Shown: piece by piece, positions 1 through 30,012 of the stretch
How positions within the stretch are numbered: the stretch's first letter is position 1
Layout: each line of letters starts with the position of its first letter
IMG/VR virus record: IMGVR_UViG_2886395505_000001
Span: 1-30,012 of that record
Reading direction: 5' to 3' (one strand)
DNA length: 30,012 bases
Origin: a virus
Position numbers and translations under genes: made by a program
The notes under the pieces: generated by a model
Seen by the model: the letters and a program-made list of their open reading frames with translations, nothing else
Database searches by the model: none
What the model was told of the DNA's origin: nothing

Positions 1-128
1 TCAATAGTTTTATCGTTTTGTTTTTCGGTTTTTTCTTTGGATTTTTCGCTGTAGTATTTTATAACTGGTATTAATAGACCTGGAGTCACTACGCTCCAAA
101 ACTGCGGATTCATTAATAAATCTTTCAT
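1..128 (-). CDS. small protein with a hydrophobic N-terminal segment, C-terminus cut by the window edge; function unknown (possibly holin-like, at the tail/lysis junction)
   Basis: ATG at 128..126 lies 4 nt after the stop of the upstream gene. My translation is MKDLLMNPQFWSVVTPGLLIPVIKYYSEKSKEKTEKQNDKTI..., open to position 1. It is absent from the ORF track because it runs off the window. Confidence 0.35.
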   Translation of the reverse strand, partial: MKDLLMNPQFWSVVTPGLLIPVIKYYSEKSKEKTEKQNDKTI

Positions 129-132
129 AATA

Positions 133-894
133 TTATAAACGTCCTATAATTTTAACTATCTCAATTTTTTCTAAATGCGTTGTTTCGTCAAGATGATTTT
201 TACCTATGTTTACAGCTACATGATTTTGGATAGTTAACATTTTTTTGGTCTCTTCGTCGACTTTTAATCTAACTTCATTAATCATAATACCTGCTTTATT
301 ACTAGCAATATTAGTCGTTGATATAGATAAACCATATTTAGTAAGGTTCCACGTCGGTAAAAACACAGTTTGGTCTAATTCTGTATTATGTCTAAACATA
401 ATTATTAATTCTGAAAATCTATCTACTCTTTCTCTTAATTCAACAGTAGTTCCTTTTCCGAAAAAGGGTCTATCATACAATACGTATTCTCTGACTTGCT
501 GCCCCCATTTTTCAGGTAAATTTTTATGACTTCCATTGACGTCCCAGTTGATTTCATACTCTCTACCTCTATCAAAATTGTACGCTTTTATAATTTTAAC
601 ATTATTCCAAACTGTAACTTCAACTAAAAATCCAGCGTTTTCAGGTAAATTACTATTTTCCATGTTTTTACTCCACGTTATATATGAACCTGCTTTTAAT
701 TCGAAAACGTTCGTGTCATCTTCTAAAAAAGTTGGTACTCCTGACGATTGATTTAATTTTTTTAACATTTCAGGTGTCATAAAACCAGCGTCCCAACTGT
801 CAACGGGAGCATGTTCTTCTAAACCACCTTTTCCCCTATGATGAACAAAATTTCTTAATAGTTTTTCAAATTGTTTTTTGCTTATGTTTTCCAT
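133..894 (-). CDS. tail fibre / receptor-binding protein candidate (253 aa)
   Basis: It is the last gene of the tail-tip block. It contains DAGFMTPEMLKKLN, which resembles the G(L/F)MS..DK.KL motif recurrent in Gram-positive phage tail fibre proteins. No enzymatic motifs were seen. Confidence 0.4.
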   Translation of the reverse strand: MENISKKQFEKLLRNFVHHRGKGGLEEHAPVDSWDAGFMTPEMLKKLNQSSGVPTFLEDDTNVFELKAGSYITWSKNMENSNLPENAGFLVEVTVWNNVKIIKAYNFDRGREYEINWDVNGSHKNLPEKWGQQVREYVLYDRPFFGKGTTVELRERVDRFSELIIMFRHNTELDQTVFLPTWNLTKYGLSISTTNIASNKAGIMINEVRLKVDEETKKMLTIQNHVAVNIGKNHLDETTHLEKIEIVKIIGRL

Positions 895-905
895 CTATTT
901 TCCTC

Positions 906-2444
906 CTAGTAAGTAAACGTTCTGTCTCGTCCCCTGTTTCCAAATTTTAACCAATCTACACTTCGATTTTTTAAATTTATCGAAAATACAGACCACGAAT
1001 CTTCGTTTAATGTATTTAAATAAGATACGTAATGTTCACTTGTGGTCGGTCCGTTTGCTGCGAAACTGTGCTGAGATATAATATGATTTATCCCGTTATA
1101 TTGATTGATAGCGTCAGTGTGTCTATGACCGTAAACAACAGCAATAACATCATGAACGTTATCAAAATTATATTCCAAATTTAATTCATACCCAGGCTGA
1201 CTAGTTGAAATGTGTCCGCCGCGTCCAGTTTTAAAAGCTTCTATTAATAATTTTATAGCTTCATGATTAGCTGAAATACCAGAACCACCACTGTACGTAC
1301 CTTTTAACGGACAATGTGTAAATATAATTACTGGTAAATCTGTTTGTAGCGCTTGTTCATAGAACCAACGAACTTGTCTAGCACTGAAAGCTGAATTTTT
1401 AAGTCTAATATGCTTTATTCTGCCGCTAGAGTCCAATTCTTCCAAAGTGTCGTATGAATCTAATCCAATAACACGAATACCGTTAACATCTCTGTAAAAA
1501 TAATTCGAATTACCGTCACGAACTTCACCGTTTGAACCATCTTGTTGATATAATTCGGCAAATTCAGAATCAGTAACTATATATTCTAAACCACCTATTC
1601 TATTTTCGAGATAAGACGAATTATCATCATGGTTACCTTTTAAAATTGCAGTCGGTGCGTCAATAGCTGTGTGAAACGTTATCCCAAAATCTTCATTATA
1701 TTTTTTAGTTTGGGTTTTGTTTTCAGCATGTGAATCGATATTATCACCTGTAGCAATCGCAAAAGCTAAGTGTTTACTAACTTCACCAACATTTAGTACA
1801 TGTGTTAGAGAGTATTTAGCTTCTCTGTTACTTCCCCAATAACTATCTCTAGTTGTATAATGAGTATCTGTTATCTGTGCTATGTTAATGTTGTCTCTTC
1901 TTTGTGAAAGTTTATGTTTCATTTCATTGATTGGTGTTTTAAAAACTGGTCTAATACCACCTTCAACGTCTTTCAATTTCACACGACCTAAGGAATCCAA
2001 AGTTTTATTTTCGATTTTATCTATTCTTTCTTTCAAAGTAGTTGAAACCTCCCCGTCAATATCAATTCTAGCGTCAATTACTTCATTTAAATCAGTATTG
2101 CTTGCTATTTGCGTATTATATCTATTTTCAAATGTTTTTGTAAACTTATCTACATCTTCTTGCACTTTATCATTTTGTTCTATCATTTTCATATTGTTTT
2201 CAAGAACTTTGTTTGTTAGTACAGAAATCCATTCCACAAACCTCGCTATCGATTCTCTAACATCAATACCAAATTTTTTTTGTCTGATCCATGTAGCAAG
2301 TTGTATAGAAACACTGTCTTTTCGTCCTTTTACAATATCTTCCTGAACATTTTCAATATGTTCAGGATCTCTGTAATAATTATCGTTATTATCTGCTTCA
2401 TCACCGATAATAGCTTTTAAAGTAGAAAAATTATGTTTACTCAT
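906..2444 (-). CDS. tail/baseplate-associated protein with a C-terminal calcineurin-like metallophosphoesterase domain (512 aa)
   Basis: All five MPE motifs occur in canonical order: ITDTHY (DxH), TGDNID (GDxxD), KGNHDD (GNHD/E), IIFTHCP (H), YGHRH (GHxH). The N-terminal ~170 aa are helical/coiled-coil-like. SD AAGGAGAAG precedes the ATG. There is an 8-nt overlap with the Tal gene. Confidence 0.75.
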   Translation of the reverse strand: MSKHNFSTLKAIIGDEADNNDNYYRDPEHIENVQEDIVKGRKDSVSIQLATWIRQKKFGIDVRESIARFVEWISVLTNKVLENNMKMIEQNDKVQEDVDKFTKTFENRYNTQIASNTDLNEVIDARIDIDGEVSTTLKERIDKIENKTLDSLGRVKLKDVEGGIRPVFKTPINEMKHKLSQRRDNINIAQITDTHYTTRDSYWGSNREAKYSLTHVLNVGEVSKHLAFAIATGDNIDSHAENKTQTKKYNEDFGITFHTAIDAPTAILKGNHDDNSSYLENRIGGLEYIVTDSEFAELYQQDGSNGEVRDGNSNYFYRDVNGIRVIGLDSYDTLEELDSSGRIKHIRLKNSAFSARQVRWFYEQALQTDLPVIIFTHCPLKGTYSGGSGISANHEAIKLLIEAFKTGRGGHISTSQPGYELNLEYNFDNVHDVIAVVYGHRHTDAINQYNGINHIISQHSFAANGPTTSEHYVSYLNTLNEDSWSVFSINLKNRSVDWLKFGNRGRDRTFTY

Positions 2445-4056
2445 TGTTTTTCTTCTCCTTTAATTTTTTTTCTGCTTCTTTTATTTTCTCTAAATCTTCA
2501 ATAGCTTTCAATTTAGTATTTATATTTTCAATCAAAGTTGAATAATTCGTTATTCGTGTTTCAGTTATATTGATTTGAATTTCTACTAAATTTAAATTTT
2601 CTCTTTGATTTTTAGGTAAAGCTTCTAATCTAGCTTTTTCAGTACGTAAAACTTCTAAATTTTGCCTTTCAAATTCTAATGAATTTTGTGCTTGAGTTTT
2701 ACTAGTGTTCAAAGTATTTTTATTATTTTGTCTGTCTACTCTTTCAATCTCTGACTTTAATTGACCTTGTACATTTTCTAACTCTTTCTGTTTAGCGTTC
2801 AATTCAGCTTCAACTCGTTTTCTAGCTGCGATTTCATTTTCAGTTTGTCTTTGCATAGATTTTTTAGCTTCTTGTTGTTGTAACTGATAAATAGATAATG
2901 TTTGACCACTTGAGCCAATTTTCAAATTTACAAGTTGCGGATTTAATATATCAATTTCTTTTTCCACAATTTGTAAATTTTCAATTCCTGAAATTGGAGC
3001 ATTTTCAATAGGGTGTTTATTTCCAAGTTTATATTTCGGAAATTTATTATCTATTAAATATAATTCAATTGTTTCAACAGACCATGATGCAATAGCTAAC
3101 TTTTGTTCTGAAAGATATTGCTCACCCCTTTTCTTCAAAATATGAGGATCTGAAATCTCAGTCCAGTCAACAGATTTTTGAATAATTCCAAATTCTTTCA
3201 CTAAAGATTCATCTTCTAAATAAATAAGCCCATTATTTACTGATTCGATTGTTACACGTTCTCTAGTGACATATTGTCCAGTTTCTTCTTCACGTTCTAC
3301 AGCATCTTCTTTGTCTGCTCCAACTGGCACTAGACGTGTTATTATGTTTTCAGGATTTAATTCTCGTCTAGCTGTTTTAATGTTTTTTTCAAGTGAAATA
3401 GGACTATTCACGAACATTCCTACTTCCTTAAGCCAATCTAAATACAAGTGTCCCTCTTTATCAACTTCTAAAACTAGATAACCACCTAGTCTTTCTAAAA
3501 CGTATGTTTTTATAGTTTCAAATGTATCATCATAAGCAGTGTATCGAAAAGGTAAGTCTGTTACATTTGGAATAGTAACATCTTTAACTGTAAATCTTTT
3601 GTGAACTTCTACTTGTTTATTATGTTGATTTATAATATGGGCAAAATAAAATTTAACACCGTCATTTTTATATTTTGTGAAAACTTGCGCTGAATCATGC
3701 AAATAACCTTTTAAATCTTCACAAACAAAACTTTTTGAAAAGAAACCACTTTGTGACATTTCTCCAGTTGTTGTTAGAACACGTCCAATAAACTCTTGCT
3801 CTTTATCTCTTAAATTGATAACTTCAACAATTCCGACAATGAAATTAATATCATTGTAATGCTGATGATCATAAGCTATTGAAAACTCAAAAGACCACAA
3901 AGATTCTAGTGATTGTACTATTTTTCCAGAAATCAATTTATTATCGAACGTTCTAGCGTCATGTAAAATTTTTGGATTTTTCAATTTCTTTTTACAATCT
4001 TTAAAATGTTTAAAATTATCATAATACAATACTCTATATCCACCAATATTATTCAC
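2437..4056 (-). CDS. tail-associated lysin-like / tail tip protein (Tal; phage minor structural protein N-terminal region) with a C-terminal coiled coil
   Basis: Position is immediately after Dit. Size is 539 aa. The N-terminal ~380 aa are typical of siphovirus Tal/prophage tail proteins. The last ~150 aa are heptad-rich (QQQEAKK...KLKEKKNNE). Confidence 0.65.
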   Translation of the reverse strand: MNNIGGYRVLYYDNFKHFKDCKKKLKNPKILHDARTFDNKLISGKIVQSLESLWSFEFSIAYDHQHYNDINFIVGIVEVINLRDKEQEFIGRVLTTTGEMSQSGFFSKSFVCEDLKGYLHDSAQVFTKYKNDGVKFYFAHIINQHNKQVEVHKRFTVKDVTIPNVTDLPFRYTAYDDTFETIKTYVLERLGGYLVLEVDKEGHLYLDWLKEVGMFVNSPISLEKNIKTARRELNPENIITRLVPVGADKEDAVEREEETGQYVTRERVTIESVNNGLIYLEDESLVKEFGIIQKSVDWTEISDPHILKKRGEQYLSEQKLAIASWSVETIELYLIDNKFPKYKLGNKHPIENAPISGIENLQIVEKEIDILNPQLVNLKIGSSGQTLSIYQLQQQEAKKSMQRQTENEIAARKRVEAELNAKQKELENVQGQLKSEIERVDRQNNKNTLNTSKTQAQNSLEFERQNLEVLRTEKARLEALPKNQRENLNLVEIQINITETRITNYSTLIENINTKLKAIEDLEKIKEAEKKLKEKKNNE

Positions 4057-4760
4057 GCTAATACCTCCGAAGTCCAGTGAAAACTAATAATACCTTCTCC
4101 TTGAACTACAATTTTGTTTAGCCCCGGATTTAAAACTATAGAAGTAACAAGACTTTTATTAACAATACGTTTATTTTTATCTTGCATTATTGTCATATTA
4201 GAAGTAGCTTTAACTTCTGATTTAACAGCGTTTGTTCCGTTATTAACAAGTATTATTTCTTTTTTACCATTAACAATATATTTAGTAAAACTAGCTACAC
4301 CGTCGTTAAAATCAAAAGAATCCCAAACATCATCAAAATATTTTTTTAAACTGAACATAAACGGATAACAATCAAAAACTATAGTAGCGATTAATTTATC
4401 GAATTTATTGTCGTGTTCTACTTCCACAGATTTACATTTACCTAACCAAAAATACGAACTATCGTGACTGTCATACAATTTATTTTTTCCAAAAGGCATT
4501 AATTCCCTTTTTAATATAGTTTCAAATCTAGATCTGTCACTGTAATCATTATCTAGTAATAGAAATTCATAAGTTATCTCTCTATTTTTAAAAATTCTCT
4601 CTCCTAAAATCATTGAAAAGTCGAGTACCCCTTGTTTAAAAGGAATATCCTCGACAATTTCTTTTTCTTGCGGAGAAGGTGCATCTCGATTTATTAAATA
4701 TAAATTGTGTTCTTTGCTATTAAAACCAACAAATTCTATCATTTCGTTAATTTTTACCAT
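4053..4760 (-). CDS. distal tail protein (Dit; Sipho_tail family)
   Basis: 235 aa, directly downstream of the tape measure gene with a 7-nt overlap. The N-terminus (MVKINEMIEFVGFNSKEHNLYLINRDAPSPQEKEIVEDIPFKQGVLDF) has the usual Dit pattern. Confidence 0.7.
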   Translation of the reverse strand: MVKINEMIEFVGFNSKEHNLYLINRDAPSPQEKEIVEDIPFKQGVLDFSMILGERIFKNREITYEFLLLDNDYSDRSRFETILKRELMPFGKNKLYDSHDSSYFWLGKCKSVEVEHDNKFDKLIATIVFDCYPFMFSLKKYFDDVWDSFDFNDGVASFTKYIVNGKKEIILVNNGTNAVKSEVKATSNMTIMQDKNKRIVNKSLVTSIVLNPGLNKIVVQGEGIISFHWTSEVLA

Positions 4761-7700
4761 GAAAACCTACCTCCCAAAACAGTATTTTTTCCAAGCCTTG
4801 AATCCATGATACTAGCTACTTCTCTATCATTCATGTAAATTACATGTCCTTTCTTAGTCTCCGCCACAAGTTCTTCAACTTGTTTAACTAAATTCTTTTG
4901 ATTAACAACGTTATCTATATTGTGATTTATCGATTGCGGTGTGTGTGATACTGTTAAACTTCTTGATAAATTACTTTCTAAATTAGCTAAATTCAGACCT
5001 TTTTCAAAAATGTTAGCAGTATCTATCGCAAAATCTTTAGCAGTATCTTTTATGAAATCAAAACTTTTTTCTAGCAATTTGCCAGATTCTTCAACTCCAA
5101 CAGCAACCCCTGCACCTAGCCAATAACCCACATCATCTCTAAAAAGCCTAGAAGGTGAATGAATTTTAGCAGCTGCTCTAGCTGCTTCGTTAGCTTTAGA
5201 TATAATTGCGTTCGCTGCAGCAGCAACTGCTCCTAAAGCGGACCTCATACCCGCAGCAACACCCTCACCAATGTATCGACCTGCTGAAACCATAGCTCCG
5301 TAACCAGATCTAATCGTTGCTGCTGTTTGATTTACCATAGACTGTGCTGCTGACACCATTTGACTTCCAGCTGAACGAAAAGCAGAAACTATTTGACTAC
5401 CACCGTTAACAACAATCGATACGATAGATGACATACCACTCGCAAAAATAGAACGTATCTGATTCATAGTAGACTGTGCTACTGCGACCATTCGACTTCC
5501 AGCAGAAGTCATAGCGCTTACCATTCTAGAAGTACCGCTTAAAACAGCTTGTCCTGCCGAAGACATGCCACTTACAACAACTGAAACTATTTGCGACATA
5601 GTCGCTTGCATAATAGTTGTCATTCGTGTTCCAGTAGTTTGTATAGATGTACTTATTTGATTAGCTGTGTTTTGTACTGCTGTTGCAGCAGTTGTCATAG
5701 ATGTAGCTATACCGTTTCCTAAAACTTGAATTTGACTTAAAGCACTTTGTGCAGAACTTCCTAAATTTGATAAAGATGACATAGTACCTGAAACTTGACT
5801 ATTAAATGAACTTAAACCACTTTCCGCATTAGCTACAGCTGTATTTATCGTCATTATTTGACTTGTAAATTGACTGATAGAAGCCCCTACACTAGATAAA
5901 TTAGTTAAAGAACTAGCAACACTAACTGTAAAAGTAGTCACAGCAGTACTTACAGTTGTTAAAACTGGAAGTATCATGTTTAAAGCTGTTGTGAATTGCA
6001 TAACCATCGGTGATACTGTAGTTAAACTAGTCATTGAAGTAGTAACACTAGTTCCAAAAGTCGTTAAAGCAGTTTGAACGCTTGTTAAAATTGTCGGTAT
6101 CTGCATTAGTGACGTTTGTAAAGTTGTGAAAACAGCTGGTAAACTTGTAATAGATGATTGAACGCTACTTACAGCTGTTCCAATCATGCTCATTGACATT
6201 CCAAAAGCCATTGATACACCTGTTAAACTCATCATAGATGAACCTAATTGTACAAAAGCCGAACTAATAGATGTTAATTCTCCTAACTTTCCTGAAACAA
6301 GAGCGATACCTGCTGCAACAGATGCCATTGTAGCAATAATGCTTCCGGCACCTATATTTGATAAATTCTGCATTCCCTCCGAAAAAAGCCTAAATCCGTT
6401 TCCAGCTTTTTCGGCAGATTCACCAATTGAACGTATAACTCCTGAAACTGAATCTAATATACCACTTACTGCACTTCCAAATGATTCAATAACACCTTTA
6501 GCACCATTAAAAACAGATTCTATAACACCTTTAAATGAATTGATAGTCCCTGTAATACTATTGATTATCCCTGGAATTGTTCCAGCTAGTTCAGTAAAAG
6601 CAGATATTATCGACGGTAAATTAGATACTACAATTGACACCATTTCAGTTATTGCTGGTATGAAGGGAGCTATAGCACTAACTACTTGTACAATTGCATT
6701 AGAAACAACTGTTACTATACCTTGGAAACTTGACATGATAGCTGGTAAAACTGGCGCTAAAGCAGTCACTATTTGAACTGCTGCATTTGCTAAAGTAGTT
6801 ACTATAGATGTAAATACTTCTCCTATTATTCCTACTATCGGAGTTAATGTTGTAATTATTTGCGAAGCACCATTAGCTATAGCTGTAATTACAGTTGATA
6901 TAGCTGTTCCTGCAGCAGTTATTACTGGACTTAATGTACTAAAAGCAACTATCACTTGACTAATAGCAGTACCAAATGCTAATACTAAAGGACTAAGCAT
7001 AGCAAATGATGAAGCTACTGTAGGTAAAACTCCTGCTACAGTGACTAGACCTTGAGCAAACGCTCCGATTACTGCTGTAGCTATACCACCAATTGCGCTT
7101 CCTACCGCCATTACAACTGAAGAAAGCCCACTAAATACTGCAGTTATCCCCTCAGCTTGAGTTAATACCATTGTTATAGCTGCTCCAACTGCTAATATAG
7201 CAGCAGAAAAAGCTAACATCGTGAAAGGATTGACAGTCGCTAATCCAGTAAAAGCCCTTGCTACAGCTGTTCCAATTCCTTTAAAAACCGAAGCTATACC
7301 TTGTCCCAAACCTACAAAAACAGATTTAATAGACGCACCAAAACTTTTTACTAACGCAAACATTCCAGAAAATGGATTTTTTGGAAATTTTGGTGGTGGT
7401 ATTATCGGAGCTTTAACTTTCAAGTTTTTCAATCTCTTAAACGCAGCAATAGCTACTCCAACTCCGATGATTAAAGGAGTGAACGCTCCTACGTTAAATT
7501 TTCCAAAAGCATTAACTATAGCGTCTATAGCTGGTTGTGCAATTTCTTTTAATTTACTGAAAGCTGCCGCTACTTCACTAACTGCTGAATTAACTATATT
7601 TCTGAATGTTTCTGAATGTTTATAAGCATAAACTAGACCAGCGACTAAAGCAGCTATTGCAATTATTGCTAAAGCAAACGGATTGGATAAAACAGCACCA

Positions 7701-8716
7701 ATTCCTTTAAAAACGGAACTCATGGAGCCTACTGTTTTCATTATTCTAGAAATAGCTAACATAATCGGTCCTGCTCCTACGGCAATCGCAGCAAGCCACT
7801 TTTGCCAAGGGGCTAAAGGTAAATTATTCCATATGTTACCTAAAACCCTTTTTATGTTTTTAGCAAAATTTCCAATAGTTTCACTCATATTAGACATTAA
7901 TTGAGATATATTTGCTTCATTATCACCTAAACCTGCCACCAAGTTTTTCCCAGCAGACGCCATAGCGATAAATGAACCTGAAACTGTATCACTTGCTTCT
8001 TTTGCTGTAGTACCTGTAATTCCTAGTTTATCTTGAGCTTTTTGAATACCTTCAATTAATTTATGAAATGGTATATCTTTAACATTTTCAGCTGTCGCTT
8101 TAAAACCATCTCCCATAACACCAGTGTCATTGATAAGCCTCGCCATTTCAGCTTGAGTACCACCGTACCCAAGTTTTAAATTGTCTAAAAGACCAAATTG
8201 CCCCCTAGAAAATCCAGCATAAGCTTGTTGCAGCGACTCTAAACGAGTACCCATTTTATTAGAATTATCAGACATCTGTACAATTGCTTGGTCTGCATAT
8301 TGAGCTGCTTGCTTAGCGTCTCCACCGAGACCTTGTAGTAAAACACCAGCCATAGACGTTGACTGTTCCATATATTTTGTCGCTGAAACTCCAGCTGTAC
8401 GATAAGCTCTGTTAGCGTTGTCTATAACTGTTTGTGATGCGTCACCCATTTCATTTGCGAAAAGAGTTCTAACACCACCAACAGCTTGTTCTAAATCAGC
8501 GTAAGATCTAATCACAGCACCTACTCCAGCTACGGCGGGAGCAGTAAAAGCTCCAGTCATCGCCATTCCAGCAGAACCAAGCGAATTAGCTACATTTTCA
8601 AAAGTTCTATTACTTTTACTTTTCAACGATTCAATAGCTGTTTGAGCTTCTTTCATACCACTTGCGAAATTTGTAACATTAGCTTTCAATATAGCTGTAA
8701 CATCGTAAGTAGACAT
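4754..8716 (-). CDS. tail tape measure protein (1320 aa)
   Basis: It is the largest ORF and lies between the GT chaperones and Dit. The N-terminal region resembles a TP901-type TMP core (..LEQAVGGVRTLF..SATKYMEQSTSMAGVLLQGLGG..). The central part is long and Gly/Ala/Val/Ile-rich. The C-terminal part has tandem ~44-aa repeats. SD AAGGAGG precedes the ATG. Confidence 0.92.
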   Translation of the reverse strand: MSTYDVTAILKANVTNFASGMKEAQTAIESLKSKSNRTFENVANSLGSAGMAMTGAFTAPAVAGVGAVIRSYADLEQAVGGVRTLFANEMGDASQTVIDNANRAYRTAGVSATKYMEQSTSMAGVLLQGLGGDAKQAAQYADQAIVQMSDNSNKMGTRLESLQQAYAGFSRGQFGLLDNLKLGYGGTQAEMARLINDTGVMGDGFKATAENVKDIPFHKLIEGIQKAQDKLGITGTTAKEASDTVSGSFIAMASAGKNLVAGLGDNEANISQLMSNMSETIGNFAKNIKRVLGNIWNNLPLAPWQKWLAAIAVGAGPIMLAISRIMKTVGSMSSVFKGIGAVLSNPFALAIIAIAALVAGLVYAYKHSETFRNIVNSAVSEVAAAFSKLKEIAQPAIDAIVNAFGKFNVGAFTPLIIGVGVAIAAFKRLKNLKVKAPIIPPPKFPKNPFSGMFALVKSFGASIKSVFVGLGQGIASVFKGIGTAVARAFTGLATVNPFTMLAFSAAILAVGAAITMVLTQAEGITAVFSGLSSVVMAVGSAIGGIATAVIGAFAQGLVTVAGVLPTVASSFAMLSPLVLAFGTAISQVIVAFSTLSPVITAAGTAISTVITAIANGASQIITTLTPIVGIIGEVFTSIVTTLANAAVQIVTALAPVLPAIMSSFQGIVTVVSNAIVQVVSAIAPFIPAITEMVSIVVSNLPSIISAFTELAGTIPGIINSITGTINSFKGVIESVFNGAKGVIESFGSAVSGILDSVSGVIRSIGESAEKAGNGFRLFSEGMQNLSNIGAGSIIATMASVAAGIALVSGKLGELTSISSAFVQLGSSMMSLTGVSMAFGMSMSMIGTAVSSVQSSITSLPAVFTTLQTSLMQIPTILTSVQTALTTFGTSVTTSMTSLTTVSPMVMQFTTALNMILPVLTTVSTAVTTFTVSVASSLTNLSSVGASISQFTSQIMTINTAVANAESGLSSFNSQVSGTMSSLSNLGSSAQSALSQIQVLGNGIATSMTTAATAVQNTANQISTSIQTTGTRMTTIMQATMSQIVSVVVSGMSSAGQAVLSGTSRMVSAMTSAGSRMVAVAQSTMNQIRSIFASGMSSIVSIVVNGGSQIVSAFRSAGSQMVSAAQSMVNQTAATIRSGYGAMVSAGRYIGEGVAAGMRSALGAVAAAANAIISKANEAARAAAKIHSPSRLFRDDVGYWLGAGVAVGVEESGKLLEKSFDFIKDTAKDFAIDTANIFEKGLNLANLESNLSRSLTVSHTPQSINHNIDNVVNQKNLVKQVEELVAETKKGHVIYMNDREVASIMDSRLGKNTVLGGRFSW

Positions 8717-8719
8717 GTG

Positions 8720-9456
8720 TTAACCTCCTTTCTTTTCAATATATTCATTAGCTAAAGCATTAATTTCTGCTAAACTAATTTTTTTAGAAGATTTTTTATT
8801 ATTCTTTTGTGTAAATATGTTTTCAATTTCATTAGACCAATCAAAAAATTCTTTAAAATTTCTAAATTTTGATTTAATATTTTTACCACTACCTCTTGTA
8901 GCTTGAACAGCTTGATTTAACCAAGCCCCTTGAGCTTTCAAAAATACTTCATCAGTCATTTTAATTTCAAAAGCTTTTTGATAAACCATAAATTCAGAAA
9001 TAGTTGTATTATACGCTTCACTATAATTTAAATTTTGTCTTGCTATTAAAAAAGCTATACAATCTGCGTAACTGTATTCGTATCCACTTTTTGAACTGGA
9101 ACTTGATTTGTTTGTCCCGTTTCCATTTTCATCGCATAACGTAAAAGTGGTGACTTTTTTATTTCTTCAAATAAATCAAAAATTAATTTATCTAATTGTC
9201 CGTTTTCTGCTTTTTCGTTTAAGAAAATTTCTAAATCTTCATTGCTTGGTTTTTGTAAGGCTTGAGCAGTCGCAGCTTTAATTACATCTACAACCGCTAA
9301 AGGATCTTGCAACATTGAACCAATACTCAATAAAGCTAAAGCCCCATAGCCCGTTGACATACCGTCAAAAGAAGTTGATTTTCTTTTATTCATTTCTTGT
9401 AAAAATCCAAGACCAAAATGTAAATTGTAGTTTTTGTTGTTAATTGTTAATTGCAT
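8720..9456 (-). CDS. tail assembly chaperone, long form (gpGT-like) made by a -1 frameshift: 9456->9154 in frame 0, then the -1 frame to the stop at 8720
   Basis: By my translation the -1 frame is open from 9166 down to 8720, with no ATG before 8989. The listed 89-aa ORF (8720..8989) has no start context of its own. The arrangement matches the conserved G/GT architecture of long-tailed phages. Confidence 0.75.
9055..9456 (-). CDS. tail assembly chaperone, short form (gpG-like)
   Basis: 133 aa, between the major tail protein and TMP genes. It contains the slippery heptamer near its 3' end. Confidence 0.8.
   Translation of the reverse strand: MQLTINNKNYNLHFGLGFLQEMNKRKSTSFDGMSTGYGALALLSIGSMLQDPLAVVDVIKAATAQALQKPSNEDLEIFLNEKAENGQLDKLIFDLFEEIKKSPLLRYAMKMETGQTNQVPVQKVDTNTVTQIV
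9154..9160 (-). promoter_or_regulatory. -1 programmed ribosomal frameshift slippery heptamer A_AAA_AAG
   Basis: The minus strand reads gaa gaa at[A AAA AAG] tca in the gpG frame (..EEIKKS..). The plus strand is ctttttt at 9154..9160. Confidence 0.75.
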
Positions 9457-9480
9457 AAATTATTCTCCTTGTTAAAAAAT

Positions 9481-9512
9481 TATAAAAATAAAAAGGCAGA
9501 ATTTATCTGCCT
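9481..9512 (-). terminator. rho-independent terminator downstream of the major tail protein gene
   Basis: The minus strand reads AGGCAGA-taaat-TCTGCCT followed by TTTTATTTTTATA. That is a 7-bp stem (9494..9500 / 9506..9512), a 5-nt loop and a T-tract. Confidence 0.7.
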
Positions 9513-9517
9513 ATAAA

Positions 9518-10123
9518 TTAAATATCTGTTTCTTTTGATAAAGTATGATAAGCGTATTGAACACCTTTAACAGCTAGTTTTTGATTTTCTGAAAGTGTAT
9601 CCCAATGACCCCAAATACCATTACCATTAATAGCTAGTGTATATTTTAATTCAACGTTAGCGTCTGCTGCTGCACTCATTTCAAAAGATGTTAAATATCC
9701 TTGAAAATAATTAACTTTATATTCTTCTTTTTGAGTTTCTTCGTTAATTCGCATACTTTCAATATCTACTTCCCAAAATTCTACTAAATCACCATCTAAA
9801 AACCATTTGTGCATTTCTTCCCAAACAGCCAATGTTTTACTATCTTCTACTCTATTTGCAATAGAACTTAATTCTAATTCATTTTCACCGTCTGCTAATG
9901 ATTTAACTGTTCCGTCTACCGTAACAGTAGAACCTGATTCTTTTTCCATAGAGATCAAATGTTCTGTCATAAATGAAATTCTTGAAGCGTCTTCTTTAGT
10001 TCTATCTTTGTAACGTCTGAAAAACGCAAGTAATTCTTTTCCATTCATAGCTTTAATAGCGTTTTGAATTTCTGATGTAGTTACTGATACATCTTGCGTT
10101 GTAGTTGTTGTTTCATTTGTCAT
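9518..10123 (-). CDS. major tail protein (TP901-1/phi13-like family)
   Basis: 201 aa, immediately upstream of the G/GT chaperones and followed by a terminator. The sequence pattern (..LAFFRRYKD..FMTEH..VDGT..) is typical of siphovirus major tail proteins. Confidence 0.8.
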   Translation of the reverse strand: MTNETTTTTQDVSVTTSEIQNAIKAMNGKELLAFFRRYKDRTKEDASRISFMTEHLISMEKESGSTVTVDGTVKSLADGENELELSSIANRVEDSKTLAVWEEMHKWFLDGDLVEFWEVDIESMRINEETQKEEYKVNYFQGYLTSFEMSAAADANVELKYTLAINGNGIWGHWDTLSENQKLAVKGVQYAYHTLSKETDI

Positions 10124-10128
10124 ATTTT

Positions 10129-10512
10129 TTAATTCCTTTCTTTGTTATAAAAAAAATCAACTTCTAATACTCTATGTATCAAAGGTTGAACATCTGTATT
10201 ATCTTGTAAATCTCTTACACTACTTTTCTTGTAGCTGATTTTATAATTTAAAAATGATTTATTGTTTCTTAATTCTTGTAGTAACTTAGCTGACCAATCA
10301 TCAAGAGTCTTTCGGTCTGTTCTAAGTCCGTAAATGTGTACAGTTTGAGTTATTTCACCATAAAGCTCTACATTATTTGCCTCATTATTAAAAGATTCAC
10401 CGAAATAAATAAAAGGATATTTAGCTGTTGCATCAGGTAAATAATCAAATGTATTCTCTGTAATTAATTGTGCTACAGAATAAATATATCTAAATAAAAC
10501 ATGATTAATCAT
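10129..10512 (-). CDS. tail terminator / tail-to-head joining protein (SPP1 gp17-like)
   Basis: 127 aa, the last neck gene before the major tail gene. The YPFIYFGE...VHIYG pattern is typical of this family. Confidence 0.5.
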   Translation of the reverse strand: MINHVLFRYIYSVAQLITENTFDYLPDATAKYPFIYFGESFNNEANNVELYGEITQTVHIYGLRTDRKTLDDWSAKLLQELRNNKSFLNYKISYKKSSVRDLQDNTDVQPLIHRVLEVDFFYNKERN

Positions 10513-10862
10513 TTTCCGAATAGTCCTTTCATAACTTTAGTTAAATCTGATTTGAATTTAGGTTCTACTTCTTTTAATGCAGGGCGAACGTGAGGTTTTC
10601 CAGATTGAAATCTTGTACCATATTCTTGATAACCTTGATAATCAACTTTAGATTTAGTATGACTTTCCAGTTTTCCTACGAAACGAGAAGTAACACCCTT
10701 TTTTAAAGTAGCAGTATCAACTGGAGCTTTACTTTGTATTTTTTCATTTAATTCACTAGTAGTATCTTTTACAACCATACTAACTTCTTCTTCACTACGA
10801 CTATTAGCCTTTTTAATTACACCAGATAAAATTTCCATACCTTGCCAATGTATTTTAGCCAT
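10509..10862 (-). CDS. HK97 gp10-family neck/tail completion protein
   Basis: The YGTRFQSGKPHVRPAL motif matches the gp10-family signature (GT....P..RPA). 117 aa, in synteny. Confidence 0.75.
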   Translation of the reverse strand: MAKIHWQGMEILSGVIKKANSRSEEEVSMVVKDTTSELNEKIQSKAPVDTATLKKGVTSRFVGKLESHTKSKVDYQGYQEYGTRFQSGKPHVRPALKEVEPKFKSDLTKVMKGLFGK

Positions 10863-11166
10863 TTCTAACCACCCTTTTTAATCGCACAGCACTTTTAATT
10901 GGAGCGTCTATATTTTCAATTGGTACATAATAATTATTTTTGAAAAAAGCTTTTGTAAAAGGTTCTTGTTCCTGCATAAATCTACAAATCATAATATTAT
11001 CAGTTCTGTTTCCATAATCTTCAAATACTTTTGATTTTTTAATGTAGTTTATGTAACAAGCTACTTCTTTATACTCACTTTCTGAATTCTCGTAAGTGTC
11101 AGTTACAGGATTGTACTTATCAGCAGTATTAGACTTAAATAACTTAATTCTGTGGGGAGTTTTCAT
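10855..11166 (-). CDS. head closure / head-tail adaptor protein (SPP1 gp16-like)
   Basis: 103 aa, between the connector and the gp10-like gene. The call rests on synteny and size. Confidence 0.5.
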   Translation of the reverse strand: MKTPHRIKLFKSNTADKYNPVTDTYENSESEYKEVACYINYIKKSKVFEDYGNRTDNIMICRFMQEQEPFTKAFFKNNYYVPIENIDAPIKSAVRLKRVVRNG

Positions 11167-11498
11167 AAAAACTGAATTCCCCCTTCACTTTCCAGTTTGA
11201 AGTCTTTTTTCAAAATTTCTAAATATGGTTCAAATAAATTATTTAAGTTATGATAAGTCACTGAATAACCGTCAATATTTTCACTAGCTAAAGCTTCAGA
11301 ACCTTTTTGACCATATAGTTTGTAAACAACGTTTTCAATCATAAATTGATATTTATCTTCTATTGTTAAAGCTCCTGTAAAACCTAAAAAATAACTTTCA
11401 GCGTCATTTATTAAGTCTTTTAATAAATCATTTTCATTATCATTGTCTAAGTCTATTCCTAATCGTCTTTTAATTTTTTCAAGTTGAGTATTTTCCAT
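11163..11498 (-). CDS. head-tail connector (gp6/SPP1 gp15-like)
   Basis: The N-terminus LEKIKRRLGIDLDNDNENDLLKDLINDAESYF is typical of Phage_connect_1 proteins. It is the first neck gene after the capsid gene. Confidence 0.7.
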   Translation of the reverse strand: MENTQLEKIKRRLGIDLDNDNENDLLKDLINDAESYFLGFTGALTIEDKYQFMIENVVYKLYGQKGSEALASENIDGYSVTYHNLNNLFEPYLEILKKDFKLESEGGIQFL

Positions 11499-11500
11499 AT

Positions 11501-11686
11501 TTACTCTCCTTTTTTTGATTTTTTAACTTCCTTTTTTTCAACTTTAATAAGATCTTTATTTAAAAGATCTTTAATACGTTCTTCTGACACTGTTAATCCT
11601 TTTCTAGGAAAAACAGCATTTTCTTTATATAAATATTCATCATCTGAATAATCTCTTAAACTAGTAGTCGTTCTATATAGAGCCAT
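11501..11686 (-). CDS. hypothetical small Lys-rich protein (61 aa)
   Basis: SD AAAGGAGAA lies 5 nt upstream of the ATG. The gene sits between the capsid and connector genes. Confidence 0.55.
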   Translation of the reverse strand: MALYRTTTSLRDYSDDEYLYKENAVFPRKGLTVSEERIKDLLNKDLIKVEKKEVKKSKKGE

Positions 11687-11794
11687 ATTTATTCTCCTTT
11701 CTTCTTGACAACCTTTTTCTTAGTAGTTTCTTCTACTTTTTCATTAGTTTTCTTTTCTTCTTTTTCATGGTGCCTTCGTAATAATAAACTCATG

Positions 11795-12631
11795 TTAAGC
11801 ACCAAATCTTACAACTTTTTTATCATCATATAAATAAGCTCCGTAATGATTGTCCCCAGTGATTACAGTAGTCTTTTTAATAATATCTCTATCAGTTTCA
11901 ACTAAAACATCACGTTTCATATTGATAACAAAAGCTCCGTATTTTGAATTATCTTCCTCATCTGTTTCTTTAGCAGACACAGCGATTACAAAACCTTGAC
12001 CTTGCTCAACTTTCTTAGAGCGTACTAATTCAACACCTAGCACTTCCCCAAAAGTACCTGAAATTAAAGCGCTAGCTCCTAATTCTGAACCACGTAAGAA
12101 ATCTTTTCCGGCTTCTGTACGTAATTTCATAGCGTCAATTGGATTTAAAATAGCCACATAACGCACATCTTCTTCATCTTCGAAAATATCCAAAGCTGCT
12201 TGCAAGTTAGCTAGCGTGTTAGGTGCTTTGTTTACGTGTTGAGTTGCTTTTTTAGCTTCTTCTATAATATCGTTATCTATTTTGTCAGCTAATGCTAAAC
12301 CTAGCTGAGAAACTGCTTCTCCAATCGGATCATCTAAACCTGATAAAACAGCTTCGTCAGTGATTTCATAACCACCAGCTACTTTTTTTACTGTCATTTC
12401 AGTTGTTGTAACGCCCAATTTATTTAACGGAATAGCTTGCCCTTCAGCTACTTCTTGTGCTGCACCAGTGTATGTGAATTTTGGAACTTTTAAAGTTGTT
12501 CCAGGCTGACTAACTAATGTTGTTTCCAGTTTAGCTAATGTTTTAAATCTTAATAATTTTGGTAGTTTAGCTGAAATCATATCAGCCATAACTTCAGGAT
12601 TAATTAAATCTGCGATTTTTGTTTGTGTCAT
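11795..12631 (-). CDS. major capsid protein (HK97-fold type)
   Basis: 278 aa, directly after the scaffold gene. The N-terminus MTQTKIADLINPEVMADMISAKLPK..L is typical of this capsid family. Confidence 0.85.
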   Translation of the reverse strand: MTQTKIADLINPEVMADMISAKLPKLLRFKTLAKLETTLVSQPGTTLKVPKFTYTGAAQEVAEGQAIPLNKLGVTTTEMTVKKVAGGYEITDEAVLSGLDDPIGEAVSQLGLALADKIDNDIIEEAKKATQHVNKAPNTLANLQAALDIFEDEEDVRYVAILNPIDAMKLRTEAGKDFLRGSELGASALISGTFGEVLGVELVRSKKVEQGQGFVIAVSAKETDEEDNSKYGAFVINMKRDVLVETDRDIIKKTTVITGDNHYGAYLYDDKKVVRFGA

Positions 12632-12637
12632 TGTTTT

Positions 12638-13216
12638 CTATCCTTTCAATTCATTGTATAAATTTGGATTAGATCTTTGCAAATCTAATCTTGCACGGTA
12701 ACTCATTTTACTAAATTGTTCTTTAGTAACAGTATTAGTAGCATTTGAAATTTTCAAAGGTGTTTTACCTTTCATAAGTTCTTTAACTTTAATTTCTGAT
12801 TGTTCTTCGATTAATTTAACTAGTAAATTAATAGCTTCATCTGTAGCCTCTGCTGTATCTTTGACTACAAAATTCAGAACCTCTTCATTAGTAACAATAC
12901 CTTTTTCAGCAAGACTTATATTTGCTACTTTTTCTAATTTATGTCTTGCTAATTCAGCTTCAAGTTCTTTAATTTGAGCGTCTGTTTTATCTTTTTCATA
13001 TTTAGCTTTTTCTTCTTCGCTCATTTTACGCAACTTTTCAGCTTCACTCATTTTTAATTGATATTCTTCATCTTTTTTACTTAAAGCACGATTTAATCGT
13101 TCTTTTATAATTTTATCAACTTGTTCTTGAGTAAAAGTTTTTTCAGTAGTTTCTTCAGTTTGAGTGTCGACTTTCTCTACTTCTTCAACTACTTCTGTTT
13201 TTGTTTCATTTTCCAT
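12638..13216 (-). CDS. capsid scaffolding protein (DUF4355-like)
   Basis: Acidic and coiled-coil. TFTQEQVDKIIKERLNR is typical of phage scaffold proteins. I prefer the ATG at 13216 (MENETK..) because GGGAGGA lies 7 nt upstream. The track ORF starts at 13264. Confidence 0.8.
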   Translation of the reverse strand: MENETKTEVVEEVEKVDTQTEETTEKTFTQEQVDKIIKERLNRALSKKDEEYQLKMSEAEKLRKMSEEEKAKYEKDKTDAQIKELEAELARHKLEKVANISLAEKGIVTNEEVLNFVVKDTAEATDEAINLLVKLIEEQSEIKVKELMKGKTPLKISNATNTVTKEQFSKMSYRARLDLQRSNPNLYNELKG

Positions 13217-13333
13217 AATGAAATCCTCCCGTTTTAAGTCCGTAAGACTGATGATCTCTTGCACCTTTTAAAGCCTTGAGCACGTTTTGGGCATAATAAA
13301 AAGACATTTTAACGTTTTGTCTAGAACGATTAC

Positions 13334-13762
13334 TTAAAATTTAAATTCTTTTTGTCTTTTGTATGATTTTTCATAATATTTCTCTTGTTTTTTAGCTGTT
13401 TTTATTACATCATCAAAACTTCGCCAGCCTCCCTCTGACATATCTGAATAATCACCCCATTTTTTCACTTTGAAATACTGTCTGTTAAAATTTATTGTAT
13501 ATGATTCAGGTGTTTCTCCCCAAATCTGCCAATTTTTTATAAAAACTGTATGTTCGTTATCTATCTTTACAGCGTATCCATAAGACGTTTTAAAAACGTT
13601 AGATTTATCTAATTTGATAACCGCGTTATTATTATCTTTTGACACGTGTGAACCTACAAAACCTCTATATTTATTTGATATTTCAATAAATTGCTTTTCA
13701 TCAAAACCTTTGTAAACATAATTTTGTTCAAAATCATCAAATTTGAAAGGTGCTTTTTTCAC
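13334..13762 (-). CDS. hypothetical protein (142 aa) between the MuF and scaffold genes; start unresolved
   Basis: The only in-frame start is a GTG at 13762 with no SD. The frame stays open upstream to 13840, overlapping the MuF gene end. See the finding covering 13334..13840. Confidence 0.5.
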   Translation of the reverse strand: MKKAPFKFDDFEQNYVYKGFDEKQFIEISNKYRGFVGSHVSKDNNNAVIKLDKSNVFKTSYGYAVKIDNEHTVFIKNWQIWGETPESYTINFNRQYFKVKKWGDYSDMSEGGWRSFDDVIKTAKKQEKYYEKSYKRQKEFKF

Positions 13763-13799
13763 GTTTTCAGGTTTTATAGCGTCTGATTTTTCAATTTGT

Positions 13800-14747
13800 T
13801 CATCTTGTTTTTTTCGCTTGTTCAGCTTTGTGTTTAGCGATTAAATCATTAATAGCTTTATCGCTGTCAAAATAAGGAGCTGTAGAACATTTACAATGGG
13901 GGTGCATTGGACAAGCATTTTTACCAGGCTGCATATCTTTTACTTTAAATTTCTTTTCATGTAAAGGACCACATAGTTTACAACTTTTAGTTTCAGCTAA
14001 ATATATATATTCTTCGTAATCAGCTTCTTCATAACTAGCTTTTTGTACTTCTGTCTGTATTCTAGCAGCTTCTGTAACTAGAAGTCTTTTAGCTTCGTAT
14101 TTTTTAATATTCAAATCTTTTGTTAACTGTGAAATGTAAGTCGTTGGATTTTTACCTTTTACAATTAAATCTTCAACTGATTTAGCTACTACTTTACGTA
14201 TCGCTGATTGCTGACTTGTTAGTCCAGTTTTCCACGTAACTCCGTTAAATGGTCTTTCTAAAAGTACGTTTATCCCAATTTGAGTATCTGCTGCATTACC
14301 AACGCTTTTTCCTAAAATCCCAGCTTGATTTCTAATATCTTTTTTATATTCTTTATTTAAAAACTGTTCAGCTAATCTTGTTTCTTCTTCTGATAAACCT
14401 AACAATTGTAAATCAATGTTATATTGCAACATTTCTAACCTTGAAACTTTCATTTTCAAATTATATACAGCTAATTCTTCATTAGCTTCTTTACTAAATT
14501 TTTTTTCATTAACATATCGTCTAGCTTTTTCTGAAAAAGCTTGAACGTCCATTTCAGAAACACGTTTTCTAGCTTCTGAAAGAGAAATGTTATTTCTAAC
14601 AGCATACTTCATGTAAAAGTCGTTAATTTCTTTTTCTATTTCACGTTTATATCTATCATATAAATCTTGCAACTGAACGTCTAAGCTAAGCTCTGCTTTT
14701 TGCTTTTCTTTTATTTCTCTAAGTCGTCTATTCGTCCAATACGTCAT
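13800..14747 (-). CDS. minor head protein, Mu F / SPP1 gp7 family
   Basis: The C-terminal motif CKLCGPLHEKKFKVKDMQPGKNACPMHPHCKCS is characteristic of Phage_Mu_F proteins. The gene follows the portal gene. Confidence 0.85.
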   Translation of the reverse strand: MTYWTNRRLREIKEKQKAELSLDVQLQDLYDRYKREIEKEINDFYMKYAVRNNISLSEARKRVSEMDVQAFSEKARRYVNEKKFSKEANEELAVYNLKMKVSRLEMLQYNIDLQLLGLSEEETRLAEQFLNKEYKKDIRNQAGILGKSVGNAADTQIGINVLLERPFNGVTWKTGLTSQQSAIRKVVAKSVEDLIVKGKNPTTYISQLTKDLNIKKYEAKRLLVTEAARIQTEVQKASYEEADYEEYIYLAETKSCKLCGPLHEKKFKVKDMQPGKNACPMHPHCKCSTAPYFDSDKAINDLIAKHKAEQAKKTR

Positions 14748-16074
14748 CAGTCACACGCTCTCTTAGTAAATTTCTAGTGAATGAACTAGCTTTATTGTCA
14801 TCGTATTCCATTCTCTTCAATTCTTCATTGACATCATCTATAATAGACAAAATACTTAATCTTGTAGCATTAGATACTTTACCATCTAATAAAGCTAAAA
14901 CTTCTGCTTCTTCCTTGATGTTTCTAGGTACATTTCTTGTGAATTTATAATGAATTACTTTCCATTCATCACCAAAATTTATGGTAGGTAAATTAAAAAG
15001 TAATTCATACATTCTATTGAACGCACTTGTTACTTTCCTATCTAGAATATTAGCTAAGTTCGACATTGGTTGTAGTTTGAAAGCTAGAGCTGTACCTGAC
15101 GCATTTCCAAAATTTTCTTGTGAAAGATTAGCGACCATTGAAATATCAAAAATCGATTTAATCAGTAAATGAATTAAGTTTTCTTGTGTAGCGTCTGCAT
15201 TGGGCTTGTTTAAAAATTCGGCGTCAAGATTATTAGTTTCACCGTAAAGATTAATCAATCTACTATCTCTGATATGAAGTGCTATATCTTCTTCTAATTT
15301 CGCACCTATCACTTTTAAATAGGCGTCAGCGAAATAATCTACATCGTTAGCCTTTTCGGATACAGCTTTGTTCAAAGCGTTTATTAACGTTTTTACTGAA
15401 TCGAACAAACTTTGCCTTTCTTCATTTGCGACTAATTCAACTACTGGTAATTTATGAAATTGATGATTTACTCTTTCTAAAATTTTCACTTTACCGTTAG
15501 CATCAACTGAAATAGATATGATTTCATCATTAGTTATAACTTCTCCGAACGAATCACCGTCGTTATCACCTAAACTATATCTGATAGCGCATAACGGAAG
15601 TTCTGAAATAGAATTGTCATGTATCATAATCATGTTAATCGGACTGTTATAAGTCATTCTAGTTACTGCGTCTTCATCTTGAAATAAGTATATAAACGAA
15701 TGTCCAAAAATATTCGTCATTTTTGATAATTCAAATTCAGAATCTAACATGTCGTTAATTTTTCTAAATTCTTTAATAACATCGCTTATAACTTCGTTGT
15801 TATGCGTTATTTTGACAGGTATACCTAAGTGAAAACCTGTGAAAGTATCAATAATGTATTTAGCATAATTTAAAATTATCCTGTTATCCGGTTTATAATT
15901 TGGTTTCTTTTCTTTTCTTAATATGTCGTGATTAGTCATGTACATATTCTCATTTTCAATATATAAACTTAAAAGTTTACCTCTATGTAATTCAATAGCT
16001 TTGTTAATGAAATCAGTATTGATAACCGCTTCTTTATCTGCTGTAAATAACTTCTTATTGTTTAGTTTAATCAT
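14728..16074 (-). CDS. portal protein (SPP1 gp6-like)
   Basis: 448 aa, immediately after TerL. KPDNRIILNYAKYIIDTFTGFHLGIPVKI is typical of gp6-like portals. Confidence 0.88.
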   Translation of the reverse strand: MIKLNNKKLFTADKEAVINTDFINKAIELHRGKLLSLYIENENMYMTNHDILRKEKKPNYKPDNRIILNYAKYIIDTFTGFHLGIPVKITHNNEVISDVIKEFRKINDMLDSEFELSKMTNIFGHSFIYLFQDEDAVTRMTYNSPINMIMIHDNSISELPLCAIRYSLGDNDGDSFGEVITNDEIISISVDANGKVKILERVNHQFHKLPVVELVANEERQSLFDSVKTLINALNKAVSEKANDVDYFADAYLKVIGAKLEEDIALHIRDSRLINLYGETNNLDAEFLNKPNADATQENLIHLLIKSIFDISMVANLSQENFGNASGTALAFKLQPMSNLANILDRKVTSAFNRMYELLFNLPTINFGDEWKVIHYKFTRNVPRNIKEEAEVLALLDGKVSNATRLSILSIIDDVNEELKRMEYDDNKASSFTRNLLRERVTDDVLDE

Positions 16075-17321
16075 TATACAATTCCTTTCATAATCTGAAC
16101 ACCACCTGAAATATATCTATCTTGTACAGCATATCTTATGGCGTCTATGCAGTGGTTATATGAGTCAACTGGTGTGTTTGTATATTCGTTTGTATTCTTA
16201 TCTTTTTTCCATGTGTAGTTTTCTAACTCTTCAATAGTCTTAACACATCTATCATCTACAACTATTTTGAATTGTAAAAGATATTGTAACCCTGCTAGTA
16301 GTGACCCTTGACCTTTTTTAGAGTCTCTTAATCTGCTAAGCCCTAAACGTCTCAACTCCGCATTTGATTTCTTTTCAGCACTATCAGCCGTTATAACTTC
16401 TTTACTATAACCTAAATTATTTATAGCATTGTATATCTCGTTATTTAATAGATTTTTCTTAACATATTCTTCAACTATGTATAATGTTTTGTTCTTATCA
16501 TCTATCTTGACATGGAGAAAAGCTGAAGGGTCATTAATAAAACCATAGTCAAGCCCAAAAAAAGAAGGTAACTCTCTTAAGTTATCCTTATTTAAAATCG
16601 TTCTTTCATATTTAGGGAATATTAGTTTGTCTAATGTTGCAAACTCTCCTAAAGCATATATTTTATAATAAACCTCATTTCTGTTTGCTAACTCTTCTAT
16701 ATTCTCTATAACTTGTTTATCTAAAAATCTATTATCTTTGTAAGTAGTCTGATAAACTACTGTATTTTTAGGAGTTTTTACAAAGAAAGCATTATAAACC
16801 CAATTTACTTTTGAAACAGGGTTAAACATTAAGTATATTTGTTTGTAAAGATGTTTCTTTTCCCTTAAACGTAACGTAAGTTGTGTATAATCATCTAAAG
16901 TAAATTCAGATGCTTCTTCCATTACTACATCAGAAATACCTTTAATAGATTTTATTTTCTCTGGGTCGTCCATTCCTTTAAAAATAAATATAGCACCATT
17001 AGGCAACTCTATTTCAAAGTTAGTTTTATTAACTTTACATAAATCTAACATACTGACATTATTATTCCTTAGGCTTTCTAGTGTAGATTTTACGTCAGCA
17101 AATACAGAATCCCTTATAGTTGCCCCTACTTTTCTTAATACAAGTATTTTTCTAGGTACTTTCCACTTTTTCAAAGCTTTAAAAACTATCTTTTGAAATA
17201 CTCCATGACTTTTACCACTAGAGGCACCTCCATAGTGAACTTCTGTAAATATAGAATAATCATCTAATTTATCGTAAATATGCTTGTTAAAGTATTTTTT
17301 AGGGTCTCCCTTAATCCTCAT
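16074..17321 (-). CDS. terL: terminase large subunit (PBSX family)
   Basis: Walker A is HYGGASSGKSHG. 415 aa, with TerS upstream and the portal gene downstream. Confidence 0.9.
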   Translation of the reverse strand: MRIKGDPKKYFNKHIYDKLDDYSIFTEVHYGGASSGKSHGVFQKIVFKALKKWKVPRKILVLRKVGATIRDSVFADVKSTLESLRNNNVSMLDLCKVNKTNFEIELPNGAIFIFKGMDDPEKIKSIKGISDVVMEEASEFTLDDYTQLTLRLREKKHLYKQIYLMFNPVSKVNWVYNAFFVKTPKNTVVYQTTYKDNRFLDKQVIENIEELANRNEVYYKIYALGEFATLDKLIFPKYERTILNKDNLRELPSFFGLDYGFINDPSAFLHVKIDDKNKTLYIVEEYVKKNLLNNEIYNAINNLGYSKEVITADSAEKKSNAELRRLGLSRLRDSKKGQGSLLAGLQYLLQFKIVVDDRCVKTIEELENYTWKKDKNTNEYTNTPVDSYNHCIDAIRYAVQDRYISGGVQIMKGIV

Positions 17322-17856
17322 CTTCCCAAGTTCCTAATTCAAATGTTATATCTCCAGTTATATTAGTATTTACATTATTTTGATACATTCCTAATGATTT
17401 AGCTAATTTATCTGAAGCATTAATTCTAGTTGCTAAGTCAGGCTCTACTTCTATTACTTTCTGCAACCCTTCTCCTGCTCCTATGAATTTAATGTCTTTA
17501 GTTTGACCCCTTACAATACTTGTCCAGAACTGTTTTAACTCCAGACTAGACATCACAGAGTGTTCTAATAGCTTATCTTCGTAAATTGTTTGTAATTTTG
17601 CTACAACTTCTGGAATGTGTAGGAATTTGTCACACCCAGTTAACATTTTATTTGCTGTGCTTCTTGCTGATTTCTCGCTAAAACCAGCTTTTATTGCTGC
17701 ATCTGTAGCATTAGTAAAACCATTAGCCATATATTCTAATATAAATAACTTTTGTTTATTTCTAGATGATGGCCAATCATTCATCAAATTAGATGCTTTT
17801 TCTTTTATCTCATCAACTATTTTCTGATTATTCAATTTTCCATCATCTCCTCTCAA
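17311..17856 (-). CDS. terS: terminase small subunit (Terminase_2-like)
   Basis: KQKLFILEYMANGFTNATDAAIKAGFSEKSARSTANKML is the typical TerS HTH region. The track start is a TTG. A second in-frame TTG 8 codons in lies after AGAGGAG, so the start is uncertain by ~21 nt. Confidence 0.85.
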   Translation of the reverse strand: MRGDDGKLNNQKIVDEIKEKASNLMNDWPSSRNKQKLFILEYMANGFTNATDAAIKAGFSEKSARSTANKMLTGCDKFLHIPEVVAKLQTIYEDKLLEHSVMSSLELKQFWTSIVRGQTKDIKFIGAGEGLQKVIEVEPDLATRINASDKLAKSLGMYQNNVNTNITGDITFELGTWEDED

Positions 17857-17860
17857 TTCA

Positions 17861-17890
17861 TAATAAAAAGAACTGCTATTACACAGTTCT
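17861..17890 (-). terminator. intrinsic-terminator-like hairpin between the late regulator gene and terS
   Basis: The minus strand reads AGAACTG-tgtaatag-CAGTTCT followed by TTTTATTA. The stems are at 17869..17875 / 17884..17890. Confidence 0.45.
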
Positions 17891-17902
17891 CTATACTATC
17901 AA

Positions 17903-18289
17903 TTATAGTGGACGTTTGGGACGTTGTAGTCGCTCTTTAAAATAATGTCTAATTTCTCTAATTTCTTTTTTGATCTTAGTCGTACCATAATGCGTTCTCC
18001 AAGCTATTTGAGAGACATATAACCTTTGTCTGTATTTATATTCAAATATCATTATTTTTAATTCAGAAGCACTTTCCATAAAATCATCTATTGCTTTTAC
18101 AATTTGTAAAGCTCTTTTATAACGTTTATCTTCTATTTTTTTTACCAATGCACGTTCTTTACTATTTCCATAACTATTATTCTGCACTCCTAAATCATCA
18201 ATACTAGCACTTTCGTTAAAGTGTACATTTATTATATTTCTATAATACTTCTCATTTTTTAAAATTGCGTCTAATTCTTCCCATTTCAT
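17903..18289 (-). CDS. late-gene transcriptional regulator candidate (ArpU/RinA-like, sigma region-4-like C-terminus)
   Basis: 128 aa, in the conserved position just upstream of terS. The C-terminal IFEYKYRQRLYVSQIAWRTHYGTTKIKKEIREIRHYFKERL looks like an HTH. A strong SD GAGAGGAGG is present. Confidence 0.5.
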   Translation of the reverse strand: MKWEELDAILKNEKYYRNIINVHFNESASIDDLGVQNNSYGNSKERALVKKIEDKRYKRALQIVKAIDDFMESASELKIMIFEYKYRQRLYVSQIAWRTHYGTTKIKKEIREIRHYFKERLQRPKRPL

Positions 18290-18305
18290 TTATTGACCTC
18301 CTCTC

Positions 18306-18532
18306 ATCTGTAGTTGCTACAAATTCAATATTTGTAAGTTTTCAGACCATTTTCAACTACAAATAATATATCAAATTCTTTATTATTTATTATTAATATA
18401 AAAAAAAATTTTTAAAATATTCTAAAATAGATTTTTATCTGTAGTTTCTGTAGTTATCTTCTACAAATTCTTTATTTACCTAACCTCAAAGCAACTACAG
18501 ATAAAATTAATCATCTGTAGTTATCTGTAGTT
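18306..18532. repeat. iteron cluster (ATCTGTAGTT, 8 copies in both orientations) flanking an AT-rich tract; candidate origin of replication or regulatory region
   Basis: Forward copies lie at 18306-15, 18437-46, 18447-55 (9 bp), 18513-22 and 18523-32. Inverted copies lie at 18355-64 (1 mismatch) and 18493-18502. The sequence caaattctttatt is repeated at 18372-84 and 18464-76. An A9T5-containing AT tract spans 18361-18436. Confidence 0.7.
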
Positions 18533-20366
18533 TTTTGTAAATTCTACAACGAAAACCATTTTTTGTTGTAGAGAAAGTTTTAACTTTATGATATTTAGTT
18601 AATTTTCTTCCAAAAGGTGTTTTTTCATCGGGTTCTAAACCCTCGTTCCAACAATAAGTCTGATACTCCTTATAAACATTCGCCGTTGTTTCTCCTAGAA
18701 TATCATAAAGTTCTAAAGCTTTAATATACTCCATCGTTTCATCAAGACTAGCTTCATACTCTTCTTTGCTAGATTGCACAACTGCAGGCTCCGTAAATTT
18801 CTTATTCTTTAATATTCTCTTAAGACCTGCGATACCTAAATTTATCAAATATGACATTGCTTCATCACTTGTAATATCGTCTATAATGAAAGGTTTAAAG
18901 TCTTTACTCCTCTCACTAAAATTAGCGTTCAAGGGTACTATAACCATACGACTCATCACAGCCTTAACATCATCTCCAGTACCGATTTTTGGAATAGTGT
19001 TAGAAGAGAAAATCAATTTACAGTAAGGAGTAAATGAAAATTTGGGTTTACCTTTTTCCTCTGCATCTATACTATCTCCCGAAGCTATCTTTTTGATTGT
19101 TGAAGTATCTTTAATATTTGTACTTGAAACATCATCTCCGATATTAGCTAACTTATTAACTAGCATTTCTGTAGAAAATCTGTCATTTAACTTCATAATA
19201 TCTAAATCTGAATAATTATTTTTTAATAAATGTTTGATTGTATTTAAGAGAGTAGACTTACCGTTTTGTCCATCTCCAACAAGCATAAAGAACTTTCTAA
19301 GCTCGTTACGTCTTAAAAATGTATATCCTACCATCTCTTCAAGGAGTAATCTAACTTCTTTATCTTGAACAGCTACATTATTTAAAATCTCGTCTAAAAG
19401 TGGGTGATATGCTCCTGCTTGATAGTTATGCTCTATCCTATTGCTTATTACTATATCAGGTGAAAACTCTCGCAACTCGTCTGTTTTAATATCATATATA
19501 CCATTTTTAAAAGCTATATAATTAACTTCTGCTAAATCTGAATTTTCACGTACTAGTAATTCTATGTAAGCTAAAACCTCTGACCTCATAGCCTTTTTTA
19601 AATCGGGAATATGTCTAATCATCATAGCTTCAATATTTGCTTTTCTATAAATACCGTCTTCATAGGCGTGCAAGATACCATTTAATCTCTTAACTGAATA
19701 TTCACTAACGATAAATTTAGCGAAATCTTGAAATAAAAATGTCTTATCTTTATAGAAGAGTTCTTTATTAAAAGCTTCATCTCTAAGAATTGTAGATAAT
19801 TCTGTATTATCTAAAGGTTCATCAATTATATATTTATTCATCAGTTGAATAGTTTGTTTAGCTTCGTCTTTATTAAAACCTGCAGCTTGCAGAGTTAAAA
19901 TATAATTGAAAAAACTCTGATTTCTGTTTTTGTTAAAATCTTTTTTAGACTTAACAGGTATAAGCCACTTAGGTAGCAGGTCTAGAGCTTCACAAGTTCT
20001 TATTTGTGGTCGTAATACACCATCGACTTTAAGTGTTCCAAGCGATTTTTTAGAACCTAGTTTAATATCAACATTAATACCTAAAGCAGTTCTAGTATCT
20101 GTTGCTTGCTTTTTAATCGTGGTATTTTTGAAATAGAAGTGTTTACCTCTTTTAGTTTCATATACAACTGTATTTAATTTCAAATCATTAACTATCTGAA
20201 ATAATATACTAGCTTCTCTTTTGTCATCAACATCTATCAAAATTACATCATCAGCTAAGACCCCTGAGTATGAATTAGCGTGTTGTATTTCATCTAATGA
20301 AACAAATTTACTTATCTTAGTTAGGGGTTTTTTATCTTTAGTTTCAACGTAACCTCGAAATAACAT
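18507..20366 (-). CDS. bifunctional prim-pol / P4-D5-type primase-helicase
   Basis: The N-terminal prim-pol motifs are LIDVDD, RGKHFYF and VDIKLG. The C-terminal part has Walker A VGDGQNGKST. 619 aa. Confidence 0.85.
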   Translation of the reverse strand: MLFRGYVETKDKKPLTKISKFVSLDEIQHANSYSGVLADDVILIDVDDKREASILFQIVNDLKLNTVVYETKRGKHFYFKNTTIKKQATDTRTALGINVDIKLGSKKSLGTLKVDGVLRPQIRTCEALDLLPKWLIPVKSKKDFNKNRNQSFFNYILTLQAAGFNKDEAKQTIQLMNKYIIDEPLDNTELSTILRDEAFNKELFYKDKTFLFQDFAKFIVSEYSVKRLNGILHAYEDGIYRKANIEAMMIRHIPDLKKAMRSEVLAYIELLVRENSDLAEVNYIAFKNGIYDIKTDELREFSPDIVISNRIEHNYQAGAYHPLLDEILNNVAVQDKEVRLLLEEMVGYTFLRRNELRKFFMLVGDGQNGKSTLLNTIKHLLKNNYSDLDIMKLNDRFSTEMLVNKLANIGDDVSSTNIKDTSTIKKIASGDSIDAEEKGKPKFSFTPYCKLIFSSNTIPKIGTGDDVKAVMSRMVIVPLNANFSERSKDFKPFIIDDITSDEAMSYLINLGIAGLKRILKNKKFTEPAVVQSSKEEYEASLDETMEYIKALELYDILGETTANVYKEYQTYCWNEGLEPDEKTPFGRKLTKYHKVKTFSTTKNGFRCRIYKKLQITTDD

Positions 20367-20551
20367 TACCTCCTCCTATCATACGTCTCCAGCATCATAC
20401 TTAATTTATAATTTTTATCTCTCAACTCTTTTACTTCTCTTTCAAGTGCTTTATTTTCAAGGTGTGTAATACATAAGTAATACAAAACAACACACCAAGC
20501 AACAAATAAAATTATATGTAATAATACGTCTGTTTCAAGATTTTTATTCAT
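20366..20551 (-). CDS. small membrane protein (one TM helix plus a short coiled coil)
   Basis: LLHIILFVAWCVVLYYLCI is a hydrophobic span. The gene is translationally coupled on both sides by overlaps. Confidence 0.55.
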   Translation of the reverse strand: MNKNLETDVLLHIILFVAWCVVLYYLCITHLENKALEREVKELRDKNYKLSMMLETYDRRR

Positions 20552-20801
20552 TATATTTACCGCTATATTTTTCTACTAATTCAGGCTGATATCCACACCA
20601 CGAATCTTCCCAATCGTTTACGCTGACTACTGGAAACTGTGTAAATCCTTTTTCACGCAACATATCTAGCACATCATCTGCATTATCTAAATGCTGCGTT
20701 GCTACTTCTTCAAATTCTATCTCATGAAATTTCATCATCTCTTTTGTACTGTTGCAGTTTACGCAAGGTACTGTTGTATATACTGTTATTTTATTTGTCA
20801 T
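20544..20801 (-). CDS. nrdH: NrdH-like glutaredoxin
   Basis: It has a CVNC redox motif near the N-terminus, plus GFTQFPVV and W.GYQPE, as in NrdH redoxins. 85 aa. Confidence 0.8.
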   Translation of the reverse strand: MTNKITVYTTVPCVNCNSTKEMMKFHEIEFEEVATQHLDNADDVLDMLREKGFTQFPVVSVNDWEDSWCGYQPELVEKYSGKYNE

Positions 20802-20813
20802 TGTTATTCTCCT

Positions 20814-21101
20814 TTAATTTTTCATAATATAATCTATATATTCTGCTGTAGGTCTCCATGTTTTACAAATACATTTGTACTCAACACTACCATACAGCAA
20901 CTCATTTACAGTCATATCAGCAAATTTTGCTATTGCTTTTATACGTTCTTTATTTGGAAGAACTTTCCCTTGTTCCCATCTATAAACATTACTTTTACTT
21001 GCTCCAAATAACTCTCCATATTCTTCAAGAGTATAACCCTTGTTTTGTCTTATTTGTTTTATTCTAAGCCCTACATTTTGCTTATTTACTTGTATTTTCA
21101 T
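20814..21101 (-). CDS. XRE-family HTH transcriptional regulator
   Basis: LRIKQIRQNKGYTLEEYGELFGASKSNVYRWEQGKVLP is a classic HTH_3 sequence. An ATGA overlap links it to the upstream polymerase-like gene. Confidence 0.85.
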   Translation of the reverse strand: MKIQVNKQNVGLRIKQIRQNKGYTLEEYGELFGASKSNVYRWEQGKVLPNKERIKAIAKFADMTVNELLYGSVEYKCICKTWRPTAEYIDYIMKN

Positions 21102-22390
21102 ATTCCATATTCCTTTAATTTCTTATAAATTTCTTCTATATATGCTCTATCATCACGCTTTTCAAAATATGACGTAACTTTTGGCATATCTGCTACTTTA
21201 TAACCTTGGTCATCTCTTAGAGTGTATCCACTTAAACCAGCGTTGTAATAAACTTGCCCTTTATGTAGATATTGGTAATCTCTAATTTCTTTATTAGTCT
21301 TTAAATATTCTCTAGGACTTACCCCATCTAAATAAGCTAACATAGCCTTTTTAATAACTACACCGTGATAACGCAAGGGATTTATTTTAGTGTATCCTAC
21401 TGATTTACCATCTAAAATATAGTTATTCACATCTTTTTGTAATAACTCTTTATGGTAAGATATTTTAGTAGTTAATCTAGTTATTTCTTCCCATTTTTTA
21501 ACCTCTTCTAAAATCATCTTTTCGTTATGTGCTTCAATTATAATTCCATCAGTGTTAGTTTGAATGATTTTTGAATATGGTTCTAACATTTCAATAAGCA
21601 TTAGTAATATCAACTGACCATTCACGCAAATTGAGTTATTCAAAGCAGGATTATATAACTTACTTTTTTTATCTTTGAATTTTCCAATTATCGCATTGTC
21701 AGCTAATTTGTAAGGTATTCTTTCAGCACCCGTTTTAGTAGAATTATAATAGTGTATTTTTTTAATTATTGGGTCATCTATAGGAAAATAGGTGTTTAAT
21801 AACGTTGGATAATTTCTATTAATATCTATATGTATTAAGTTACCTTTAATATGTACCTTCTTTCTTGCACCATGTAATCCGCCCCAACCAAAACGATGTT
21901 CAACACCTGCAATCATTACATCAAGTTTAGAGCCGTAATTATTTTTATTTTTAAAAAATTCTAAAACATAAGGATATTTTTTAAGTTTAATAAAATCTAA
22001 GATTTTATAATCTTTCTCTTTAGTTTTTTTAGGGAATTTAAAATCAATAAGACACTCTATGAAACGAGGCATACTATACCTAAAGTTTGATTTTTTAAAC
22101 TCTTTCCATAACCTAACCTTAGTATTAAAAGTATCTTTTCTTAATTCAAAAATTTTAACTAATGCTTCAAGTTCGTTTTTAACCCCCAAAGAGGCTACAT
22201 ATTCTTTTAAATCTTTGTCGTTATATTCTTCAACATAATAACTAATTTTATTTCTTAATGCAGTTTTCCAGTTCCATGTAATCCAGACAGGAGTATTAAT
22301 CCTGTCTAAATCACTTTCTTTGTTTACTTGAAAAACAACACCATTAAGTTTCATACATTGAATACCGTTAGTTGTTTTTAAATAAAACAT
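21098..22390 (-). CDS. compact family-B-like DNA polymerase (polymerisation motifs only; no recognisable 3'-5' exonuclease domain)
   Basis: GWGG (YxGG-like) lies 18 aa before HIDINRNYPTLL (motif A, Dx2SLYP type). KLADNAIIGKF matches motif B (Kx3NSxYG type). ICVNGQ is Tx2GR-like. QTNTDGIII matches motif C (YxDTDS type). The protein is only 430 aa. Confidence 0.6.
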   Translation of the reverse strand: MFYLKTTNGIQCMKLNGVVFQVNKESDLDRINTPVWITWNWKTALRNKISYYVEEYNDKDLKEYVASLGVKNELEALVKIFELRKDTFNTKVRLWKEFKKSNFRYSMPRFIECLIDFKFPKKTKEKDYKILDFIKLKKYPYVLEFFKNKNNYGSKLDVMIAGVEHRFGWGGLHGARKKVHIKGNLIHIDINRNYPTLLNTYFPIDDPIIKKIHYYNSTKTGAERIPYKLADNAIIGKFKDKKSKLYNPALNNSICVNGQLILLMLIEMLEPYSKIIQTNTDGIIIEAHNEKMILEEVKKWEEITRLTTKISYHKELLQKDVNNYILDGKSVGYTKINPLRYHGVVIKKAMLAYLDGVSPREYLKTNKEIRDYQYLHKGQVYYNAGLSGYTLRDDQGYKVADMPKVTSYFEKRDDRAYIEEIYKKLKEYGI

Positions 22391-22815
22391 TATTCTACCT
22401 CAAACACTTCTGTTATAACATATTCGTTGTACCCTTTTTTATTAACTGAATATTGCAATGCATATTCAAATTGTTTTGTTTCTTCAAAAACTTCTTTTAT
22501 CTGTTGATCAATAACTCTTAAATTAGAACCGTATATAAAATCATCTCCATCTAATAAACTTTCGATCATGTCTTTAGCTTTACGTTTACCAAAGCCTGCT
22601 TCTATTACTTGGTTATACCACAATCTTGACTTTTCAAAATCTCCATTAATGATTTCAAATTCAAATACAATCATCAAACTACCTTTTTTACTTTCTTTAA
22701 GTTCAATATTATTTACTTTTACTTCATAAGTTCCGTAAGGAATTTCTGGAAAATCCCCTTCTGTTCCTAAATCATTAAAATCAATTCCGTCCCATTTGCT
22801 AAAATCTAATGTCAT
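22390..22815 (-). CDS. DUF669-family protein (ssDNA-binding-like partner of Sak4-type recombinases)
   Basis: The pattern PEIPYGTYEVKVNNIELKESKKGSLMIVFEFEIINGDF matches the typical DUF669 N-terminus. The gene is adjacent to the AAA_24 gene. Confidence 0.6.
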   Translation of the reverse strand: MTLDFSKWDGIDFNDLGTEGDFPEIPYGTYEVKVNNIELKESKKGSLMIVFEFEIINGDFEKSRLWYNQVIEAGFGKRKAKDMIESLLDGDDFIYGSNLRVIDQQIKEVFEETKQFEYALQYSVNKKGYNEYVITEVFEVE

Positions 22816-22817
22816 TT

Positions 22818-24422
22818 TTACTTATCTCCTTCTTTTTTTCTTATTCTTCTTGTTCTTTTTGGTTGTTCTTCTTCGACTTTCGCTTCATCTTCATCTTTAA
22901 AAGGATTTACAACAGGTAATTCAATTTCTTCTGTTGTTTCTTCTTCAAGAATAATTTCTTTAAAAGTATCTTCTACTTTAGTAACAAACCCTTCTTGTGC
23001 GTCAGTTAATGCTTTTCTAAATTCTTCAATATTTAGTGATATAACATCTTTTTTGAAATTAAATCTTCCACCACCGAAAGTATTATTAGTTTTTGTTAAT
23101 TGTAATTTTCTTTTTCCGTCTGGTTCAACAAATGCTCTAACTGTTAAATCTACAGTTCCCGCTAACATATTTGCATCATTTTCTTTGAAATTTGGTACAA
23201 ATGTTGTACGTTTAGAACCATTGTTTAATGAAAGTTCCCTTGTTATTTCTTTAGATATATAGATGATTTGTAAACCTATATTTTTAAATCTTTTAATTGC
23301 GTTGTAAAATTCTTTTTTTACTAAAGCGTAACCTTTACCATAAGATCCATCACCTTCAAACTCCCACTTATTTTTTTCTAAAATGTACGTTCTGCAATGT
23401 TCGTATAAATCTTCTAATAAGTCAATAGCAACCGCTTTGTATGTAGTTTCATTTTTTTCTAAATAGTCAATAACTTGTAAAAAAATTTCCCAAGCTGTTA
23501 CTTTTGTAGTGATACGACCTTCAACACTAACCTCATCTTTAATTCTGAAAACTGGACTTGTAGTATTATCAGTATTTCCGTCAGTGTTTAAGAAAAGTAA
23601 ATCATCAAATTGATCTACGAACGTTGATTTACCAACATATGAATCAGCGTAAATCCATAAATCAGGTCTTAAATCAATCTTTCTTTCTCTCTTTTTATTT
23701 TCTGGTAATTTAAACATATAATTTTCTCCATTTCTAACAATCTTACAATAATCACAATACTTATTATCACAACAAGTGTAATCATTGAATTTGTCATTTT
23801 TTATTTTGTTTATTGTGTTTTTAAAATCCTCAACTTTACTTTCATCATATTCAACATATTCAATGAAAGGTTCTTTTAATGTTTTAACAATTCTTCTTCT
23901 AAGTTCAAATGTTGACTCGTTCATTTTTTTTCTTATCATTATTTTAGGTATGAAAATGTATCCTAATTTATTAACTTTCTTACCTGTTGTTTTTTCAAAG
24001 TAGTACTTATATAAATGTAACTGTTTTGATTTCAAATAATGTTCTACATTGTTTGAATATTTAAAATCGTATAGTTCAACACCTGCTTCTGTCTCAACCA
24101 AATAGTCCACATATCCTTGAAAATCATCGGTGTCAATGTGATATTCAAAAATACCTTTTTTATCGATTAATTCAAGTGTTTTAGATATTTGAATATCTAA
24201 CTTTATCAATTCTTCAATGTGAGTATCATATAATACTGGATAATGCTTTTTGTAATAGTCGTGATAATCTAAAGTTTCAAGCCCTAAATGTAGTGATTTT
24301 CCAATTACTAAAGGGTTAGTAGCTTCATAGACTTCTACAAGTTCAGCACCTTTATTATATTTGAAATCAAAAGCCAAGCGGCATCTTTGGTATAGTTCTA
24401 TTCGTGAGTGACTGAATTTCAT
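22818..24422 (-). CDS. fusion protein: N-terminal Cas4/RecB-like PD-(D/E)XK nuclease with a Cys cluster, C-terminal Sak4/AAA_24 RecA-like ATPase
   Basis: Nuclease motifs: SRIELYQRCRLAF, GKSLHLGLE, GYVDYLVE, ELYDFKYS, QLHLYKYY, plus Cys at QRC and CCDNKYCDYC. ATPase motifs: Walker A YADSYVGKST, LLFLNTDG, and Walker B AVAIDLLED. The C-terminal tail is acidic then basic. Confidence 0.7.
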   Translation of the reverse strand: MKFSHSRIELYQRCRLAFDFKYNKGAELVEVYEATNPLVIGKSLHLGLETLDYHDYYKKHYPVLYDTHIEELIKLDIQISKTLELIDKKGIFEYHIDTDDFQGYVDYLVETEAGVELYDFKYSNNVEHYLKSKQLHLYKYYFEKTTGKKVNKLGYIFIPKIMIRKKMNESTFELRRRIVKTLKEPFIEYVEYDESKVEDFKNTINKIKNDKFNDYTCCDNKYCDYCKIVRNGENYMFKLPENKKRERKIDLRPDLWIYADSYVGKSTFVDQFDDLLFLNTDGNTDNTTSPVFRIKDEVSVEGRITTKVTAWEIFLQVIDYLEKNETTYKAVAIDLLEDLYEHCRTYILEKNKWEFEGDGSYGKGYALVKKEFYNAIKRFKNIGLQIIYISKEITRELSLNNGSKRTTFVPNFKENDANMLAGTVDLTVRAFVEPDGKRKLQLTKTNNTFGGGRFNFKKDVISLNIEEFRKALTDAQEGFVTKVEDTFKEIILEEETTEEIELPVVNPFKDEDEAKVEEEQPKRTRRIRKKEGDK

Positions 24423-24729
24423 GTTTTAATAATTCCTCTATAAAATTTTTAAGGTCTTCAAAGCCGCTAGGTCTAGTGACAAAAGCAATACCACCTGCTT
24501 TAATAATTTCTTTTATTTTATACTTTTGTAATTCACTAATTTTCCCACTCTCTCTTTTAACCTCTATAGCTACTAATCGTCCACCAACGCAAGCTAGTAT
24601 ATCTGGTGTTCCAGCTTGACCAAACTGTTGGGGATTGTACTTTATATAAAAGCAACCATTGTCTTTAAGAAATTTCTTTATCTTATTCTCGTAAGCTTTT
24701 TCTGAACAGTTCGTCTGTATAGTCCTCAC
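24367..24729 (-). CDS. VRR-NUC domain nuclease
   Basis: GTPDILACVGGRLVAIEVKRESGKISELQ matches the VRR-NUC core (PD...E.K...Q). The start is a GTG. The gene overlaps its neighbours by 47 nt upstream and 56 nt downstream. Confidence 0.75.
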   Translation of the reverse strand: MRTIQTNCSEKAYENKIKKFLKDNGCFYIKYNPQQFGQAGTPDILACVGGRLVAIEVKRESGKISELQKYKIKEIIKAGGIAFVTRPSGFEDLKNFIEELLKHEIQSLTNRTIPKMPLGF

Positions 24730-25924
24730 CCCTTTCTAATGCAGAATAAATTTTCTCTTCTATACTGTCTTTAACTGCTAGTCTATAGTAGAAACATGCT
24801 TTTTCTTGACCTATTCTATGTGTACGTTTCAAAGCTTGCATATAGTCTTCACATTTTTCGGTTGGACTAACGAAAATTATTTTATTAGCTTTTTGCATAT
24901 TATGACCTTTAGCTCCCGCTTGATACTGCATAAAAGTAATTGAATTGTCATAATTTTCATAGTTTTCTTTGTCTACTAAATCCCCATTTACAAATGATTT
25001 TGGTTTATCAGTTAGTCTTACTAACTCTTCTAATTCTCTTTTAAAATTGTAAAAGATTAATATTCTATCTTCTGTACTCTCTATTAGATCTTTAACTACG
25101 TCTAATTTATTTTTATTGTAATAACTTGCTAATTTTCTTAATCCTAGTCGTTTAGTTAGTGTAGTATCTCCTACTAAATCATACTTTTCTAAAACAGAAT
25201 GCTTTTCAAAAAATTTATAATCTCTACTAGTATCAACTTTAATATCGATAAAGTTTTGTTTAGGTAATTCAAAAGCGTCTTCTGTTTTCATGAACACGCA
25301 AGAAAGTTCTTTCATAGTGTTTTTAAGACGATTCACATTTTTATAAGGGTTAAATTTATCTAACTCATAAAATTTACGACCAAACCTACTAATTAACTTT
25401 TGGTTTAAAAAGGTCTTATTAAATTCTGGATTAGTCATATCTAAACCTAAAAGCGATAATTGAAAGTATAGCTTTTCGTACTTTCCGCTAACAGGAGTAC
25501 CAGATAGTAAAATTAAATTACTGTAATTCATTTTTTTAACAGCTTTACAAATCTGCGTTTTAGGATTTCCTAAAATAGAACTCTCATCTATTATTAAAGT
25601 GTACTCACTCATTTTTAATAATTTTGAATAATTATCTCTGTATAACTTTTCATAATTCACTACAATAACTTCAAAATTATCTAAACTATCAATTGTTTTA
25701 AGTGATACAATTTCAGTTTTTAGATTGTAGTTTGTTGTAAAGTGTTCTTTCCAGTCTTCTAATTTAGAATTTTGACAAATAACTATAATTTTTGATTGAA
25801 ATTCTTTAGCTTTTTCACTAGCTACAAATGTCTTTCCAAGCCCCATATCTAAATAGAAAGCAACTTTATTTTTACCTTTAACTTTATCAAGTGCTATTTC
25901 TTGATGTTTAAATAATTTAACCAC
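24683..25924 (-). CDS. SNF2-family DEAD/DEAH helicase
   Basis: Motif I is DMGLGKT, motif II is IIDESS and motif VI is QALKRTHRIGQ. 413 aa. Confidence 0.88.
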   Translation of the reverse strand: MVKLFKHQEIALDKVKGKNKVAFYLDMGLGKTFVASEKAKEFQSKIIVICQNSKLEDWKEHFTTNYNLKTEIVSLKTIDSLDNFEVIVVNYEKLYRDNYSKLLKMSEYTLIIDESSILGNPKTQICKAVKKMNYSNLILLSGTPVSGKYEKLYFQLSLLGLDMTNPEFNKTFLNQKLISRFGRKFYELDKFNPYKNVNRLKNTMKELSCVFMKTEDAFELPKQNFIDIKVDTSRDYKFFEKHSVLEKYDLVGDTTLTKRLGLRKLASYYNKNKLDVVKDLIESTEDRILIFYNFKRELEELVRLTDKPKSFVNGDLVDKENYENYDNSITFMQYQAGAKGHNMQKANKIIFVSPTEKCEDYMQALKRTHRIGQEKACFYYRLAVKDSIEEKIYSALERGEDYTDELFRKSLRE

Positions 25925-26222
25925 TTATCTCCTTTCTGAAATCTTCTTCTACAACTTCTTTCAATTCGTGTCTTTTACCTGTATAGATTTCTCTAATGTT
26001 TAATAAACATTCTATAGCTTTATCAATGTCCGTCACTGGATCATCATGCTTTTTAAACATTCTAGTAATGTATTTGAATGCATTTCCGTACCAAAAAGCA
26101 ACTGTTCCAACTATTCTACTTTCACTTATTAAAGCTTCTATAATATGTTTACTTTCTATATATCGATCTTTGATTTTTATTAGATAGTGTTTTGGTTTTT
26201 TCACTTCTTCTTTAATCGTCAT
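25917..26222 (-). CDS. DUF3310-family phage protein
   Basis: It carries the PKHY ... GNAFKYITR signature of DUF3310 proteins. 101 aa. Confidence 0.6.
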   Translation of the reverse strand: MTIKEEVKKPKHYLIKIKDRYIESKHIIEALISESRIVGTVAFWYGNAFKYITRMFKKHDDPVTDIDKAIECLLNIREIYTGKRHELKEVVEEDFRKEISG

Positions 26223-26433
26223 TTTCTTTTATTTCCTCCCAATATTTAATTTCTTCATTTATCTTTTTAATAGCTGTACGTGCGTCTATATAATCAATAG
26301 CACACATTATGTAGTGATACGTATATCCAGTTACATCAGCTTTTTCAATAGCTTTTTTAGCTTTGTCGTATTCATAGTTTTCTAAGTGTTTTATTGCTTT
26401 ATTTAATAAATTTATGTATTCACTATATGTCAT
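26212..26433 (-). CDS. hypothetical protein (73 aa)
   Basis: It lies in the operon with overlapping stop/start codons on both sides. No motif was recognised. Confidence 0.55.
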   Translation of the reverse strand: MTYSEYINLLNKAIKHLENYEYDKAKKAIEKADVTGYTYHYIMCAIDYIDARTAIKKINEEIKYWEEIKENDD

Positions 26434-26713
26434 AATCTTCTTTGACTCTTCTTATTATCTTTTTCAATGATAGCTTGTCTACTGTGCTGAATACATCTAT
26501 TACTTTTTCAGTAAGTTCCACCCATTTTGGTAAATCTTTTTCTTTACATATAAGTTCTAATTCACCAGAAAAAGGAAAGTCATCATCTACGTATTTCATG
26601 ACCTCTTCTAGCTTTTCCCTCATTTCTCTATTAAGAAATCTTTTACGTCTGTCTGAAATTTCATACCAAATCTTCATATCTTCCATATAGCTTTCATAAG
26701 CTGCTTTTTTCAT
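26423..26713 (-). CDS. hypothetical protein (96 aa)
   Basis: It lies in the operon and overlaps its neighbours. No motif was recognised. Confidence 0.55.
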   Translation of the reverse strand: MKKAAYESYMEDMKIWYEISDRRKRFLNREMREKLEEVMKYVDDDFPFSGELELICKEKDLPKWVELTEKVIDVFSTVDKLSLKKIIRRVKEDYDI

Positions 26714-26972
26714 TAATATATCCTCCCAATAAATTTTCTTTATCTCTCAATACTTTTTCTTCTGATTTTTCGAAATAGTCTTTAGTTAGCTTCAAAACGA
26801 TATTTTGTTTTGGTAAAGTCATACTTTTAGTGTATCTTTTAAAAACTCCAACGCTGTATCCGCCAAAACGTTTTGAAGTAACAACAACCATATCCCCCTC
26901 TTTTAAGTCTCTATCATTTGTAAAATATGAATATTCTTTGTTAACATTCTCGAAGCTAACCATAGCATTCAT
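26694..26972 (-). CDS. hypothetical protein (92 aa)
   Basis: SD TAGGAGGAAAA lies upstream of the ATG at 26972. No motif was recognised. Confidence 0.6.
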   Translation of the reverse strand: MNAMVSFENVNKEYSYFTNDRDLKEGDMVVVTSKRFGGYSVGVFKRYTKSMTLPKQNIVLKLTKDYFEKSEEKVLRDKENLLGGYINEKSSL

Positions 26973-27028
26973 ATAATTTTCCTCCTATTGAAATTTTTAT
27001 TAATTCATGTAATAATATACTTGTATTT

Positions 27029-27280
27029 TTATTTTCTAAGCTGTGTTTGTCGACATGGCTTTTTTGTTCTTTCGTAATGTTTATTTGCTTCACTTAAAAT
27101 CAATTTATCTATATCAATAGAACATTCTTTTTTAAGCATCGCTCTTATATCTGATTTTTGAAAATATATCTCCATTTTGTAATCTGACATATGTTCCATT
27201 AAGTTACTTATAAAATTAGTAATTCTAACTTTCCCCCAGTCATACTTGATACGAAGTACGCTCGCTGTTAACAGTAACAA
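27029..27280 (-). CDS. hypothetical protein; annotated start (TTG) doubtful. Likely begins at ATG 27371 in another frame and needs a +1 shift in an A8 run
   Basis: The frame is open from 27364 downward but has no ATG or SD. The strong SD AAAGGAGGTG (27378..27387) plus ATG (27371..27369) opens only a 16-codon ORF that ends just past A8 (27332..27339). See the finding covering 27029..27387. Confidence 0.45.
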   Translation of the reverse strand: MLLLTASVLRIKYDWGKVRITNFISNLMEHMSDYKMEIYFQKSDIRAMLKKECSIDIDKLILSEANKHYERTKKPCRQTQLRK

Positions 27281-27354
27281 TTCTTCTAATAAATCACTTC
27301 TCGCCTCTAATCGCTCATACTCAATACGTTCTTTTTTTTGGTAGTTTTGTTCTT

Positions 27355-27624
27355 TTAATCTTCCTTACCATTATTCTCACCTCCTTTCATTTCTAAAACT
27401 AAACTTCTCATCTCCTTTACTGTTAATCCTAGTATTTTTCTAAGGCGATGTGTGTTATATTTTGTTAGTGGTTTTCCAGCACGACTACAACACTGACTAA
27501 CGTATTGCATATCCTGCGGAGTATGATTTCTTATTAAAAATACTCTTTGTCTTGCATTTTTAATACCTCTTTTCTTTTCTAGAAACCTTATAAAATCCCC
27601 TAATACGTATTTATCAGTATTCAT
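27355..27624 (-). CDS. hypothetical protein (89 aa), possibly DNA-binding
   Basis: It overlaps the MazG-like gene end by 11 nt. It is basic, and the LRKILGLTVKEMRSLV segment is HTH-like. No firm motif was recognised. Confidence 0.55.
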   Translation of the reverse strand: MNTDKYVLGDFIRFLEKKRGIKNARQRVFLIRNHTPQDMQYVSQCCSRAGKPLTKYNTHRLRKILGLTVKEMRSLVLEMKGGENNGKED

Positions 27625-28138
27625 CTTTTACAAAACTCCCATTAACTATCTTACCTGTCCTTTTACTGTTTTTCTCGATAGCTAAGCTTAAAGCATAACT
27701 CAAATTAGAATCAGCATTAATAACAATTCTATTTAATGTGTTTAACAGTTCTTTTACTGCAAATAAATTAAATTTTTTAGTCATATTCCAAGTAAATAAA
27801 ATATCTGTATATTTTATATATAAATCCAAAACTAAATCTGTATAATGTTTTGCTCCTTTAACTGTATAAAATTTAATTTTTAAGAAATTTTCAAGTGTCT
27901 TATCTCTGTCTTTAGTATGTAAATAATCACTAATTATTAAAGTAACAATCACATCTCCTGCTTCGGAAAAGACTTTACCACGGCTACTTAAACTCTTGTG
28001 AGTTAGTACTAACTCTGTACATAATTCATTAACTTCCTCTCCGACTTTCATTAGCTGTTTATCATATATAAACTCATTTAGTGCATCTTTATCATCTGCC
28101 CAATCTAAAACTTTATTAATTAATTCTTTTTTTAACAT
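27614..28138 (-). CDS. MazG-like all-alpha NTP pyrophosphohydrolase
   Basis: KVGEEVNELCTE and EAGDVIVTLI match the EExxE / ExxD metal-binding helices of the MazG/dCTPase-like family. 174 aa. Confidence 0.55.
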   Translation of the reverse strand: MLKKELINKVLDWADDKDALNEFIYDKQLMKVGEEVNELCTELVLTHKSLSSRGKVFSEAGDVIVTLIISDYLHTKDRDKTLENFLKIKFYTVKGAKHYTDLVLDLYIKYTDILFTWNMTKKFNLFAVKELLNTLNRIVINADSNLSYALSLAIEKNSKRTGKIVNGSFVKDEY

Positions 28139-28150
28139 CGTGTCCTCCTT

Positions 28151-28447
28151 TTACTTAAAATGTATCTTCTTTGGTCTTAATTTATCTCTGACACTTTCAC
28201 TTTTTGCGTCAAAAGAATATGAAATTATAATAATATTTAAAGTTAGTAAAAATAGCGTTGTTATCGATAATTCAGTTGTTAACATTGATGTAGAACCAAT
28301 ACCGAAAACTAAACCTCTGAAAAAACTCATTTTTCTTTTAACTTTGTTTGTATCTTTAAAAATTCTATTAAAATTTTGATTAAATCTTTTTTTAGACCTG
28401 TGCACTTTCTTTGTGCTCATTGGGCTATTAACAAATGCTCTGTTCAT
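28151..28447 (-). CDS. small membrane protein (highly basic N-terminus plus two hydrophobic helices)
   Basis: SD TAGGAG lies 6 nt before the ATG, which abuts the upstream stop. FFRGLVFGIGSTSMLTT and TTLFLLTLNIIIISY are hydrophobic spans. Confidence 0.6.
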   Translation of the reverse strand: MNRAFVNSPMSTKKVHRSKKRFNQNFNRIFKDTNKVKRKMSFFRGLVFGIGSTSMLTTELSITTLFLLTLNIIIISYSFDAKSESVRDKLRPKKIHFK

Positions 28448-28448
28448 G

Positions 28449-28775
28449 TTATGCTCCTATTAATTTATATTGTTTCACAACTTCTTGTGAAAAAGGTTTG
28501 ATTAGTTTTCTCAATCTTTTATCTTGAAACTTGTTTTTATTCGATAGGAAGTATAAAAATGGATATGTAAAACAAATTATGCTATGTCCATCGATTATCA
28601 AGCTTTCCTTAGGACAATATCCTTCATTTATAAACTCTTGAAACTTATTCAAATATCTTCTTAATTTCGCATCGCTGACACCTTTTCCAGTTTCAACTTC
28701 CAACACTTTAATAATTTCACTTTTGTTTAATATGGGTATTTTCTTACCCAGGTTTACTATCTCAAGTACTGTCAT
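28449..28775 (-). CDS. hypothetical protein (108 aa)
   Basis: SD AAGGAGGA lies upstream. It is the second gene after the Cro-like gene. No firm motif was recognised. Confidence 0.6.
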   Translation of the reverse strand: MTVLEIVNLGKKIPILNKSEIIKVLEVETGKGVSDAKLRRYLNKFQEFINEGYCPKESLIIDGHSIICFTYPFLYFLSNKNKFQDKRLRKLIKPFSQEVVKQYKLIGA

Positions 28776-28789
28776 TGTTTTATCCTCCT

Positions 28790-28984
28790 TTATTTAAAAA
28801 CATTTAAATCTATATCTAGTTCTCTAGCTATTTTGACTGTATCGCTAAATTTTGGCGATTCAACTTTGTTATTAGCAATTTTATACAAGAGTGGTTGACT
28901 AATTCCTGTCAGTTTAGATAACTTGTATCTGCTTATTCCTTTTTCTTTTAATTTTTCATTCATTATGTTACGAAATTTATCCAT
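28790..28984 (-). CDS. Cro-like XRE-family HTH regulator (64 aa)
   Basis: GISRYKLSKLTGISQPLLYKIANNK is an HTH_3 sequence. SD AAGGAGAAG is present. It is the first gene leftward of the divergent promoter region. Confidence 0.8.
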   Translation of the reverse strand: MDKFRNIMNEKLKEKGISRYKLSKLTGISQPLLYKIANNKVESPKFSDTVKIARELDIDLNVFK

Positions 28985-28988
28985 CTCT

Positions 28989-29018
28989 TTGACTTCTCCT
29001 TTTTTAAAATGTTATAAT
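28989..29018 (+). promoter_or_regulatory. sigma-70/SigA-type promoter with an extended -10, driving the plus-strand gene
   Basis: TTGACT (28989..28994), an 18-nt spacer, then TGtTATAAT (TG at 29010-11, TATAAT at 29013..29018). Confidence 0.6.
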
Positions 29019-29040
29019 TATGTTAAGTATTCTAAGTAAA
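29011..29040 (-). promoter_or_regulatory. candidate leftward promoter for the Cro-like operon, with a -10 overlapping the rightward -10
   Basis: The minus strand reads TTTACT (29040..29035), an 18-nt spacer, then TATAAC (29016..29011). This is a weaker match to consensus. Confidence 0.3.
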
Positions 29041-29108
29041 ACCTTTTCAAAATTAAAATCTTAGAATAAATTTTATAAAGAAAGGAGTGTGTGATATGTT
29101 AAGTATTC
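29020..29108. repeat. putative operator repeats: a perfect 13-bp direct repeat ATGTTAAGTATTC (x2) and a 9-bp inverted repeat
   Basis: ATGTTAAGTATTC occurs at 29020..29032 and at 29096..29108. TATTCTAAG at 29029..29037 is the reverse complement of CTTAGAATA at 29060..29068. Confidence 0.6.
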
Positions 29109-29587
29109 AAAGACAAGAGATGATTTTAAAAGTGATTGAGTATCAATTAAATTCAACTTTAAAGGACATTTATGTAAAATTAAATCTTATCCTCGATTTA
29201 AACGGTAAGTTAATAAAAGCTACAACGTTCAAAAACTATAAATCTGATTTAAAAACTGTATCTGAAATTATGTCAGATAATCATTTAAAACGTTATGTAT
29301 ATTCTAGCGTTTATCTACCTTCATATGCTGAATTAAATTTACCTGAATTTCATTCCTTATTTTTAGCAAGAACTTATAGTTTTGATAAAAATATATTTAA
29401 AGAAAAATTATTAGAACTTATCTCACTTGAAACATCATTTCAGCTAGATATGAAATCAAAACAAGATTACAATTATCTATATAATCTTGAATATCTTGAA
29501 ACAAATACTGAACTTGATATTTACAAACTATCTGATAAAGATGTTTTTCGAATTGTATCTATAGACGTTCAAGAAGAATTATTATAA
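29096..29587 (+). CDS. hypothetical protein (163 aa from ATG 29096); the only credible plus-strand gene. Candidate non-canonical repressor or prophage-expressed moron
   Basis: SD AAAGGAG (29082..29087) lies 8 nt before ATG 29096. The track starts 3 codons earlier at a GTG. The strong promoter lies upstream. The N-terminus RQEMILKVIEYQLNSTLKDIYVKL may be a winged helix. No XRE HTH was recognised. Confidence 0.65.
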   Translation: MLSIQRQEMILKVIEYQLNSTLKDIYVKLNLILDLNGKLIKATTFKNYKSDLKTVSEIMSDNHLKRYVYSSVYLPSYAELNLPEFHSLFLARTYSFDKNIFKEKLLELISLETSFQLDMKSKQDYNYLYNLEYLETNTELDIYKLSDKDVFRIVSIDVQEELL

Positions 29588-29809
29588 ATTCACTTGTTCA
29601 GATTTATATTCTAGCGTATGATATGTAAACTCTAATATTTTATAGCACTCAAGATATGATAGCTTTTCATTTTCAAAAATAGTGATTATTTCATTTGCAA
29701 TGGGTGCTATTTTTTCATTTAAATATCTAGTCTGCGGTTCTTTTGCAGTTGGAAATTTGTGTTCTGTGATTCTTTCTAACATTTCTCTTATTTCTGGTTT
29801 CAATTTCAT
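29582..29809 (-). CDS. hypothetical protein (75 aa)
   Basis: SD AAAGGAGAAAAAA precedes the ATG at 29809. The 3' end overlaps the convergent plus-strand gene by 6 nt. Confidence 0.6.
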   Translation of the reverse strand: MKLKPEIREMLERITEHKFPTAKEPQTRYLNEKIAPIANEIITIFENEKLSYLECYKILEFTYHTLEYKSEQVNL

Positions 29810-29824
29810 TTTTTTCTCCTTTAT

Positions 29825-30012
29825 TTAAAATTCTCTTTCTACTGTAGGTTTAATACCTAAACCTTTCAATAACTCATAAATGAAGAATCTTCCTTTTTGC
29901 GTCCAGTAAGTATGTAAAACTGACTTTCTACCACCATCTAGATCACTAGTTTTAGATTGTGTATAACCTTTATCGGCATAGTTTCTATATAGTAACCAAA
30001 CGTTCCCTTGCT
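29825..30012 (-). CDS. C-terminal end of an upstream gene cut by the window edge; KilAC-like antirepressor C-terminus (tentative)
   Basis: My translation is ..QGNVWLLYRNYADKGYTQSKTSDLDGGRKSVLHTYWTQKGRFFIYELLKGLGIKPTVEREF*, with the stop at 29827..29825. The ..WT.KGR.FI.ELL ending resembles KilAC domain C-termini. Confidence 0.4.
   Translation of the reverse strand, partial: QGNVWLLYRNYADKGYTQSKTSDLDGGRKSVLHTYWTQKGRFFIYELLKGLGIKPTVEREF

Follow-up and report, generated by a model that had tools for sequence, protein, structure and literature searches.

The 430-residue protein encoded on the minus strand at 21,098..22,390 of the window (the whole 30,012-nucleotide stretch of virus record IMGVR_UViG_2886395505_000001 analyzed here) is a real family-B DNA polymerase (PolB) core with all polymerization motifs, and a reduced derivative of a widespread 550–600-residue PolB of Bacillota phages. 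It is probably an active, primer-dependent, proofreading-less polymerase, serving a Gemella siphophage or prophage as the DNA-synthesizing enzyme of its replication module.

The gene (IR073_06560, Gemella sp. 19428wG2_WT2a) belongs to a virus that either infects the mouth bacterium Gemella or is integrated in it. The 430-residue reading frame proposed in an earlier sequence-only reading was confirmed, with motifs A, B, Tx2GR-like, C and KxY at the positions given below; it has no upstream extension, because the list of open reading frames begins at the first start codon past a stop. The proposed ATGA coupling to an XRE-family HTH gene (20,814..21,101, minus strand), whose start overlaps the polymerase stop, was seen in the sequence ggaatATGAaaa. 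At its other end the polymerase start codon overlaps the stop of a DUF669 gene (TAATG) and is preceded by a GAGG Shine-Dalgarno sequence. The window is a single 30-kb contig, and the phage genome is therefore at least 30 kb.

Family membership, predicted fold and polymerization motifs

The protein matched phrog_1252, annotated 'DNA polymerase', with E=3.4e-53, residues 71–394 aligning to profile positions 212–576 of 663. Only these positions being covered, the full-length PHROG 1252 architecture of exonuclease plus polymerase (~570 aa) is absent, while the signature motifs NTDG, QKDVNNY and CVNGQ are all present. Homologues numbered 1008 at E<=1e-3, and tblastn matches were obtained in 498 phage records, annotated as DNA polymerase or B-family polymerase. 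Searches with the single protein produced no significant Pfam match (best DUF7481, E=0.16) and no phmmer match to PDB sequences, for which a family profile was required; PF00136 was reached at E<=0.01 by only 8 of 78 family members. The family-profile search detected KOD PolB (E=1.5e-3) and E. coli Pol II (E=3.5e-3), with exact alignment at motifs B, Tx2GR and C.

An AF2 model of the 430-residue protein (pLDDT 88.5, pTM 0.83) supported a PolB palm/fingers/thumb fold, the thumb being its lowest-confidence part (pLDDT 68–85). Foldseek against the PDB returned archaeal PolB and Pol alpha, with E down to 6e-8, probability 1.00 and 87 matches at E<=1e-3, and against BFVD it returned phage DNA polymerases (E=1e-22, TMq ~0.8). 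The profile and structure checks proposed in the sequence-only reading thus gave a PolB fold and not another fold, at a level far above chance, and its central claim of a family-B core with the full set of polymerization motifs holds by profile, by fold and by motif conservation.

The YxGG-like motif GWGG (aa 168–171; 21,878..21,889, minus strand) contains G170 and G171, both invariant in 78 sequences, and its last Gly lies 18 aa upstream of D189, in agreement with the distance first noted. Motif A, HIDINRNYPTLL (aa 187–198; 21,797..21,832, minus strand), contains the catalytic D189, the steric-gate Y194 and P195, all invariant, and in the family consensus it aligns with LVLDYKSLYPS of Pol II (Dx2SLYPS, with catalytic Asp and steric-gate Tyr present). 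Motif B, KLADNAIIGKF (aa 228–238; 21,677..21,709, minus strand), occupies the second finger helix, has invariant K228 and G236 and a nearly invariant N232, and aligns with KILANSVYG of KOD and KIIMNAFYG of Pol II; relative to Kx3NSxYG, Ala stands for Ser and Ile for Tyr, a state found in most of the family. The Tx2GR-like motif ICVNGQ corresponds to aa 254–259. Motif C, QTNTDGIII (aa 277–285; 21,536..21,562, minus strand), contains the invariant residues N279, T280, D281 and G282, NTDG being a family hallmark, and the KxY-region motif QKDVNNY (aa 318–324; 21,419..21,439, minus strand) is nearly invariant family-wide. Across the 78 short and long sequences the invariant positions are D189, Y194, P195, K228, G236, N279-T280-D281-G282 and Q318/D320-Y324; D189, D281, Y194, K228 and the KxY region are held although overall identity is only 36–40%.

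Two features first taken as peculiarities of this protein are in fact shared with its relatives. The A-to-B spacing was measured at 39 aa, as claimed, and the fingers are very short, consisting in the AF2 model of only two helices of 12–13 aa; however, the family median A-to-B spacing is 48 aa, so that short fingers are not particular to this protein. The B-to-C spacing is 51 aa. Similarly, the Asn reported in place of the first Asp of YxDTDS is present (N279), the second Asp (D281) being invariant, but Asn occupies this site in 258 of 268 family members, exonuclease-proficient ones included. NTDG would appear to be the normal state of motif C in a large phage PolB family and no sign of inactivation, because nearly all of these 258 proteins possess ExoI–III. 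Other polymerases deviate at the same position: piPolBs without this motif-C Asp are nevertheless efficient polymerases (PMC7544198), and GP55 of lactococcal phage 1706 has KTDS at the motif-C site and is an experimentally active polymerase (PMC12205980).

Exonuclease decay and the short clade

The long forms of PHROG 1252 (550–600 aa) are PolBs of temperate Bacillota siphophages and prophages, for example Bacillus phage vB_BtS_BMBtp15 ANT40111 (562 aa), Staphylococcus phage PI-Sepi-HH2 QPB07653 (582 aa) and those of Paenibacillus phages Wanderer and LincolnB. They share 30–38% identity with the window protein in the polymerase core, an identical motif set (GWGG, DxxxxYP, KxxDNxxxG, CVNGQ, NTDG, QKDVNNY), short fingers and the same replication module. 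Intact ExoI (FYDFE), ExoII (NSxxYDQY) and ExoIII (YCRHD) and a larger thumb are found in the long forms only. The unusually small size of the window protein is borne out by this comparison, 430 aa against 550–600 aa.

The absence of ExoI, ExoII and ExoIII motifs from the N-terminal region was also correctly noted, although the region is not an unrelated sequence. Residues 1–115 (22,046..22,390, minus strand) were identified by alignment, hhalign, DSSP and dN/dS as a decayed, partly deleted remnant of an RNase H-like 3'-5' exonuclease, the homology to the exonuclease domain being supported by hhalign (P=2e-4). Comparison of short and long models by DSSP indicated that the remnant keeps strands b1–b5, helix aA and the ExoIII-equivalent helix, and that all five catalytic residues, the ExoII helix and ~80 aa are missing from it. 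At sites aligned with FYDFE, NSxxYDQY and YCRHD of exonuclease-proficient homologues, gaps or VKNEL-type residues were observed, and ExoI–III were retained at the aligned positions in none of nine short forms. The beta-sheet core of the remnant appears from the models to survive as a structural N-terminal domain. Relative to the long forms, ~80 aa are deleted ahead of motif A and ~50 aa in the thumb, past motif C, and the motif A Asp is residue 189 compared with a family median of 270.

The short forms comprise nine clusters at 90% identity, of 430–439 aa, with as little as 36–40% identity to the window protein; in genome records the clade was found in Gemella only. They were monophyletic in 100 of 100 NJ bootstraps, and the same short architecture recurred in the nine clusters, which come from independent samples, and in three further Gemella MAGs. 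The clade lies on a long branch, with a mean distance from short to long forms of 1.32 compared with 0.95 among long forms. With dS near saturation (1.3), dN/dS can be given only approximately, as ~0.13 overall and 0.16 for the exonuclease remnant. Monophyly and purifying selection together indicate that the reduced form is maintained and is no fresh pseudogene. As regards the description 'novel minimal polymerase', the family as such already carries the annotation of phage DNA polymerase, and the novelty lies in the shortened subclade with its decayed exonuclease. Literature searches found no specific report of an exonuclease-less phage PolB of this type, nor of Gemella phage polymerases.

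Other short database entries (P0120, P0146, P0159, P0184, P0224, P0251 and others) were considered as independent exonuclease losses and rejected, since they begin inside the exonuclease domain and keep YCxHD. Such entries look like fragments or split ORFs, with a different architecture.

Replication module and neighboring genes

The neighbors named in the sequence-only reading were all found. All lie on the minus strand. Next to the polymerase is the DUF669 gene (22,390..22,815), which encodes a probable phage SSB (PMC4889955) and whose stop overlaps the polymerase start. It is followed by a PD-(D/E)XK nuclease fused to an AAA_24/Sak4-like annealing ATPase (22,818..24,422), a Hjc/VRR-NUC-like resolvase candidate (24,367..24,729) and a SNF2-type helicase (24,683..25,924). 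On the other side, beyond the XRE HTH gene, lies an AEP primase (IDVDD and GKHFYF motifs) joined to D5_N and a DUF5906 SF3 helicase (18,507..20,366), which presumably provides primers and unwinding for the polymerase. The window also encodes the small and large subunits of a terminase. Pfam or PHROGs scans of its early genes, covering all but a few short ORFs, showed neither a second polymerase gene nor a separate DnaQ-like exonuclease.

The order SNF2 helicase, resolvase, PD-(D/E)XK-Sak4, DUF669 SSB, PolB, AEP-primase/SF3-helicase is common to the short-form loci L004, L006 and L009 and to the long-form phages BMBtp15 and PI-Sepi-HH2. The suggestion that related modules usually carry a PolA in the polymerase slot found no support among close relatives, since each one inspected has a PolB of the same family there. 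In the 439-aa clade the polymerase and primase-helicase genes overlap. A megablast search of phage records with the 8-kb replication module as query gave no match, so that deposited phages include no near relative.

Relation to known polymerases and probable function

Several known groups share part of this architecture. Family members at E ~1e-35 include primase-helicase-PolB fusions (P0129 and P0193: D5_N + DUF5906 + PolB), a HelPrimPolB-like trait, whereas the primase-helicase of the window is a separate gene. The polymerases of crAss-like phages gave tblastn matches, and divergent motif C and KxY have been noted in the RNA/DNA-primed HelPrimPolB and crAss-like groups (Kazlauskas et al. 2020, PMC7544198); the nearest phage polymerases were not among the accessions in the supplementary tables of that study. 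GP55 of phage 1706 is a characterized four-in-one replicase (PMC12205980), and its PolB domain is a remote homologue (hhalign probability 96%, E=1e-9; BLASTP E=0.018; ~15% identical). Both proteins lack the first motif-C Asp, but the exonuclease of GP55 is active (D712/E714). The only trait seen to be shared with piPolB is the missing first motif-C Asp, and the present gene comes from a tailed phage that encodes a primase itself. The DNAP of Enterococcus phage IME199 (PMC10590003) was also considered as a characterized relative; because its authors describe it as phi29-like, with terminal inverted repeats and ExoI at residues 30–32, it was judged from that description to lie outside this clade.

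A PolB core without intrinsic proofreading is also found in Pol alpha, Pol zeta, archaeal B2/bacterial G2, phiKZ-like and mavirus/PLV pPolB enzymes, in which the exonuclease domain is decayed or missing (PMC7544198, PMC3201878, PMC11161782). Each exonuclease-dead or exonuclease-less group represents an independent lineage. Pol alpha and Pol zeta are far larger and multi-subunit compared with the 430-residue protein, the active site of archaeal B2 and bacterial G2 enzymes is rearranged and they are suspected to act in TLS, and phiKZ keeps its exonuclease as a separate ORF, whereas none was detected in the scanned early genes of the window.

The protein was at first assigned to the protein-primed, phi29-type PolBs, with which it has generic PolB motifs in common; the long forms moreover resemble phi29 DNAP in being ~570 aa, with the exonuclease starting from residue 1 and no N-terminal domain. 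This assignment did not survive the profile and fold searches, whose matches are RNA/DNA-primed PolBs, and we regard it as very improbable. No phi29-type structure occurred in the best 50 PDB Foldseek matches with either the short or the long model, archaeal PolB, Pol II and Pol alpha being found instead, and GA-1 DNAP reached only rank 47 in BFVD (TMq 0.26). TPR1 (between A and B) and TPR2 (between B and C) are absent, because spacings of 39 and 51 aa leave no space for them. The phage encodes both terminase subunits, small and large, as well as a primase-helicase, and no candidate terminal protein was noticed in the window, though without a dedicated search. Still more remote is a truncated pseudogene or assembly artefact, an explanation that would suit a protein shorter than most of its relatives in a family whose other short database entries are N-terminal fragments starting within the exonuclease domain. 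The ORF is, however, uninterrupted and coupled in translation to both neighbors, its deletions preserve the reading frame and are shared, and the architecture recurs across independent samples and Gemella MAGs under the purifying selection described above. A catalytically dead polymerase fold with a structural or regulatory replisome role, as in the C-terminal half of Pol epsilon or herpesvirus UL8, would agree with Asn for the first motif-C Asp, Ile for the motif-B Tyr (NSxYG) and the decayed exonuclease, and inactivated UL8-type PolBs occur among the weak BFVD Foldseek matches (ranks 20–33). It nevertheless seems improbable: most exonuclease-proficient long forms have the same Asn and a non-Tyr motif B, activity is documented for polymerases without the first motif-C Asp (PMC7544198, PMC12205980), no variation is seen at 36–40% identity in the metal ligands D189 and D281, the steric-gate Y194, K228 or the KxY region, and no other polymerase was detected in the scanned early genes.

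A specialized polymerase deserves more weight, though we consider it rather unlikely. Such an enzyme would perform Pol alpha-like primer extension or gap filling in Sak4-dependent recombinational replication, with the proofreading host PolC carrying out bulk synthesis. Lost proofreading and trimmed fingers and thumb suit a low-processivity enzyme, the polymerase is tightly linked to the primase-helicase gene, with overlap in the 439-aa clade, and the long branch of the short clade points in the same direction. The best structural matches include Pol alpha catalytic cores, although this is true for any RNA/DNA-primed PolB. Against this, the short form takes over without change the slot of the exonuclease-proficient long form, which in this module has the look of a self-sufficient replicase, and no hand-off signal such as a clamp-binding motif was identified in the sequence, albeit without systematic search.

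The reading of the protein as the DNA-synthesizing enzyme of its module is thus preferred. Its ancestor would have been an exonuclease-proficient PolB of 550–600 aa in the same slot of many Bacillota phages, and reductive evolution would have involved decay of the exonuclease and trimming of the fingers (to two ~12-aa helices) and thumb. The neighboring primase-helicase may lay primers that the polymerase extends along an SSB-coated template, and phage replication would consequently run without intrinsic proofreading. A genome of at least 30 kb copied by a 430-residue PolB with no exonuclease in trans might tentatively be seen as having a selected mutator replicase, or the enzyme as a Pol alpha analogue passing primers to PolC; we would not expect this to prove correct.

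Several observations stand against a replicase role. Proofreading is seldom missing from the replicase of a genome this large (at least 30 kb), and the host PolC could do the bulk of synthesis. The thumb is ~50 aa shorter, so that processivity may be poor, and the long branch of the short clade could mean a changed role beyond domain loss.

If the mutator-replicase reading is true, the protein would be among the smallest self-contained templated PolB enzymes and naturally error-prone. If active, it would be a test case for the structural need of the exonuclease fold and for the ability of a dsDNA phage to tolerate or exploit proofreading-less replication, and a possible small PolB chassis for enzyme engineering. 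At ~430 aa, with finger helices of ~12 residues, a shortened thumb and an exonuclease scaffold that has degenerated, the protein illustrates how small a replicative-type PolB can become by natural reduction, and all its polymerization motifs remain under purifying selection despite such reduction.

Gene context and family-B assignment

The ORF at 21098-22390 (minus strand) encodes a protein of 430 aa for which no upstream extension is possible. The gene overlaps both neighbours: its ATG, which is preceded by a GAGG Shine-Dalgarno sequence, shares bases with the stop codon of DUF669 upstream (TAATG), and its TGA does so with the start codon of an XRE HTH gene downstream (ATGA). Its product has the same sequence as IR073_06560, a hypothetical protein of Gemella sp. 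19428wG2_WT2a, the window being that organism's 30,012-bp contig. This contig is a siphophage or prophage, with genes for large and small terminase subunits, portal, major head protein and tail and an early region. All motifs quoted in a sequence-only reading were located in the protein: GWGG (residues 168-171), HIDINRNYPTLL (187-198), KLADNAIIGKF (228-238), ICVNGQ (254-259), QTNTDGIII (277-285) and QKDVNNY (318-324).

A Pfam search with the single 430-aa sequence did not recognise a family-B DNA polymerase (PolB). The assignment is nevertheless solid because several other comparisons converge on it. The protein matched PHROG 1252 'DNA polymerase' (E=3.4e-53), covering only profile positions 212-576 of 663, and tblastn produced matches in 498 phage records. 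The best of these were polymerases of 562-582 aa with approximately 30% identity over aa 70-399, from Bacillus phage BMBtp15, Paenibacillus phages Wanderer and LincolnB and Staphylococcus phage PI-Sepi-HH2; remoter matches carry a B-family polymerase annotation, as in Enterococcus phage Aramis (759 aa, pairwise E=6e-23). A family profile of 78 members matched KOD PolB (E=1.5e-3) and E. coli Pol II (E=3.5e-3), aligning KxxxNxxxG with KILANSVYG and KIIMNAFYG, CVNGQ with TAWGR and TMRGH, and NTDG with DTDG and DTDS, respectively. The AlphaFold2 model was confident (pLDDT 88.5, pTM 0.83), and Foldseek matched it to archaeal PolBs (Tgo, KOD, 9N) and Pol alpha catalytic cores (E down to 6e-8, probability 1.00) and, in BFVD, to phage DNA polymerases (E=1e-22, TMq approximately 0.8).

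Priming type and family-wide traits

The protein's motifs had been matched to those of phi29-type enzymes, an assignment contradicted by structure matches, motif spacings and gene content. No phi29-like structure was among the top 50 PDB matches to models of either this short form or a long form (related Bacillota-phage PolBs of 550-600 aa), and GA-1 DNAP ranked 47 in BFVD with a TMq of 0.26. Spacings of 39 aa between motifs A and B and 51 aa between B and C, with only two finger helices of 12-13 residues in the AlphaFold2 model, mean that neither TPR1 nor TPR2 can fit. The phage also carries an AEP primase/D5_N/DUF5906 helicase (18507-20366) as well as a terminase. A phi29-type enzyme was rejected on these grounds, and the family belongs with RNA/DNA-primed PolBs.

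Some family members, at E ~1e-35, are primase-helicase-PolB fusions. In P0129 (1298 aa, E=1e-35) and P0193 (1358 aa, E=1e-26), both close family members, a D5_N/DUF5906 helicase is joined to PolB at the C-terminus of one chain, a fused equivalent of the two genes (primase-helicase and PolB) that are separate in the window. This is the 'HelPrimPolB' architecture reported by Kazlauskas et al. 2020 (PMC7544198), who describe a divergent motif C and KxY in HelPrimPolB and crAss-like groups; crAss-like phage polymerases are among the tblastn matches. GP55 of lactococcal phage 1706, a biochemically characterised four-in-one replicase, is a remote homologue (hhalign probability 96%, E=1e-9).

The Asn in motif C had been taken as a peculiarity of the 430-aa protein, but NTDG is present in 258 of 268 family proteins, and N279-T280-D281-G282 is invariant in the 78-sequence alignment, exonuclease-proficient forms included. 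Two PolBs without the first Asp, piPolB (PMC7544198) and GP55 (KTDS at this place), are known to be efficient enzymes. In the family sequences inspected, Ser, Ile or Val mostly stands where motif B (NSxYG) has its Tyr. Very short fingers were correctly noted, and the A-B spacing is slightly more extreme in the short clade (39-43 aa), but this too is a family-wide trait (median 48 aa versus 74 in Pol II). What is special to the short clade is exonuclease decay together with overall size reduction.

Exonuclease decay and maintenance of the short form

Long homologues start with M-x-F-Y-D-F-E (ExoI) and contain N-S-x-x-Y-D-Q-Y (ExoII) and Y-C-R-H-D (ExoIII); by simple pattern matching these were found in 198, 228 and 230 of 235 long sequences, respectively. 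Nine short proteins (430-439 aa) align to them in register and, like them, begin with MxFY, have IW in strand b4 and form a helix after ExoIII. In the short forms, 4-residue gaps replace DFE(T/V) and YDQY, YCRHD becomes VKNEL or VKTEL, and two more blocks are deleted. Profile-profile comparison of the N-termini alone (aa 10-44 versus 15-55, P=2e-4) supports homology. DSSP strings of the two AlphaFold2 models (long-form pLDDT 94.7) indicated that the short form retains strands b1-b5, helix aA and the ExoIII-equivalent helix, and lacks the ExoII helix, the two helices following it and the loop before ExoIII. This alignment, profile match and model comparison identify the N-terminal 115 residues as what structurally remains of a decayed proofreading domain, neither a novel domain nor a clean deletion. 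The earlier view that there is no exonuclease domain thus holds for the ExoI-III motifs but not for the underlying fold. The motif A Asp lies at residue 189-194 in short forms versus a family median of 270, and approximately 50 residues are missing from the beta-rich thumb subdomain.

Among 1.84 billion representatives, the full short architecture was confined to two 50%-identity clusters (P0001 and P0005); a 90% identity threshold gave nine clusters, with hundreds of member sequences. Short forms were monophyletic in 100/100 NJ bootstraps (341 polymerase-core columns). The two short subclades share 36-40% identity, yet approximately 100 positions are invariant, 16 of them falling in the remnant's first 105 residues. 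Comparison of the window gene with its 72%-identical relative L007 gave a dN/dS of approximately 0.13 (0.16 for codons 1-70, 0.125 for the rest), with dS near saturation. Among GTDB species representatives the short form was found in three further Gemella MAGs only, and numerous prophages of Clostridia, Bacilli and other groups carried long forms. Two Mycoplasma sp. chromosomes, L072 (6001-6768) and L075 (6001-6753), gave partial matches to query aa 155-375 at 27-29% identity; these PolB-like segments may represent Mollicutes prophage polymerases.

Exonuclease-dead or exonuclease-less PolBs include Pol alpha, Pol zeta, archaeal B2 and bacterial G2. Mavirus/PLV pPolBs also fall among them (PMC11161782), and in phiKZ-like phages the PolB exonuclease is in a separate ORF (PMC3201878). 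Members of the parent family are routinely annotated as phage DNA polymerase, and no description of a shortened, exonuclease-decayed subclade within it was found in the literature. The short clade is a clear example of replicase reductive evolution, raises the question, accessible to testing, of how faithfully a temperate phage replicates its DNA, and offers a small PolB scaffold that may be useful.

Replication module and proposed role

Gene order is identical in short-form loci (L004, L006, L009) and long-form phages: SNF2 helicase, Hjc-like nuclease, PD-(D/E)XK-AAA_24, DUF669, PolB and primase-helicase. DUF669 is considered a phage SSB (PMC4889955). No second polymerase or DnaQ-type exonuclease was detected among the early genes scanned in the window. 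In the proposed mechanism the primase-helicase would unwind DNA and lay primers, the DUF669 SSB would coat the template and the PolB would extend the primers. By analogy with RB69, phi29 and KOD, D189 and D281 would coordinate the metal ions, Y194 would act as the steric gate for the sugar and K228/N232 would bind the triphosphate. Synthesis would lack intrinsic proofreading. Before packaging by the terminase, stages that depend on recombination or on rolling-circle replication would probably draw on the recombination functions (Sak4 fusion, resolvase and SNF2 helicase).

The main rival to this replicative role is a Pol alpha-like or gap-filling PolB, with bulk synthesis by host PolC. A dead scaffold, as the motif-C Asn might suggest, is contradicted by the occurrence of that Asn in exonuclease-proficient relatives and by the efficiency of PolBs without the Asp. 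A pseudogene, as the protein's short length might suggest, is contradicted by the monophyly, low dN/dS and invariant positions of the short clade.

The PD-(D/E)XK nuclease (aa 3-227) and AAA_24/Sak4-like ATPase (aa 254-454) form one 534-aa protein (22818-24422, minus strand; phrog_8097, E=8e-171), a fusion that recurs in related loci. The Hjc/VRR-NUC-like ORF (24367-24729, minus strand), which begins with GTG, shares 47 nt with the end of the SNF2 gene and 56 nt with the start of the Sak4 fusion; its true start probably lies further downstream. Between PolB and primase-helicase (20366-21101, minus strand) lie the XRE HTH gene (20814-21101), an NrdH-like glutaredoxin gene (20544-20801) and a 61-aa ORF. 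These look like an insertion specific to the lineage of this phage, since in L004, L006 and L009, loci of the 439-aa clade, the PolB gene directly overlaps the primase-helicase gene. A MazG-like nucleotide pyrophosphatase is encoded in the early region (27614-28138, minus strand; phrog_1992, E=1.5e-17); such nucleotide-pool sanitation could matter to a replicase lacking proofreading, but genes of this kind are frequent in phages. At its early end the contig has a single sizeable ORF on the plus strand (29087-29587, 166 aa, GTG start), which had no PHROG match at E<=1e-5. It adjoins a 64-aa ORF (28790-28984) whose first 10-15 residues suggest an HTH protein, and may be part of a lysis-lysogeny switch region.
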